Shown here: piece by piece, positions 1 to 64,000 of the stretch | Position numbering within the stretch: position 1 is the stretch's first letter | Layout: each line of letters starts with the position of its first letter | Source of the DNA: Flavobacteriales bacterium | GTDB taxonomy: Bacteria > Bacteroidota > Bacteroidia > Flavobacteriales > BACL11 | Direction: 5' to 3' | Assembly (NCBI GenBank): GCA_014381465.1 | Contig: JACNLP010000027.1 | Location: forward strand, 1,685-65,684 | DNA: 64,000 bases | Translations under genes and position numbers: made by a program | The notes under the pieces: model-generated | The model's input: the letters and a program-made list of their open reading frames with translations, nothing else | Told to the model about the DNA's origin: nothing | Databases searched by the model: none

Positions 1-203
1 CAAAGCACCCCTAATATCTTCATAATTTGTTTTATCATTTTCCTTTGTTTTTATCAATCATTCCGAATTTCAATTTTACAAAGATATAAATTTTATTTGT
101 TATCTTATTTAAACAGTAAAAAATTGATGTAATAAATAACAACAAATAGTCGTTAATAAGTCAGTTAAATCCAAAAAAGCATTATCAGTTTATTTACAAA
201 TAC

Positions 204-211
204 TAACTTTG
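204..211 (+). promoter_or_regulatory. Bacteroidota sigma-A -7 element (TAACTTTG) upstream of porU
   Basis: Matches TAnnTTTG consensus, 5 nt before ATG 217. Confidence 0.6.
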
Positions 212-216
212 CCATT

Positions 217-3200
217 ATGAAAAACCTTCTTTTTTTACTCTTTATATTTTGCTTTTCTTTATCTAGCAAATCAGAAGAAAATATTAATTCTGTTTTAGCC
301 AATGGTAATTGGTATAAAATTGCTGTGCAGCAAGATGGTGTTTATAAAATTAGCTATTCGAATTTATCTGATTTAGGCATAAATACTAGTAATTTATCTT
401 GTGATAAAATCCGTATTTTTGGTAATGGAGGCGGCATGTTGCCTAAATTAAACAATGATTTTAGGCATGATGGACTACAAGAAAATGCCATAAAAGTAGT
501 TGACAACAACAATAATGGTGTTTTTGAAAGTGGGGATTACATCTTATTTTTTGGACAATCGCCTGACAGATGGAACTATAATGAAACCGACAATCGATTT
601 CATCATCAGAAGAACTTATTTAGCCGAAAAACCTACTATTTTATTACTACTGATATGGGGAATGGAGGCAAAAGAATACAAAGTAAAAGCACTCCTAATT
701 TTGATGTGAGCGTAAGTGAATTTGATGATTTTGCTTTTCATGAGCAGGATTTGGAGAACTTTATAAAATCAGGTGCTCAATGGTATGGCGAAAAATTTGA
801 TTTAACAAATACCTATAATTTTAGTTTTAGTTTTCCAAATATTGATGATTCAACTCCTGTATATATTAAAACATCAGTTGCGGCTCGTTCTTTTTCAGCT
901 TCTTCATTTTTAGTAAAAACAAATTCAACTAATATTCAAAGTATTTCAGTAGCACAAGCTGATCCACATTATACTGCTGATTATGCTAAACTATCTTCTA
1001 GTTCCGCCACATTTACAGGGCAACCTAATATGGAGATTTCTGTTTCTTATAATCAGCCACAAAATACTTCTGTTGGTTGGCTAAATTTTTTAGAACTAAA
1101 TGCAAGAAGACAATTAAAAATGAGTGGCAATCAAATGCTTTTTAGAGATGTGCAGTCGGTAGCGGACAGTGTAAATGCAAAGTTTGTTATTTCAAATGCT
1201 ACTTCAAATTTAATAGTTTGGGATGTAACAAATTCTGTTAATATAAAAGAAAGAGTTGCTTCATTTTCTTCCAGTAAAACTACTTTTATATCATCAACTG
1301 ATTCCTTAAAAGAGTATTTGGCTTTTAATGGAAATTCTTTTTATTCCACAGAGCTTATTGGTAAAATAAGTAATCAAAATCTACATGGTAGTTCTGATGA
1401 TGTAGAATATGTAATTGTATCTCACCCTAATTTTTTATCAGCAGCAAATGATTTAGCCGCATACCATGAGCAACAAGATGGGATAAATACCATTGTAGTA
1501 ACGCCTCAGCAAATTTATAATGAGTTTTCATCAGGGGCACAAGATATTAGTGCAATTCGTGATTTTATGAGGATGTTTTACAAAAAACCAAACAGCAAAA
1601 TTAAATATCTTTTATTATTTGGAGATGGCTCTTACGATCCTCTTAATCGTATTTCTTCAAATACAAATTTTATCCCATCTTTTCAATCCAACAACTCGGT
1701 TTCCCCAACACAAAGCTATGTAACGGATGATTATTTCGGGCTTTTAGATGATTCGGAAGGTAATTTTGCTAACGATTTGGTAGATATTGGTATTGGAAGA
1801 TTTCCAGTACAGACCCTTACGGAAGCTAATAATATGGTAGATAAGGTAAAAAGATATAATGGAAAAATGTCTTTTGGTGATTGGCGAAATAAAGTCACTT
1901 TTATTGCGGATGATGGGGATGCGGCTGATGGAAATACCCACATGTGGCAAGCCGATAGTTTGGCAAATATAATTGATGATAATTACAAAAACATCAACAT
2001 TAAAAAAATATATTTAGATGCTTTTACACAAGAATCTACCCCTGGCGGACCAAGATCGCCTGATGCACAAAAAGCCATTACCGAAAGTGTAGAAAAAGGA
2101 AGTTTGCTTATCAATTATTCTGGACATGGAGGAGAGTTGGGCTGGACAAAAGAAAGGATTTTGGAAGTAGGACAAATAAACAAATGGGAAAATGAAAATA
2201 ATTTACCACTTTTTGTAACGGCAACTTGCGAGTTTTCCCGCTTTGATGATCCGGATAGAATTTCTGCTGGCGAATACACTTTGCTTAATAAAAATGGAGG
2301 TGCTATTGCACTGCTTTCCACCACACGCTTGGTTTATGCTAGCCCAAATTATTTTCTTAACAAACAATTTGTAAAAGTACTTTTTGAAAAAGAAAATGGA
2401 GAATCTCCAAGATTAGGCGATTTATTCCGGCAAACAAAAGTAAATAGCGGCACGGCACTTAACAATAGAAACTTTACGCTTTTGGGCGATCCTGCACTTT
2501 GCTTGGCTTATCCGGATTTGAATGTAAGTACAACAGCAATTTCCGATACAATTTCTGCTTTGGGAGAAGTAACAATTTCAGGAAAAATTGAGGATGAGAA
2601 TGGAACTTTAGCAAGCAATTTTAATGGTGTGGTTTTTCCAACAGTTTATGATAAACAGGAGATACTAAAAACTTTGGGGCAAGAAAGTAGCACTCAAATG
2701 CCTTATAGAAGTCAGAATAACATACTATATAAAGGAAAAGCATCAGTAACAAATGGAACTTTCAGCTTTTCCTTTATAGTGCCAAAGGATATTGCATACA
2801 ATTTTGGTAGCGGAAGAATATCCTATTATGCTGTTTCAGCCGATAGTTTGCAAGATGCAAGTGGCTATGATGAGAGTTTTACTATTGGCGGAACATCTAG
2901 CAATATTACAGCCGATTTTGACGGACCAGAAATTGAACTTTTTATTAATAATGAGCAATTTGTTTCTGGAGGAATGACCAATGAAGACCCACTACTTTTT
3001 GCAATACTTAATGATTTTAGTGGTATTAACACGGTAGGAAATGGAATAGGGCACGATATTATTGCAGTTTTGGATAATGAGACTAACCAATCTATTTCTT
3101 TGAATGATTATTACACTGCCGATATTGATAATTATAAAAGTGGAAGTGTAGCTTATCCTTTTTACGATTTGGAGAAAGGGCATCATACTTTGCATCTAAA

Positions 3201-3576
3201 AGTGTGGGATGTTTTTAATAATTCTGCCGAACAAGAAATAGATTTTTATGTAACGGATGCCATTGATTTTACTTTGTCAGAACTTTTGAATTACCCAAAT
3301 CCTTTTAAAGAATATACCAATTTTTATTTTCAACATAATAGGGCAGGAGAAATTTTAGAAGTAGAGTTGCAAATTTTTGATTTATCGGGTAGAATGGTAG
3401 CTTCTATAAAAGAAAATAAGTATGATGAGGGATATAGAGTTGGCCCTATAAATTGGGATGGAACTACAAATTCTGGTGAAAAATTGGGTGCTGGAATTTA
3501 TGTTTATCGCTTTAATGTTAAAGCGGAAGATGGCACTTTAGAAAGTAAAGCAGAAAAACTAATAATATTAAGATAA
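217..3576 (+). CDS. porU: Type IX secretion system sortase PorU (C25 peptidase family)
   Basis: 1119 aa; signal peptide, GNWYKI N-terminus, C25 motifs LLLFGD, GHG and ATCEF, T9SS CTD; upstream of porV. Confidence 0.93.
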   Translation: MKNLLFLLFIFCFSLSSKSEENINSVLANGNWYKIAVQQDGVYKISYSNLSDLGINTSNLSCDKIRIFGNGGGMLPKLNNDFRHDGLQENAIKVVDNNNNGVFESGDYILFFGQSPDRWNYNETDNRFHHQKNLFSRKTYYFITTDMGNGGKRIQSKSTPNFDVSVSEFDDFAFHEQDLENFIKSGAQWYGEKFDLTNTYNFSFSFPNIDDSTPVYIKTSVAARSFSASSFLVKTNSTNIQSISVAQADPHYTADYAKLSSSSATFTGQPNMEISVSYNQPQNTSVGWLNFLELNARRQLKMSGNQMLFRDVQSVADSVNAKFVISNATSNLIVWDVTNSVNIKERVASFSSSKTTFISSTDSLKEYLAFNGNSFYSTELIGKISNQNLHGSSDDVEYVIVSHPNFLSAANDLAAYHEQQDGINTIVVTPQQIYNEFSSGAQDISAIRDFMRMFYKKPNSKIKYLLLFGDGSYDPLNRISSNTNFIPSFQSNNSVSPTQSYVTDDYFGLLDDSEGNFANDLVDIGIGRFPVQTLTEANNMVDKVKRYNGKMSFGDWRNKVTFIADDGDAADGNTHMWQADSLANIIDDNYKNINIKKIYLDAFTQESTPGGPRSPDAQKAITESVEKGSLLINYSGHGGELGWTKERILEVGQINKWENENNLPLFVTATCEFSRFDDPDRISAGEYTLLNKNGGAIALLSTTRLVYASPNYFLNKQFVKVLFEKENGESPRLGDLFRQTKVNSGTALNNRNFTLLGDPALCLAYPDLNVSTTAISDTISALGEVTISGKIEDENGTLASNFNGVVFPTVYDKQEILKTLGQESSTQMPYRSQNNILYKGKASVTNGTFSFSFIVPKDIAYNFGSGRISYYAVSADSLQDASGYDESFTIGGTSSNITADFDGPEIELFINNEQFVSGGMTNEDPLLFAILNDFSGINTVGNGIGHDIIAVLDNETNQSISLNDYYTADIDNYKSGSVAYPFYDLEKGHHTLHLKVWDVFNNSAEQEIDFYVTDAIDFTLSELLNYPNPFKEYTNFYFQHNRAGEILEVELQIFDLSGRMVASIKENKYDEGYRVGPINWDGTTNSGEKLGAGIYVYRFNVKAEDGTLESKAEKLIILR

Positions 3577-3637
3577 CAAAAGCGTTATAGCCCTCAATAA
3601 AAAGATATATATTTGCCAACCTAAAATTAATTTAAGA

Positions 3638-4813
3638 ATGAGAAAGATTTTTTTGATAGTTATTGCCTTTGCATTTTGTGTGCAAACCTTTGGGCAAGAT
3701 AATGCAATGCACAGAACGGATCAATTGAACACTATTACTACTTCTGTTCCTTTCCTTATAATAGGGCCGGATTCCAGAAGCGGTGGTATGGGAGATGTGG
3801 GGGTGGCTTCTACGCCTGATGCAAATTCAATGCATTGGAATCCTGCAAAATATGCTTTTGTTAAAGATGATATGGGAATCGCTATGAATTATGTGCCATG
3901 GCTTAGGTCATTGGTTCCTGATATTTCTCTTTCTTATCTTTCCGGATATTTTAAAAGAAACGATAATGAAACTATTGGCTTTTCCCTTAGATATTTTTCC
4001 TTAGGAGATATTACATTTACAAATAATACTGGAGGTGAAATTGGGCAATACAACCCAAATGAATTCGCTTTCTCTGGGGCTTATGCCCGTAAGCTTTCCG
4101 AGCATTATTCTATTGCAATTGCAGCAAGATATATTCGTTCAGATCTTACTGGAGGGCAAACACTTACTGGGTCAGGAAATATGTCAACACATGCAGGACA
4201 ATCCATTGCTGCCGATATATCTTCTTATTTTACTAAAGAAGTACGAATAGCAAAAAAAGATTTTGATTGGGCAATGGGCTTAAATATTTCTAATCTGGGA
4301 AATAAAATATCCTATACCGAGACAGCAGTAAGAGATTTTATTCCTATCAATATGCGTTTTGGAACTTCCATTGGAACCGATTTTGATGACTATAATAGAA
4401 TGAGTATAGAGTTTGATGTCAATAAATTGTTGGTTCCAACACCGCCTTCAAGAAATGGTGATGGTGAAATAAATGGAGGAATGGATCCAGATGTGTCGGT
4501 AGTAAATGGGGTATTTCAGTCTTTTTGGGATGCACCAGGAGGAACAAAAGAAGAGTTTAGAGAATTGAATTATTCAACAGGGTTAGAATATTGGTATGCC
4601 GAGCAATTTGCCATACGAGCAGGGTATTTTTATGAGCATCCTACAAAAGGAGACAGGCAATATTTCACCATGGGAGCGGGTGTAAAATACAATGTTTTTG
4701 TTTTGGATTTCTCTTATTTAATTGATGCGAGTAGCTCTATAAATGGAAGTAATCCACTTGCAAATACAATTCGCTTTTCTATGACTTGGAATCTTGGAGA
4801 GGTTGCAAATTAA
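3638..4813 (+). CDS. porV: T9SS outer-membrane shuttle PorV
   Basis: ITTSVPFL..PDSR.GGMGD and HWNPAKY motifs; conserved porU-porV-ispF order. Confidence 0.93.
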   Translation: MRKIFLIVIAFAFCVQTFGQDNAMHRTDQLNTITTSVPFLIIGPDSRSGGMGDVGVASTPDANSMHWNPAKYAFVKDDMGIAMNYVPWLRSLVPDISLSYLSGYFKRNDNETIGFSLRYFSLGDITFTNNTGGEIGQYNPNEFAFSGAYARKLSEHYSIAIAARYIRSDLTGGQTLTGSGNMSTHAGQSIAADISSYFTKEVRIAKKDFDWAMGLNISNLGNKISYTETAVRDFIPINMRFGTSIGTDFDDYNRMSIEFDVNKLLVPTPPSRNGDGEINGGMDPDVSVVNGVFQSFWDAPGGTKEEFRELNYSTGLEYWYAEQFAIRAGYFYEHPTKGDRQYFTMGAGVKYNVFVLDFSYLIDASSSINGSNPLANTIRFSMTWNLGEVAN

Positions 4814-4815
4814 TC

Positions 4816-5292
4816 ATGAATTTTAGAATAGGTTTCGGATTTGATGTTCATCAGTTGCAAGAGGGACTTGACTTTTGGCTTGGGGGGATTTTGGTTCCTC
4901 ATAATAAAGGGGCTCTCGGTCATTCTGATGCTGATGTATTAATTCATACTATTTGTGATGCGCTTTTAGGAGCTGCTAATTTGGGAGATATTGGAAAGCA
5001 TTTCCCTGATACTGCAGCAGAGTACAAAGGAATTGATAGTAAAATTTTGCTGAAAGAAGTAATGGTTTTGATTAGAGAAAAGGGCTATGAAATAGGTAAT
5101 ATCGATTCTACTATTTGTTTACAAACTCCTAAAATAGGTCCTTATATTCCTGAGATGCAAAAAGTATTAGCAGGCTGTATGGGGGTGGATACGGATTTAG
5201 TTTCTATTAAAGCCACCACTACTGAAAAACTAAGTTTTGTTGGCAGAGAAGAAGGCGTTTCTGCTTATGCCACTGTGCTTATTCAAAAATAG
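4816..5292 (+). CDS. ispF: 2-C-methyl-D-erythritol 2,4-cyclodiphosphate synthase
   Basis: RIGFGFDVH, GHSDADV, KATTTE motifs; start moved to ATG 4816. Confidence 0.95.
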   Translation: MNFRIGFGFDVHQLQEGLDFWLGGILVPHNKGALGHSDADVLIHTICDALLGAANLGDIGKHFPDTAAEYKGIDSKILLKEVMVLIREKGYEIGNIDSTICLQTPKIGPYIPEMQKVLAGCMGVDTDLVSIKATTTEKLSFVGREEGVSAYATVLIQK

Positions 5293-5333
5293 ATTTTAGA
5301 CCGCTTTCCTTTTAGTATTAAGATATTAGACAT

Positions 5334-5810
5334 CTAAAATCTAACATCTGTTTTTACATCATCCCTTAAATAGACTTGCATTTTTGCTCTAGCACAAACA
5401 ATTCCTTTTTTGTTAATGCCCTCCACTGTGTGCCAAATTTCAAACTTTCCTTTCTCGTTTAAGGTTTTTTCAGCTAGATTGATATCTTTCTCAGTAATCT
5501 TGAAATGTAATTTAAGAGAGCTGTCAGCAGGGTGTAAATATTGTATTTCAGCAGATTTTAACCAAATAATAAGTTTACGGTTTTTATTTGCAAAAATGTG
5601 GTAGTACATGGTTGGGAAATAAGGGTCGCAAGCTGAGAAGATACTGCCGCCAAAAATAGTTTTATGAAAATTTATATTGAATAATGCTCTTCTAATAACT
5701 ACTTTCATTTCCAAGAAATCATCAGAAATTTCCTTTAATACTATTCGGTTGAATAATAATGGAGGAAAGATATTTAAAACAAATTTGAGTAAAAATTTAG
5801 GAACTTGCAT
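5334..5810 (-). CDS. DUF4442 / hotdog-fold thioesterase-like protein
   Basis: NINFHKTIFGGSIFSACDP motif; ATG 5810 follows a TAnnTTTG element. Confidence 0.75.
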   Translation of the reverse strand: MQVPKFLLKFVLNIFPPLLFNRIVLKEISDDFLEMKVVIRRALFNINFHKTIFGGSIFSACDPYFPTMYYHIFANKNRKLIIWLKSAEIQYLHPADSSLKLHFKITEKDINLAEKTLNEKGKFEIWHTVEGINKKGIVCARAKMQVYLRDDVKTDVRF

Positions 5811-5874
5811 ATTGCAAAAATAAAAAAACCCCACTCAAAAAGAGCAGGGTTTGAAAGTTTAGATTTTTATTTCT

Positions 5875-6507
5875 TTAGTGCTTTGATAAATAATCAGCTA
5901 CTCCTTCATGTGATTCTTTCATTGCATCTTGTCCTTTACTCCAGTTTGCTGGACAAACTTCACCATTTTCTTCAAAGTGTTGCAATGCATCTACCATTCT
6001 TAGCGCTTCATCAACATTTCTTCCTAATGGAAAATTATTAACTACTTGGTGTTGTACTACACCATTCTTATCGATTAAGAAAAGCCCTCTAAAAGCAATC
6101 ATTGGTCCGTTAGCAACCATGTTGTCGTTTTCATCTAACTCATACTCTCCAGCTAAAACACCAAAGTTCATTGAAATTGTTTTATCAGTATCTGCAACAA
6201 TTGGGTAAGTAATTCTTTGAATACCACCTTCAGATTTTGGCATTTGCAACCAGCCCCAATGCGACTGCTCTGTATCAGTTGAACAAGCAACTACAGCACA
6301 TCCTCTTGCTTCAAATTCAGCTAATTTATTTTGAAATGCAAATAATTCTGTTGGGCACACAAAAGTAAAATCTTTTGGGTAAAAGAAAAACAAAACTGGC
6401 TTTTCTCCTACAAATTGCTCTAATGAATATCCTTTTACAAATTCCCCTCCGTTAACTACTGCTTGAGCAGAAAATACTGGAGCTTTTTTACCTACTAATA
6501 CTGACAT
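5875..6507 (-). CDS. ahpC: 2-Cys peroxiredoxin (AhpC)
   Basis: FFYPKDFTFVCPTE and GEVCPANW motifs. Confidence 0.93.
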   Translation of the reverse strand: MSVLVGKKAPVFSAQAVVNGGEFVKGYSLEQFVGEKPVLFFFYPKDFTFVCPTELFAFQNKLAEFEARGCAVVACSTDTEQSHWGWLQMPKSEGGIQRITYPIVADTDKTISMNFGVLAGEYELDENDNMVANGPMIAFRGLFLIDKNGVVQHQVVNNFPLGRNVDEALRMVDALQHFEENGEVCPANWSKGQDAMKESHEGVADYLSKH

Positions 6508-6685
6508 AATTTTTTATTTTTTATTGTTATTAATTTTTGCAAAAATATTAATAAAAAGCATAAAAGTCATATTTTGGAAAGGATAAATTTTACTCTTTCT
6601 TTAATATTTGATTTTCGGCTGCCCCATTTTAACTTTTCCAATATTACAAAAAATACAAATAGTATTAAGGATTTTTATCAATTTA

Positions 6686-7993
6686 TTAAAAACCTTGAAT
6701 AATCCCACCAGTAATTTTCAGCAATGCAACTTTACTTTCCATCAAATTATAAGCCGCCTGCTGAGCATTAATACCAGATGTAATATAAGCAATTTCAATA
6801 TCCCTAAGCATAAAAGAATTGATAACTCCTCTGTTTTGTTTATCGGTAGCTAAAGTATAATTAGTTGCAGCAATCTTAAATGCCTTTTGATTTAAACTAA
6901 ATGCTGTAATACGGCTGTTATATTGATCATTAGTCAAGGATAATTGATGCAACACTTCTCTTTTAATCTTCTCATACTGCAAGTCATTTACTTCCTTTTG
7001 TACTTTTACTTTTCTTAAAGTATTGTACAATTTTCCTCCATCAAACAACCTAAAGTTTACTGAGAAATTTGCAAAATAATTTAAGCTCTCACCAGTATTA
7101 TCTATACTATTACTAAGCTCACCTATATCATAGGTACTCTCATTATAAGCAGCCCCAGAATTTACCGAAATAATAGGGTAAAAAGCTGCTTTGGATAAAC
7201 GAATATCTTGTTTGGCTAATTGAATATTGTAATACTGATTTTTAATGTTTGTATTATCAGCAAGAGTACTAGCTTTTAGATTTTCATAAGAGAATAATTG
7301 TATTTCAGTATCAATTTCATCTGTAAAAACCCAAGTTGTTTCAATTTCTTTTCCTAGAGTTAAATTAAGGTTTTTGATTGCATTATTATAATTAAGTTCT
7401 TGCATTATTAGATTTGAACTATCCGTGAGCATAGCATTTTCAATTTGTAATAAATCAATTTTACTACTTACGCCAATCTCATATTTCGTTTGCTGATATT
7501 CCAAACGGTTATTTGCCAATCGCACAACTTTTTGCAACAATTCTAACCTTTGCTTTTGCAACACACAGTTATAGTACTGAAGGATTATTCCTTGTATTGT
7601 ATTTTCAATAGTTAGTGTTGCATTATTATCACTTATTTCTTCAAGATTTTTGAGTTTTGCTTTATTGGCCCTAATTGCAAATCCGTTAAAAAGCGTCCAA
7701 CTTACATTGGCGTTACCATTTAATGCAGTTGATCGTAATTCATAAGGCATAAAAGAAGTTGGGTTATTGGTTTGATCTGATAAAGCCTCTTCTTTTTTAG
7801 CTGATAGATTGATAGTAGGCAAAGCTCCTGCATTAGCCCAATTGTTATTTATTTCACTAATTTTTTTATTTTTACTACTCAATTGGATATCGTAATTTTC
7901 TTGCATTCCAATTTTAATAGCATCCATTAAACTCAGCTCAGTTTGAGCAAAAAGTAAGTTTGGAAACAGCAATAATATAATGTACTTTTTCAT
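6686..7993 (-). CDS. TolC-family outer membrane efflux protein
   Basis: Signal peptide, two OEP repeats (WTLFNG, RLFDGG); last gene of RND operon. Confidence 0.85.
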   Translation of the reverse strand: MKKYIILLLFPNLLFAQTELSLMDAIKIGMQENYDIQLSSKNKKISEINNNWANAGALPTINLSAKKEEALSDQTNNPTSFMPYELRSTALNGNANVSWTLFNGFAIRANKAKLKNLEEISDNNATLTIENTIQGIILQYYNCVLQKQRLELLQKVVRLANNRLEYQQTKYEIGVSSKIDLLQIENAMLTDSSNLIMQELNYNNAIKNLNLTLGKEIETTWVFTDEIDTEIQLFSYENLKASTLADNTNIKNQYYNIQLAKQDIRLSKAAFYPIISVNSGAAYNESTYDIGELSNSIDNTGESLNYFANFSVNFRLFDGGKLYNTLRKVKVQKEVNDLQYEKIKREVLHQLSLTNDQYNSRITAFSLNQKAFKIAATNYTLATDKQNRGVINSFMLRDIEIAYITSGINAQQAAYNLMESKVALLKITGGIIQGF

Positions 7994-10900
7994 TAGTCCT
8001 CTCTTTCGTTTAGTCTTTTTTGTAATTTAGTATAAGGCTCTACCTCCATCTTAGTTGGTGGAGTTTGACCTCCTATCCATAGCCACCATCTTGCGCGTCT
8101 CATATCATTAAAATAAAGTATTAATGACGGGAAATAAAGAAGCAATATAACAGTACCAAATAGCACACCAAATGCTACTGATATTGCCATAGGAATTAGG
8201 AATTGTGCTTGGAAACTTTTTTCTAAAATTAAAGGAAATAACCCTACAAAAGTTGTAATTGTTGTAAGTATAATTGCTCTAAATCTGCTTGTACCAGCAG
8301 CAATTACAGCATCATCCATATTCATTCCTTCTGCAATATTTCTATTGTATTTATCAAGCATTACTACTGCATCATTTACTAGTATTCCAATAAGTGCAAT
8401 TACACCCCATACACTCATTATTGAGAATGGTTTTCCGATAATACCATGTCCTAAAATTGCCGAGAAAATACCTATTGGGACTACCATCAAGATTAATCTT
8501 GCCTGATAGAATGACTTAAAGTTTAGGGAAATTGTAAGTACAATCAATATAATACTAATAAGAAATGCGATTCCTAGTCTTTTACCACTATCTGCTGCTT
8601 CTTCAGCTTGTCCCATTATCTTATAACTAACTTCAGGAAATTCATTTCTCATAATTCCTAAATATTCCCTTTCAATTTCAGCATTTACATCTCCTGAAAA
8701 TTCTGCATTATAAAGATTAGCATCAACTCTTATTTCTTTAGTTCCGTTAATGTGGTTTATTTTTACTCTACCTCTTTTGTACTCATAATTAGCAATAGCT
8801 TCAAGCGGATACATTTCCCCACTCATAGTTTTGATTTTCACTTTATTCAAATCTTCTATGCTATTTCTGTCACTCTCAGGGTATCTTAACCAAATTTTAA
8901 CCTCATCTCTACCTACAATAAGTCTTTGCACTTCTTCTCCGAAAAACCCTTGTCTTATTTGCTTCATTACTGTTGCTTCATTCAGTCCTAAAGCATAAGC
9001 TTTTTCTTTTAAATTAATGTGAATTTCACGGTTTCCAACTCCACCATTATCCATCACTTCTTTTACCATGTTTATTGAGCTTATTCTTTCTTTAAGCCAA
9101 TTTACTGCATTTTTTAATTGCTCATCATCTTCTGATTGTAAAGAAATAGATACTGCTTTACCAAATTGCTGAAAACCACCTACTGAAATCTTTTTCATTA
9201 CCGCTAAGGAATCAGAGTGTATTCTCCTTTGAATCTCGTTAGAAATATCAATAGTAGATATAAGTTCGTTCTCCTCAATAGCAAGTCTTAAACTTCCTAC
9301 ATGAGAACCAGAAACTCCTAAATTCTCAGTAAAACCTACAGTTAAAGAAACATCTGTAAATATACTATCATTAAATTCTTCTATTAACTCTTTATGATAA
9401 TCTTGAATAATACCATCAATATACCACAAGAAATTTTCAGTTCTAAATTCTCTTTCACCAGGTTTGTAAGCGAACTCAATCTTTACTTCATTAAAGGGAA
9501 CTGACGGGAAGAAAGTCCATCTAATAACACCAGTTGCTAGCATAATAACTACTATTACTATAATTGCAACTGGAGTCCAAACATGCTTTCGGTAATTCTT
9601 TACAAAAGAGGTATTTACTTTTGTGTACCAATTCCTAAGCTTTACCACCTTACTCTCAACTACTTTTTTTATTTTTCCTATTCTAGAATCAGTATCTTCA
9701 GTTAATACAGCTCTTGAAGCTAAGTGAGATGGCAACACTAAAAATGCTTCTATCAAAGAAAAGAGTAAGGCTGCTATCACACTAAACGCCATTTCCTGCA
9801 TCATTTCCATTTGCCCACCAACAAATAACAAAGTAGAGAAAGCAAATACAGTTGTAAGTACTGATGTTAATACAGGAGTTACAACTTCCATAGTTCCATC
9901 AAGTGCTGCTTTCATTGGAGATTTACCTTTTTCAAAGTGGTTGTAAATATTTTCTGCAATTACAATACCATCATCAACAAGTATACCTACAACTAATATC
10001 ATACCAAATAATGAAATCATGTTTATAGTCATTCCATAAAGCAAACCGAAAGAAATCATTCCTATAAAGGAGAACGGAATACCAAATGCAACCCATGATG
10101 AAAGCCTAAAACTTAAGAACAACCCAAGAATAACCACCACTAAAAACAAACCAATAAGTAAATTATTACTTAATGTTTCTATTCTTTGATCAAGCATATC
10201 TGCAAACTGAAATAGTGTTATTATTTCAAATTCAGGATTTTCTGCATTAAACTTTGCAATGTATTTTTCTAAAGAGTTTGCTATTTTTTTAATATCCTCT
10301 TCAGGAGTTTTCTTAATCAAAAAACTAATTGATCGCTCTCCATTTACAAAAGATTTCATTGGAATATCAGAAAACTCTAAAGCTACTTTTGCAATATCTT
10401 TAAGTCTGACAATATCCCCATTTCTATCAGAAAAAATAACAATATTCTCTACTCCTGCAGTTGTAGTATTTCTGTTATTTGACCGTATAATTATCTCATC
10501 TTTTTGAGTTTTAATACTCCCTCCTGATATATCAATATTACTTAACTTGATTGCAGTGCTGATTGCATCAAAATTGATATTATGCCTTAAAAGTGAGGAT
10601 TCATCTATCTCTACAGAAATAATAATTGGCGCATAACCAATCACTTGAATCTGACTTATTTCATCATCATTCAATAAATCTTGCTCAATTTTATCCGCTT
10701 TTTCTTTTAGTTGCCAAAGGTCATCTGGCCCGTTTAAAGCATAGTAACCAACCATATTACCCATCCCGCCCATTCCTCTGCTTTTCTGCTTTTGAACAGT
10801 TGGCTTCTCAGCTCCTGAAGGAAAGGAATAGATTGCATCAACAGAGTTTTTTACATCAGTAAGTACATCATCTATATCAAAACCTTCATAGACTTCAATA

Positions 10901-11178
10901 GTAACTGCTGATACATTTTCAGATGATGTAGAAGTAACTTCCTCTATCCCTTCAATTCCATTTAAGGATTCTTCAATTCGGGTAGTAATTCCTTCTTCTA
11001 TCTCTTCAGGTGAAGCACCAGGATAAGCAACATTTACATACACTTTATTTGGTGGCAACTCAGGGAAAAACGACTGAGGCATCATTGCTAGACTAAGGAA
11101 TCCAGCAATAGCAGTAATAATTATTACTGCATTGGCATAGATAGGGTACTTTATAAAATAGGCAATTAATTTTCTCAT
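7993..11178 (-). CDS. RND efflux permease (AcrB/AcrD/AcrF family)
   Basis: 1061 aa; YPGASPEEIE, GILVDDGIV, SRFRAI motifs. Confidence 0.92.
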   Translation of the reverse strand: MRKLIAYFIKYPIYANAVIIITAIAGFLSLAMMPQSFFPELPPNKVYVNVAYPGASPEEIEEGITTRIEESLNGIEGIEEVTSTSSENVSAVTIEVYEGFDIDDVLTDVKNSVDAIYSFPSGAEKPTVQKQKSRGMGGMGNMVGYYALNGPDDLWQLKEKADKIEQDLLNDDEISQIQVIGYAPIIISVEIDESSLLRHNINFDAISTAIKLSNIDISGGSIKTQKDEIIIRSNNRNTTTAGVENIVIFSDRNGDIVRLKDIAKVALEFSDIPMKSFVNGERSISFLIKKTPEEDIKKIANSLEKYIAKFNAENPEFEIITLFQFADMLDQRIETLSNNLLIGLFLVVVILGLFLSFRLSSWVAFGIPFSFIGMISFGLLYGMTINMISLFGMILVVGILVDDGIVIAENIYNHFEKGKSPMKAALDGTMEVVTPVLTSVLTTVFAFSTLLFVGGQMEMMQEMAFSVIAALLFSLIEAFLVLPSHLASRAVLTEDTDSRIGKIKKVVESKVVKLRNWYTKVNTSFVKNYRKHVWTPVAIIVIVVIMLATGVIRWTFFPSVPFNEVKIEFAYKPGEREFRTENFLWYIDGIIQDYHKELIEEFNDSIFTDVSLTVGFTENLGVSGSHVGSLRLAIEENELISTIDISNEIQRRIHSDSLAVMKKISVGGFQQFGKAVSISLQSEDDEQLKNAVNWLKERISSINMVKEVMDNGGVGNREIHINLKEKAYALGLNEATVMKQIRQGFFGEEVQRLIVGRDEVKIWLRYPESDRNSIEDLNKVKIKTMSGEMYPLEAIANYEYKRGRVKINHINGTKEIRVDANLYNAEFSGDVNAEIEREYLGIMRNEFPEVSYKIMGQAEEAADSGKRLGIAFLISIILIVLTISLNFKSFYQARLILMVVPIGIFSAILGHGIIGKPFSIMSVWGVIALIGILVNDAVVMLDKYNRNIAEGMNMDDAVIAAGTSRFRAIILTTITTFVGLFPLILEKSFQAQFLIPMAISVAFGVLFGTVILLLYFPSLILYFNDMRRARWWLWIGGQTPPTKMEVEPYTKLQKRLNERED

Positions 11179-11179
11179 T

Positions 11180-12340
11180 TTAGTTGCTTATTGGTTTTAC
11201 AATTGTGCCCTCAGAAATATTAACTAGTGGTTCACTTACTATTAATGTGTTGTCTGATAAATTATCAACTATTACATCATCACCTTGGTAGGCGATAATA
11301 TTCACTTCAGTAATTTTTAATTTATTATCATTGTTTACTGTAAAAACTTTATTTTCTTCAAAGATTGCTCTTCTAGGTAATTTACAAACATCATCAGTTC
11401 CATTGGTAGTAATTGTAGCATTTAAGTACATTCCATTAAATAATGAATTTTCATTAATATTTATAGATGTAAATACTGATATATTTTGAGTACTTGGATT
11501 TACAAAGTTTCCTTTTCTGATAACTTTTCCATTATAAGTATTCCCGTTTTCAGAAAAACTTACTTTATCTCCAACATTAATAAATTGAATTTCTGAAGTA
11601 TTTACAGTAAGCTCAATTTCCATTTTCCCTTTACGGATAAAATCAACAACAGGGCTACCTGGATTTACATTTCCGCCAACATCAGAATATGATTTTGTTA
11701 TGATTCCATCAAAAGGAGCAAAAACAGTGTATTTACTTAGCTTTTCTTCATCAGATTTTACAGACAAATACTCAGCCAAAATAGAACGAGAAACAATATA
11801 ATTTTTCTCTTTTGTACTACTCATTTCCGGAAAATCAGGTAAACTTTTATCAATATTAATTGCATTGAAAAAACGCTCCCACTTAGCGTATTCCGTATTA
11901 TAATCAAGTTTAATATCAGCCAAATTTGATGAAACCAAACTCATAAATCTGCTTTTCTTTGCATCAATTAGATGTTTTAAATCTGTGTTTTTAACAGAAA
12001 AAATTACCTCACCTTTTTTAATCTCAGTTCCTTTTTTAAAGGCATTAACTCCAATCAATCTTCCTTGAACTTCTGATGAAATGGTAATATTATTTAAAGA
12101 AACAACTCTACCTGAACTGTTAATTTCATTTTTGATTTGAGAATTTGTAATTTTTGCAACAAGTACCGATTTTACAAGTTGTTCATGCGTTTCTTCTGCC
12201 TTAGCTTTAGATGCTCTAATAGATTCTGCATTATCTGCTCCATAAGACATTCCCATGTTATAGCTTACGGAAGAAACAAAGCCGAATAAGAGTAAGATTA
12301 TTGCACTTGCAATAATGATTAATGTTTTTCTAATGTTCAT
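11180..12340 (-). CDS. RND periplasmic adaptor (membrane fusion protein)
   Basis: N-terminal TM, SEVQG and APFDG motifs, operon position. Confidence 0.85.
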   Translation of the reverse strand: MNIRKTLIIIASAIILLLFGFVSSVSYNMGMSYGADNAESIRASKAKAEETHEQLVKSVLVAKITNSQIKNEINSSGRVVSLNNITISSEVQGRLIGVNAFKKGTEIKKGEVIFSVKNTDLKHLIDAKKSRFMSLVSSNLADIKLDYNTEYAKWERFFNAINIDKSLPDFPEMSSTKEKNYIVSRSILAEYLSVKSDEEKLSKYTVFAPFDGIITKSYSDVGGNVNPGSPVVDFIRKGKMEIELTVNTSEIQFINVGDKVSFSENGNTYNGKVIRKGNFVNPSTQNISVFTSININENSLFNGMYLNATITTNGTDDVCKLPRRAIFEENKVFTVNNDNKLKITEVNIIAYQGDDVIVDNLSDNTLIVSEPLVNISEGTIVKPISN

Positions 12341-12342
12341 GA

Positions 12343-12741
12343 TTATTTAAAATAAGTTGTGTATTCGTTCAAATGTATGTTCAATTGGTTTAAGCCATCT
12401 TTTACCTCTTCAATATCTTTTGAATCTATTTTTTTAAAATAGTCAAGCAATATAGGTTTAATATAATGATGTAATTGGTCGTGCGCATCACCTTCCATAT
12501 TACAAGCCTTAATAATTTTATTAAATTCCCTTTTTAATTCTGAATTTAGATTATGATAATCTTCAATAGAAATTCCATTAAACTTTGAAATGAGAGTTTG
12601 CATTTGGGTTATACCGTTAGTTGTTTCAATATTTGCTTCCCATTTATCTCCATTGTTAAGAGTTAGGTTTTCAATTTCTATTTTATTTTCTGTGCAGGAT
12701 AACAAAAACACACTTAGAAGTATTGCTATAATTTTATTCAT
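12343..12741 (-). CDS. Small lipoprotein with His/Cys-rich motif (possible metal binding)
   Basis: Lipobox LLSC; NNGDKW and CNMEGDAHDQLHHY motifs. Confidence 0.6.
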   Translation of the reverse strand: MNKIIAILLSVFLLSCTENKIEIENLTLNNGDKWEANIETTNGITQMQTLISKFNGISIEDYHNLNSELKREFNKIIKACNMEGDAHDQLHHYIKPILLDYFKKIDSKDIEEVKDGLNQLNIHLNEYTTYFK

Positions 12742-13328
12742 TTGTTGGTTTTTTTAATAATATTTCTAATGTTTTCCATAGTTTCTTTCCATCATCTTTC
12801 AAACCTCCTTTAAAGCCAGAAAGTTTCCAAGTTAAAATTGTACTTCTTATTCCTCCAAGTACAATAATAGCTAATTGTTCTACATCTAAATCATTTCGGA
12901 TACTTCCTTCTTGTTGTCCGCTCTTTATTAGTGTAGTAATTTTTTTTGCCCTTTGTTCTAAAATTTTATTTACTACCCCTGATAAAACAGAGCAATATTG
13001 AAAAGATGTTTCAGAGAAAATAACCATTACTAGTGCCGGATTTTTCTCGATATGTGCAAATTTAAATTTTAAGATGAGTCTGAATTTTTCTAAAGCAGTT
13101 TTGTCGCTACTATGTATATCTGAAAGTTTTTGAATAATCTTTTCTCTGTGAAACAACAATAATGCTTTTAGTATCTCAGTTTTGTCTTTAAAATGACGAT
13201 AAAAGAGCAGGTTCAGAAAAAGACATTTTATTTGCTAGATTCTTTATAGTAAGGTTTTGTACGCCCTTTTCACCAATCAAATCTTTTGAAGCATCAATAA
13301 TTTCTATTTGTCTTTTTGTGAAATTCAT
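12734..13328 (-). pseudogene. TetR/AcrR-family regulator with +1 frameshift in the HTH
   Basis: ATG 13328 gives MNFTKRQIEIIDASKDLIGEKGVQNLTIKNLANKMSFSEPAL; one extra base in the A-run 13201-13204, then YRHFKDKTEIL continues into the 12734..13159 ORF. Confidence 0.8.
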
Positions 13329-13529
13329 GCGGCAAAGATATAAAAGTTAGTAAATACTAACTAACTTTTTGATTTTTATTTATAAGCTTGTTAAATATGA
13401 ATCATACCCTGAAAAATAAAAGCTTACATTATCAATTGAATCTGCCTCTAATACTGCTTTTTATTTAATGTAACTATCTTCTACAGTGGTATTATAATAA
13501 AAAGCATGGCTCAAGTCAACCCTCTTAAG

Positions 13530-14057
13530 TTATCTTTTGGAAAGGATAAATTTTACTCTTTCTTTAATATTTGATTTTGGGATTTCTATTAAATTATAAT
13601 CAAACTCTTTATAAGCAGTAATTAGTTCTTTCTCAATTAGCTTTGCCTGAAAAATATCTTCTTTCCTTTCTTTATCTTTTATGTAAATTTCTTCCCAAAT
13701 TGGGGTGTAAAAAACCGATTTTGAATATTTCATTTCTTTACATTTTTTTATCAAATAATTATCTATTTCTAGATTATCTATACGCATATATGCAATTACA
13801 TCTACAATTCCTCTATCAAAAAAATGAATTTTATTGTTTGGTGCATTGTCAAACTGAACTTTTCTTAAAGCTGCAACTCTTTCAGAAAAAGCTTGAAGAT
13901 TTTTCCATGGTAGAATATCACCTCCACTTGCTAATTGTTCTGCAATTATTTCCCTTGAAATTTCTTTACTGCAACTATATCCAAGTTTTTTTAAACAATC
14001 AATAATAGCTGTTTTTCCAGTTCCTGGAGCACCTGTTATTACGATTTTCTTTTCCAT
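13530..14057 (-). CDS. AAA_28-family P-loop ATPase
   Basis: VITGAPGTGKT Walker A, FFDRG motif. Confidence 0.8.
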   Translation of the reverse strand: MEKKIVITGAPGTGKTAIIDCLKKLGYSCSKEISREIIAEQLASGGDILPWKNLQAFSERVAALRKVQFDNAPNNKIHFFDRGIVDVIAYMRIDNLEIDNYLIKKCKEMKYSKSVFYTPIWEEIYIKDKERKEDIFQAKLIEKELITAYKEFDYNLIEIPKSNIKERVKFILSKR

Positions 14058-14759
14058 TTAAAAACTTAAAACAGCTAATAATACACCAACTATTATAGTA
14101 ATTATTTTAGTAAAACTGAATCTGTGCCCCTCAGTACTTTCAAATAAAATAGTAGTAGAAATATGTAAGAAAACACCAATTACAATTGCCATAATCTCAT
14201 TGTGATAATCAGCAAGAGTTGTAAATAAACTTCCTGCAAAAACTCCTAAAGGCGCCATAAGTGCAAATAAAAAGAGTAATAAATATGCTTTCGATTTCTT
14301 CATGTTTGATTGTAAAAAGAAAGTCATCAGTACGATAGCAACTGGCATTTTGTGTAGCACAATTCCTGTAAGTAAGGCGTTATGTGTATGATTGTGCAAA
14401 TGCCCTCCAAGGGGAACACCTTCTAGTAAAGCATGTAAACAAAGGCTAGTTAAAACTGAGAATGGAATTACATTACTCTTGTGGAAATGACCGTGTTCTA
14501 TCCCCTGAGAAAAGTATTCTAAAAGAATTTGGATTAAGAAACCTCCAAGTATATATAGCCCAATATTTTCAGTAGTATCGTGCTTAAATAATTCAGGTAG
14601 TAAATGAAGTAAACTTACAGCAAGAAGATATGCGCCACTAAAAGTTAAAAGCAATTGAATATTCTTGCTTTTTTTGATGTTGAAAATTTCAACAATTATT
14701 GCTCCGGCAATTACTGAGCTAAATAATAATATGATTGTTAAAGCATTCACTTTTTGCAA
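14058..14759 (-). CDS. ZIP-family metal transporter
   Basis: LHLLPE, HGHFH loop, LHALLEG, LHKMP motifs. Confidence 0.85.
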   Translation of the reverse strand: MQKVNALTIILLFSSVIAGAIIVEIFNIKKSKNIQLLLTFSGAYLLAVSLLHLLPELFKHDTTENIGLYILGGFLIQILLEYFSQGIEHGHFHKSNVIPFSVLTSLCLHALLEGVPLGGHLHNHTHNALLTGIVLHKMPVAIVLMTFFLQSNMKKSKAYLLLFLFALMAPLGVFAGSLFTTLADYHNEIMAIVIGVFLHISTTILFESTEGHRFSFTKIITIIVGVLLAVLSF

Positions 14760-15469
14760 ATTAAGATTAATCTATCAGAAGAAGTAGCGTTAAAATCTTC
14801 CAATTTATAGTTGCCAAAGATATCAATAATTCTTAGCCCTGCATTACTTATAAATGTAGAAAAATCAGCCAAAGTGATTGTCTTTACTTTTTCTTGAAAA
14901 TGTTGTTTTTCAGTTCCGTTAATAATTTCAATATCTTTAATAATATGTCCGTTCTCTACTTTCCTTGTAATCTTAAATAGTATATCATCAATACTCTTTT
15001 GTTCTTCTAGTACTAAATTAGTAATTACCTTTTTCACATTCATAAAATCAATAATCAAAATTCCTTCTAATTTTAAATTACTAGCCATAGCATTTATGGC
15101 TTTTTGTTCATCTTTAGTATCCTCAAAATAACCAAAAGAGGTAAATAAATTAGTAACAACATCAAAGTTGTTTTTTTGATATACCTCACGCATATCGTGT
15201 ACTGCAAAATTCAGAGTTGTATTTTTATCTTTTTTGGCAGCACTTATACTGTTAGGCGATAAATCAACCCCAACAACATCCATTCCTTTTTGATTAAAGT
15301 ATTTTGCATGCCTTCCTTTTCCACAGGCAATATCAATGAGTTTACTCCCCTTTTTAATCTGTAAGTGAGCAACTAAATTGTCAATAAATGCTTGCGCTTC
15401 TTTTTCATCTCTATTTTTATAGAGGGTATGGTAGTAGAGGGAATCAAACCAGCTTGTAAACCAACTCAT
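14747..15469 (-). CDS. Class I SAM-dependent methyltransferase
   Basis: DIACGKGRH, GVDLS, FTSFGYF motifs. Confidence 0.85.
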   Translation of the reverse strand: MSWFTSWFDSLYYHTLYKNRDEKEAQAFIDNLVAHLQIKKGSKLIDIACGKGRHAKYFNQKGMDVVGVDLSPNSISAAKKDKNTTLNFAVHDMREVYQKNNFDVVTNLFTSFGYFEDTKDEQKAINAMASNLKLEGILIIDFMNVKKVITNLVLEEQKSIDDILFKITRKVENGHIIKDIEIINGTEKQHFQEKVKTITLADFSTFISNAGLRIIDIFGNYKLEDFNATSSDRLILICKK

Positions 15470-15810
15470 AATTGTTCTCTTAATTTTTTAGGCATATTTT
15501 TTACCACCAATTTGTAAGAATCGGCAATCCACTCTTCAATTTGTTTGTCGCTTAAATCCCCAGTAAAACTTACGGAATTCCAATGTTTTTTGTTCATGTG
15601 CCAAGCAGGAGTTACTTCCGTGTGTTCTTCTCTTAAATTTATTGCTTTTTCAGGATCACATTTTAAGTTGCAAAACTCAAACGACATCATATTACAAAGT
15701 GCAAACATTTTACCGACCACTTTAAATACTAAGGTGTCTTCATCAAAAGGCAATTCTTCTGTTGTTCCTTTGAATGATAAGCAATATTTTCTGAAATGGT
15801 CAAGGGTCAT
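15466..15810 (-). CDS. MmcQ/YjbR-family DNA-binding protein
   Basis: PFD..TLVFKV.GKMFA, NLKCDP, WHMNKKHW motifs. Confidence 0.88.
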   Translation of the reverse strand: MTLDHFRKYCLSFKGTTEELPFDEDTLVFKVVGKMFALCNMMSFEFCNLKCDPEKAINLREEHTEVTPAWHMNKKHWNSVSFTGDLSDKQIEEWIADSYKLVVKNMPKKLREQL

Positions 15811-15902
15811 AAGGGCAAATATAAGGTCTTTATGTAATTAATTAGAAACTATTTTGATAGATTTTTATAAGAACCACACGATACAATCGTGCGGGAGCTA
15901 GG
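15753..15902. repeat. 150-bp direct repeat copy 1 (mmcQ 5' end + promoter + REP hairpin)
   Basis: Aligns to 16723-16872 at offset 970; 2 mismatches in the 122 bp nearest the REP, 6 in the distal 28 bp. Confidence 0.92.
15874..15902 (+). repeat. REP-like hairpin R1
   Basis: CCACACGATACAATCGTGCGGGAGCTAGG; stem CACGAT/ATCGTG. Confidence 0.88.
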
Positions 15903-16030
15903 TCATAGTTGCAAATGTAGTTAAATCAATTTTTTTGGTTATATTTAAAATATTCTTTGTACTTTGAAACGCAAAATTTTAACATCTTAACCAAGCAAAT
16001 AGGGTAAAAATTTTAAATAATAATGAGTTT

Positions 16031-16684
16031 ATGACGATAATCAAGAAAATGAGAAGCAACTGTCCAAGTTGTGGTAAAGTTGTAGAAAAATCAGGTTTTA
16101 TGAGTTTTAACTATTCAAATACGAACTTATATTCTGATGGAAATAAGCAGGGAGGAGAGGATTTAGATTTTGCATCACCCATAGTTAGTTGTTTCAATTG
16201 TAAAGAGTATTTTTTTGAGGGAGATATATTTTCTGTATGGTTTAATTCTGTTGATGAATCAGATGAAGAAATAAATGAGTCTGAAGTAGGCTCTATGTAT
16301 GCTGCAAGGGTTACAGATATTTATAAGTTGCTAGAGAGTAAAAATTCAAAATTTATTAAAGATGCTTTTAATTTGTATAAATATATTATTCAATGCTTAA
16401 ATCAAGTATTTTTGAGTAATGGCAAACTATATAACTACCAGAAAGAGATTTATTATAATTCTATTGATAGAACTATTGAGATTTTAGAAAGTAAAGAAGT
16501 AGTTGGTAAAAGTGAAAGCTCTAAAATTCTTTTTCTTGCAGAACTTTATAGATACCAAGAGGAGTATGAGAAAAGTTTAGAAATATTAAATACTATTAAC
16601 AATAGAGAGTATAGAAATTTTGTAACTCAACTTAAAGAAGCGTGTAAACAGAAAATTAAGAATTGTATAATTATTAACAAATAA
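16031..16684 (+). CDS. Hypothetical cargo protein: two CxxC motifs plus C-terminal TPR-like helices
   Basis: CPSC and CFNC; LAELYRY...EKSLEIL helix; lies between the two 150-bp repeats. Confidence 0.65.
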   Translation: MTIIKKMRSNCPSCGKVVEKSGFMSFNYSNTNLYSDGNKQGGEDLDFASPIVSCFNCKEYFFEGDIFSVWFNSVDESDEEINESEVGSMYAARVTDIYKLLESKNSKFIKDAFNLYKYIIQCLNQVFLSNGKLYNYQKEIYYNSIDRTIEILESKEVVGKSESSKILFLAELYRYQEEYEKSLEILNTINNREYRNFVTQLKEACKQKIKNCIIINK

Positions 16685-16720
16685 AAATTAATTTAAACTT
16701 AAACCCTTTAAGGGCTAGTC

Positions 16721-16780
16721 TTATTCCTCAGTTGTTCCTTTAAGTGAAAGGCAATATTCTCTGAAATGGTCAAGGGTCAT
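16721..16780 (-). pseudogene. Truncated diverged relic of mmcQ/yjbR 5' end (MTLDHFREYCLSLKGTTEE*)
   Basis: 17/19 aa identical to the N-terminus of 15466..15810, with synonymous changes; stop at 16721-16723. Confidence 0.85.
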
Positions 16781-16872
16781 AAGGGCAAATATAAGTTCTT
16801 TATGTAATTAATTAGAAACTATTTTGATAGATTTTTATAAGAACCACACGATACAATCGTGCGGGAGCTAGG
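16723..16872. repeat. 150-bp direct repeat copy 2 including REP hairpin R2 (16844-16872)
   Basis: See copy 1; identity ends exactly after GGGAGCTAGG. Confidence 0.92.
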
Positions 16873-16913
16873 ATTTAATTTTCAATAATAATTAAACAAT
16901 AAAATATAAAAAG

Positions 16914-17662
16914 ATGAATTTTAGATTAACAAATAAACAGAAGCGAGTATTTATGATATTCATTAGTATTAATTTCATTATACTAATAATAAACCTATTT
17001 AGCCTTAGCCCTTCATTTAAGTTTACAAAAATTGACAAAGAAGAAAAAGCTAAATATGATCAATTGATGATTGAAAAAAAACTTGCTTTAATAGAAAAAG
17101 ATAAATTAACTAGTAAATATAAAGAATTTAATTCAGATTTTTATTTAATCGAAAAGGAAGGAATATGTAAAACCTTAATGCCAAATTTCAAGTCAAAATC
17201 AGGTGGTTTTGATTTTACAGAAGTTGATAAGTGGCAACATAAGCAGACTGGAAAATGTGAATATTGTTATGATATTTCAGACTCTCTAAAAAAAGTTTAT
17301 GATAGATTTATTGAGTTAGAAGATTTAATTGAAAGACAAGAATGGAAAATTGAAAGAATAGATTTAGAAAAGATTTATAAATGTTATATTTTAACGGATA
17401 TATATGTAGGAGATCAATCTACTAATGATTGGAATTCTAGAGGAAGAAGGAAATTTAATAATATTGATTATTTCATAGAAATAAAACCTAATCAATTTTA
17501 TCCTTTTGTTAATTTTGTAAGAGAAGGTAACCTTTTGGGTCGATAAATGAACGGTCTCAAAATGTAATAATAAGAGGTCTATTCCCTGATTATGATTATA
17601 CAGAGTTTATTGTGTACAGTTTATTGTTGCTAGGTATATTTTGGTTCAAGAATAATTGGTAA
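16914..17662 (+). pseudogene. Hypothetical membrane protein (cargo ORF B), apparently frameshifted near 17531-17543
   Basis: N-terminal TM and coiled coil to 17546; another frame is open 17531-17662 and encodes ...RGLFPDYDYTEFIVYSLLLLGIFWFKNNW* (C-terminal TM). Confidence 0.6.
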
Positions 17663-17664
17663 CT

Positions 17665-17806
17665 ACCCAGCTCCCGCACGATTTTATCGTGTGGTTTTGT
17701 AGTTTATCTAATAATAATAACATCATTTAATATTCACCCAGCTCCCGCACGATTTTATCGTGTGGTTTTGTAGTTTATCTAACAATAATAACATTATTTA
17801 ATATTC
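17665..17806 (-). repeat. Tandem 2 x 71-bp repeat (RAYT 3' end + REP hairpins R3 17666-17694 and R4 17737-17765)
   Basis: Units 17665-17735 and 17736-17806 differ at 2 positions; hairpin on minus strand reads CCACACGATAAAATCGTGCGGGAGCTGGG. Confidence 0.92.
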
Positions 17807-18329
17807 CTTTTCTACCGCTATAATCTCCTGCACTACTATATACATAGTCTTCTGCTCTAAAAACAAAACCCGCTTCAACTGGGTTATTATGAATGTAATT
17901 AATTTTTTCATCAATCACTTTATTACTCCATAATTCAATTGGTTTATTATCATGCCTCCAAAATTGATATTTTTTTACATTGGAACTTTCTTTTCCAGCT
18001 TTTAAGAACTCAGATAATAACCATTTTTTTCTGCTTTCTTGTGGGTTTTCTTCAATTGCTTTTACGATTGCTTTACTAGTAAACCTTTTCATATCACCAA
18101 TAAGAAGCTCTGGTTTATAAGAATTAACGCTTCTAAAAATAAGATGAATATGATTTGTCATAATACACCAAGCAAAGATCTCCATTCCTTTTTCTTTTTG
18201 ACAATAATGTAAACTTTCAATAATGATATTTTTGTATTTATTTCTTGTAAAAACATCAAGCCAATTAACAACTGCAAAGCTTATAAAATAAGTTCCTTCT
18301 GGATTATGAAATTTGTAATTGCGGCTCAT
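17775..18329 (-). mobile_element. REP-associated tyrosine transposase (RAYT/TnpA-REP, HUH Y1 family), REPtron
   Basis: 184 aa; YFISF, HUH motif MTNHIHLI, QFWRH, catalytic YIHNNPV, YSSA; flanked on both sides by oppositely oriented hairpins. Confidence 0.9.
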
Positions 18330-18345
18330 TTTTAACTATTTAACT

Positions 18346-18523
18346 TTTTATTGTTCCCACACGATACAATCGTTCGGAAGCATTTTAATAAATGCTAATA
18401 CTACCTTTTATTGTTCCCACACGATACAATCGTTCGGAAGCATCTTATAAATGCTTATACTACCTTTTATTGTTCCCACAGGATACAATCGTGCGGAAGC
18501 ATCTTATAAATGCTAATACTACC
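18346..18523 (+). repeat. Tandem 3 x 59-60-bp repeat containing REP hairpins R5-R7 (18357-18381, 18417-18441, 18476-18500) plus a second AGCAT/ATGCT hairpin
   Basis: Units 18346-18405, 18406-18464 and 18465-18523 are nearly identical. Confidence 0.92.
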
Positions 18524-19271
18524 CTCTCTGCCTTAAGGCTTCATATAAAATAACACCAGTAGCAACCGATACATTTAAGGAAGCAATTTTTCCAGCCATA
18601 GGGATTTTTGCTCTCGCATCACACATTTTTAAAAACTCAGGAGATACTCCATCTTCCTCCGACCCCATAATAATTGCAGTAGGTGGGATGTAGTCCGGCT
18701 TATACATATTGTCCTGTGTTTTTTCAGTACAGCCAACCAATTGTATTCCGCTATCTTTCATGAATTGCAAAGCCAATTTCAAATTCCAAGTACGGCAAAC
18801 TGTAATTTTATGCAAGGCTCCAGCTGAGGTTTTTATCGCATCAGCATTAATGGCAGCCGCATTTTGTTCAGGAATTATAATTGCATCTACTCCGGCACAT
18901 TCGGCAGTACGAGCAATCGCCCCAAAGTTTCTTACATCTGTAATTCTATCTAAAACTAAAACAAGAGGATTTTTCCCTTGTTCGTATAAATTTGGGACTA
19001 CATCCTCAATATTATGAAAGTCGATAGGGGAGATGAAAGCAAAAACTCCTTGGTGATTTTTTCTTGTCAAACGATTGATTTTCTCTAGAGGAACATGCTT
19101 GTAATTTATTCTTTTTTCACGGACTAATTTCCAGAGTTCAGCAAATAAATCATTGTGCAATCCTTTTTGGATAAATAGTTTGTCAATTGTTTTTCCGGCT
19201 TCTACTGCTTCAATTATTGGCCTAATACCAAAAATAAAGTTGGCTTTGTCTTTGTCGTCTTTCCTGTTCAT
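18519..19271 (-). CDS. rlmB: 23S rRNA (G2251-2'-O)-methyltransferase RlmB (TrmH/SpoU)
   Basis: NHQG, DRITDVRNFGAIAR, MGSEEDG, SLNVSVA motifs. Confidence 0.92.
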   Translation of the reverse strand: MNRKDDKDKANFIFGIRPIIEAVEAGKTIDKLFIQKGLHNDLFAELWKLVREKRINYKHVPLEKINRLTRKNHQGVFAFISPIDFHNIEDVVPNLYEQGKNPLVLVLDRITDVRNFGAIARTAECAGVDAIIIPEQNAAAINADAIKTSAGALHKITVCRTWNLKLALQFMKDSGIQLVGCTEKTQDNMYKPDYIPPTAIIMGSEEDGVSPEFLKMCDARAKIPMAGKIASLNVSVATGVILYEALRQRG

Positions 19272-20535
19272 ATATTTTTTCTTTTATGTCAATATCCGAA
19301 TAAATGTGTCCATCTCTCCAAGCGTTTTGTGCCGTATTCCAAATGCTTTTAAAATAGACAGAACGATTCAGCTGATAGTCATTATCTGTAAATTTGTTTT
19401 CCATTTTTGTAAAAGTAAAATTTAATGAATAAACATTATTCTTTTCCCCATAAATCCAACTCTCTCCTTGCTCGCTTTGATAAATAATATTTGGCGGCCC
19501 AAAGATAATCATTATCATGCCTCTATCGGTTTTCCAGCCCGCTTTATATGAGGTGAAAAAAGTATTGGCATTTTCTACTCTTTTGTAAAAAGTGCTGATA
19601 ATTTTTTTGGCTTGCTCTTTATCGCCTTTTGTTCTGCCTAGCCAAAATTCATCAATGGCTATTTTTGGGTTTTTGATTTCTTGCAGTTGAAAAAGCTCCT
19701 CATTACTGCTAATATATTGCAAAGGAGATATCATATCGTTTGCAGTATTTATTTTTGGAAAATCATTTTCAAATGATAAAATACTCATTCCATTTTCAGC
19801 TTCTTCCTTGTCTAAAATTTGATAAATCCCCTTTTCATTTATTGGTAAAATAAAGAAAGTAGTATCAGTGGTAAGCGAGAAAATATTTGCCGCTTTTATT
19901 TTTTTTGATTTTATTTCACCCACAATAAATGGCGGTTTTGCCAGAGGAAATATTTCTTTATAATATTTTACAAAGATGGTTTTTTGCTTTGTATTGTTTT
20001 GGATAAAAAGTGTGTCCGAAATGTTAAAATAGTTATTAAATTGTAATTGATTTTCCTTATCATAAACCAAAAAATCACCTTTATTGATATTGGTTTTGTC
20101 GACAATAATACTATGATTTGTTGTGCTTATTTTATGATTGTCTGTTAATTTTATTTTCAGTACATATTTTTCTCCCTCCTTTGTTTGCAAACTTATTTTT
20201 TCGTTTATTTCTGCAATGGTATCGGTTGCGATATTTTTGCTTATGCTGAAACTATCCACAGCAATATCTTCTCCTTGAAAACACAAAATCCCTGCTAATG
20301 AATAGCTAATTTTATTTTCTTTTTTGCTTGCAGAATAGACACTCAAAAAATCGCCAGTTTTTATTTTACAATAAAGGGTACTTGAAGTTTTACTATCGTT
20401 ATATACTTTGAATAATGGCAGTGTCTTTTTTATACTTTCAGTATAAATAAAAGCACGATTTTGCAGATTATTTTTCTTTCCAAAGGTGCAGGCGCTAAGC
20501 AGAAGGATGAAAATGAAGAATTTACTCCTCATCAT
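19222..20535 (-). CDS. GWxTD domain-containing lipoprotein
   Basis: Lipobox LSAC; GWKTDRGMI.IIFGPP motif; start uncertain (20535/20532). Confidence 0.8.
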   Translation of the reverse strand: MMRSKFFIFILLLSACTFGKKNNLQNRAFIYTESIKKTLPLFKVYNDSKTSSTLYCKIKTGDFLSVYSASKKENKISYSLAGILCFQGEDIAVDSFSISKNIATDTIAEINEKISLQTKEGEKYVLKIKLTDNHKISTTNHSIIVDKTNINKGDFLVYDKENQLQFNNYFNISDTLFIQNNTKQKTIFVKYYKEIFPLAKPPFIVGEIKSKKIKAANIFSLTTDTTFFILPINEKGIYQILDKEEAENGMSILSFENDFPKINTANDMISPLQYISSNEELFQLQEIKNPKIAIDEFWLGRTKGDKEQAKKIISTFYKRVENANTFFTSYKAGWKTDRGMIMIIFGPPNIIYQSEQGESWIYGEKNNVYSLNFTFTKMENKFTDNDYQLNRSVYFKSIWNTAQNAWRDGHIYSDIDIKEKIYEQERRQRQSQLYFWY

Positions 20536-21718
20536 TTTTTTTGTCTTTAAAACTGATTTTTGCATCAATTTCAGGAATTTCTCTAATTTCTATTTCTTTA
20601 TTAAGTTGAATTCTTTTGTCAATCAATTCTTGAGTTAATATTTGCTTATTTCTTTTTTCCATAGGTGGGTTTAATTTTTCCGCACCTTCAAATTCTATTA
20701 CACTTTTTAGTATTTCTCTAGGTAATTGGTTGCTCGCTTTTTTCAAGGTATCTAAAAATTCTTCAGCAAAGTATTGGTCAATTTGAATTCTTCTTTTTGT
20801 TGTATGTGCAAATTTCCCAATTATTCTGCAAATATCATCTCTTTCTTCAGGACTTAATTTTTCAACCAATTGGAATTCTTGTATTTTTCTTAAACTAATA
20901 ATAATTGGTTCAATCGCATCTTTTGTAATTACATATACATTATAGTCTCCCATATTGTAAGTGAATTGCTTAATTGTATGCAATGTGTTTGTTGGAATTA
21001 CCAAGAATAATTCCTTTTTTACATCTTTGTGTTTGGCATATTTTTTAAGGTTGTCTGTTTGGTTTTTTATGTAATTTGGGAAATTACTCAAATCATCATT
21101 TGATGGGCTTTTGGAGTCAAAGATTATATATTGTTCTGAAATTTTAACTGTATTGTCAGGTTTGTTTCTGGGATAAGGAAAATCTTCTTGAGGGATGTAA
21201 GTTAAAATATGATTTTTGCAAATCATTTGAATGTGATTCTCTATATCTTTTTCGTGTTCTCCCCATTGTTTTTTCATGCTTTCAAATTGGGCTTCTTTTT
21301 CTGCTACTCTTTCATCATTTAATCGTTCTTTTTCTTTTTCTAATGATTCTTGTAGCGCATTACTTTTGTCTAGTGATTTTCTTAATGCTTCATTTCTAGC
21401 ATCCTCCTTATTTTCAAGTGTTGTTACTTTTGTTTTTAATATGTTTCGTTCTTGTTCTACTGATTTTAAGCGTTCTTCAGCTTGTGTTTTTTCAGTTTTT
21501 ATTTGCTCAAATGAACTCATTTTAGCATTTACAATATCTGTGTTTTGTTCTAAATTATTAATCTTCTCATCTCTTGTTGCTAGGTCTTTTTCTAATTCCG
21601 AAATTCTTTTTTTATCATCTTCCGTATTGTCATTGGTGACAATCTCTTTTTTCAGGTAAAGAGCAGTAAATCCTCCAATAATTAATATTGCTAAAATAAT
21701 GTATCCCATGTATTCCAT
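20522..21718 (-). CDS. RmuC-like protein (TM + coiled coil + PD-(D/E)XK nuclease-like domain)
   Basis: N-terminal TM, long coiled coil, WGE, KPD...IIFDSK motif. Confidence 0.6.
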   Translation of the reverse strand: MEYMGYIILAILIIGGFTALYLKKEIVTNDNTEDDKKRISELEKDLATRDEKINNLEQNTDIVNAKMSSFEQIKTEKTQAEERLKSVEQERNILKTKVTTLENKEDARNEALRKSLDKSNALQESLEKEKERLNDERVAEKEAQFESMKKQWGEHEKDIENHIQMICKNHILTYIPQEDFPYPRNKPDNTVKISEQYIIFDSKSPSNDDLSNFPNYIKNQTDNLKKYAKHKDVKKELFLVIPTNTLHTIKQFTYNMGDYNVYVITKDAIEPIIISLRKIQEFQLVEKLSPEERDDICRIIGKFAHTTKRRIQIDQYFAEEFLDTLKKASNQLPREILKSVIEFEGAEKLNPPMEKRNKQILTQELIDKRIQLNKEIEIREIPEIDAKISFKDKKNDEE

Positions 21719-21735
21719 AAGTATTTTTTTTTAGA

Positions 21736-22338
21736 TTATAAAATGAGCACTAATGTACCGATTTTTACTTTATCAAAGAGTTCAATTACGGCTTTATTTT
21801 TCATTCTTATACAGCCGTGTGAAGCGGGCTTTCCTAATCTTCCTTCTTCTGAGGTGCCATGAATGTAAATGTAGCGTTTGTAGGAATCAATTCCTTCTCC
21901 TTTATTTTTACCTTTTTCTAAACCCTCTAACCAAAGTATTCTACTTGTCACATCATCTGTTTTACTTTTGCTGTCGTCCTTATATATGGTAGCAATTTCT
22001 CCATAAAAAACCCTACCAATCATTCTGCCATTTATAGGTGTTTCTTCTCCATATTTTTGTTTTACTTTATGTAGGCCAAGAGGCGTTTTGTTGCTTCCTG
22101 CTTTGCTTCCTGTCCCATATTCAGAGGACGAAATCACAAAGGTTTTTACAATTTTATTTTTTTTAATATGATACATTTTCTGCTTAGCAATACTTACAAA
22201 CAAAACTTCATCAAAGCTTTTATTGCATTTGTTTTCAATGTAGTTTTTAGCGGTTTCTATTATCTGCTCTTGTCCAAAACAAGCCAATGCAAAAAATAAA
22301 AATGTTATAAGTAAAATTCTTTTTATCATATTTTCCAA
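21736..22338 (-). CDS. L,D-transpeptidase (YkuD family)
   Basis: TPLG, IYIHGT, ASHGCIRM catalytic motif. Confidence 0.88.
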   Translation of the reverse strand: MENMIKRILLITFLFFALACFGQEQIIETAKNYIENKCNKSFDEVLFVSIAKQKMYHIKKNKIVKTFVISSSEYGTGSKAGSNKTPLGLHKVKQKYGEETPINGRMIGRVFYGEIATIYKDDSKSKTDDVTSRILWLEGLEKGKNKGEGIDSYKRYIYIHGTSEEGRLGKPASHGCIRMKNKAVIELFDKVKIGTLVLIL

Positions 22339-23003
22339 TCGATTTCTTTTAATCCTTGCTCGGTCAATAATTTATTGGTTTTCGAAAAATGCTTACAACC
22401 AAAAAATCCAGAATAAGCAGAGAAAGGGGAGGGGTGAGGGGAAGTTAAAATATAATGTTTGTTTTTATCAATCAGCTCTGCTTTATCCTGTGCAAATCTT
22501 CCCCAAAGCAGGAAAATAACCCCTTCTTTTTTTTCTGAAATCTCCTGAATTACGCTATTTGTAAACTGTTCCCAGCCTTTTTTCTGGTGTGATCCGGCTT
22601 CTTTTGCTCTAACGGTTAAGGTAGCATTCAAAAGTAGAACGCCTTGCTTTGCCCAAGTAGACAAATTTCCAGTTTCAGGAATAGGGAGCTTTAAATCAGA
22701 GGCAATTTCTTTAAAAATGTTTTTCAGTGAGGGGGGTTGTTTCATTCCATCTGGGACTGAAAAGGATAAGCCATGCGCTTGCCCTATTCCATGATAAGGA
22801 TCTTGCCCTAGAATCACCACTTTTACCTTGTTAAGAGGGGTGTAATTAAAAGCATTAAAGATGTCTTTCCCTTTTGGGAAAATGGTGTGTTGTTTTTTTT
22901 CATCAAGTAAAAATTGCTTTAACTCCAAAAAATAATTTTTGTTAAACTCATCTGAGAGAATTGTTTTCCAACTAGTTTCTATTTGTGGCTTGATTATGGA
23001 CAT
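22326..23003 (-). CDS. ung: Uracil-DNA glycosylase
   Basis: GQDPYH, PPSL, HPSPFS motifs. Confidence 0.96.
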   Translation of the reverse strand: MSIIKPQIETSWKTILSDEFNKNYFLELKQFLLDEKKQHTIFPKGKDIFNAFNYTPLNKVKVVILGQDPYHGIGQAHGLSFSVPDGMKQPPSLKNIFKEIASDLKLPIPETGNLSTWAKQGVLLLNATLTVRAKEAGSHQKKGWEQFTNSVIQEISEKKEGVIFLLWGRFAQDKAELIDKNKHYILTSPHPSPFSAYSGFFGCKHFSKTNKLLTEQGLKEIDWKI

Positions 23004-23112
23004 TTGTTATTAAAAAAAGAGTATTCAAAGATAAATAATCTAATTTTAAAAACAGTAAGTAATGAAAAACAAAATTCGTATTTTTGCGTTTAATTAAAAA
23101 ATCGAACTTGCC

Positions 23113-23238
23113 ATGAATAAAAAATATATCCTTATATCAGTTGTTTTACTTTTTGTACTTGTTCTTTCTTCTTGTGGTGTGTATGAGCAATGCCCTGGTG
23201 CAGGAAGTACGGAAAAACATACTGAGTCAAACGCTTAA
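23113..23238 (+). CDS. Small 41-aa lipoprotein (below ORF-track cutoff)
   Basis: MNKKYILISVVLLFVLVLSSCGVYEQCPGAGSTEKHTESNA*; lipobox LSSC; TAnnTTTG-like element upstream; co-oriented with the downstream genes. Confidence 0.6.
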   Translation: MNKKYILISVVLLFVLVLSSCGVYEQCPGAGSTEKHTESNA

Positions 23239-23252
23239 TTTATTATAAAAAT

Positions 23253-24035
23253 ATGAAGAAAATAAGCTTCATATTATTTCTTTTCCCATTTTTTGTTTTT
23301 TCGCAAGAACCACTAAAACGAGCTGAAAAAATTCTTTACAAACATCAAAGAAATTTTGGAGTGAATGTGCATTCTCTGGGTTGGGGTTTGCATGGTAGAA
23401 GGGTTTGGAATGATAATGTTAGATGGCAACATTTTTTGGAGGTGGATATTGTGAGCTTGAAACATCCTAAACAAATAAAGACTATCAATACTTTTTTTAG
23501 TGATGCAAAAGGCTATGATTACGGAAAACAAAACTCTACTTTTTTATTTAGAAGCGGTTTTGGAAAGGAAAGAATTCTTTTTGATAAGCCAGATTTTGGA
23601 GGGATTACTATTAGTGTAATTGGTGCAGCAGGAGTTAGTTTGGCGTTTTTAAACCCAGTTTATTTAGAGATACTTTATCAAGATGATATTACAAAAGAGT
23701 TTTATGTTGAAACAGAAAAATATGATCCAATTAATCCTAACCACACTCCTTATAATATTTTTGGTCGTGCTTCCTATTTTAAAGGTTTTAATGAGATGAA
23801 ATTGCAATTTGGTGGCTATTTTAAAGCAGGGTTTAACTTTGAATTCTCTAAAAAGGATAATGCAATACGCTCTATAGAAACAGGAGTGATAATTGATGCT
23901 TTTAAAGTAGGGGAAAATGCAATACTAAAAAATGCAATTGGTAAAGAGCTTCCAATTATGGCTTTTACCAATAATAAAAATAACTTCCTTACATTTTATA
24001 TTAATATGAATTTTTTCTTTGGGAAGAAATGGTAA
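23253..24035 (+). CDS. Hypothetical outer-membrane beta-barrel-like protein
   Basis: Signal peptide, amphipathic strands, C-terminal FFGKKW. Confidence 0.6.
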
Positions 24036-24883
24036 AACAAAGTAAAATACGAAAGCCGACTTGGCTAAAAGTAAAACTTCCAACAGGAAAAGCTTACAAG
24101 CAAGTAAAATCTTTGGTGAAAGGGTATAGTTTGCATACTATTTGCGAAAGTGGTCATTGCCCTAATATAGGTGAATGTTGGGGTGAGGGTACTGCCACTT
24201 TTATGATTCTGGGAAATATTTGTACTCGTTCTTGTGGGTTTTGTAATGTGCAAACTGGAAGACCACTTCCAGTAGATTACAATGAGCCCAAAAGAGTAGC
24301 AGAATCCGTTTGTTTAATGAAAGTAAAACATGCAGTAATTACCTCTGTAGATAGAGATGATTTGCCTGATGGTGGGGCAGAGATTTGGGCAATGACAATA
24401 AATGAGATTAGAAAACAAAATTCTAATACTACTATTGAAACTTTAATTCCTGATTTTAAAGCTCACTCAAGCCAAATTCAGAAAATAATTGATGTAAAAC
24501 CAGAAATTGTATCGCACAATATGGAAACAGTAAAACGATTAACTAAAAAAGTGCGCATTCAAGCAAAATACGAAAGAAGTTTGAAAACACTTGAAATATT
24601 AAAAAAAGGGGGGATGAAAACAAAATCTGGTATAATGCTTGGTCTTGGAGAAACAGAGAAAGAGATAATAGAAACAATGTACGATTTAAGAAATGTTGGC
24701 GTATCAATACTTACTATGGGGCAATATTTGCAACCAACAAGCAAACACTTGACTGTTGTGGAGTTTATAAAGCCAAAACAATTCCAAAAACTAAAAGGAA
24801 TTGGTTTGAAGATGGGTTTTCAAGTGGTGGAAAGCGGGCCATTAGTTCGCTCTTCTTATCATGCAGAAAAGCATCTTCTTTAA
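24029..24883 (+). CDS. lipA: Lipoyl synthase
   Basis: [20 protein letters not shown] and RSSY motifs. Confidence 0.96.
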
Positions 24884-24969
24884 TTTTTTTTATTATAAAG
24901 CTGCATTTATGTTTTTAATGGATAATTACTATATTTGTTTCCTTGAAAATTAACAAATAATTAAGTCAA

Positions 24970-27462
24970 ATGAAAAAAAGAATTTTACCTATTATTTTAA
25001 GTACTTTGTTTTTTGCAAACCTATCGTATGCACAAGGTACTTGTGGTTCATACAAAGGTTATTTGCAAGATGACATTAAAAAACATCCTGAATTTTATCA
25101 AAATTTGCAGCAACAAAATGCTGAATTAGAAAAAGCAAATGAAGGATTCTTGAAAAACATCAATAGAGCAAAATCTATTGAGCAGGGAAAAAGAATTATA
25201 CCTGTTGTGGTGCATGTAATTCATGAAATGGGTAATGAAAACATTCCTGTTTCTGATATACAAAATGCATTGGATGCCCTTAATAAAAATATAAATGGGC
25301 AATCGGATAAATTTTTGGATAAATACCAAAATCAATTTCCACTTACTCCGGATGTGTTTGCTGCCGTAAGAGGTGAAGCAAATGTAGAGTTTCGTTTGGC
25401 AAAGTTGGATCCACAAGGCAATCCTACTAATGGTGTGCTTAGAGTGCAATCTGATTTTACTAATGGAACAGATCCAAACAATTTGGTAAAAACGCTTAGT
25501 TATTGGAATTCATACCAATATTTTAATATTTGGGTGGTAAGAACTATCAATTCAGGTGATGGCGGAATAACTTTGGGTTATGCTCAATTTCCTCAGGGTG
25601 GTTTTATGTCCACTGATGGGGTAGTCATTCTATGGAATGAAATGAATGATCCTCAATCTACTACCTTAACACATGAAGCAGGGCATTGGTTGGGCCTTTG
25701 CCACACTTGGGATTGTGGAGGAGGCTCATGTGGAACAGATAATGTGCTAGATACACCTCCACAACATACGTCAAATGGTTTTACTACTGATCCTGGAGCA
25801 GATCCTGGTGTGCCAGATCCATCTAAATTCCCATGGCATGTTGGTGTTCCTTCTGGTGTTATTTATGGTTGTGAAGCAGATTCTTTAAATTGGGCTGGAG
25901 AGATGTATATGAATTATATGGATTATACAAATGATAATTTTTGCACAATGTTTTCTAAAGGACAAGTAGAAGTTATGAATGAAACTCTTGAGGGCGATAC
26001 GGCAGATTTTGGTTTCAGAATTCATATTTGGTCAGATGATAACATTGCAGCAACTGGTACTATTGATGGTTTTTTATCACCATCTTGTGATAAAGAAGTT
26101 TCTTTTGATGAAGACCTATCGCATTACACAATTTGTGTTGGTTCTCCCTCTGTACTTAAAGGAAATAAATCAATTTTTGGGAATAATATTACAAAATGGG
26201 AATGGGATTTTGGAGATGGAAATACGGATGTTACTGGGAATAATTCTCCACAGCATACTTATGCTGTTGAGGGTTCTTATAATCTTAGTTTAAAGGTTGA
26301 ATATAGTGAAACTACAGAGGCAAAAGCATATAATTTATCAGATTTGGATTTAACAAATGCCTCATCTTACGATTCAATTATTTCAACTCTGATAGTACAA
26401 GGTACACAAGCAGAACTAAATACAATGGGTGCTTCCAATATTTCTCCACATACTATTGATAGTTTGGGTGTTTACTATGATATGCAGGACTCTACTTTTT
26501 ACAGAGGAGAATTAGATGAAACTATTTATGTTGCTTATTATATTAATAGCTGTTCCTCTACAATTACAAAATCTAATTTTATAACTGTTATGCCGTCAGT
26601 TGGTAGTAATAATGCTTCTTCTTATAATTATAGTTTTGAAAATGCTTCTGAGCTTGGTACGGACTGGATAATTAATGCTTCAGTGGATGGCGAGAATATT
26701 TGGAATTTTACAACTTTTGAAGATAAAACTTGGGAGAATACTAATAGAGCTGCATCTGAAGGAAATTCATCTGTGATGATGCCGGCAAAAGATGGTGCGA
26801 TATTAAGTACCTCATCTATTAGTTCTGCTGCTTATGATTTAAGCGGACTTACTAATCCTGCTATTAAATTTTCATGGGCAGGAGCGGCAGCCAATACATC
26901 TCCAGTAAATGAGTTGAATGTGTATTACTCTGATAATTGCGGTTGGAGTTGGAAATCTCTTGGCTCACTTACTCCTTATCAAGTAGCAAGTGCGGGTTTA
27001 TATAATAGCAGTTTTATGCCAAAAAATTATGAATGGAATGATAGTATTATGTATGATAGAATAGGAACAAATGCTTTAAAAAGCGAAAATATTAGATTCA
27101 AATTTGAGTATGTTACAAATGGCTCGAGCAATAATTTTTACTTAGATAATATTCAGATTGGTGAGGAATCATCATTATTACAAAATGTTAATGAAAATAA
27201 TGCGAGATTAGAAATTTTCCCAAATCCAACTAATGGAGAAGCAACAATTGTATTAGAGAATTTAAATGATATGAATGTTCAGGTGGAATTAGTAAACATT
27301 TTAGGAGCTGAGGTTATGCTACTATATACAGGAACAGTAGTTAATAAATATCATGCTATTGATGCCAATTTAAGCAATTTGGAAAACGGCATTTACTTTG
27401 TAAATGTTTTCTCAGATGGGAAGTCGGTTGTAACAGATAAAATTATTTTATACAGTAAATAA
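24970..27462 (+). CDS. M43 (pappalysin/ulilysin-like) zinc metalloprotease with PKD domain and T9SS CTD
   Basis: IPVVVHV, HEAGHWLGLCHT, NYMDY Met-turn, WDFGDG PKD, IFPNP CTD. Confidence 0.88.
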   Translation: MKKRILPIILSTLFFANLSYAQGTCGSYKGYLQDDIKKHPEFYQNLQQQNAELEKANEGFLKNINRAKSIEQGKRIIPVVVHVIHEMGNENIPVSDIQNALDALNKNINGQSDKFLDKYQNQFPLTPDVFAAVRGEANVEFRLAKLDPQGNPTNGVLRVQSDFTNGTDPNNLVKTLSYWNSYQYFNIWVVRTINSGDGGITLGYAQFPQGGFMSTDGVVILWNEMNDPQSTTLTHEAGHWLGLCHTWDCGGGSCGTDNVLDTPPQHTSNGFTTDPGADPGVPDPSKFPWHVGVPSGVIYGCEADSLNWAGEMYMNYMDYTNDNFCTMFSKGQVEVMNETLEGDTADFGFRIHIWSDDNIAATGTIDGFLSPSCDKEVSFDEDLSHYTICVGSPSVLKGNKSIFGNNITKWEWDFGDGNTDVTGNNSPQHTYAVEGSYNLSLKVEYSETTEAKAYNLSDLDLTNASSYDSIISTLIVQGTQAELNTMGASNISPHTIDSLGVYYDMQDSTFYRGELDETIYVAYYINSCSSTITKSNFITVMPSVGSNNASSYNYSFENASELGTDWIINASVDGENIWNFTTFEDKTWENTNRAASEGNSSVMMPAKDGAILSTSSISSAAYDLSGLTNPAIKFSWAGAAANTSPVNELNVYYSDNCGWSWKSLGSLTPYQVASAGLYNSSFMPKNYEWNDSIMYDRIGTNALKSENIRFKFEYVTNGSSNNFYLDNIQIGEESSLLQNVNENNARLEIFPNPTNGEATIVLENLNDMNVQVELVNILGAEVMLLYTGTVVNKYHAIDANLSNLENGIYFVNVFSDGKSVVTDKIILYSK

Positions 27463-27484
27463 TATAAGAAGTTTTAAAATAAAG

Positions 27485-27510
27485 AAAAGCCCTCATGGAG
27501 GGCTTTTTTT
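27485..27510. terminator. Bidirectional intrinsic terminator
   Basis: AAAAGCCCTC-ATG-GAGGGCTTTT between convergent genes. Confidence 0.8.
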
Positions 27511-27528
27511 ATTTGCTAAAATTTAGCC

Positions 27529-28281
27529 TTAGTTGTTTGTGAAATATTTGAGTTCTAGTTTTTCTCCATCAAAAACTGCATAAGAGTTATAGTGAATCCA
27601 ATCGCCCAAATTGATGTATTTGCTAGCTGAATCAATATCAATTTCTAATGCTAAATGCCGGTGACCAAATACATAATAATCTACTGGATTTTCTTTTTGT
27701 TTTTCCTTACAATAACTTACCAGCCATTCTTTGTCTTCTCCCAAAAATGGTTCAGGATTTTCTTGGTTTGCAATTCTGCTTCTTTGTGACCAAAATTGTG
27801 CAATTCCAATACCAAAATTGGGGTGCAAGCGGGAAAAAAACCATTGACAAAATTTAGATGCAAATATTTTCTTGATAAGTTTATAGCCTATATCGCCAGG
27901 TCCTAATCCATCTCCATGCGCTAAGAATATTTTTCTCCCATTTTCTTCTAGTAAGGTTCTATCGTTAATTATTTTTACACCTATTTCTTTTGGCAAGTAA
28001 TCGTACATCCACATGTCATGATTTCCTTTTAGAATATAAATTTCCGTGCCACTATCAGTAAGCTGGGCAAGCTTTCCCAATAGGCGAACAAATCCCTTTG
28101 GAACTACTGTTTTGTATTCAAACCAAAAGTCAAAAATATCTCCCAAAAGATAAATGCTTTTGGCATCTTCTTTGATGCTATCGAGCCAACTTACAATTAA
28201 CCTCTCACGCACCAAACTATCTTTATGTGTTGGAACGCCTAAATGAAAATCAGAAGCAAAATATATTTTGTTTTTTATCAT
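27529..28281 (-). CDS. lpxH: UDP-2,3-diacylglucosamine diphosphatase
   Basis: SDFHLG, GDIFDFW, GNHD, HGDG, GHRH metallophosphoesterase motifs. Confidence 0.85.
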   Translation of the reverse strand: MIKNKIYFASDFHLGVPTHKDSLVRERLIVSWLDSIKEDAKSIYLLGDIFDFWFEYKTVVPKGFVRLLGKLAQLTDSGTEIYILKGNHDMWMYDYLPKEIGVKIINDRTLLEENGRKIFLAHGDGLGPGDIGYKLIKKIFASKFCQWFFSRLHPNFGIGIAQFWSQRSRIANQENPEPFLGEDKEWLVSYCKEKQKENPVDYYVFGHRHLALEIDIDSASKYINLGDWIHYNSYAVFDGEKLELKYFTNN

Positions 28282-29726
28282 TTATCTAATATTTCCCTTA
28301 GCATTTGGTTACAAAGTTTGGGGTCAGCTTTTCCCTTTGATAGTTTCATTACTTCCCCCATAAAAAGCCCAATAAGTCCTTTTTTCCCATTTTTGTATTC
28401 TTCCACTTTTTCTGGATATTTTACAATGGCTTGTCTTATAAATTCACTTAAAGCGCTACTATCACTTTCTTGTATCCAATTATTTTTTGTTGCAATCTTA
28501 TCAGCTGAATCATTGCTTTTAAGCATAGCAGCAAACACCTTAGATGTTGCTAGCGTATTACTCACTTTTCCACTATCAACTAATGTAATAAGCTGGGCTA
28601 ATCGCTCAGGAAGAATAGTAAAATCAGCAATATCAGTGGCGGTTTCGTTGAGGTATGATTTTACACTTCCCATTACAAAATTTGCCGCCATTTTATAGTT
28701 TTTGGTGCAGTTACAAAGGGAGTTAAAATAAAGGGCGATTCCTTTTTCATCTACCAAAATATTCGCATCATAATCCGACAAATCAAATTCTTTGGTAAAT
28801 TTTTGGAATAATTCTTTTGGTAATGGAGGCAGTGCCTTTTTTACTTTTTCAATGTAATTTTGCGTAATAATTACCGGCTGCAAATCTGGTTCCGGAAAGT
28901 AACGATAATCGTTTGCTTCCTCTTTGTGACGCATACTGATGGTGGAGTTGTTTGCTGCATTAAAACTTCTTGTTTCGTGCTTTATTTTCTCTCCATTTTC
29001 AAGTAAGGCAATTTGTCTTTTTACTTCAAATTCAATGGCTTTTTTTACATTTCTGGTAGAATTCATATTTTTTACTTCTACCTTGGTACCAAACTCTTTT
29101 GCCCCTTTTAACCTTACCGAAATATTGGCATCACACCTTAAACTTCCTTCTTCCATATTTCCATCACAAATCTCTAAATAACGCACCAATTTTCGCACTT
29201 CATTAATGTAATTGTAGGCCTGATTGGCAGATCGAATATCTGGTTCAGAAACAACCTCCACTAGTGGAACACCAGCTCGATTAAGGTCAATTAGTGTATT
29301 AAAAGGGTCTAAGTCATGTATACTTTTTCCAGCATCTTCTTCCATGTGAATTCTTGTGAGTTTAATTTCTTTCATTTTGCCATTATCATCTTTTATCTCA
29401 ATTGTTCCTCCACTGCAAATTGGGGTTTTGTCTTGGGTAATTTGATAGCCCTTTGGCAGGTCGGCATAAAAATAATTTTTTCTGGCATATTCATTTCTCT
29501 CACGGATTTTAGCCCCAACTGCAACCCCTAATTTCACTGCATATTCTATTACCTTTTTATTTGCTTTTGGAAGCGTGCCAGGATGCCCTAAAGTGATGAC
29601 AGAGGTTTTAGTATTAGGAGTTGCTCCATAAATATTCTCATCAGAAGAATAGGCTTTGGTTTTGGTTAAAAGTTGCGCATGCACTTCCAAGCCAATTACA
29701 ACTTCATATTTATTACTTACATTCAT
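28278..29726 (-). CDS. gatB: Asp/Glu-tRNA amidotransferase subunit B
   Basis: IGLEVH, RKNYFY.DLPKGYQI, LRCDAN.S, YRYFPEPDL motifs. Confidence 0.95.
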   Translation of the reverse strand: MNVSNKYEVVIGLEVHAQLLTKTKAYSSDENIYGATPNTKTSVITLGHPGTLPKANKKVIEYAVKLGVAVGAKIRERNEYARKNYFYADLPKGYQITQDKTPICSGGTIEIKDDNGKMKEIKLTRIHMEEDAGKSIHDLDPFNTLIDLNRAGVPLVEVVSEPDIRSANQAYNYINEVRKLVRYLEICDGNMEEGSLRCDANISVRLKGAKEFGTKVEVKNMNSTRNVKKAIEFEVKRQIALLENGEKIKHETRSFNAANNSTISMRHKEEANDYRYFPEPDLQPVIITQNYIEKVKKALPPLPKELFQKFTKEFDLSDYDANILVDEKGIALYFNSLCNCTKNYKMAANFVMGSVKSYLNETATDIADFTILPERLAQLITLVDSGKVSNTLATSKVFAAMLKSNDSADKIATKNNWIQESDSSALSEFIRQAIVKYPEKVEEYKNGKKGLIGLFMGEVMKLSKGKADPKLCNQMLREILDK

Positions 29727-31109
29727 TTACTCAAAAATTATTTTACCGTTTTCTATTATTTCTTCTTTTGTTTTAAGTGAGTAAAAATACATGCCGCTTG
29801 AAATATTTCCTCTTTTAATAGTTTTATTATTTGATACATCTTTTTCTAATACTTTTTTCCCAAACACATCATAAAGCACAATAGAAGTCGTTTTTTTATT
29901 TCCAATTGTAAATTGATTTTCAGCAGGATTTGGAAAAACTAAACTTGTTACTGGTTCTAAATTATTTATAGCAAGAGGAAATGAACCGCTAAAAACATAA
30001 AGTCCTGTTTGCATATCAGATACTAGAATACTTGAAAAAGCATGACTTTGAGCATCCCAGAAAGGGTATACACCCCAGGCTCCTTTATATGAAGCATGAC
30101 TATTTGGTAGATATGTATCGTAATGTAATACCTCAAAAGGGCTTGTAGGGTCAACAATATTAAAAACCCTCAAACCATCATGATAATAGGAAACAAACAA
30201 AAGCCCCTCTTTTATAATAGCATTATGTGCCATAGATTGAGAATCAACCCCAGAATTAAAAGTAGATAAAACAGAAATATTATTAAAATCACTTACATCT
30301 AAAAGTTTGATGTCGTATCCATGATTTTCATCTAACATAACATATACTGTACCGTCATCATTCAACCAACCCGAATGATTATAACCGGCATCAGGATAAG
30401 AGGTAAGTGAAGCCAATAAATTGGGCTGTACAGGAGAAGGTGTTCCTATCATAGAAAAATCTATAATTCTTAGTCCTTCATTTCCGCAATTAAGGTAAGC
30501 TGTGTCATTTCGAACATAAGCATCATGCACATGTCCAACATCATTGTAAGTATGTAAAAGGGTAGGACTTACAGGATTTGCTAAAGAATAAACTTCCATT
30601 GCTGAATTAAAATTATTAGGATTGGTGTGTTTCACGGCACAAACATAAAGTTTGGCGGTAGCAGTATCAATAAATATATTGTGGGATTTAGTAAAAAGTA
30701 TATTCGAATCATAAACTATACTTACAGAATTTGGTAAATTGCTAATATCCATAATCTGAAGTGTGCTAGTATTACCTTCATCACAAACTACATACAAATA
30801 ATTATCAAAATCATGATAATCTCTATGGATTACACCACTTCCAAAATAAGCTCCAGCAACAAAAGCAACTTCTGTGGCAGTGGCAGGATTGCTCACATCA
30901 AAAAAGTGTGTGCCAGCTGTTGAGCCAATAATAGCAATTTCTGCTCCATTTATCTCCACTCCCCATATTTCGTTATAAGTATTATTGAATGCTGAAGATC
31001 CAACTAAAGTTGTATCTTCCCAATGAAAGAGTAAATTGGTATTAAATTGTGCGAAAGATAATGTTGCAATGAAACAATTTGCTAATGTAAAAATTATTGA
31101 TTTCTTCAT
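29727..31109 (-). CDS. Choice-of-anchor B family protein with T9SS CTD
   Basis: YNEIWG, HRD, HN/HD repeats, YNHSGW, GAWGVYP, VFPNP CTD. Confidence 0.8.
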   Translation of the reverse strand: MKKSIIFTLANCFIATLSFAQFNTNLLFHWEDTTLVGSSAFNNTYNEIWGVEINGAEIAIIGSTAGTHFFDVSNPATATEVAFVAGAYFGSGVIHRDYHDFDNYLYVVCDEGNTSTLQIMDISNLPNSVSIVYDSNILFTKSHNIFIDTATAKLYVCAVKHTNPNNFNSAMEVYSLANPVSPTLLHTYNDVGHVHDAYVRNDTAYLNCGNEGLRIIDFSMIGTPSPVQPNLLASLTSYPDAGYNHSGWLNDDGTVYVMLDENHGYDIKLLDVSDFNNISVLSTFNSGVDSQSMAHNAIIKEGLLFVSYYHDGLRVFNIVDPTSPFEVLHYDTYLPNSHASYKGAWGVYPFWDAQSHAFSSILVSDMQTGLYVFSGSFPLAINNLEPVTSLVFPNPAENQFTIGNKKTTSIVLYDVFGKKVLEKDVSNNKTIKRGNISSGMYFYSLKTKEEIIENGKIIFE

Positions 31110-31111
31110 TT

Positions 31112-31921
31112 TTATAAGTTTGAAATTAGTTCTTTTATTATTAAGGTGAGTTTGGGTTCTGTAACTTCTGCTACCGCTTGCACATCTTCATGGGTTACTT
31201 TCTTTATTTTTCCAGGAACGCCCAAATCGGTAATTACCGAAATAGCAAATGAGGGAATATCCATGTGCCGTGCTACTACCACTTCCGGAACGGTGGACAT
31301 ACCAACAGTATCGCCTCCAATTTTTCTGAAATAGAAATATTCAGCAGGGGTTTCTAGGGTAGGGCCAGTTACGGCTACATAAACTCCTTTTTGAATTTTA
31401 ATGCTGTTTGCACTTGCAATCTGCTCAGCAGAGGCTATCATATTTGGACAATATGGCTCACTCATATCTGGGAATCTTGGTCCAAGTTCATTATCATTAT
31501 GTCCAATTAAAGGATTAGGAATAAGGTTAATGTGGTCAGAAATAATCATTAAATCGCCAATTTCAAAATCAGGATTTACCCCGCCACTTGCATTGGAAAC
31601 GATTAGATTTTTTATGCCTAAATACTTCATTACTCTTACAGGAAAAGTTACTTTTTCCATTGGGTAGCCTTCATAAAAATGAAATCTGCCTTGCATGGCA
31701 ACTACAACTTTTCCTCCCAATTTTCCAAAAATTAGTCTGCCAGAATGACCTTCCACAGTAGAGATAGGAAAATTAGGAATATCCTCATACGAAATGGAAT
31801 GTTCAATCTCAATTTCTTGCACTAAACCACCCAATCCTGTCCCTAAAATAATGCCAACTGCTGGCTTTTCATTTACTTTCTCTTTTAGAAAATTAGCTGT
31901 TTCTTTTATTTGCTGTAACAT
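31112..31921 (-). CDS. punA: Purine nucleoside phosphorylase
   Basis: ILGTGLG, GRFHFYEG, ETPAE, GMSTVPE motifs. Confidence 0.9.
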   Translation of the reverse strand: MLQQIKETANFLKEKVNEKPAVGIILGTGLGGLVQEIEIEHSISYEDIPNFPISTVEGHSGRLIFGKLGGKVVVAMQGRFHFYEGYPMEKVTFPVRVMKYLGIKNLIVSNASGGVNPDFEIGDLMIISDHINLIPNPLIGHNDNELGPRFPDMSEPYCPNMIASAEQIASANSIKIQKGVYVAVTGPTLETPAEYFYFRKIGGDTVGMSTVPEVVVARHMDIPSFAISVITDLGVPGKIKKVTHEDVQAVAEVTEPKLTLIIKELISNL

Positions 31922-32933
31922 AGTTTAATATTTGTTTTTCAAAATTTTCTTTTTCCTCAAATCCAGTTTCAATAGGAGCAAAATAAATATTTGCATCTCC
32001 AAATTTATTTTCAAATTTCCTTAATTTTACTGCATCTTTTTCGGTGGTCAAGATAAGTTTTTTTGTAGAGTTATCCTGATTGTATTTATTTAAGATATCC
32101 TCAATATCATTTAAGGTATAATTATGATGGTCGGCATATTCTAAATGGGAAACAGTATGATTATTATTTTTCAAATTTTCTACAAGAGTGGAGGCATTTG
32201 CAATTCCTGTAACCAAAGTAATACTGTATTTTTCTTCTACTAAAAAATCCTTATTTGTAGTAATACATTTCCAACTTTTGTAATTAATATGGCTGAAATA
32301 ACATTTTTGGGTAATAAAGACCCCCAATTGCTGAATAATACCTTTTTTCTCGGTGGGGTTTATATCTTTTGGCGATTTGCTTACCACAATTATTTCAGCT
32401 CTTTTACTTGATTCTTTACTTTCTCTGAGGGTTCCCATTGGTAGTAAATAGTCCTTATAATAAGGTAAACTATAATCTGTAATTAAGATATTGAAACCTG
32501 CTTTTACCCATCTATGCTGAAAACCATCATCTAAAAGAATAAGCTCTATTTCAGGATGTTTTTTCATTATATTTTCAATCCCTCTTTTTCTATTTTCATC
32601 CACAACTACCAAGCAGTTTGGATGTTTTTGTTTAATAAGTAATGACTCATCCCCCACTTTTTTTGCTGTACTTTCTGTACTGACTTCTTGGAATCCGCTT
32701 GTATTTCTGCCATACCCTCTACTAAGTACAGCTATATTTTTTTCGTTTTTTAATAATGTAATAATATAATCGGTAAGGGGGGTTTTCCCTGTGCCGCCAA
32801 CCGATAAATTGCCAATGCAAATAATAGGAATATCAAATGTTTTAGAAGGAAAAATACCCATGTCAAAAAGTAAATTTCTCAAATTTGTAACAATAGCATA
32901 CAAAACAGAAAAGGGGTAAAGGACTAATTGCAT
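31893..32933 (-). CDS. lpxK: Tetraacyldisaccharide 4'-kinase
   Basis: GNLSVGGTGKTP, LSRGY, DDGFQH, TEKD motifs. Confidence 0.94.
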   Translation of the reverse strand: MQLVLYPFSVLYAIVTNLRNLLFDMGIFPSKTFDIPIICIGNLSVGGTGKTPLTDYIITLLKNEKNIAVLSRGYGRNTSGFQEVSTESTAKKVGDESLLIKQKHPNCLVVVDENRKRGIENIMKKHPEIELILLDDGFQHRWVKAGFNILITDYSLPYYKDYLLPMGTLRESKESSKRAEIIVVSKSPKDINPTEKKGIIQQLGVFITQKCYFSHINYKSWKCITTNKDFLVEEKYSITLVTGIANASTLVENLKNNNHTVSHLEYADHHNYTLNDIEDILNKYNQDNSTKKLILTTEKDAVKLRKFENKFGDANIYFAPIETGFEEKENFEKQILNYVTANKRNS

Positions 32934-33054
32934 ACTGCAAAGATAGAATTTAGATATTAGAATAGATATTAGATGTGAGATTTTTGATTGTTTACTATTG
33001 GTTTTTGGTAGGTAATTTTTTAGGGATTGTACTTTTGTTTTGTACTTTTGAAAA

Positions 33055-34149
33055 ATGAATATAAAAGAAGTAACTAATTTTTTAGAAAGCTATGCGCCTT
33101 TACAATATCAAGAAAGCTATGATAATTGTGGTTTAATTGTTGGAGATGCTAAAGCTAAAGTTAAGGGTGCGCTTATCACTTTGGATTGTACTGAAGTAAT
33201 AATTGATGAGGCGATAGCAACAGAATGTAATCTAGTTATTGCTCATCATCCTATTGTTTTTGGAGGGCTTAAAAAACTAAATGGGAGTAATTATATTGAG
33301 CGTACGGTTATAAAGGCAATCAAAAATGATATTGCTATTTATGCTATCCACACCAACTTGGATAATGTCCATAATGGTGTAAGTGCAAAAATTGCTGAAA
33401 AAATTGGACTAGAAAACTCTAAAGTGCTTGCACCTAAAAAAGATTTGCTAAGGCAATTGGCTGTTTATTGCCCAACCTCTGATGTCGAAAAAGTAAAAAC
33501 AGTACTTTTTCAGGCAGGAGCAGGGGCAATAGGAAATTATGATGAGTGTAGTTTTTCTGCAAAAGGAGAAGGAACTTTTAGGGCAAATGAGGGTTGTGAT
33601 CCTCATATTGGAAATATTGGAGAAAGACACAGAGAAAAGGAGGAGAAAATAGAAGTAATTTTTCCTAAATATAAGGAAAATGCAATTATTTCAGCATTGA
33701 AAAGCGAACATCCTTATGAAGAAGTTGCCTATCAAATATATATTTTAGACAATATTTACAACAATGTTGGTGCCGGAATTGTTGGAGATTTGCCTAATAA
33801 AGTAGATGCAAATCAGTTTTTAGAAATACTTAAAAGCAATATGAAAACCGATTGCATTCGCCATACAAAATTAGTAAAAAATCAGATAAAAAGAGTGGCT
33901 ATTTGTGGAGGTAGTGGTAGTTTTTTACTCTCTAATGCTATATGTGAAAAAGCAGATGTTTTTATTACATCCGATTTTAAATATCACGAATTTTTTGATG
34001 CAGAAAATGACATAATTATTGCAGATATTGGACACTTTGAAAGTGAACAATTTACAAAGGACTTAATTTATGATTTGCTTAGCAAAAAATTTAGTAAATT
34101 TGCCGTCCGATTATCAAAAGTAAATACAAACCCAATAAACTACCTTTAA
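33055..34149 (+). CDS. Nif3-like dinuclear metal centre protein
   Basis: YDNCGL, AHHP, HTNLD, HPYEEVA, GHFESE motifs. Confidence 0.9.
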   Translation: MNIKEVTNFLESYAPLQYQESYDNCGLIVGDAKAKVKGALITLDCTEVIIDEAIATECNLVIAHHPIVFGGLKKLNGSNYIERTVIKAIKNDIAIYAIHTNLDNVHNGVSAKIAEKIGLENSKVLAPKKDLLRQLAVYCPTSDVEKVKTVLFQAGAGAIGNYDECSFSAKGEGTFRANEGCDPHIGNIGERHREKEEKIEVIFPKYKENAIISALKSEHPYEEVAYQIYILDNIYNNVGAGIVGDLPNKVDANQFLEILKSNMKTDCIRHTKLVKNQIKRVAICGGSGSFLLSNAICEKADVFITSDFKYHEFFDAENDIIIADIGHFESEQFTKDLIYDLLSKKFSKFAVRLSKVNTNPINYL

Positions 34150-34153
34150 AAAG

Positions 34154-34921
34154 ATGGCAAAAACCACAAAAAAATCTACCGCAAAAACCCTTAGCATTTC
34201 AGTAGAAGATAAATTAAAAGCATTATACCAACTACAATGTGTTGATTCTGATATTGATAGCATTAGGGTGACAAGAGGAGAACTTCCTTTAGAAATTCAA
34301 GATTTGGAAGATGATATTACTGGGTTAAATACCAGAATTGATAAACTAAATGAGGAATTACTAACATTAGATGACTCTTTATCAGCATCTAGATTAAAGA
34401 AAAAAAATGCAAAAGCGCTAATTAAAAAATACGATAAGCAAATAACCAACATCAAAAACAATAGAGAATACGAATCTCTTTCTAAAGAAATTGAGTTTCA
34501 AACTTTAGAAATTGAACTATGTGAGAAAAAAGAAAAAGAAATTAAGGCAAAAAAAATAATGAAGGATGAGGTGGTTTTAGGAACAAAGGATACTCTAAAA
34601 GAAAGAAAGAAAGAGCTGAAAATAAAAAATGGAGAATTGGATGAAATAATTAAAGATACCGAAAAAGAGGAAAAAAGCTTAATGGGAAAATCAGATAAAG
34701 CCCAAAAAGTAATTGAAGACAGATTATTAAATGCTTATGCTAGAATTCGTACAAATGTAAAGAACGGATTGGCTGTAGTTTCGGTAGATAGAGATGCTTG
34801 TGGAGGGTGTTTTAATAAAATTCCACCGCAAAGACAAATAGATATTAGAATGCACAAAAAAGTAATTGTTTGCGAGCATTGTGGAAGAATTCTGATTGAT
34901 GCTGAGATGTTTGAGAATTAA
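34154..34921 (+). CDS. Coiled-coil protein with C4 zinc ribbon (DUF164-like)
   Basis: CGGC...CEHCGRIL; typical downstream partner of nif3. Confidence 0.85.
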   Translation: MAKTTKKSTAKTLSISVEDKLKALYQLQCVDSDIDSIRVTRGELPLEIQDLEDDITGLNTRIDKLNEELLTLDDSLSASRLKKKNAKALIKKYDKQITNIKNNREYESLSKEIEFQTLEIELCEKKEKEIKAKKIMKDEVVLGTKDTLKERKKELKIKNGELDEIIKDTEKEEKSLMGKSDKAQKVIEDRLLNAYARIRTNVKNGLAVVSVDRDACGGCFNKIPPQRQIDIRMHKKVIVCEHCGRILIDAEMFEN

Positions 34922-34983
34922 GATTTAAAAAATATTATCATTTAAATGGGGTTTCATATCTTTGAAATCTCATTTTTTATGCC

Positions 34984-36471
34984 ATGAGAAAAATATTTCC
35001 CTTTTTAGTAATTGCTTTTTCTTGCCTTTTTGTATCGGCTTCATTCGATATGAATAACAATATGCAAAACGCTTATACTGCAATAATTGATTTACAATTT
35101 GAAAAAGGACAGAGCTATATTGAACTAGAGAAAAAACAAAATCCTTATAATGGGCTTATTCTTCTAAATGAAAATTACAAAGATTTTTTAGAGTTAATAA
35201 TAGGAGAGGATAAGCAGTTTTTTGAAAAAATTTCAGCAAATAAAAATAAGCGACTATCAGCAATTGAGAAATGCGATAAAAACTCTCCCTATTATTTGTA
35301 TGCCAAAGCAGAGATAAATTTGCAATGGGCATTTGCTCGATTGAAATTTCAAGAGTATTTTCTAGCAGCTTATGAAATACAAAAGGCCTATTTTCTTTTA
35401 GAAGAAAACCAAAAGAAATTTCCGAATTTTCATCTTAATAAAAAAGGGATGGGTTTTTTGCATTGCCTTATTGGTTCAATCCCTGAAAATTATAAGTGGA
35501 TTGTAAGTGCAATAGGGATAAATGGTGGAATTGATAAAGGACTTAATGAGTTGCGTGAATTGCTTTTACTTACCGAAAAAGATGAAAATTATAAAATCTA
35601 TAATACAGAGTTACTTTTTTTAATTTCGTTTTTGGAAATGAATTTAACGATTGATAAAAGTCAATTTCAAAAAACATTAGATGCAATTGGCGAAAAACAT
35701 CAGCAACATATTCTGCTAACTTTTGCGTCAGCTCGACTTTCTAGTAAACTAGGGAAAAATGACCTGACGCTTCAAATTCTAAAAAATCGCCAAAAAAAGC
35801 TGGGGCAATTTGAATTTGCTTATTTGGATTATTTGCTTGCCATGTCAGAACTTTATGAATTGCAACCATCTGCAAAAAAGAATTTCCTTTCTTTTATACA
35901 AAATTTCAAAGGGCAGAATTATATTAAATCGGCATATCAAAAATTAGCTTGGATTGCTTATTTGGATAATGATTCTATATTGAAAGATGTTTATTTTGAA
36001 AAAGTAAAACAAAACGGAAATACCTATTTAGATGAAGATAAACAAGCTCAGAGACAAGCTGAAAGCAGAATGATATCCCATCCTATTTTGCTAAGAAGTA
36101 GATTGTTTTATGATGGGGGCTATTATAAGAAAACACTTAAAGAATTAGAATCGGTTGAAAGTCCAGATCTTTTTTTCAATACAGAAAACATCATAGAATA
36201 TTGGTACAGAATGGGAAGGGTTTTTCAAAAGATGAAAAAACTACAAAAAGAAACTATTTTATTTTTTGAGAAAGCAATAACTGTTGGGATAAATTCTAAT
36301 TCTTATTATGCACCAATGTCCTGTTTACAAATTGCTATTGAATACGAAAAAAATGGTGAAAGTAAAAAAGCAAAATCCTATTACAACAAATGTTTAAGCA
36401 TGAAAAATTTTGATTACCAAAGAGGAATTCATCAAAAAGCAAAAGCAGGTTTAGAAAGAGTTTCTAACTAG
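34984..36471 (+). CDS. TPR-repeat exported protein
   Basis: Signal peptide, helical TPR-like repeats. Confidence 0.65.
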   Translation: MRKIFPFLVIAFSCLFVSASFDMNNNMQNAYTAIIDLQFEKGQSYIELEKKQNPYNGLILLNENYKDFLELIIGEDKQFFEKISANKNKRLSAIEKCDKNSPYYLYAKAEINLQWAFARLKFQEYFLAAYEIQKAYFLLEENQKKFPNFHLNKKGMGFLHCLIGSIPENYKWIVSAIGINGGIDKGLNELRELLLLTEKDENYKIYNTELLFLISFLEMNLTIDKSQFQKTLDAIGEKHQQHILLTFASARLSSKLGKNDLTLQILKNRQKKLGQFEFAYLDYLLAMSELYELQPSAKKNFLSFIQNFKGQNYIKSAYQKLAWIAYLDNDSILKDVYFEKVKQNGNTYLDEDKQAQRQAESRMISHPILLRSRLFYDGGYYKKTLKELESVESPDLFFNTENIIEYWYRMGRVFQKMKKLQKETILFFEKAITVGINSNSYYAPMSCLQIAIEYEKNGESKKAKSYYNKCLSMKNFDYQRGIHQKAKAGLERVSN

Positions 36472-37904
36472 TAACGCAAGCCCAAAGTAAATAAGAAATT
36501 GTGATAAGTTGTAGTAATTGCTGCCGGTTGTACTAAATCAGCAGAATATGTATAATGTTCACTACTTCCTTCTGAGAATACATAAGCAAAATCAGCAATA
36601 AAATGCCCTCTATCAATTCCTAAACCAAAGGAAAAACTTTGATTTGTTAGTTCTGTATTTTCTTTGTACGGGCTTCCATAAAGAGCGTATCCAGCTCTAA
36701 TCCTAAATGGCTTGTATTTCATTTCTCCACCCAAACGAATGTTTGTCGCTTTTGTATATAAAGAATTGATTATTTCATTTTCATCTGAAAATTTATAAGA
36801 ATCAGAATTGAATTTAGTTGAGGAATAATCTATCATCTCAATATCAGCAGTAATAAGCCCTTTCTTCTGAATGTTAATTGCAATACTTCCAATTGTTTTC
36901 CAAGGGGTTCTAAGCTCATAATTAAAATAACCAAAAGGGGATGTTTCATATATTGTTCCTAAACTATCACTCCAAACAGCAGTAATTGCAGTGCTATATT
37001 CATCTTCCATATCATAAAAAGTAGGAGAGTGCAAAGCACCACCAACTCGAACCCAATCGTTTAGACGAACAATAGCACCAACTTTGAGATTAACACCTTT
37101 TCCTGTTGTAGTTAGTTCTTCCGAATAATCAAAGTATTGCAAATGTGCGGCAGTATCGGCAAATTCACTTTCGGTATAAGTCGATTTTTCATAATAATCC
37201 AAGCTTGGCATACCGATAGTTGCACCCAAATATATTCTGTCTTCATAAGATGTGCCAACTGAGAAAACATATTCTCCAGCTGAGCCACTGCTGTTAATTA
37301 CTTTTTCTTGTTTCTTACTTAAATTGGCATTAAGATTTGAAATATAATTACCATTATCAATGGTGTCCAAAGGATCAAAAAGATAGGTATTCCAAGCTAA
37401 TAGTTCCGTAAAGCTATTTAGATTGTTTATTGTATTTCCTTGCGCATTTGCTACAAAATTATCAATCATAGAACTACTACTATTTTCTCCACTTATATAA
37501 GTTCTTTTTTTATAATTAGCAGTTCTATTATATCCAAAAGCAAGATTAATGCGTTTCCACTGCTCATCATTTCTTGGTGATGAAACCACATATCCAAAAT
37601 TAGAAAAATTAGTATTTAGTTTTTCATCTACATTTCTGCTGCCGCCGAAATAAGAAGTAGTTACAATATTACCAAAAGAGGGTGTAAAAGTAAGTTCGCT
37701 AAATTGATAAAATCCAATTCCTGCTGGATTATAACTTAATGTAGTAAAATCCGCACCCAATGCTCCATAGGCCCCAGCCATTGCCGAAAACCTGGCAGTT
37801 CCTACAATATCATTCTGAGAGTATCTTAATGCATCAATTTCAGTTTGAGCATTGGAATAATAAAAAAGCGATACGCTTAGTAAAGTTAAAAATAGTTTTT
37901 GCAT
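36468..37904 (-). CDS. OmpP1/FadL-family outer membrane transporter
   Basis: GTARF.AMAGAYGALG, NPAG motif, C-terminal LGLRY. Confidence 0.8.
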   Translation of the reverse strand: MQKLFLTLLSVSLFYYSNAQTEIDALRYSQNDIVGTARFSAMAGAYGALGADFTTLSYNPAGIGFYQFSELTFTPSFGNIVTTSYFGGSRNVDEKLNTNFSNFGYVVSSPRNDEQWKRINLAFGYNRTANYKKRTYISGENSSSSMIDNFVANAQGNTINNLNSFTELLAWNTYLFDPLDTIDNGNYISNLNANLSKKQEKVINSSGSAGEYVFSVGTSYEDRIYLGATIGMPSLDYYEKSTYTESEFADTAAHLQYFDYSEELTTTGKGVNLKVGAIVRLNDWVRVGGALHSPTFYDMEDEYSTAITAVWSDSLGTIYETSPFGYFNYELRTPWKTIGSIAINIQKKGLITADIEMIDYSSTKFNSDSYKFSDENEIINSLYTKATNIRLGGEMKYKPFRIRAGYALYGSPYKENTELTNQSFSFGLGIDRGHFIADFAYVFSEGSSEHYTYSADLVQPAAITTTYHNFLFTLGLRY

Positions 37905-37908
37905 TTTT

Positions 37909-38910
37909 TTAATTTCTTGGTTTCACACTTCTGTTTCCTGACCTATTCGAACTGCCACTACTTCTATTAGAACTGCCGCTACTCCTTGTAGAGCTTCCTC
38001 TAGAATTTGATTTAGGAGTTGTATAAGTTCTGTTGGAATTTCCTCTATTTGAATTTCCGCTCTTATAAGTGTTGTTTCTTGAATTTGTTCTATTGTTTTT
38101 GTAGGTATTTGTTTTTACAGCTCTATTAGTGGTGGGTTTTGTAGTATTATGTTTTATACTTGACCTATTAATATTACTTTTTACACTTTGATTAGAATTG
38201 TTTTTTACTTGTCTTGTAGTAATTTTATTATTTATTACTCTATCAAATTTATTGTAAGAAGAATTGTTGTTTTTGTTATTAGGAGATTTTACCACCGATT
38301 TTACCGATCGGTTCGTATTTGTTTTTGATGACATGGATCCCCTTGGACCATAATGATAAGAATTTGCATCATAGCTATTGCTGTAGATGTAATCATTATT
38401 GTAATTATTATATCCATAATGATGATTGTAGCTATAATTATGATGGTTGTAATAGCCATAATAAGGAGTGTAATACGAATATCCCCAACTATAATAAGGA
38501 GAATAAAATGGATCGTAATAATTATAGCCAAAATAAATACTTGTGCCGCAATGATAAGGATTGTGCGAATACCAATAATAATCGGTATAAAGCCCTCCAT
38601 AATATCCCATGCTCCAAAGTGGTCGGTGGAATCTTCTTATTCTGGCAGAATAAGAAAAATCATAATAATCATCCGCTTGATAATAATCGCCATAATAATT
38701 GTTTACAATTGTACCATCTTCTGAAGTGTCAGTTAGCACAACATTATCTTCATCCGTTGGTTCATTTTCTATGGATGTATAATCATTAAAATCTTCAAAC
38801 TCATTTTGGTTTAAATAATTTGCGTCTTCATAGCTTTGCGTATAATAAACAGTGGTACACGAACTAAGTAAAAATGCGGCTAAAAACGAAAGGATTGTTG
38901 TTGTTTTCAT
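37909..38910 (-). CDS. Hypothetical lipoprotein with Tyr/Gly/Asn-rich and Ser/Arg-rich low-complexity tail
   Basis: Lipobox LSSC; YSARIRRFH motif; usual neighbour of proS in Bacteroidota. Confidence 0.7.
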   Translation of the reverse strand: MKTTTILSFLAAFLLSSCTTVYYTQSYEDANYLNQNEFEDFNDYTSIENEPTDEDNVVLTDTSEDGTIVNNYYGDYYQADDYYDFSYSARIRRFHRPLWSMGYYGGLYTDYYWYSHNPYHCGTSIYFGYNYYDPFYSPYYSWGYSYYTPYYGYYNHHNYSYNHHYGYNNYNNDYIYSNSYDANSYHYGPRGSMSSKTNTNRSVKSVVKSPNNKNNNSSYNKFDRVINNKITTRQVKNNSNQSVKSNINRSSIKHNTTKPTTNRAVKTNTYKNNRTNSRNNTYKSGNSNRGNSNRTYTTPKSNSRGSSTRSSGSSNRSSGSSNRSGNRSVKPRN

Positions 38911-39023
38911 GACTTTATTTTTTAATTTGACTAAACCAAACAAAGATAGTTTAATTTATTTAATTTTGGCATCTTAATTAGAAGAACGAAATATCGTCAA
39001 TAAAATTACAATTTTATAATTAA

Positions 39024-40496
39024 ATGGCAAAGAAGATTACATCAAGAGATACTGATTACTCCAAATGGTATAACGATATTGTGCAGCAAGCTGATTTGGC
39101 AGAGAATTCAGGAGTAAGAGGTTGTATGGTTATAAAGCCTTATGGCTATGCTATTTGGGAGAAAATGCAAGCAGAACTGGATAGAATGTTTAAAGAAACT
39201 GGGCATCAAAATGCTTATTTTCCACTATTTATTCCAAAATCCTATTTTAGTAAAGAGGCAAGTCATGTAGATGGATTTGCAAAAGAATGTGCTGTAGTAA
39301 CTCATTATCGACTTAAAAATGCAGAAGATGGCAATGGTATTGTTGTAGATGAAACTGCAAAATTGGAAGAAGAACTTATTGTACGCCCAACTTCTGAAAC
39401 AATTATTTGGGATACTTATCGAAAGTGGATTCAATCATATAGAGATTTACCACTACTTATAAATCAATGGGCTAATGTAGTGCGTTGGGAAATGCGTACA
39501 AGATTATTTTTGCGTACCACTGAATTCTTATGGCAGGAAGGGCATACTGCTCATGCAACAAAAGATGAAGCTATTCAAGAAACAAAAACTATATTAGATA
39601 TTTATGCTGATTTTGCAGAGAGATTTATGGCAATGCCAGTGGAAAAAGGTACAAAAACAGAAGGAGAAAGGTTTGCAGGGGCAATAGAAACTTATTGTAT
39701 AGAAGCGCTAATGCAAGATGGAAAAGCACTTCAAGCAGGAACATCTCATTTTTTAGGACAAAATTTTGCAAAAGCTTTTGATGTGAAATTTGCTACAAAA
39801 GAGGGTAAACAAGAATATGTTTGGGCTTCTTCTTGGGGGGTTTCTACTCGTTTAATGGGTGCTTTAATTATGACACACTCTGATGATAATGGATTGGTTC
39901 TTCCTCCAAATTTAGCACCTTTTCAAGTAGTAATTGTTCCCATTTACAAAGGAGAGGAACAATTAAAATTAGTATCAAAGCAAGCGTTAAAAATAAAGGA
40001 ATTGCTTAAAAGAAAAGGGATTTCAGTAAAATATGATGATAGAGATACGCATAAGCCAGGGTGGAAATTTGCAGAATACGAACTAAAAGGTGTGCCAGTT
40101 CGCTTGGCTATTGGACAAAGGGATTTAGAAAATGGAACAATAGAAATTGCAAGAAGAGATACAATGGAGAAAGAGACTTATCAGATTACTGATATTGAAA
40201 ATAAAATAGAACACCTTTTAGAGCAAATTCAATTGAATTTGTACAAGAAAGCACTTACAAGAAAAGAAGAAGAAACTTATAAAGCAGATACATTTGATGA
40301 GTTTAAAGATTTGGTTAAAAAGGGTGGGTTTATCTGGGCACATTGGGATGGAACGAGCGAAACAGAGGAGAAAATAAAGCAACAGACAAAAGCTACCATT
40401 AGATGTATTCCATTAGAAAAAACTAAAGAATTGGGAAAATGTATTTTTAGTGGAAAGGCGTCTAATCAAAGAGTATTATTTGCAAAAGCTTATTAA
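39024..40496 (+). CDS. proS: Proline--tRNA ligase (archaeal/eukaryote type)
   Basis: [26 protein letters not shown]-terminal FAKAY. Confidence 0.96.
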
Positions 40497-40497
40497 T

Positions 40498-41163
40498 ATG
40501 GAAAATGAAATAATAAATTTATTATTACAAAAATCGTGCACAAAGCAGGCGGTTTACAGAAATACACAAGCGGTATTTGCAGATTTTCAAAAAATATTAA
40601 AGAAAAAAGCAGAGAGATTAACTAAGGAAGTTACAGCAAAAGACAATTGTGTGGAGATTGCATATTCCTCAAAAGGAAAATTTGAAGCACAAATAAAATT
40701 CTCTGGTGATACACTGCTTTTTAATATGCATTCTAATGTTTTTGATTTTCCATCTACTCATGCAATTCACAAGACAAAATATGTAAAACAGGATAAATTA
40801 AGAAGTTTTTGCGGAGTGATTCATATTTACAATTTTCTTTCTGATTCCTTAAAATATAACAGAATGAATGATGAGGGACTTCTGATAGGGAGAGTTTTCA
40901 TCAACAAAGATTCTCATTTTTTAGTGGAAGGGGAGAAGCAGTTAGGGTTTTTATTTAACGATTTTGTAAAACAAGAAATAAACAAGGATCAAATTGATAA
41001 AATTATTGATTCAGCAATGATATATTCTTTAAATTTTGATTTACAAACGCCAAATATTAATGATATTAATGTTGTTTCTGTTCATCAAATTATAGAAATG
41101 AGTGCTCTCCAAAAAACAAGAACGGCAAAGCGTTTGGGTTACAAATTTTCTTTTGAAAAATAA
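40498..41163 (+). CDS. Conserved hypothetical protein
   Basis: ATG 40498 follows the proS stop; YNFL.DS..YNR motif. Confidence 0.7.
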   Translation: MENEIINLLLQKSCTKQAVYRNTQAVFADFQKILKKKAERLTKEVTAKDNCVEIAYSSKGKFEAQIKFSGDTLLFNMHSNVFDFPSTHAIHKTKYVKQDKLRSFCGVIHIYNFLSDSLKYNRMNDEGLLIGRVFINKDSHFLVEGEKQLGFLFNDFVKQEINKDQIDKIIDSAMIYSLNFDLQTPNINDINVVSVHQIIEMSALQKTRTAKRLGYKFSFEK

Positions 41164-41229
41164 AGACATCTAACTATTTGCTAAAAATGAAAAATAGTAT
41201 AGATTTGCAAACTCATTTTTTTGAAAAAT

Positions 41230-41303
41230 GGCCCGTTCGTCTAGTCAGGTCAGGACGCCAGGTTTTCATCCTGGTAACAGGGGTTCGAATCCCCTACGGG
41301 CTA
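41230..41303 (+). tRNA. tRNA-Glu (anticodon TTC)
   Basis: Acceptor GGCCCGT/ACGGGCT, anticodon arm CCAGG-TTTTCAT-CCTGG, T-loop GTTCGAATC; CCA not encoded. Confidence 0.95.
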
Positions 41304-41319
41304 CTAAAACATTTTAACT

Positions 41320-41577
41320 ATGGCAAATCATAAATCTGCAATCAAACGAATTAGACAATCCGAGAAAAGAAGACTGTTTAATAAATACTATCATAAAACT
41401 GCAAGAAATGCAGTAAGAAAGTTAAAAGCATTAACTTCCAAAAAGGAAGTAACAGAGCTTTTCCCTAAGGTAGTGGCAATGCTTGATAAATTAGCAAAAA
41501 GAAACATTATTCATAAGAATAAAGCAGCTAATTTGAAATCAAAATTAGCTAAACACCTAAATTCACTTTCTAAGTAA
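41320..41577 (+). CDS. rpsT: 30S ribosomal protein S20
   Basis: [20 protein letters not shown] motifs. Confidence 0.97.
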
Positions 41578-41595
41578 GAATGCTTAAATTCAAAC

Positions 41596-41632
41596 AAAAA
41601 AGGTCTTCCCTTACTGGGTTAGGCCTTTTTTT
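41596..41632 (+). terminator. Probable intrinsic terminator after rpsT
   Basis: AAAAAAGG...CCTTTTTT imperfect hairpin with T-tract. Confidence 0.55.
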
Positions 41633-41680
41633 GTTATTTTTATTGACTGATAGAAAATCGGTTAATTTTTCAAAATACTA

Positions 41681-42982
41681 ATGATACTTATTTACATACC
41701 CAAAATAACTCAAAGGCATAAGTATATTTTTAATCTTTTTTTTTGTGAGATTTATAAAATAAAATTTCAACTTACAGAAAATGTAGATGAATTTAAAGCC
41801 TTTGATGGAGCAAAACTAAATTATTCCAACAATTGTTTTGAGGATGAAATTTTCATTGAAAGTATAGGATTATTAAATGAAAAAGGAATCAACCAGCAAG
41901 AAATAAGTGTTATATTGGAAAATGATATTCCTATATTTTTTCAATCCCAATCAAAAGCAAGCATGCCCTTTGATGTTTTCTCAGCAAGTTTTTATTTAGT
42001 AAGTCGATATGAAGAATATCTGCCTTTTGTAAAAGATAAGTATCAAAGGTTTCAAGCGGAAAGTTCTTTGGCATATAAAAATGATTTTCTACAAAAACCA
42101 ATGGTTAATATCTGGACAAAGACTTTAATAGAAGAAATTAAGCAGAAATATCCTAGTTTAAAAATAGTTCATCCTACTTACAACTACATTTCTACTATTG
42201 ATATTGACAATGCTTTTTATTATCTTGAAAAAGGATTTGTTCGCTCAATTGCAGGGCTTTTTAGATCTCTTTTTAGTGTTGATTTTAAAGCAATAAAAGA
42301 AAGAACAGCTGTTCTTTTTGGCAAAGAAAAAGACCCTTATGATACTTATGCAGCCCAGCTAAAATTGCAAAAAGAGTATGATTTAGAAGTTATTTATTTC
42401 ATCCTTTTGGCAGATTATGGTTTAAACGATAAGAATATTTCTTTTACAAAAAGAAAATTTCAACTGCTTATAAAGCACTTGGCGGATTATGCCCAAATCG
42501 GTATTCATCCATCTTATGGTTCAAATACCAATTTTGAAAAGTTGCCAAAAGAAATAAAGCGACTGGAAGGGATTACAAAAAGAGAGGTTACTAAAAGCAG
42601 ACAACATTTTTTAAAACTCACATTGCCTGAAACTTATAATCAATTAGCCGATTTAGGCATCACTGATGATTACACTATGGGCTTTGCTTCTGCAATCGGT
42701 TTTCGTGCTAGTATTTGCTCATCTTTCACCTTTTATAACTTAGATACAGAGACTATTCTTCCCATAAAAATTCATCCTTTTGCAGTAATGGATGCTACCC
42801 TTTTGTATTATCTAAATTTGTCTCCTGAGCAATCTATTAAGCAAATCAATCAGCTAATTGAGCAGGTGAAAAATGTAAATGGCACTTTCATTTCTCTTTG
42901 GCATAATGATACTTTTAGCAATTACAAACAATGGGAGGGTTGGCAAAGCGTTTATAAGGAAATGGTAAAAGTAGCAAAATAG
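41681..42982 (+). CDS. Polysaccharide deacetylase-family protein
   Basis: SRYEEY, TIDID, GIHPSY, RQHFL, LWHN motifs. Confidence 0.75.
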   Translation: MILIYIPKITQRHKYIFNLFFCEIYKIKFQLTENVDEFKAFDGAKLNYSNNCFEDEIFIESIGLLNEKGINQQEISVILENDIPIFFQSQSKASMPFDVFSASFYLVSRYEEYLPFVKDKYQRFQAESSLAYKNDFLQKPMVNIWTKTLIEEIKQKYPSLKIVHPTYNYISTIDIDNAFYYLEKGFVRSIAGLFRSLFSVDFKAIKERTAVLFGKEKDPYDTYAAQLKLQKEYDLEVIYFILLADYGLNDKNISFTKRKFQLLIKHLADYAQIGIHPSYGSNTNFEKLPKEIKRLEGITKREVTKSRQHFLKLTLPETYNQLADLGITDDYTMGFASAIGFRASICSSFTFYNLDTETILPIKIHPFAVMDATLLYYLNLSPEQSIKQINQLIEQVKNVNGTFISLWHNDTFSNYKQWEGWQSVYKEMVKVAK

Positions 42983-43833
42983 TGATTAAGTTTTATGCAA
43001 ATAATGAGATTGATAAGCAAAAATGGGATAGCTGTGTGGCGAGTTCCCAAAATGGATTAATTTACGCTTACGCTTGGTATTTGGATATTGTTTCTCCTAA
43101 TTGGACTGCTTTAATTTTGGATGATTATAGGGCAGTTTTCCCTTTGCCTATAAAAAAGAAATTGGGAATTTCTTATATATCACAACCACTCTTTACACAG
43201 CAATTGGGCTTGTTTTCTTCTGATAAAGAAATAGCATTGTCTTCTTTTCTAAAAGCAATACCAAAAAAAGTTTGGCTAAGAAGTTTACAAATTCATAATG
43301 AATTAGATAATGCTAAAACCAAAGATAATTTTGAATTGAATATTTCGTCTGATATTGAAGTGATTAGAAAAAAATATTCTCAAAATGTGAAAAGAAATTT
43401 GAAAAAATCAGCAGAACACAATTTGGATATAAAAACTTGTTCTCATGATTTACTGATTCAACTTTTTAAGCAAAATAAAGGGAGGGAAGTGAAAGAAATG
43501 AACAAAAAAGCATATTCCATATTATCTGAATTACTAGATAAAATAAAGCAGAAACAAAAAGGAAATTGTTTTGGGGTTTATAAATATGATAAATTAATTA
43601 GTGCGGCTTTTTTTAGCAATTGTTTAGAAAGGTCCATTTATCTTTTTTCGGCATCTAATAGTATTGCCAAAGAAATAGGTGCAAACCATTTTTTAATTGA
43701 CACTTATATTGAAAATTTTAAGAAAGATTCCTTAATTTTGGACTTTGAAGGTTCTATGATTCCATCATTAGCTCGATTTTATGCTTCTTTTGGGGCAGAA
43801 AAAAAGCACTACTTTTTAATTAATAAAAGATAA
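42982..43833 (+). CDS. GNAT/FemAB-like acetyltransferase
   Basis: QPLFTQQLG and DFEGS motifs; GTG start. Confidence 0.7.
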   Translation: MIKFYANNEIDKQKWDSCVASSQNGLIYAYAWYLDIVSPNWTALILDDYRAVFPLPIKKKLGISYISQPLFTQQLGLFSSDKEIALSSFLKAIPKKVWLRSLQIHNELDNAKTKDNFELNISSDIEVIRKKYSQNVKRNLKKSAEHNLDIKTCSHDLLIQLFKQNKGREVKEMNKKAYSILSELLDKIKQKQKGNCFGVYKYDKLISAAFFSNCLERSIYLFSASNSIAKEIGANHFLIDTYIENFKKDSLILDFEGSMIPSLARFYASFGAEKKHYFLINKR

Positions 43834-43835
43834 GT

Positions 43836-44489
43836 ATGAAAACAATCCACTTAGGAAAACAAAATTCCATTTTTAATCACTTTATCAGAGAGATAAGAGA
43901 TATGAAAATTCAAAATGACTCCATGCGTTTTAGAAGAAATATAGAAAGAATTGGAGAGATTTTTGCTTATGAAATAAGTAAAGTAATGGATTATGAAAAT
44001 AAAGATATTACCACTCCATTAGGAATATCTACAGAAAGTTTAATGACAGAAAATCCTGTTTTAGCAACTATACTTAGAGCAGGATTACCACTTCATCAAG
44101 GATTTTTAAATTATTTCGACAAGTCAGATAACTGTTTTATTTCTGCTTATAGAAAACATAAAAAATCGGGAGATTTTGAAATCAAGATTGAATACATGTC
44201 CTCTCCTGATTTGGAAGGAAAAACGGTAATTTTGTGCGATCCAATGCTGGCGAGTGGTTCTTCCATGATTTTGGCTATGGAAGCAATTTTAAGTAAAGCA
44301 AAGCCAAAGCACATTCATATTGTTGCAATTATTGCTTCTGCTGAGGGGGTGGATTATGTAAAAGAAAATATCCCCATGCAAGATTGCACACTTTGGCTTG
44401 GAGCAGAAGATGCTGAAATGACTGCCCAATCTTATATCGTTCCAGGGTTAGGTGATGCTGGGGATTTGGCTTTTGGGGAGAAAGAATAA
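43836..44489 (+). CDS. upp: Uracil phosphoribosyltransferase
   Basis: ILRAG, DPMLASG, YIVPGLGDAGD motifs. Confidence 0.94.
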   Translation: MKTIHLGKQNSIFNHFIREIRDMKIQNDSMRFRRNIERIGEIFAYEISKVMDYENKDITTPLGISTESLMTENPVLATILRAGLPLHQGFLNYFDKSDNCFISAYRKHKKSGDFEIKIEYMSSPDLEGKTVILCDPMLASGSSMILAMEAILSKAKPKHIHIVAIIASAEGVDYVKENIPMQDCTLWLGAEDAEMTAQSYIVPGLGDAGDLAFGEKE

Positions 44490-45182
44490 ATGAAATACAA
44501 GCATATTTTTTTTGATTTAGATCGCACCCTTTGGGATTTTGAAGTAAACTCTCATGAAACTTTATTGGAACTTTGTAGTAATTACAATTTGAAAAAAATA
44601 GGAGTAGATGATTATGAAAATTTCATAAGAACTTATAAGAATCATAATGCCAAACTTTGGGATTTATACAGAGTAGATAAAATTTCTCAAGAAGATTTAA
44701 GGAGAGAAAGATTTCAAAGGACACTTGCAGATTATAATATTAAAGATTCACTTTTAGCAGAAAAAATTGGAGAAGATTATATTAATGTTTGTCCAAGGAA
44801 GAATAAATTATATCCTTATGCATTTGAAGTTTTGGATTACTTAAAAGAAAGATATGAACTTCATATTATCACTAACGGATTTGATAAAACACAACATATT
44901 AAATTAGAACATTCCAATCTGAAGCCTTATTTCAAGCAGATAATAACCTCAGAAAAGACAGGAGTAAAGAAGCCAAATCCTTTGATTTTTTCTCAAGCAA
45001 TTAGTTTAGCAACTGCATCAAAGAATGAGAGTGTTTATATTGGAGATGATCTTATTGTGGATATTTTAGGGTGTCAAAATTTTGGAATTGATGGAGTGTA
45101 TTTTAACCCTGAAAAAACAAAACATTCAGAATGTCCAAAATTTGAAATTTCTTGTTTAAGCGAACTTAAGAAGATATTTTAA
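44490..45182 (+). CDS. yjjG: YjjG-family HAD pyrimidine nucleotidase
   Basis: FFDLDRTLWDF, ITNG, KKP, IGDD motifs. Confidence 0.85.
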   Translation: MKYKHIFFDLDRTLWDFEVNSHETLLELCSNYNLKKIGVDDYENFIRTYKNHNAKLWDLYRVDKISQEDLRRERFQRTLADYNIKDSLLAEKIGEDYINVCPRKNKLYPYAFEVLDYLKERYELHIITNGFDKTQHIKLEHSNLKPYFKQIITSEKTGVKKPNPLIFSQAISLATASKNESVYIGDDLIVDILGCQNFGIDGVYFNPEKTKHSECPKFEISCLSELKKIF

Positions 45183-46329
45183 ACCCTCCTTTCTCTAAAT
45201 CTTGCCAATAGTTAGGATAGGATTTACTTACAACCTCTGGGTTATTTATTTGTAGTTCTTCAAATTTTAAACAAAGTGGAGCAAAACTCATTGCCATTCT
45301 GTGGTCCTTATATGTTTCAATAATTTTAGTTGAACTTAGTTTTTGAAATTCATTTTCTACTGCAATAATTCTATCCGTTTCCTTGTTTTTTAAAGTAGTA
45401 AGTCCTGAAAAATTGGAGCTTTTATTCAATCCGAAAAGAGCACATTTTAAAGGTTGGTATAAATCTGGAGTTTCTAGTAAATCAAGAGTGTTTGGGAAAT
45501 TGAGTATTTTATTTTTTGTTAAAGTTAAAGTGCCATTTTCAAATGTTGATCGCACTCCCAATTCTTTAAATAACTCCATTACTTTTTTATCGCCTTGAAT
45601 TGAGTTTTCAGTAAGACCGTTTAACTTAATATTGCAATTATCTGATAGAGCTGCAATTTCAAACCAAAAAGAAGCTGCTGACCAATCCGATTCAACAGTA
45701 TAATTTTGTGCAATATATTTTTGATGTTTAATACTGATTGTATTGTTATTCCAAGAATGGGTAATACCAAATTCTTCCATTAAACTCAAGGTCATTTTTA
45801 CATAAGGTTTAGATACTAATTCTCCTATAATGGAAAGGTTTAAACCTTCTGTTAAAGTAGGAGCAATTAATAATAATGCAGAAATAAATTGTGAACTAAT
45901 ACCTCCGTCAATTTCTATTTTATCGCCCTTTAATTCACTTCCTTCTATATTTAATGGTGGAAAGCCTTCCTTTTCTAAATACTCAATCTGAGCTCCCATT
46001 TTTCTTAAAACATCTACCAATATTTTGATTGGTCGTTCTTTCATTCTTTCTGTACCGGTCAAAATAAATTCTTTTCCTTTTTGGGAAGAAAGAAAGGCGG
46101 TTAAAAAACGAAAGGAAGTTCCTGCAGCACCAATATCTATGGTAGTTTTTGAAGAGTTTAAAGCTTCTTCTAAACTTCTTGTATCATCAGAAGCAGATAA
46201 GTTTTTAATCTCAAAATTATTTTTGCAAAGTGATTGTATGATTAATAATCTGTTAGAAATACTTTTAGAAGAAGGTAAGTCAATTTCACATTCCACCACT
46301 TTTGTTGGGTGTGAAATTTTATAAGTCAT
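45166..46329 (-). CDS. aroA: 3-phosphoshikimate 1-carboxyvinyltransferase (short form)
   Basis: SKSISNR, AGT..RF, SSQF, KETDR, DHRMAM, KSYP motifs. Confidence 0.92.
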   Translation of the reverse strand: MTYKISHPTKVVECEIDLPSSKSISNRLLIIQSLCKNNFEIKNLSASDDTRSLEEALNSSKTTIDIGAAGTSFRFLTAFLSSQKGKEFILTGTERMKERPIKILVDVLRKMGAQIEYLEKEGFPPLNIEGSELKGDKIEIDGGISSQFISALLLIAPTLTEGLNLSIIGELVSKPYVKMTLSLMEEFGITHSWNNNTISIKHQKYIAQNYTVESDWSAASFWFEIAALSDNCNIKLNGLTENSIQGDKKVMELFKELGVRSTFENGTLTLTKNKILNFPNTLDLLETPDLYQPLKCALFGLNKSSNFSGLTTLKNKETDRIIAVENEFQKLSSTKIIETYKDHRMAMSFAPLCLKFEELQINNPEVVSKSYPNYWQDLEKGGFKISS

Positions 46330-47308
46330 CTGCTAAAAATAAATTATCTATGCTGCAATTTCCTATTCCATTTAATAGAGAAAAATTGATTTTTCCGTCT
46401 TTATTTTTTTTATCTCCTTTCATTAAATCAATGATTTCATGCTTTGGTGGTAATTCTGGAATTTGAAAAAAATTATAGAGAAATATATTGATTGTTTCTT
46501 TTTCAATAACTGTTAAATCCGACAAATCTGACTCTAACATCATTCCTAAAGCTATTGCCTCTCCATGTAGGATTGGAGTTCCTTTTTCCAGATAATAACT
46601 TTCTATTGCATGACCAAAAGTATGTCCAAAATTTAGTTTTTTTCGTTCTCCTTTTTCAAAAGGATCAGATTCAACAATCTTGTTTTTTATTTGAATAGAG
46701 GTCTCAATTATTTCTTCCCAAATTAACTCATTAAAAGAAGTGGAAATAATTTTATTCCATAAATTTTTATCGGCAATAAGGGTGTGTTTAACTACTTCTG
46801 CAAATCCAGATTTTAATTCATTTTCAGGGAGAGTGCTTAAAAATTCAGGGTTTATTATTACAGAATTAGGATAATTGAAAATACCAATTTGATTTTTTAA
46901 TCCATTAAAATCAACTCCTAGTTTACCGCCAACTGATGCATCTACCATTGCAAGTAAAGTTGTTGGGATTTGTATAAAATCAATACCTCTTTTATAGGTG
47001 CTTGCACAAAATCCTCCCATATCTCCAATTACTCCACCACCTAAATTTATTAGCAATGAATTTCTGTCAAAATTATTTTTTGTAAGCTGTTCCCAAATAA
47101 AATTACAAGTAGTAATATTCTTCTTTTCTTCACCTGATTGTATCTCAATTAGTATTGAATTATCAATTTTTGGTAATTTATGTAAGCAATCTTTTTTTGT
47201 GTTTTCATCTACTAAAATTGCAACTTTTGAGTAAGAAGAAATATTTAGTTTGGAAAGGGAGTTTTCTCCTATCCAAATAGAATAATCAGATGCAATTATT
47301 TCTTTCAC
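46319..47308 (-). CDS. aroB: 3-dehydroquinate synthase
   Basis: GGGVIGD, PTTLLAMVDASVGGK, LNFGHT motifs. Confidence 0.94.
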   Translation of the reverse strand: MKEIIASDYSIWIGENSLSKLNISSYSKVAILVDENTKKDCLHKLPKIDNSILIEIQSGEEKKNITTCNFIWEQLTKNNFDRNSLLINLGGGVIGDMGGFCASTYKRGIDFIQIPTTLLAMVDASVGGKLGVDFNGLKNQIGIFNYPNSVIINPEFLSTLPENELKSGFAEVVKHTLIADKNLWNKIISTSFNELIWEEIIETSIQIKNKIVESDPFEKGERKKLNFGHTFGHAIESYYLEKGTPILHGEAIALGMMLESDLSDLTVIEKETINIFLYNFFQIPELPPKHEIIDLMKGDKKNKDGKINFSLLNGIGNCSIDNLFLADDL

Positions 47309-48870
47309 TGTGTTACTTCAGCTAAAGGATTCCCTGTGCACCCATTAGGATATGCTGTGCCCAAAATGGTTGAAATAGTTGGTGCAATATCTCTGATGTT
47401 TACTTTTCTGTCGGTTTGTCCTTGTGGGATATTTCCGCCCCAAAAAATAAGCGGAACATGGGTATCGTAACTATAAGACGAGCCGTGAGTGGTACCGCCA
47501 TTTTCCCAATACTTGCTGATCCAACCTGTTTGCAAAGCCACCATTACATCCCCTGATCTTTTTTGGTTATATCCTCTTTGAATAAGGGCGTGAAATGAAT
47601 TTTGATATTCATTATTATGCATTTGCTTGGCGGTAAAAGTGTTTTTTACCCCTTCAATATTTAATAAGAAATCTGCACAGATTTGTTGCATTTTATCCAG
47701 TTCAAATCCCTTTTCAACTATTAAATCATGATTCAAAAACAGTTGGTTGTTGGAATAATTTTTCACCCATTCTCCTTCCCCAAATTTTTGGGATAAGTGC
47801 AGTTTTAAGCCGTCAATCATTACTGTACTTTCAAAATATCCTGCTGGAATTTTTCTTTCTAATAATTCATGAGGTTCAGAAACCACACCATGATCGGCAG
47901 TTATAAAAACGACTACATCTTCAAAGCCCACTTTGCTGTCAATGGTTTTTAAAAGTTGGGCAATGTCTTTGTCCAAACGAATATAAGTATCCACAAGTTC
48001 TGGCGCATGCGGGCCGTATTGATGCCCGATATAATCGGTGGAAGAATAACTGACAAACAAACAATCGGTTGTTTTGTTTTTTCCCAACTTTTCTTCTTTC
48101 AATATGCGAATAGCCAAATCGTTCAAAATAGTATTTCCAAAAGGTGTTTTCTTGATAGAAGCCCTTCCGTTTATCTTTAAAAGGGTATCCAAATTATGGG
48201 TGAATTTATTTTTCACTTTCCATATTCCACTCATGTATTTTGTAACCTTATCTTTTGTGTTTTCCTCTTCAAGCCAATTGGGTAATGCATCCATATAGTA
48301 GGATGATGTAATCCATTTACCATCACTACTCATCCAATAAGCAGCATCCCCAGAATGCCCAGCAGGCAAAATAGCGCCTCTGTCTTTTAAGGAAATTCCG
48401 ATTACTTTTCCATTATTAAACAATTGCAACTCATCCGAAAAAGTTGTAGTAAGCATATGATGAGGTGACATTTTTCCATCAGCAGATTGCACATCTACAT
48501 TCTTTTGTTCACAATTACAAACCGTGTGCATAGCCCCATCTCCTGCACAATAAATATATTCCCCAGAGTTTTTATCGTACCAATCATTAGCAATTATCCC
48601 ATGAACGGATGGGGTGGTGCCAGTATAAATAGAGGCATGCCCAGGCCCAGTGTAAGTAGGCATATAGCCAAATTGTGTATTTCTGAAAAAGTGCCCTTCA
48701 TTGACTAATCGTTTGAAGCCATCTTTGCCAAAATCATCCCAAAAACGATAGATATAATCGTAACGCATTTGGTCTACTACAATGCCCACCACCAATTTTG
48801 GTTTTTCTTGGGCAAAGGATAAGGTAACAATGCAACAGTTTATTAATGTGATAATTATTAGTTTCTTCAT
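47305..48870 (-). CDS. pafA: PafA-type alkaline phosphatase
   Basis: VVDQMR, TYTGPGH (Thr nucleophile), KDRGAIL, TADHG motifs. Confidence 0.88.
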   Translation of the reverse strand: MKKLIIITLINCCIVTLSFAQEKPKLVVGIVVDQMRYDYIYRFWDDFGKDGFKRLVNEGHFFRNTQFGYMPTYTGPGHASIYTGTTPSVHGIIANDWYDKNSGEYIYCAGDGAMHTVCNCEQKNVDVQSADGKMSPHHMLTTTFSDELQLFNNGKVIGISLKDRGAILPAGHSGDAAYWMSSDGKWITSSYYMDALPNWLEEENTKDKVTKYMSGIWKVKNKFTHNLDTLLKINGRASIKKTPFGNTILNDLAIRILKEEKLGKNKTTDCLFVSYSSTDYIGHQYGPHAPELVDTYIRLDKDIAQLLKTIDSKVGFEDVVVFITADHGVVSEPHELLERKIPAGYFESTVMIDGLKLHLSQKFGEGEWVKNYSNNQLFLNHDLIVEKGFELDKMQQICADFLLNIEGVKNTFTAKQMHNNEYQNSFHALIQRGYNQKRSGDVMVALQTGWISKYWENGGTTHGSSYSYDTHVPLIFWGGNIPQGQTDRKVNIRDIAPTISTILGTAYPNGCTGNPLAEVTQ

Positions 48871-48889
48871 TTTTATTTATTTTTTATTT

Positions 48890-48960
48890 TGTCATGTTGA
48901 GCGTTAGTCGAAACATCTCTTTTTTAAATCATGAGATTCTTCATTACATTCAGAATGACA
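48890..48960. repeat. Inverted doublet of GTCA-type hairpin repeats
   Basis: TGTCATGTTGAGCGTTAGTCGAAACATCTC (+) and TGTCATTCTGAATGTAATGAAGAATCTC (-). Confidence 0.75.
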
Positions 48961-48966
48961 GATGTT

Positions 48967-49782
48967 TTATTCAATTATTATCTTTTTCTCCACTGTACCA
49001 TCACTATAAATATAAAAGAGCAAACCTGTTGCATTAGGATTACTTTCTTTTCCTAAAATATCTACTATTTTAAGGAGGGTTTTTTCTTGTTGTGATATTT
49101 CATCAATACCTACACTTAAAGGTTCTTCTGTTTCTGTTAGTACAAAATTATCTATAAATACACTGTAATCAATCATACCATTTACACCAACCGTTACAGT
49201 AATGTACTCTTCTGCATTTTGGGTTTCAAATACATAAGTGTACTCTTGCCATTCAGTATCTCCATAATTGCTAGTAATTAAGTGTCTGCCCAATGAATCT
49301 TCATAATTAGAGATGCCTACATTGACATAATTATTCTTAGCAGTTATGCAAATAGGTTCAGGGGGTGGGTCTTTAATCCAAAAACTGAGCTTATATCGCT
49401 TTGTATTTAATAAAGGAGCATCTAGGGATAACGAGATTTTACCTTGTTTGATAAGGTGTATAATTCCAGTTGGCGGGGGTAATACGACTGTTTTATCTTG
49501 TCCAATTAATATCAACGCCCAATCTCCATGTTTGGCTTGCCCCCCCCATAATACTGGAGGAGAACAAGCAAAACAAGGTAGTTTGAAAAGTGTTGTAGTA
49601 TAATCATCTCCAAAATAATAAGAATTTAATATAGTACTTTCATATTCAACTTTATTATCTACAGTTGCCCAGCAGTCTAAAGCACTATTCAACTCAAAAC
49701 TTCCATTAAGTACTAAGTTCTGTTGTGCTTTTACACTAAAAGCACAACAGAATAGTAACCCTATAAGACTTAATTTTCTCAT
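48967..49782 (-). CDS. Secreted protein with carbohydrate-binding-like fold and short T9SS-type CTD
   Basis: Signal peptide, QNLVLNGSFE, C-terminal DILGK...YSDGTVEKKIIIE. Confidence 0.65.
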   Translation of the reverse strand: MRKLSLIGLLFCCAFSVKAQQNLVLNGSFELNSALDCWATVDNKVEYESTILNSYYFGDDYTTTLFKLPCFACSPPVLWGGQAKHGDWALILIGQDKTVVLPPPTGIIHLIKQGKISLSLDAPLLNTKRYKLSFWIKDPPPEPICITAKNNYVNVGISNYEDSLGRHLITSNYGDTEWQEYTYVFETQNAEEYITVTVGVNGMIDYSVFIDNFVLTETEEPLSVGIDEISQQEKTLLKIVDILGKESNPNATGLLFYIYSDGTVEKKIIIE

Positions 49783-50456
49783 TGCTTTCTAGTTTTAATT
49801 ACAATTACTCCTAGTGAAAGAAGCACTGCCACAATTACATCCGCAATTGGTGGTACAGTTGGCCATACAAAGTTCCATACACATACAAGTGCCAACCAAA
49901 CAAACCACAGCCAATCTAATTCTTTTATTTTCATATTATATATATAATATACAAGCAAACTTACGAAAAGTCCCCAGAACATACCTCCCAAAATATCAAA
50001 TGGGTAATGCACTCCCAAATATACTCTAGAGAAACCAACTAATACAGCCCAAGAAAACAGGTGGACAAATCCCCAAAAATTCCTAAACAGTAAAGAAACA
50101 AAAAAGGCAATTGCAAAAGAATTAGAAGCATGAGAAGATATAAAACCAAAAGGGCCTCCACAGCCATCAACAACTCTTATTCCATCTAAAAAATGACATG
50201 GTCTTGATCTTTCAAAAACTTCTTTAAATAAATTGACAGATCCAAAGTCTGCAAGAAAGATTAATAACCCTAAAGAGAAAATAATCTTTAAGAAGTCCTT
50301 TGGAAACTTCTTATAAAATGCGTATAAAATGTAAAGGTATAATGGAATCCAAAGCCATTTGGAAGAGATGACACTCATCACTCCATCCATTTGTTCCCAG
50401 CCATAAGCATTGATTAATCTGAATAAAAATTCATCTATTTGCTGCAAGCATTCCAT
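49779..50456 (-). CDS. PAP2-family phosphatase with C-terminal membrane extension
   Basis: K...R.RP, SSHA, SRVYLGVHY..D motifs. Confidence 0.85.
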   Translation of the reverse strand: MECLQQIDEFLFRLINAYGWEQMDGVMSVISSKWLWIPLYLYILYAFYKKFPKDFLKIIFSLGLLIFLADFGSVNLFKEVFERSRPCHFLDGIRVVDGCGGPFGFISSHASNSFAIAFFVSLLFRNFWGFVHLFSWAVLVGFSRVYLGVHYPFDILGGMFWGLFVSLLVYYIYNMKIKELDWLWFVWLALVCVWNFVWPTVPPIADVIVAVLLSLGVIVIKTRKQ

Positions 50457-51455
50457 TTAGTCATTCAGTTTTTTCCAGATTAAATCTTTAAGTTCCGTTA
50501 GCCCTTGTTGAGCAACTGAGGAAATGAAAAGGGAAGGTAAATCTTTCGGTAATTCTTTTGCTATTTCTGCTTTCAGTTCATCATCTAACATATCGGATTT
50601 ACTAATGGCCAATATCCTGTCTTTATCAAGTAATTCAGGATTGTATTTTTGTAATTCCCCTAAAAGTATTTCATACTCTTTTGCAATATCATCCGAATCA
50701 GCAGGAACCATAAATAGCAAAGTTGAATTTCGTTCAATGTGGCGTAAAAATCGTAATCCTAATCCTTTTCCTTCAGCAGCTCCTTCAATAATTCCTGGAA
50801 TATCTGCCATAATAAAAGATTTATCTCCTCTATAAGAAACAATCCCTAAATTGGGAACCAAAGTAGTAAATGGATAATTTGCAATTTCTGGTTTTGCAGC
50901 CGAAACGACTGAAAGTAAAGTTGATTTTCCTGCATTCGGAAATCCTACCAAACCAATATCAGCCAATACTTTTAACTCTAAAATAAACCATCCCTCCGTA
51001 ACATCTATTCCAGGCTGTGCATATCTAGGAGATTGATTTGTGGGCGATTTGAAATGAGAATTTCCTCTACCGCCCATACCGCCTTTCACTAGGATGTGCT
51101 CCTGTCCATTTTCTGTTATTTCAAATAAAATTTCTCCGCTTGCTGCATCTTTTCCAATGGTGCCTAATGGCACTTCTAAATAACTACTTGCTCCATCTTT
51201 TCCGTGCTTGTGATTGCCGCTTCCGACTCCACCGTGCTCGGCAAAAATATGTTTTTTGTATTTAAGATGCAGCAAGGTCCACATTTGCTCATTTCCTTTA
51301 ATGATGATATGCCCACCATCACCTCCATCTCCACCATCAGGACCTCCTTTTGCAGTAGTTTTATCCCTTAAAAAATGAGCAGAGCCTGCTCCTCCTTTTC
51401 CAGAACGGCAAAAGATTTTTACATAATCTACAAAGTTGGAATTTTTGACTTTCAT
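50457..51455 (-). CDS. obgE: GTPase ObgE
   Basis: Gly-rich Obg fold, [17 protein letters not shown] motifs. Confidence 0.96.
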
Positions 51456-52027
51456 TAGATACTATCAATTACTTCATTTAGTTTTTCGGCAATATCAGAA
51501 ATACTGCCAATGCCTTCTATTTCACTGAGTTTATTTTGTGCTGCATAAAACTCTTTAAGTGGTGCCGTTTTGTTGTTGTATTCCTGAATTCTGTTGGCAA
51601 TGATTTCCTCATTTTTATCGTCCTCACGCCCAGAGTTTTTTCCTCTTTCCAATAATCTTCTAATGAGTTCTTCATCTTCTACTTTTAAAGACAACATAGC
51701 CGAAATTGCCGTTCCTTTTTCTGCTAGCAAATTATCCAAAGCAGTTGCTTGTGCGGCTGTTCTTGGGAATCCATCAAAAATAAATCCCTTTGCTGTTGGG
51801 TTATTGTCTAACTTGGAAGATATCATACCAATCACTACTTCATCCGGAACTAAATCTCCTCTGTCCATTAGTGTTTTTGCCTTCATCCCCAGTGCAGTTC
51901 CTGCTGCAATTTCTCCTCTTAAAATATCGCCAGTGGATAAATGCACTAAATTGTATTTGTCAATCAGTAGGTTCGATTGTGTTCCTTTTCCGGCACCCGG
52001 AGGGCCAAATAATACTAAGTTTAACAT
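51455..52027 (-). CDS. adk: Adenylate kinase
   Basis: [19 protein letters not shown] motifs. Confidence 0.96.
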
Positions 52028-52032
52028 TGTTT

Positions 52033-52572
52033 TTATTCGTTTTTGAGTTTATAAATGTGCGGCAAATTACGACCAATTTCGTCATAATCCAATCCATATC
52101 CTACTACAAAATCATTAGGAATATTTTTTCCGATTAAATCGATAGGAATATCTTTATCATACACCTCCGCTTTATGCAGAAGCGTTACAATTTTTAAGGA
52201 TTTAATATTTTCATTTTTTAGCAAATCAGTAATTTTCACCAAAGTGTTTCCCGTATCAATAATATCTTCCAAAACAATTACATTTCTTCCTGTTATATCC
52301 TCACCGATACCAATAAGTTCGTTTACTTTTCCAGTAGATTCAGTGCCTTCATAGGAAGCAAGTTTAATAAATGAGATTTCTGCATTTGCAAGTGTAATTT
52401 GTCGCATTACATCTGCTGCAAACAAAAAAGCCCCATTCATTACGGCAATAAATAAGGGGTTTTCTATCTTGCTTTTATTGATGTCATTAGCAATTTTAGC
52501 AACAATTTGCTGTATTTCTTTTTCAGAAATAAAAATCTCAAATGTTTTATCGTGTAGTTTTAAACTGTTCAT
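52033..52572 (-). CDS. hpt: Hypoxanthine phosphoribosyltransferase
   Basis: VLEDIIDTG and FVVGYGLD motifs. Confidence 0.92.
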   Translation of the reverse strand: MNSLKLHDKTFEIFISEKEIQQIVAKIANDINKSKIENPLFIAVMNGAFLFAADVMRQITLANAEISFIKLASYEGTESTGKVNELIGIGEDITGRNVIVLEDIIDTGNTLVKITDLLKNENIKSLKIVTLLHKAEVYDKDIPIDLIGKNIPNDFVVGYGLDYDEIGRNLPHIYKLKNE

Positions 52573-53192
52573 TTTTTAAAATAATTTACATACCACTCAT
52601 GTTTGTCATGGTCTTTAACGCTATCTTTAATTGTTTAGTTTTTAATTATTTTAGAATATAGAATTTCTAATGATTCAAAATCTCTTTGGCTTATTACTTT
52701 AAATCCATTTTTATGGAGTTGTGCAGCACAAACCCCCATTCCTATTTGATAAATCGGATTTTCTGATTTTCTATTTCCATCATAAATCACTTGACTTCCG
52801 CATGCAGCACTTATATCCATCAATATTGCTAATTCAACTTTCTCTTTTTTAGCAATATCTAACATTTTTAATGATGAATTAATCATTCCATCCGTCCAAT
52901 CAATTCCAGATTCTGTAATCACTTTTGCATTTCCATTTAATACATCTATCCCTTCTCCTCCGTGAATATCAGATATTTCTCTTGGTGTTCCATAAGAATA
53001 ATCCTCAGGGCAAAAAGGAATTATTTTAACATTCTTGCATTTTGACAAATTTAAAATTTCTAATTTGGAATAATGACCCCCTTCCCAACCACACATTGTC
53101 CCAATTAAACAAGCACTTGTTAAAATGCGTAATGGATTCTCAATTGTAGGAACTCTTAAATTATTTAAATATTTTTTGTCAGTCATGTTCAA
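52569..53192 (-). CDS. DUF523 / 2-thiouracil desulfidase-like protein, with an in-frame TAA at 52635-52637
   Basis: SACL.G, FCPE..GTPRE, SAACG motifs; frame continues 21 codons past the TAA to a TGA overlapping the hpt ATG. Confidence 0.7.
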
Positions 53193-54895
53193 TTATTACT
53201 CCAAACTTTTCTTAAAACAATTTGCTCATCAGTTGCATTGTCTTGTTTTACTAATTCCAATAATTGGTAATGATTTCCAACTTTTAGAGTAATATCTTTT
53301 TCTGAGAATTTCTTCTTAATTGTAAATACAACTTCCTTTTTGCAATCTTTTAAGATATCGGATAATTTTCCTTCTATTTTATTTCCATTTACTTTTGTAA
53401 TTTCATCTTCAGGAGCAATACCATTTTTGTCGGTTACGGAATTTGGCTCTACTTTTTTGATAACTACCTTTCCATCTTCTTTTACAGCAACAAAACCAAA
53501 ATACTGAGCAGATAGATTTGTATTTTTCTTTTCTTTTAGTTCAATACCAACTGTATCCAAAGCAGATTTTAAAGTAGGAATGTAGTCCATAGTTCCATAA
53601 ATATGGTTTTCAAAAATTTCTGCAACTTTCAGTCCTCCAAATCTTACACATATATTTCTGAAATCATCTTCTGAATATCCTTTTCCTTTTAAAGCAAAAT
53701 CTTCATACAATTCTTTCATTACAGAATGTAGGCTGCCTTTTCCATCTGAGTTACTGATAATCTCTAAATCAATCATAAGCATACAAAGTGCTGCATCTGG
53801 GTAAATTGAAGTTTTACGATCAGGTGCACCCAATTTATATCCATCTAACCAATTGTCAAAACCACTATCTGCAACTGAAAGATTGAATCTCCCATAGTTT
53901 GTGAGGTGTCTTTCAATATTTTGGTTTTGTGTTTTTGCAAATGATTCCCAATTAAATACTCCCGAGTTGTATAGCATCATGTCTCCCATGTAGGTTGTAA
54001 CTCCTTCTGCTACAAATCCTGTTCTAAAGTAATTTTCACCGGTATAATTATAAGGATACATTTCTACTGGGCGAATTGCTTTTATGTTCCAAGTATGGTA
54101 TAATTCATGTGAACAAACTCCCAATAAATCTTCATAACGCTTGTCCATTATTTCGTTTCCTGGACCTAAAAGTAAAACCGTATTTTTGGTATGTTCTACA
54201 CCATGGTAACTTCTATAAGGTGTAATCTGAAAAAAGAAATGGTACTCATCAACAGGAAAACCTCCAAAGTGCTTTATTTGACTTTTAGTATAGGCAATAA
54301 AATCTGTATTTAACTTGTCCCAATCAGGTTTGCATTCTCCTTGAAACCATAAATGAAATGTAATTCCATCTACCTCATAAGTTCCGTGTTGAAGTGAGTC
54401 CGAACAAATGATTGGAGATTCGGCTAGTAAATCATAACCTTTTATGCTTAGCGTATTCCCTTTTTGCTCCATTGAGGAAGCAATTTTATAGTGCTTTGGA
54501 ATGTCTAAGTTTAAAGTATATTCTTCCTCCATTCTATCCACAATATAAAACATACAATGTACAGGGTTTAGGTAGAGTTGGTGCTCGTCTAAATAGCAAG
54601 CTCCAGCATCTAATTGGTTGGCATAAAAATTATAGACAACCGTAATTTCCATTGCATCTTTGGTTTCTACTTCCCATAAATCTTTTGTGATTTTTTTGAA
54701 TGCTAGTGGATTATTATTCTCATCAAAGGCACCCCATTTTTGAATGTTCTGAGAAAAATTTGCCAATTCATATCTTCCTGGTCTCCATGCCGAAAGTTGA
54801 AAGCGCATTTTTTCTTTCCCTAAAGTTGAGGTAGTAAATTCAAAATCAACATAATGTCTATGCGGATTGTTATATGAAATGTTGTAATGTATCAT
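53189..54895 (-). CDS. M61 glycyl aminopeptidase with PDZ domain
   Basis: WRPGRY, GVEH, HELYHTWN, AEG motifs; C-terminal PDZ. Confidence 0.9.
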   Translation of the reverse strand: MIHYNISYNNPHRHYVDFEFTTSTLGKEKMRFQLSAWRPGRYELANFSQNIQKWGAFDENNNPLAFKKITKDLWEVETKDAMEITVVYNFYANQLDAGACYLDEHQLYLNPVHCMFYIVDRMEEEYTLNLDIPKHYKIASSMEQKGNTLSIKGYDLLAESPIICSDSLQHGTYEVDGITFHLWFQGECKPDWDKLNTDFIAYTKSQIKHFGGFPVDEYHFFFQITPYRSYHGVEHTKNTVLLLGPGNEIMDKRYEDLLGVCSHELYHTWNIKAIRPVEMYPYNYTGENYFRTGFVAEGVTTYMGDMMLYNSGVFNWESFAKTQNQNIERHLTNYGRFNLSVADSGFDNWLDGYKLGAPDRKTSIYPDAALCMLMIDLEIISNSDGKGSLHSVMKELYEDFALKGKGYSEDDFRNICVRFGGLKVAEIFENHIYGTMDYIPTLKSALDTVGIELKEKKNTNLSAQYFGFVAVKEDGKVVIKKVEPNSVTDKNGIAPEDEITKVNGNKIEGKLSDILKDCKKEVVFTIKKKFSEKDITLKVGNHYQLLELVKQDNATDEQIVLRKVWSNN

Positions 54896-54997
54896 TTGTT
54901 TTTATAAAGGTGCGAAAATACAAATTTTAAGGAGGATATAGTTTAATTGAAAGAACTACATTTTTACTACATTTGCAGTCAAACGAAAAGTAAAGAA

Positions 54998-56101
54998 ATG
55001 AAGAAAGAAGATGTAAAGTATGATTGCAGGTATTTTCAGGGGCATATTCCGTGTAAACCTAATAAATTGCATGATGTGCAATGTGATGATTGTACACATT
55101 ATGACAAGGTTGAAACTAAAATTTTATTTATAAAATTAGGTGCTATTGGGGATGTGATTAGAACTACTCCGCTACTTACTAAGTACAAGGAAAAGTACCC
55201 AAATTGCCATTTCACATGGATTACATTAAGCCCTCAAGTTTTGCCAAAGGATAAAGTTGATGTAGTTTATAAATGGGATGCTACCTCATTATATATTTTA
55301 GAAAATGAGCAGTTTGATATTGCCATTAACCTAGATAAAGATAAGGAAGCTTGTATGCTACTTTCCAATGTTATTGCTAAAGAAAAATTCGGATTTACTT
55401 GGAAGGATAATCACATAAATACTGCAACTGAAAAAGCAGAACACAAATTGATTACTGGGCTTTTTGATCATATCTCAAAGAAGAATACTAAAAATTATTT
55501 AGAGGAGATTTTTGAAATCTGTCATTTTGAGTTTAATAAAGAAGAATACATGATTAACTTAAATGAAAGTTTAAGTGAAAAATGGAAAGCTAAGTTTGAG
55601 AAATTGGCAAATGGAAAAACCATAATTGGTTTAAATACCGGCTGTGGATTAAGATGGAAAACTCGCCTTTGGCCAAAAGAATACTGGGTGGAACTCATTA
55701 AGGATTTGGAAAAACAGGGCTATTTCTGTTTGTTGATGGGAGGCCCTGATGAAGATGAAATGAACAACCATTATGCAAAGCAAACAAAAGCAACTTATTT
55801 AGGAACTTTCTCTTTAGAGGAATTTATTTCTATCACAGATAATACAGATATAATTGTAACTCCAGTAAGCATGATGATGCACATTGCATTAGCACTTAAA
55901 AAACAATTGATGTTGTTTCATAACATATTTAATGTGCATGAATTTGAACTCTACGGAAGAGGGATTATTATTGAGCCTACTAGTGGTTGCGACTGCTATT
56001 TTGGGAATAGTTGTAGCAGAGAAAAAAGATGTATGTATGATATTTCTGTGCAAGATGTTTTAAGTAATATTGCAGACTTAAATAAAAACTTAAAAAAATA
56101 A
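54998..56101 (+). CDS. Glycosyltransferase family 9 (heptosyltransferase-like)
   Basis: IKLGAIGDV and RLWP motifs; N-terminal Cys cluster; start moved to ATG 54998. Confidence 0.82.
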   Translation: MKKEDVKYDCRYFQGHIPCKPNKLHDVQCDDCTHYDKVETKILFIKLGAIGDVIRTTPLLTKYKEKYPNCHFTWITLSPQVLPKDKVDVVYKWDATSLYILENEQFDIAINLDKDKEACMLLSNVIAKEKFGFTWKDNHINTATEKAEHKLITGLFDHISKKNTKNYLEEIFEICHFEFNKEEYMINLNESLSEKWKAKFEKLANGKTIIGLNTGCGLRWKTRLWPKEYWVELIKDLEKQGYFCLLMGGPDEDEMNNHYAKQTKATYLGTFSLEEFISITDNTDIIVTPVSMMMHIALALKKQLMLFHNIFNVHEFELYGRGIIIEPTSGCDCYFGNSCSREKRCMYDISVQDVLSNIADLNKNLKK

Positions 56102-56107
56102 GAAAAT

Positions 56108-57493
56108 ATGAACTTTGATGTTATCGTATTAGGAAGTGGTCCTGGAGGATATGTAACGGCTATCCGTGCTTCACAATTAGGATTAAAAGTAGCAGTTGTT
56201 GAAAAAGAACACTTAGGTGGTATTTGCTTAAACTGGGGATGTATCCCGACTAAAGCATTGTTAAAATCAGCACAGGTTTTTGAATACATTAGCCATGCTG
56301 AAGATTACGGAATTACGGTAAAAGATGCAAATGCTGACTTCCCATCTATCATTAAAAGAAGTAGAGATGTTGCTGAAGGAATGAGTAAAGGAATTGCTTA
56401 CCTTTTAAAGAAAAATAAAGTTGAGGTTATCAATGGTTTTGGAAAAGTAAAACCAGGAAATAAAGTAAGTGTTACTGCTGATGGAAAAGTGGCTGATTAC
56501 ACAGCAAAACACATTATTATAGCAACAGGAGCAAGAAGTAGAGAATTACCTAACTTACCACAAGATGGTAAAAAAGTAATTGGTTACCGTGAGGCACTTA
56601 GCCTGCCAACTGCACCTAAAAAAATGGTGATTGTTGGGTCAGGAGCGATTGGTGTTGAGTTCGCTTATTTCTATAATGCAATGGGTGTTGATGTTACTGT
56701 GGTTGAGTTTATGCCAAACATTGTACCTGTTGAGGATGTTGATGTTTCTAAGCAATTACAAAGATCATTCAAAAAATCAGGAATTAAAGTAAAGACTAAA
56801 TCATCAGTTGAGAAAGTAGATACTAAAGGAACGGGTTGTAAAGTATTAGTTAAAACGAAAAAAGGAGAAGAAACTATTGAATGTGATGTGGTATTATCAG
56901 CTGTTGGTATTGCTGCTAATATTGAGAATATCGGATTAGAAGAAGTAGGAATTAAAACGGATAGAGGTAGAATTTTAGTGGATGATTACTACAACACAAA
57001 TGTAAACGGATACTATGCAATTGGTGATGTATTGCCAACTCAAGCTTTGGCACATGTTGCTTCAGCTGAAGGAATTACTTGTGTAGAAAAAATTGCAGGA
57101 CATAATCCTGAGCCAATTGATTACGGAAATATTCCTGCATGTACTTATGCTAGTCCAGAGATTGCATCAGTAGGAATGACAGAGGCTGCTGCAAAAGAAG
57201 CAGGATATGAAATTAAAGTAGGGAAGTTCCCATTTACAGCATCAGGTAAAGCATCTGCAGCAGGACATAAGGATGGTTTTGTAAAAGTTATTTTTGATGC
57301 AAAATATGGGGAGTGGTTAGGTTGCCATATGATAGGATACAATGTTACAGAAATGATTGCTGAGGCAGTGGTTGCTCGTAAGTTGGAAACTACAGGACAT
57401 GAAGTATTAAAGGCTGTTCACCCTCACCCAACTATGAGTGAAGCTGTGATGGAAGCAGTTGCTGATGCTTATGATGAGGTGATACATATTTAA
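56108..57493 (+). CDS. lpdA: Dihydrolipoyl dehydrogenase
   Basis: GSGPGGY, GGICLNWGCIPTK, HPHPTMSE motifs. Confidence 0.96.
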   Translation: MNFDVIVLGSGPGGYVTAIRASQLGLKVAVVEKEHLGGICLNWGCIPTKALLKSAQVFEYISHAEDYGITVKDANADFPSIIKRSRDVAEGMSKGIAYLLKKNKVEVINGFGKVKPGNKVSVTADGKVADYTAKHIIIATGARSRELPNLPQDGKKVIGYREALSLPTAPKKMVIVGSGAIGVEFAYFYNAMGVDVTVVEFMPNIVPVEDVDVSKQLQRSFKKSGIKVKTKSSVEKVDTKGTGCKVLVKTKKGEETIECDVVLSAVGIAANIENIGLEEVGIKTDRGRILVDDYYNTNVNGYYAIGDVLPTQALAHVASAEGITCVEKIAGHNPEPIDYGNIPACTYASPEIASVGMTEAAAKEAGYEIKVGKFPFTASGKASAAGHKDGFVKVIFDAKYGEWLGCHMIGYNVTEMIAEAVVARKLETTGHEVLKAVHPHPTMSEAVMEAVADAYDEVIHI

Positions 57494-57499
57494 AAAACA

Positions 57500-57605
57500 T
57501 TTGTCATCCTGAATGAAATGAAGGATCTCGCTTTAAATGTTTTTTAGATTTTAGTATTGAGATATTAGAAGTTAGACTTAAAGCCCACCAATTTGGTGGG
57601 CTTTT
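57500..57605. repeat. Direct repeat copy 1 (GTCA hairpin + 7-bp periodic tract + terminator)
   Basis: Matches 58136-58227, which lacks 14 bp (two heptamers). Confidence 0.88.
57580..57605 (+). terminator. Intrinsic terminator after lpdA
   Basis: AAAGCCCACCAA-T-TTGGTGGGCTTTT. Confidence 0.8.
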
Positions 57606-57615
57606 CTTTTATAAA

Positions 57616-57709
57616 TCTCTCCCTTAATAAGGGGAGAACCCAAGCATTGGGAGAGGGGTGTTTTTGTAAAGGATTACACACCCCCAACCCCTCTTTTTAG
57701 AGGGGAGTG
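57616..57709. repeat. Inverted pair of CCCCTC/GAGGGG-type GC-rich hairpin repeats
   Basis: CTCCCTTAATAAGGGGAG...GAGAGGGGTG and ACACCCCCAACCCCTCTTTTTAGAGGGGAG; third related copy at 58104-58134. Confidence 0.6.
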
Positions 57710-57764
57710 TATACTAAAATTTATTTTTTGTAATATTGCTTAATAATAACCTATAATTTTTATC

Positions 57765-58046
57765 ATGAAAAAACTAATTGTATCCGGGCTAATGATTATT
57801 TCTGTTTCTGCATTCTCACAAAGCACTTCTAAAACTTACAAATCAGGTAAGGCAACTATAACCGTTTGGGAAAACCAAAAAACAGGTGTTAATGGAGATT
57901 ATACTGAAAGAAATTATGAAGTAAATAAAATCTACAAGAAAGGAAACCAGTGGAAAGAAACAAATAATTTCACTTATTCTGAATTATTAAAATTGAGAGC
58001 AATAATCGATAAAGCCATCTTAGAAGAAGAGATTAAAGTAGATTAA
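57765..58046 (+). CDS. Small exported hypothetical protein (cargo between direct repeats)
   Basis: 93 aa; signal peptide MKKLIVSGLMIISVSAFSQ. Confidence 0.65.
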   Translation: MKKLIVSGLMIISVSAFSQSTSKTYKSGKATITVWENQKTGVNGDYTERNYEVNKIYKKGNQWKETNNFTYSELLKLRAIIDKAILEEEIKVD

Positions 58047-58135
58047 TTTGTCATCTTGAGCTTGTTGAAATGTAGTTTATTCGGTGAAACCAAAGATCTC
58101 TCTTTCCCTCTTGGGAGGGGATTAAGGGAAGGGTT

Positions 58136-58227
58136 TTTGTCATCCTGAATGAAATGAAGGATCTCGTTTTAAATGTTTTTTAGATTTTAGAAGTTAGACT
58201 TAAAGCCCACCAATTTGGAGGGTTTTT
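58136..58227. repeat. Direct repeat copy 2
   Basis: See copy 1; terminator stem partly degenerate. Confidence 0.88.
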
Positions 58228-58272
58228 TGCATTTATTATTTTTTTACTAACTTTGTGCATTAACAAGAAATT

Positions 58273-58542
58273 ATGAAATTAGATAAATTTTGCCAAAGCT
58301 GCATGATGCCAAAAGAAAGTACAATGTTTAAAGCCTCTACTGAAAAAGATGGAACATTAAACACTAACTATTGTAATTACTGTTATAGTTTTGGAGAATT
58401 CTCCATGCCAGACACTATAAAAACTGCTAAAGACATGCAGGAAATGGTAAAAACTCAACTCAAAAAACAAGGTGTAGGAAAAGTTAAAAGATGGTTTTAC
58501 ACTATTGGTATTCCAAAATTAGAAAGGTGGAATAAGAATTAA
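58273..58542 (+). CDS. Putative zinc-ribbon domain protein
   Basis: CQSCMMP...E.DGT...YCNYCY and terminal L.RW motif. Confidence 0.8.
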   Translation: MKLDKFCQSCMMPKESTMFKASTEKDGTLNTNYCNYCYSFGEFSMPDTIKTAKDMQEMVKTQLKKQGVGKVKRWFYTIGIPKLERWNKN

Positions 58543-58603
58543 ATTTATTAGATTGAAGAATGAAAAAGCGGAGTTTCTCGTTTTTTTGTAGTACAGGGTC
58601 TAT

Positions 58604-59212
58604 TTACAAATTCAATATTTCAGATTTGCTTTCTAATGTGCCTGCCCATTGTTTTGCTTCTGCTTCTGAGAAGTATGGACCAAGATATACTCTATAAATT
58701 TGTTCGTTCGAATTGGATACAGAAGGCAAAAAGAAATAATTAGCAGCATAACCTTCATTAGTTTTCTTATTCATCAGTTCAATAGCAGCATTTTCATCTT
58801 CAAATGAAGATAATATTACAAGGTGTTTTGCTTCTCCAAAATCAAGGGAATATTGCAGTGGAGCTGCTTCTTCTGAGGTTATTTGCTCAGAAACTTCATT
58901 GTTTTTTGGGATAAATGCACTCAGGTCAAAATTTGTGTAAAGATAATATCCGCCACCAATTAAGATGACTAAAATTAAAAGTCTTACAAAAACTTTAGAT
59001 GAAAAACCAGAAGGTTTTTTTTCTTTTATGTCTTCATTTACTAGGATAACATCCTCATCTGAACTTTGTGTAGCCTTAGGATTATAAGTAGGATAAGCAG
59101 GGGTGTTCTCAACTCTTGGTTGTTGCGTTTGCTGAGATTCTTGTTTGCTTTTTATTTGCCCAAGTCTTTCTTGCAGAATTCTTAACCTTTGTTCATTGTC
59201 ATTGTGTTCCAT
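58604..59212 (-). CDS. SPOR domain membrane protein
   Basis: Single TM; C-terminal YRVYLGPY...AEA. Confidence 0.7.
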   Translation of the reverse strand: MEHNDNEQRLRILQERLGQIKSKQESQQTQQPRVENTPAYPTYNPKATQSSDEDVILVNEDIKEKKPSGFSSKVFVRLLILVILIGGGYYLYTNFDLSAFIPKNNEVSEQITSEEAAPLQYSLDFGEAKHLVILSSFEDENAAIELMNKKTNEGYAANYFFLPSVSNSNEQIYRVYLGPYFSEAEAKQWAGTLESKSEILNL

Positions 59213-59242
59213 AATGTGTTATTTTTTACGGCTGTAAATATA

Positions 59243-60211
59243 TTACTTATTAAGCGTGTTTTCAATAGTAATCTCAAAAAGTTCTGAAAGTTTGTATCCC
59301 GCCTGTTTTGCTTGCTTTGGAATTATGCTTTCGGTAGAGAGTCCTGGAATAGTATTTATTTCTATAAGATATACCTTTCCTTTTATGATAATATAATCGA
59401 TTCTTACGATTCCTTTTAACCCTAGTTTTTGATAGATTTTTTTTGTAATACTTTGTATTTTTTTAGTTTCTTCTTTGCTGATTCTCGCAGGGGTTATTTC
59501 ATCAGAAAGCCCTTTATATTTTGCTTCATAGTCAAAAAAGTCGTTATGGCTTACAATTTCAGTAAGCGGAAAAACTTTAATTTTTTCATCTGTAAAAACA
59601 CCGCAACTTACTTCTGATCCATCAATAAATTGTTCAATTAGTACTTGGTCATCATGTTCTAGAGCTAACTGAATGGCATCTATTAATTCTTCCTTTTTCA
59701 TTACTTTACTAATACCAAAACTAGACCCTGCACTATTTGGCTTTACAAAACAAGGCAAATCAACTTTCTGGATAATTTCTCTTGTGTTGATTTTATCTCC
59801 CTTTTTATAAAAATAAGATTTAGCACATCTAAAACCCATCCCTTTCAAAGTTTCATTACATTTATATTTATCAAAAGTTAATGCAGATTCTTTTGCTCCA
59901 GAGCAGTTGTAGGGCAATCCTATACTATCAAAATAAATTTGTAACTCTCCATTTTCGGCAGGTGGTCCGTGCAAAGCCATAAAAGCCAAATCAAAATTAA
60001 TTTTTCTGTTTTTATTCTGAAACGAAAAATCATTTTTATCAATTACTAATCGTGTTTTATCCATTATTACCTCCCACTTATCTTCTTTTATATGCACGAT
60101 TATTGCTTTATATTTATCCTTAGAAAGATTTGCTTCTACTACCTTAGCAGATTGCAAAGATATTTCGTATTCGGCAGAGTTCCCCCCTGTTATTATAGCT
60201 ATTGTTTTCAT
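59243..60211 (-). CDS. ddl: D-alanine--D-alanine ligase
   Basis: GG.S.EYEISL, LHG, KPNSAGSS.G, EINTIPG motifs. Confidence 0.95.
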   Translation of the reverse strand: MKTIAIITGGNSAEYEISLQSAKVVEANLSKDKYKAIIVHIKEDKWEVIMDKTRLVIDKNDFSFQNKNRKINFDLAFMALHGPPAENGELQIYFDSIGLPYNCSGAKESALTFDKYKCNETLKGMGFRCAKSYFYKKGDKINTREIIQKVDLPCFVKPNSAGSSFGISKVMKKEELIDAIQLALEHDDQVLIEQFIDGSEVSCGVFTDEKIKVFPLTEIVSHNDFFDYEAKYKGLSDEITPARISKEETKKIQSITKKIYQKLGLKGIVRIDYIIIKGKVYLIEINTIPGLSTESIIPKQAKQAGYKLSELFEITIENTLNK

Positions 60212-60333
60212 CTATTAATCTTAAACAGCAAAAGTAAAATATTTATTGTATTAAATAATATCCTTCAAAGGCATCATAATTTTTATATTTGTATTTCGTT
60301 TAGCTAATAAAATAAGCAATATTGGAACAGAAT

Positions 60334-61101
60334 ATGCAAAGTAAATCTTCATTTTTTTCTATGTTTAAAAATAGGGTTTTTTATAAGCAGATTATTTTTG
60401 CAATTGTTACTGTATTTCTTTGTTTTTATTTATGGTTAAAGTATATTGATTTTTATACTCTACATGATGAGTACATTGTATTACCCGATTTTTATGGTGT
60501 GGATATCCATGATTTGGATTCTGTTTGCATGGAGCTTGATTTAAGATATGTTATTATTGATTCTGTATTTAATAAAACGATAGAAAAAGGGTGTGTTTTG
60601 GAACAAGACCCAATTGCAGGAACAAAGGTGAAAGAAAATAGAAGAGTGTACTTTACTATTAACGCTTTGCAAAACAAGATTGTAATCTTTCCATATATTA
60701 CTGATTTATCTTTAAGGCAAACGGTAAGGAAGTTAGAGAACATAGGTTTAGTGGTAGGAAATTTAGAATATAAACCCGATTTGGCAAAAAATGTGGTGTT
60801 AAACCAGACAGTAAATGGCATAAAAATACAAGCGGGACAAGAGCTTTTTGTTGGCACAGCTGTGGATTTGGTAATTGGGAGCGGTTTAAGCGATAAAACA
60901 ACTAATATTCCTAACTTGCTTGGTCTTAATTTACAAAAAGCAAAAACAGAAATAAAGGTTGCCTCCTTAAATTTAGGTGCTGTAATTTTTAATGAAGGGA
61001 TAACAGATTCTTCAACTGCTGTGGTTTATAGGCAAAATCCGAAAGTAAATGAGAAAAGTAGAGTAAAGTTAGGAGCTTCAATAGATATATATTTACAATG
61101 A
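60334..61101 (+). CDS. PASTA domain-containing protein
   Basis: N-terminal TM and three PASTA-like repeats; conserved ddl-PASTA-rluA neighbourhood. Confidence 0.85.
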   Translation: MQSKSSFFSMFKNRVFYKQIIFAIVTVFLCFYLWLKYIDFYTLHDEYIVLPDFYGVDIHDLDSVCMELDLRYVIIDSVFNKTIEKGCVLEQDPIAGTKVKENRRVYFTINALQNKIVIFPYITDLSLRQTVRKLENIGLVVGNLEYKPDLAKNVVLNQTVNGIKIQAGQELFVGTAVDLVIGSGLSDKTTNIPNLLGLNLQKAKTEIKVASLNLGAVIFNEGITDSSTAVVYRQNPKVNEKSRVKLGASIDIYLQ

Positions 61102-62927
61102 GAAAAGTTTGTATTGGTATTTTAATGATGGGTGTATTTGTTTTGCAAGCACAAGAACATATTTCGGTTTTGGAGAGTAATCCTTTACTAAAAACAAATC
61201 AAAAACAAGTGCAAAAAATGCGAACAAGTAGTGCTGTCGCTTTACCTTTTTTAGATGATTTTTCATACAATTCGTATTTCCCTGACAATTTACTTTGGGA
61301 AGATAGTGCGGTTTTTGTCAATCGATCTTATCCTATAAATCCTGTAACAATTGGAGTGGCTACTTTTGACGGATTAGATGCTAATGGTATGGCTTATGAC
61401 ATTTCGGCTTCTACCCAAGCACAAAGAGCGGATTCTCTTACTTCTAGGGCAATTGATTTATCGGCAGTGGATTCTGCTTATTTGCTTTTTTATTATCAAG
61501 CAGAAGGTTTGGGAGATAATCCGCAAACAGAAGACTCTTTGGTTTTGGAGTTTCTTTCAGGAATAGATCCTTTAGGATTTCCTATTTGGCAACATATTTG
61601 GAGTATTGCTGGACATAGCACACAAGAATTTCAGAGAATGGAGTTCAATATTAAAGGAGTAAATTACTTACATGCTAGCTTTCAATTTCGCTTTAGAAAT
61701 TATGCTACACTTTCTGGAAATTTTGATCATTGGCATATAGATTATGTAAAGGTAGATGAATATTCAACTGGACAAATACCAAATTTAAATGATGTAGCTT
61801 TTGTGTATGAAAATCCGCAACTCTTAAAAAGGTACAGAGAAATGCCTTGGGTACAATATCAAGAAAATACAGCAGGCGAATTAAGAGATACTCTGGATAT
61901 TATTTTGCGTAATAATAATGCAGGACTAAGTGTAGATTATAAATATGATGTTTTTGAAAGCAGTAGTCAAGTAGAACACTACCCTTACTTAGGAAATTTG
62001 AGTTCTACAAGAAATGTGCAAATAAGTGTATATGATTCTATAGGAAATTTTGAATTTGTGCAACCCCCTGTTTTTTTAAGCGATACCATCTTTAAATCTG
62101 GCACAACTGATAGTGCGACATTCCTTTTTAAAAATGTAATTAAAACTGCTCCATCTGACAATAAAAACAATGATACGCTCACTCATTTTCAAAAATTCAA
62201 TTCCCATTTTGCTTATGATGATGGAGTAGCCGAGTTTGCTTATGGCATTAATGTGCAAGGGGCAAAAATGGCTTATCAGTTTCATTTAAATAAGGCAGAT
62301 AGTTTGCGAATTATCCAAATTTATTTTGCGCCAATGCAAAATAATGTAAGTAATATTCCTTTTCATTTGGTGGTGTGGGAAGATAATAATGGAGTACCTG
62401 GAAATGTTTTGCTCAAAAGCAATTTTGTATATCCTGTTTATGAAGATAGAGTAAAATTTCATAATTACTATCTGGATTCCATAATTGGATTGGATGGCAC
62501 TTTTTATGTGGGTATTGAGCAAACCACTAACGATATGTTAAATGTGGGCTTGGACAGGAATTCTCCTTCCAATAATTATATGTTTTACAATGTAGGCGGT
62601 GGCTGGAATTATTCTCAATTTCCTGGAGCTTGGATGATTCGTCCAGTACTCAGAACTACTCCTATCATTTCATCAACAAATTCTGTAATTATACAAAATG
62701 AGATTAAAATTTTTCCAAATCCATTCTTCAATTTTACGACTGTTTTGTTAAATAATGAAACTAAAAATATTATTCAACTTTTCGATATAAGCGGAAGGTT
62801 ACTAAGAAAAAATGTTACAACTGAAAACAGATTTCAGCTTTTCAGAAACAATTTAAAATCTGGAATATATCTTCTTCAAATCCAAAATAAAAAAGGAGTA
62901 TTTAGAAAGAAACTTGTTATTGAGTAA
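61098..62927 (+). CDS. T9SS type A sorting domain protein
   Basis: LPFLDDFS, ATFDGLD, YDDG.AE motifs; IFPNP CTD. Confidence 0.78.
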   Translation: MRKVCIGILMMGVFVLQAQEHISVLESNPLLKTNQKQVQKMRTSSAVALPFLDDFSYNSYFPDNLLWEDSAVFVNRSYPINPVTIGVATFDGLDANGMAYDISASTQAQRADSLTSRAIDLSAVDSAYLLFYYQAEGLGDNPQTEDSLVLEFLSGIDPLGFPIWQHIWSIAGHSTQEFQRMEFNIKGVNYLHASFQFRFRNYATLSGNFDHWHIDYVKVDEYSTGQIPNLNDVAFVYENPQLLKRYREMPWVQYQENTAGELRDTLDIILRNNNAGLSVDYKYDVFESSSQVEHYPYLGNLSSTRNVQISVYDSIGNFEFVQPPVFLSDTIFKSGTTDSATFLFKNVIKTAPSDNKNNDTLTHFQKFNSHFAYDDGVAEFAYGINVQGAKMAYQFHLNKADSLRIIQIYFAPMQNNVSNIPFHLVVWEDNNGVPGNVLLKSNFVYPVYEDRVKFHNYYLDSIIGLDGTFYVGIEQTTNDMLNVGLDRNSPSNNYMFYNVGGGWNYSQFPGAWMIRPVLRTTPIISSTNSVIIQNEIKIFPNPFFNFTTVLLNNETKNIIQLFDISGRLLRKNVTTENRFQLFRNNLKSGIYLLQIQNKKGVFRKKLVIE

Positions 62928-63937
62928 TGCAAGAAAACAACGAACTTTTCGAGCACTATAAATTTGTAGCCGACAAAGGGCAATCGCCTTTAAGGGTAGA
63001 TAAATTCCTTATCAACTTTATTGAGCACGCTACACGGACAAAAATTCAAAAAGCTGCCTCAGAGGGAAATATTAAGGTAAACGGAAATGTGGTAAAATCC
63101 AACTATAAAGTAAAGCCCGGAGATGTGGTAACAGTAGAATATGCTACTCCAAAAAAAGAGTTTGAGTTAATTCCAGAAGACATTCCTTTGAATATTATGT
63201 ATGAAGATGATGATTTCCTTATTGTAAACAAAGATGCTGGAATGGTGGTGCATCCAGGTTTTGGAAATTATTCTGGCACCTTGGTGAATGCACTTGCTTT
63301 TCATTTTAAGAATTTGCCAAATATGGGAGAAAATGATAGGCCAGGGCTAGTACACAGAATTGATAAAAATACTTCTGGTATTTTGGTGATTGCCAAAACC
63401 GAGAAAAGCATGACGGTATTAGCGAAAAATTTTGCTGATAGAGAACTAAACCGAAAATACATAGCCCTTGTATGGGGAGATGTAAAAGAAGATGAAGGCA
63501 CCATTACAGGGCATATTGGTAGAAGTTTAAAAAATAGAAAAGTTATGACTGTTTTTCCAGAAGGGGATTATGGAAAACATGCCGTAACGCACTATAAAGT
63601 TTTGGAGCGTTTTGGCTATACTACTTTGGTGGAATGCAAATTAGAAACAGGAAGAACCCATCAAATAAGGGTGCATTTTAAACATATAGGTTATACTCTT
63701 TTTAATGATGAAGAATATGGTGGAAATCAAATTTTGAAAGGCACTACTTTTACCAAATACAAACAATTTGTGCTTAATTGTTTCAAAATTTGCCAAAGGC
63801 AAGCATTACATGCTAAGTCACTTGGTTTTTCTCATCCCACTACTAAAAAGCAAATGAATTTTGATTCGGAAATTGCAGAGGATATGCAACTACTAATTGA
63901 AAAGTGGAGGGGCTATGCTAAGCATCAGAAAGAATAG
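62927..63937 (+). CDS. rluD: RluA/RluD-family pseudouridine synthase
   Basis: S4 domain, VHRIDKNTSG, TGRTHQIRVH motifs. Confidence 0.9.
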   Translation: MQENNELFEHYKFVADKGQSPLRVDKFLINFIEHATRTKIQKAASEGNIKVNGNVVKSNYKVKPGDVVTVEYATPKKEFELIPEDIPLNIMYEDDDFLIVNKDAGMVVHPGFGNYSGTLVNALAFHFKNLPNMGENDRPGLVHRIDKNTSGILVIAKTEKSMTVLAKNFADRELNRKYIALVWGDVKEDEGTITGHIGRSLKNRKVMTVFPEGDYGKHAVTHYKVLERFGYTTLVECKLETGRTHQIRVHFKHIGYTLFNDEEYGGNQILKGTTFTKYKQFVLNCFKICQRQALHAKSLGFSHPTTKKQMNFDSEIAEDMQLLIEKWRGYAKHQKE

Positions 63938-64000
63938 TGCCACTGCTGAATAGGTTTATTAACTTCCAAAAACATACTCCAAAATATTAGCGCCCATTTG

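What the first reader, a model, noticed from the sequence alone, without database searches (positions are those of the whole stretch)
15753..18523. RAYT/REP locus organised like an integron-style gene-capture site
Seen: between core genes mmcQ and rlmB lie an HUH-Y1 RAYT and seven copies of one imperfect hairpin, oriented + + / - - / RAYT / + + +. I found no other copy in the 64 kb. Two orphan AT-rich ORFs each begin shortly after a hairpin. At R1-R4 the repeat identity stops at the same point, just after GGGAGCT(A/G)GG, which defines a fixed junction 3' of the stem. Diverged stubs of the neighbouring genes accompany the hairpins. Established: RAYTs (TnpA-REP) nick and rejoin ssDNA next to REP hairpins, but their cellular role is unresolved. 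Inference: here the RAYT repeatedly splices incoming DNA at the hairpin 3' edge, with homology on the other side, building a variable cassette array.
Basis: partly seen in the sequence, partly recalled or inferred. Interest (0 to 1): 0.82.

Follow-up and report, generated by a model that had tools for sequence, protein, structure and literature searches.

The report
RAYT gene with REP hairpin repeats
A domesticated transposase gene (RAYT) and its small hairpin repeats sit in a variable spot of a small marine bacterial genome; the fixed 3' ends of the repeats mark places where neighbouring DNA was copied or swapped, but the locus is not an integron-like gene-capture array.

Summary
The seven hairpins, their orientations and the shared end of identity are real (none expected by chance). 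The gene is a single-copy HUH-Y1 RAYT of the Bacteroidota subclass 2.6/group 5. It is bracketed by inverted REPs, which makes it a REPtron. The same unit (tail-REP-RAYT-REP-tail) recurs in metagenome loci. It lies in a gap after rlmB that varies across the family even without a RAYT.

The cassette-array reading fails for ORF1. A same-genus genome (G006) holds the ORF1 segment at 94% identity, flanked on both sides by mmcQ 5' ends and without hairpin R1. R1 plus its spacer is a 96-nt extra copy bounded by GGTCAT.

The 3' tail of the hairpin is nevertheless a recurrent breakpoint. Every copy family shares its 5' flank and ends 8-9 nt after the stem. At both REPs shared with G006, homology stops at the tail. 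All 7 G006 REPs sit at breaks in collinearity, and two are joined to duplicated gene fragments.

Best reading: a REPtron whose tail is a break-and-rejoin site, probably nicked by the RAYT. It is a new member of a known kind and moderately interesting.

The parts
15466..15810 (-). YjbR/mmcQ-like gene (114 aa), intact. Its allele has K8 and F13.
   Evidence: Pfam PF04237, E 1.4e-31. Directly follows rlmB with a 3-5 nt gap in G001, G008, G017 and G028.
15811..15873 (.). Spacer S1 (63 nt) between the mmcQ start and R1. On the minus strand it carries TATATTTG 5 nt before the ATG.
   Evidence: S1 plus R1 differs from S2 plus R2 at 1 of 92 nt. Reading TATATTTG as a Bacteroidetes -7 box relies on a recalled consensus.
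15874..15902 (+). REP R1: hairpin 15874-15894 (loop ACA, A.C mismatch) plus tail GAGCTAGG.
   Evidence: ssDNA fold -5.5 kcal/mol (z -2.5); the complementary strand folds at -7.4 (z -4.6).
15901..15906 (.). GGTCAT, a second copy of the mmcQ start (15805-15810). The two copies bound the 96 nt that G006 lacks.
15907..16723 (+). ORF1 segment. ORF1 (16031-16684, 217 aa) is a Zn-ribbon (CPxC...CxxC) plus helical protein.
   Evidence: 94% identical over 959 nt to G006:C23. Family alignment A4. DUF2225-like by Atlas features and structure.
16724..16780 (-). mmcQ 5' stub, 19 codons (MTLDHFREYCLSLKGTTEE), followed by a stop.
   Evidence: Its residues equal the first 19 of the G001 allele. The stub is also present in G006.
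16781..16872 (+). Spacer S2 (16781-16843) plus REP R2 (hairpin 16844-16864, tail GAGCTAGG).
   Evidence: (family D1). The orthologous REP lies at G006:C23:4863-4883, and homology to G006 ends at 16866.
16873..17664 (+). ORF2 segment, lying between the tails of R2 and R3. ORF2 is 16914-17546 (210 aa, hydrophobic N-terminus).
   Evidence: Only its own cluster among 5.8 billion clusters. No credible match in 60 family genomes. No usable Atlas hit.
17665..17735 (-). R3 unit (71 nt): tail 17665-17673, hairpin 17674-17694 (loop AAA), and a copy of the last ~32 nt of the RAYT gene with its 9-nt spacer (17695-17735).
   Evidence: family D3 (97% to the R4 unit).
17736..17765 (-). REP R4: tail 17736-17744 (GAGCTGGGT), hairpin 17745-17765. 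This is the downstream REP of the REPtron.
   Evidence: The joint R4 tail | GAATATT shows no microhomology.
17775..18329 (-). RAYT (TnpA-REP), 184 aa, with H60-I-H62, Y145 (YIHNNP) and YSSAGDY.
   Evidence: Pfam Y1_Tnp. Translation. The only copy in the genome. 70-84% identical to the 80 metagenome relatives kept.
18343..18523 (+). Three tandem units of 59-60 nt (R5 18357-18377, R6 18417-18437, R7 18476-18496). Each is a degenerate REP plus a second hairpin AAGCAT..ATGCTT. The last unit overlaps the rlmB stop codon.
   Evidence: (families D2, D5). Fold -8.3 kcal/mol, z -4.4.
18519..19271 (-). rlmB-like SpoU methyltransferase, a core gene.
   Evidence: Found in 39 of 41 family genomes.

Best explanation
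The locus is a REPtron. It holds one RAYT gene (HUH-Y1, Bacteroidota subclass 2.6 / group 5), bracketed by inverted REP hairpins whose outward-facing ends carry an 8-9 nt tail. It sits in a gap downstream of rlmB that turns over in this bacterial family whether or not a RAYT is present.

Shown: the tail end is where rearrangements begin or stop. REPs here have multiplied as units made of '5' flank + hairpin + tail': R3 from R4, R5-R7, S-R1 from S-R2, and the C85 copy from the tRNA-Ser copy. Between close genomes, the DNA beyond the tail has been replaced or joined to copied gene fragments.

Inferred: the RAYT (or, less likely, a fork stalled at the hairpin) leaves a 3' end at the tail. That end is then re-joined, or primes copying, elsewhere with little or no homology. 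This gives one-ended, flank-carrying copies and replaces the neighbour.

ORF1 did not arrive that way. It came in earlier through recombination anchored in mmcQ, which left a 19-codon stub. ORF2 and the RAYT lie beyond the R2 tail, and how they arrived is open.
For: Identity as a REPtron:
- Y1_Tnp domain.
- The motifs NHIH and YIHNNP, an SS motif, 184 aa and an HUH-to-Y spacing of 85 (translation) fit the subclass 2.6 row of PMC6006769 (passages read).
- Single copy in the genome.
- Among the 80 best metagenome relatives, 57 of 78 loci with room have a reverse REP within 250 nt upstream, 46 of 73 have a forward REP downstream, and 37 of 71 have both.
- The stem covaries: 51 CACG/CGTG, 33 CGCG/CGCG and 1 mixed, among 94 distinct REPs picked by a pattern.
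- Homology between those loci that spans the RAYT but is shorter than 1.5 kb never runs more than about 50 nt past a hairpin, and it peaks 0-14 nt beyond it.

Variable gap: in 15 of 29 relatives' loci the methyltransferase gene follows rlmB within 20 nt. In the others mmcQ or other DNA lies there.

Tail as breakpoint:
- The four copy families share 41 to about 120 nt of 5' flank and nothing beyond the tail.
- 19 of 20 REP pairs with shared flank behave the same way.
- The 5' flank of the C85 copy is made of pieces found beside tRNA-Ser in G000 and G006.
- G000 and G006 share the R2 and tRNA-Ser REPs with their 5' flanks, and diverge at the tail.
- All 7 G006 REPs have a 5' flank collinear with one G000 place and a 3' flank from elsewhere. 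Two 20-kb control stretches are collinear in blocks of about 3-8 kb.
- Two G006 tails are joined to 145-nt and 187-nt 3'-end fragments of genes that G006 also holds whole elsewhere.
- L131 and L142 are 98-99% identical up to the REP tail, and then unrelated for 1.3 versus 5.1 kb.

ORF1.
Against: - No biochemistry: cleavage at the tail is inferred only.
- G006 has 7 REPs at breakpoints, but no group-5 RAYT was found in it with this protein query. Its only clear Y1_Tnp match lies in a 1118-aa open frame. So either the joints are old, or the gene is unassembled, or the RAYT is not needed.
- The hairpins are weak (-5.5 kcal/mol, z about -2 to -2.5 on the tail-bearing strand), and R5-R7 are decaying.
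- REPs may simply accumulate or persist in variable DNA, which would also place them at collinearity breaks.
- My control is rough. It covers only two stretches, and several block ends coincide with contig ends.
- Stubs arise without hairpins too: the ORF1 joints here, and a 126-nt stub in L092 whose novel joint lies 126 nt from the REP.
- Both genomes are fragmented metagenome assemblies.
- Which of G000 and G006 holds the ancestral state is unknown for the 96-nt S-R1 difference.
Confidence: 0.55

Rival explanations
1. Integron-style capture. The RAYT repeatedly splices incoming genes at the 3' edge of a hairpin, with homology on the other side. This builds an ordered array of cassettes (ORF1, ORF2) that serves the cell as a gene-acquisition site.
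For: - Two same-strand ORFs each follow an identical spacer-plus-hairpin unit.
- ORF2 lies exactly between two tails.
- The DNA beyond the R2 tail differs between G000 and G006.
- ORF2 has no relatives, and the ORF1 family is rare: 3 of 400 other class genomes.
- In related locus L134, REP units alternate with small ORFs.
Against: - ORF1's joints are with mmcQ sequence, not with a hairpin, and R1 is missing from G006.
- ORF1 relatives elsewhere have no REP (0 of 4 loci).
- Neighbours of 75 related RAYT loci are heterogeneous and include housekeeping genes: 86 families over 137 ORFs.
- The only promoter-like box in the repeated unit points away from the ORFs (the consensus is recalled).
- No strain series shows cassette turnover. 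Runs of three studies carry identical pieces.
Confidence: 0.08
2. Passive repeats in a hot spot. The RAYT and REPs are passengers. The tandem units arise by slippage or template switching at hairpins, and larger changes arise by ordinary illegitimate or short-homology recombination. The shared 3' boundary is only the end of the repeated element. REPs sit at collinearity breaks because they land in, or survive in, dispensable variable DNA.
For: - The gap after rlmB varies in relatives that lack both RAYT and REP.
- ORF1 entered without a hairpin joint.
- The L092 stub joint is not at a REP.
- G006 has REP junctions but no RAYT was detected.
- One G006 joint shows microhomology (CAGGG) inside the tail.
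Against: - The R4|R3 joint has no microhomology.
- 5' boundaries vary from 14 to 126 nt, while 3' boundaries fall within 5-12 nt of the stem in 19 of 20 pairs. That asymmetry is not expected from slippage.
- The tail is conserved in sequence (NAGCGGGG / GAGCTRGG) at a fixed distance across loci, which suggests that it is recognised.
- 7 of 7 G006 REPs lie at breaks, with 5' flanks intact over 1-1.5 kb.
Confidence: 0.27
3. Imported island. The RAYT, the REPs and the strain-specific genes beside them came together from a REP-rich donor. On this view the hairpins mark foreign DNA rather than making the joints.
For: - The RAYT was not found in 36 same-family genomes. The nearest matches (58-71% identity) are in other families of the order.
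- REPs occur in only 2 of 9 genus genomes.
- Genes beyond the tails are strain-specific: p126 in 0 of 40 genomes, ORF2 in 0 of 60, and p345 matches only through its common C-terminal domain.
- The C85 copy lies inside a segment of about 5 kb that G006 lacks.
Against: - The 5' flanks of R2 and of the tRNA-Ser copy are native DNA (the mmcQ stub, and tRNA plus terminator), and they are conserved with the REP in G006.
- REP copies carry native flank sequence to new places.
- GC content of the interval (22-31%) is close to that of its neighbours.
Confidence: 0.08
4. Assembly artefact. The duplicated units are mis-joins of repeats in a metagenome assembly.
For: Public-run contigs break at every repeat, so none spans two units.
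Against: - Error-free pieces that cross each unique-to-repeat joint occur in runs of three studies.
- The short repeat pieces have about 1.4-1.9 times the word depth of their neighbours (table 8; the tool warns that depth is not a copy number).
- G006, assembled separately, has ORF1-stub-spacer-REP.
Confidence: 0.02

Closest known systems
REPtron / TnpA-REP (RAYT) subclass 2.6 of Quentin et al. 2018 (= RAYT group 5 of Bertels et al. 2017), mostly Bacteroidetes
   Same: Y1_Tnp core, NH[LIV]H and YIH[QN]NP motifs, SS motif, about 180 aa, long HUH-to-Y spacing, single copy, gene flanked by hairpins that lack a GTAG foot, and copies of the hairpin elsewhere in the genome (paper passages).
   Different: - The main text of the paper says only 'atypical secondary structures'. 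Here the repeat is defined: a 9-bp stem with a conserved A.C mismatch, a 3-6 nt loop and an 8-9 nt 3' tail.
- This genome has very few copies (9), and 7 of them lie at the RAYT locus.
- The table's WQ motif reads WR here.
- Supplementary Table S1 of that paper may list such motifs, but I could not open it.
IS200/IS605 family (IS608, ISDra2) single-strand 'peel and paste' transposition
   Same: A Y1 HUH enzyme with subterminal hairpins at both ends. The right end is defined by a cut a few nucleotides 3' of a hairpin (recalled: about 10 nt for IS608). No target duplication. The unit tail-REP-RAYT-REP-tail occurs in unrelated contexts at 85-91% nucleotide identity.
   Different: One copy per genome. 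The copies that multiply lack a left end and carry arbitrary 5' flank. No circle junction or target motif has been shown.
REPINs (inverted REP doublets moved by RAYTs; Bertels and Rainey 2011, search listing only)
   Same: Non-autonomous repeats tied to a single RAYT. Related locus L134 has head-to-head doublets of about 170 nt that hold a RAYT 5' stub.
   Different: This genome has no doublets. Its units are single REPs with host flank.
IS91 / ISCR one-ended rolling-circle elements (recalled)
   Same: An HUH enzyme, one fixed end and a variable extent of adjacent DNA carried along.
   Different: Those use Y2 Rep-like transposases, have ori and ter ends, and carry kilobases. Here the flanks are 14-126 nt and the enzyme is a Y1 RAYT.
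Integrons (IntI, attI/attC)
   Same: Recombination sites that work as folded single-strand hairpins, and small ORFs in one orientation next to a recombinase gene.
   Different: No tyrosine-recombinase integrase, no attC diversity, no Pc promoter facing the ORFs, and no demonstrated cassette turnover. ORF1's joints are not at hairpins.
REP-associated duplications and REP-targeted insertions in enterobacteria (Shyamala et al. 1990, recalled; IS1397 and IS621 targeting of REPs, passage in PMC3184786)
   Same: REPs as sites where rearrangements and insertions cluster.
   Different: Those involve REP-REP homology or other transposases. Here one side of the joint is a REP tail and the other side is unrelated DNA.

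Membership tests
RAYT / TnpA-REP subclass 2.6 (group 5) | Y1_Tnp (PF01797) core with HUH and catalytic Tyr | tested here: met
   PF01797 E 2.7e-9, 37.6 bits against a cut-off of 23. H60-I-H62 and Y145 in the translation.
RAYT / TnpA-REP subclass 2.6 (group 5) | Subclass motifs NH[LIV]H, YIH[QN]NP and SS; about 179 aa; HUH-to-Y spacing about 82; 'WQ' | tested here: met
   NHIH, YIHNNP, YSSAGDY, 184 aa and spacing 85, compared with the table row read. The WQ position reads WR, so that one motif is not met.
RAYT / TnpA-REP subclass 2.6 (group 5) | Single copy per genome | tested here: met
   1 match in the 1.98-Mb assembly. The assembly is 97% complete.
REPtron | Gene flanked by its cognate hairpins in inverted orientation | tested here: met
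   R4 lies downstream (same strand as the gene) and R5-R7 lie upstream (opposite strand), with tails facing outward. The same layout holds in 37 of 71 related loci with room on both sides.
REPtron | Copies of the hairpin dispersed in the genome | tested here: met
   Only 2 copies lie outside the locus (C77, C85). That is far fewer than classical REP families.
REPtron | RAYT cleaves and rejoins its REP | not testable with these tools
   Needs purified protein and single-stranded oligonucleotides.
REPIN | Two inverted REPs a short distance apart that form one long hairpin | tested here: not met
   No doublet among the 9 copies. R2 and R3 face tail to tail, 793 nt apart.
Integron | IntI-type tyrosine recombinase next to attI | tested here: not met
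   Pfam on the ORFs of the interval finds only Y1_Tnp.
Integron | Cassettes each ending in an attC, with joints at the recombination site | tested here: not met
   The ORF1 segment is bounded by mmcQ 5' sequence on both sides in G006. Only the ORF2 segment lies between two tails.
Integron | Cassette content varies among close relatives at fixed joints | tested here: inconclusive
   The DNA beyond the R2 tail differs between G000 and G006, while ORF1 is shared. No other relative carries the locus.
IS200/IS605 insertion sequence | Multiple identical copies of the whole element, each with a left and a right end | tested here: not met
   One RAYT copy. However, the unit occurs in unrelated contexts across metagenomes.

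The most novel reading that the evidence does not exclude
The tail of group-5 RAYT REPs may be a programmed recombinogenic end. On this reading the RAYT nicks 8-9 nt 3' of the hairpin. The freed 3' end is then transferred, or primes copying, at unrelated sites. Each REP thereby becomes a one-ended 'copy and swap' point that (i) spreads as REP-plus-host-flank units, (ii) picks up fragments of other genes, and (iii) drives turnover of accessory genes next to it in Bacteroidota, including the small-ORF arrays downstream of RHS-repeat proteins where related RAYTs are found. That would give RAYTs a cellular role: local diversification of genome content.
Probability: 0.25. Interest if true: 0.75.

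Novelty: new member of a known kind. Interest (0 to 1): 0.5.

Why it matters
The cellular role of RAYTs is unresolved, and the Bacteroidota subclass is described in print only as having 'atypical secondary structures' (PMC6006769, passages read).

This genome is a very small test case. It has one RAYT and nine REPs, and every copy event can be reconstructed. A sister genome shows what changed at the same sites. Together they make a sharp, testable prediction: the enzyme should cut 8-9 nt 3' of the stem, and structural variants should end there.

If that holds, REPs of this class are active makers of gene-content differences between close marine Bacteroidota, not just passive repeats. If it fails, the locus is an ordinary REPtron parked in a hot spot.

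I found no paper that describes REP tails as synteny breakpoints for this RAYT group. That rests on two full-text searches only, and supplements were not available.

Tried and rejected
- ORF1 and ORF2 as pure orphans. This was rejected for ORF1. The word-based search found only its own cluster. A full HMMER scan then found 38 proteins at E<=0.001, ORF1 itself among them, and G006 holds an orthologue.
- S-R1 as a copy that restores a lost mmcQ promoter. This was dropped. The left end of the ORF1 segment carries its own TAnnTTTG-like box at the same distance from the ATG in both G000 and G006 (the consensus is recalled).
- The 5' flank of the C77 and C85 copies as a RAYT 3' stub. The similarity is not significant (local alignment p 0.12-0.54 against shuffles).
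- Enrichment of immunity-type families next to related RAYTs. Not seen: 2 of 137 neighbours are SUKH-type. RHS-repeat giants do occur upstream in some loci, but that sample was hand-picked.
- Known RNA families in 15300-18900: none at E<=0.1.
- Structural variants in public runs: no joints were reported. The runs are kept as contigs that break at the repeats, so nothing follows from this, and uncovered bins in run X1 mean nothing.
- Loose ends suggest that parts of the ORF1 region (from 15929, 16003 or 16077, and up to 16329) lie in other contexts in those samples. The six loose-end strings are not in this assembly. I could not follow this further.
- A scan of genome contigs with the ORF1 alignment could not run.
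- The cluster look-up for ORF1, ORF2 and the RAYT could not be made.
- Earlier findings of this scan could not be consulted.
- No structure prediction or complex prediction was run.

Full report
**1. What is there**

The motif CCACACGATACAATCGTGCGG (up to 3 mismatches) occurs seven times in the window and nowhere else in it:
- 15874 and 16844 on the + strand;
- 17674 and 17745 on the - strand;
- 18357, 18417 and 18476 on the + strand.

None of 100 shuffles gave a single match.

Pfam names the flanking genes YjbR/mmcQ-like (15466-15810, -) and SpoU/rlmB-like (18519-19271, -). The gene between the hairpins (17775-18329, -) is Y1_Tnp. The two + strand ORFs (16031-16684 and 16914-17546) match no family above threshold.

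Each repeat is a 9-bp stem with one A.C mismatch, a 3-nt loop and an unpaired 3' tail, GAGCTRGG plus one base. As single-stranded DNA the tail-bearing strand folds at -5.5 kcal/mol (z about -2 to -2.5). The complementary strand, where the mismatch becomes G.T, folds at -7.4 kcal/mol (z -4.6).

There are two subtypes:
- loop ACA: R1, R2 and R5-R7, which lie opposite to the RAYT gene;
- loop AAA: R3 and R4, which lie on the same strand as the RAYT gene.

R5-R7 are degenerate, with two stem mismatches each and a different tail. Each is followed by a second small hairpin.

The whole assembly (1.98 Mb, 85 contigs) has only two more copies, on C77 and C85, and a single Y1_Tnp gene.

**2. The gene and its family**

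The protein has H60-I-H62, Y145 within YIHNNP, a YSS motif and 184 residues. The HUH-to-Y spacing is 85. These values match the row for subclass 2.6 in Quentin et al. 2018. That row gives NH[LIV]H, YIH[QN]NP, SS, 179 aa, median spacing 82 and 'atypical secondary structures', mostly in Bacteroidetes. The paper equates subclass 2.6 with RAYT group 5 of Bertels et al. 2017 (PMC6006769, passages only; PMC5581495, passages only). The table's WQ motif reads WR here.

A scan of metagenome contigs confirmed 539 relatives among 595 candidate stretches. The 80 best are 70-84% identical. With a strict pattern:
- 57 of 78 loci with room have a reverse-oriented REP within 250 nt upstream;
- 46 of 73 have a forward REP downstream;
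- 37 of 71 have both.

Among 94 distinct REPs picked by the pattern, 51 have CACG/CGTG, 33 have CGCG/CGCG and 1 is mixed. This is a compensatory change, and the A.C mismatch is kept throughout. The tail consensus is NAGCGGGG. The pattern itself limits what could be seen.

Homology between loci that spans the RAYT, for matches shorter than 1.5 kb, either stops at the coding region or runs to 0-14 nt beyond a hairpin. It never extends more than about 50 nt further. So tail-REP-RAYT-REP-tail is the conserved unit, and it sits in unrelated contexts. This is a REPtron, which is a known kind of locus.

**3. The site**

rlmB is found in 39 of 41 genomes of the family. Across 29 relatives' loci, the DNA downstream of rlmB looks like this:
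- in 15, a methyltransferase gene follows within 20 nt;
- in 5, it follows after 56-261 nt;
- in 4 (G001, G008, G017, G028), mmcQ follows rlmB after a 3-5 nt gap;
- in 1, mmcQ follows after 141 nt;
- in 1, only a 21-codon mmcQ remnant is left;
- in 3, neither gene is seen.

Three genomes (G001, G008, G017) also carry a further 850-890 nt between mmcQ and the methyltransferase gene. None of these relatives has the hairpin, and 0 of 36 same-family genomes has the RAYT. So this gap turns over regardless of RAYT, and mmcQ is not a core gene.

**4. The sister genome settles ORF1**

Of 9 genomes in the genus, only G000 and G006 carry the hairpin; G006 has 7 copies. G006 contig C23 holds the orthologous locus, in this order:
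- methyltransferase gene;
- full-length mmcQ;
- the ORF1 segment (959 nt at 94% identity);
- a 19-codon mmcQ stub;
- a diverged spacer;
- a REP.

In G006 the ORF1 segment starts directly at the mmcQ start codon (...GGTCAT|GTTTGC). In G000, 96 extra nucleotides lie there. They consist of spacer S1, hairpin R1 and its tail, and they are bounded by GGTCAT at 15805-15810 and 15901-15906.

S1-R1 differs from S2-R2 at 1 of 92 positions. The adjoining 57 coding nucleotides differ at about 7 positions. The stub encodes MTLDHFREYCLSLKGTTEE. These are the residues of the G001 allele, and they include the Glu8 that G001, G008, G017 and G028 all carry. The intact gene has K8 and F13.

My reading, which is inference, has two parts. 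First, ORF1 entered before G000 and G006 split, through recombination with one homologous anchor in mmcQ or the methyltransferase gene and one illegitimate joint at mmcQ codon 19. This pattern is known as homology-facilitated illegitimate recombination (recalled). Second, S1-R1 is either a recent copy of the R2 unit or a unit that G006 deleted between the GGTCAT repeats. In neither case was ORF1 spliced in at a hairpin.

ORF1 itself is a real protein of a diverged family, with a CPxC...CxxC zinc ribbon followed by a helical part:
- 38 proteins match at E<=0.001, ORF1 itself among them; the best other match is 37% identical;
- it is DUF2225-like by Atlas features and structure;
- it is rare, found in 3 of 400 other genomes of the class;
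- it is not hairpin-linked elsewhere (0 of 4 loci).

ORF2 has no relatives in any search.

**5. The tail is a recurrent breakpoint**

(a) All nine REPs fall into four copy families, and each family shares its 5' flank:
- R1/R2, about 120 nt;
- R3/R4, 41 nt, including the last codons of the RAYT gene;
- R5-R7, tandem units of 59-60 nt that include 4-5 nt of the rlmB end;
- the C77 and C85 copies, 52 nt (alignment score 80; 0 of 2000 shuffles reached it).

Outside the tandem array, none of the families shares sequence beyond the tail.

(b) In the window and the 89 related loci scanned, 20 REP pairs share flank. The 5' extension is 14-126 nt. The 3' identity ends 5-12 nt after the stem in 19 of them; the exception is the tandem pair R6/R7. 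Some of these pairs (in L134) are head-to-head doublets, for which this pattern is expected.

(c) The joint between the R4 tail and the R3 unit shows no microhomology.

(d) The C85 copy's 5' flank is a composite. It combines 52 nt found next to tRNA-Ser in G000 with a terminator hairpin found next to the same tRNA in G006. So a unit of about 100 nt of tRNA-side flank plus the REP was copied to a new place, ending at the tail.

(e) G000 and G006 share two REPs with their 5' flanks: R2, and the copy beside tRNA-Ser. At both, homology ends at the tail and unrelated genes follow.

(f) For all 7 G006 REPs, one G000 place matches 975-1506 nt of the 5' flank and stops 0-110 nt before the stem. The 3' flank matches another contig, or a place more than 1 kb away. 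Two 20-kb control stretches of the window are collinear with G006 in blocks of about 3-8 kb, and several block ends are merely contig ends. This control is rough, but seven of seven is far above it.

(g) Two G006 tails are joined to the middle of coding sequence. One fragment is 187 nt and the other 145 nt. G006 also holds both genes whole on other contigs. My naming of them as ispG-like and helicase-like is by eye only. One of these joints uses the microhomology CAGGG inside the tail.

(h) Two metagenome loci, L131 and L142, are 98-99% identical through 5.8 kb and through the REPtron. Exactly after the tail they become unrelated, for 1.3 versus 5.1 kb.

**6. Mechanism**

Shown: the 3' boundary is fixed, the 5' boundaries vary, and the joints connect to unrelated or duplicated DNA.

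Inferred: a 3' end is generated 8-9 nt beyond the stem. This is the geometry of the right end of IS200/IS605 elements (recalled: about 10 nt for IS608). That end is then rejoined or extended elsewhere, giving one-ended, flank-carrying copies and replacement of the neighbouring DNA. The RAYT is the obvious candidate for making the cut, because HUH-Y1 enzymes cut single-stranded DNA next to their hairpins. The conserved tail at a fixed distance also suggests recognition.

Points against this mechanism:
- there is no assay;
- no RAYT was found in G006 with the protein query, and its only clear Y1_Tnp hit lies in a 1118-aa open frame;
- the hairpins are weak;
- stubs also arise away from hairpins (the ORF1 joints; L092);
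- REPs may simply persist in variable DNA.

**7. Verdict on the integron analogy**

There is no integrase and there are no attC-like sites. The only promoter-like box in the repeated unit faces mmcQ, not the ORFs. ORF1 is shared with G006, and its joints are not at hairpins. The neighbours of related RAYTs are a mixed set: 86 Pfam families over 137 ORFs, including housekeeping genes. The analogy therefore does not hold as stated.

What survives is narrower: the 3' edge of the REP is a fixed junction at which adjacent DNA differs between close genomes.

**8. Novelty and score**

The locus is a new member of a known kind, a group-5 / subclass 2.6 REPtron. The breakpoint behaviour of the tail could interest specialists, because the role of RAYTs is still open and this nine-copy system is fully tractable. 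However, the evidence rests on two fragmented metagenome assemblies and on one pair of related loci. Interest 0.5.

I found no paper on this point in two full-text searches.

Noticed in passing
L081:148-5373, L123:254-5113, L082:152-4753, L086:121-5424 (metagenome loci; RAYT at about 6001): Related RAYTs often lie a few hundred bases downstream of giant same-strand ORFs. Three of six that I scanned have RHS repeats; one of those also has TcdB_toxin_midN and FG-GAP, and a fourth has FG-GAP only. The six were hand-picked for size, so this gives no frequency.
   Followed up: partly
L134:1-4874: A contig starts with what looks, by eye, like the end of an Rhs-type protein. It then alternates small signal-peptide ORFs (168, 251 and 195 aa) with REP doublets of about 170 nt. 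One of the doublets holds a 61-codon ORF that begins like the RAYT. A full RAYT follows at 3656-4219.
   Followed up: partly
G056:C18:60036-61922 (L007, L013): Two full RAYT copies (each 71% identical to the query) lie in tandem, 1335 nt apart, with REPs between them.
   Followed up: no
G006:C3:25473-25772 (L181): A Y1_Tnp match (E 1.1e-15) lies inside an open frame of 1118 aa in the sister genome, which lacks a group-5 RAYT by protein search.
   Followed up: no
L055:4331-5195, L057:6613-7463, L058:6553-7444: In G001, G008 and G017, 850-890 nt of unexamined DNA lie between mmcQ and the methyltransferase gene. The two genes overlap in this window.
   Followed up: no
L092:1273-1398 and 3370-3495: A 126-nt direct repeat (81% identical) of a gene's 3' end brackets two extra ORFs. 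The second copy abuts the tail of the REP upstream of a RAYT. Relative L118 has that gene end directly beside a REP.
   Followed up: partly
window 18378-18405, 18438-18464 and 18497-18523: Each R5-R7 unit carries a second hairpin, AAGCAT(N7)ATGCTT. It could serve as the rlmB terminator.
   Followed up: no
window 15929-16329 (runs X1, X4, X12): Public-run contigs match parts of the ORF1 region and then run on into sequence that is not in this assembly. This hints that the ORF1 5' half exists in other contexts in the same waters.
   Followed up: partly
L162, L163, L164 (G243, G441): Three other members of the ORF1 family are 334-345 aa long, with a C-terminal extension. One lies near a small pair of ORFs that look, by eye, like an HTH antitoxin with its toxin.
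   Followed up: no
window 15943-15974 and G000:C54:17282-17313: A 32-nt stretch upstream of ORF1 recurs at 97% identity on another contig. It may be a shared promoter-like element.
   Followed up: no
G000:C85:3783-4817 (L144): The 345-aa gene that ends 6 nt after the C85 REP tail shares only its last 40-155 residues with dozens of proteins per genome across the family. I take this, without a Pfam test, to be a type IX secretion sorting domain. Its body found no match in the 40 family genomes searched.
   Followed up: partly
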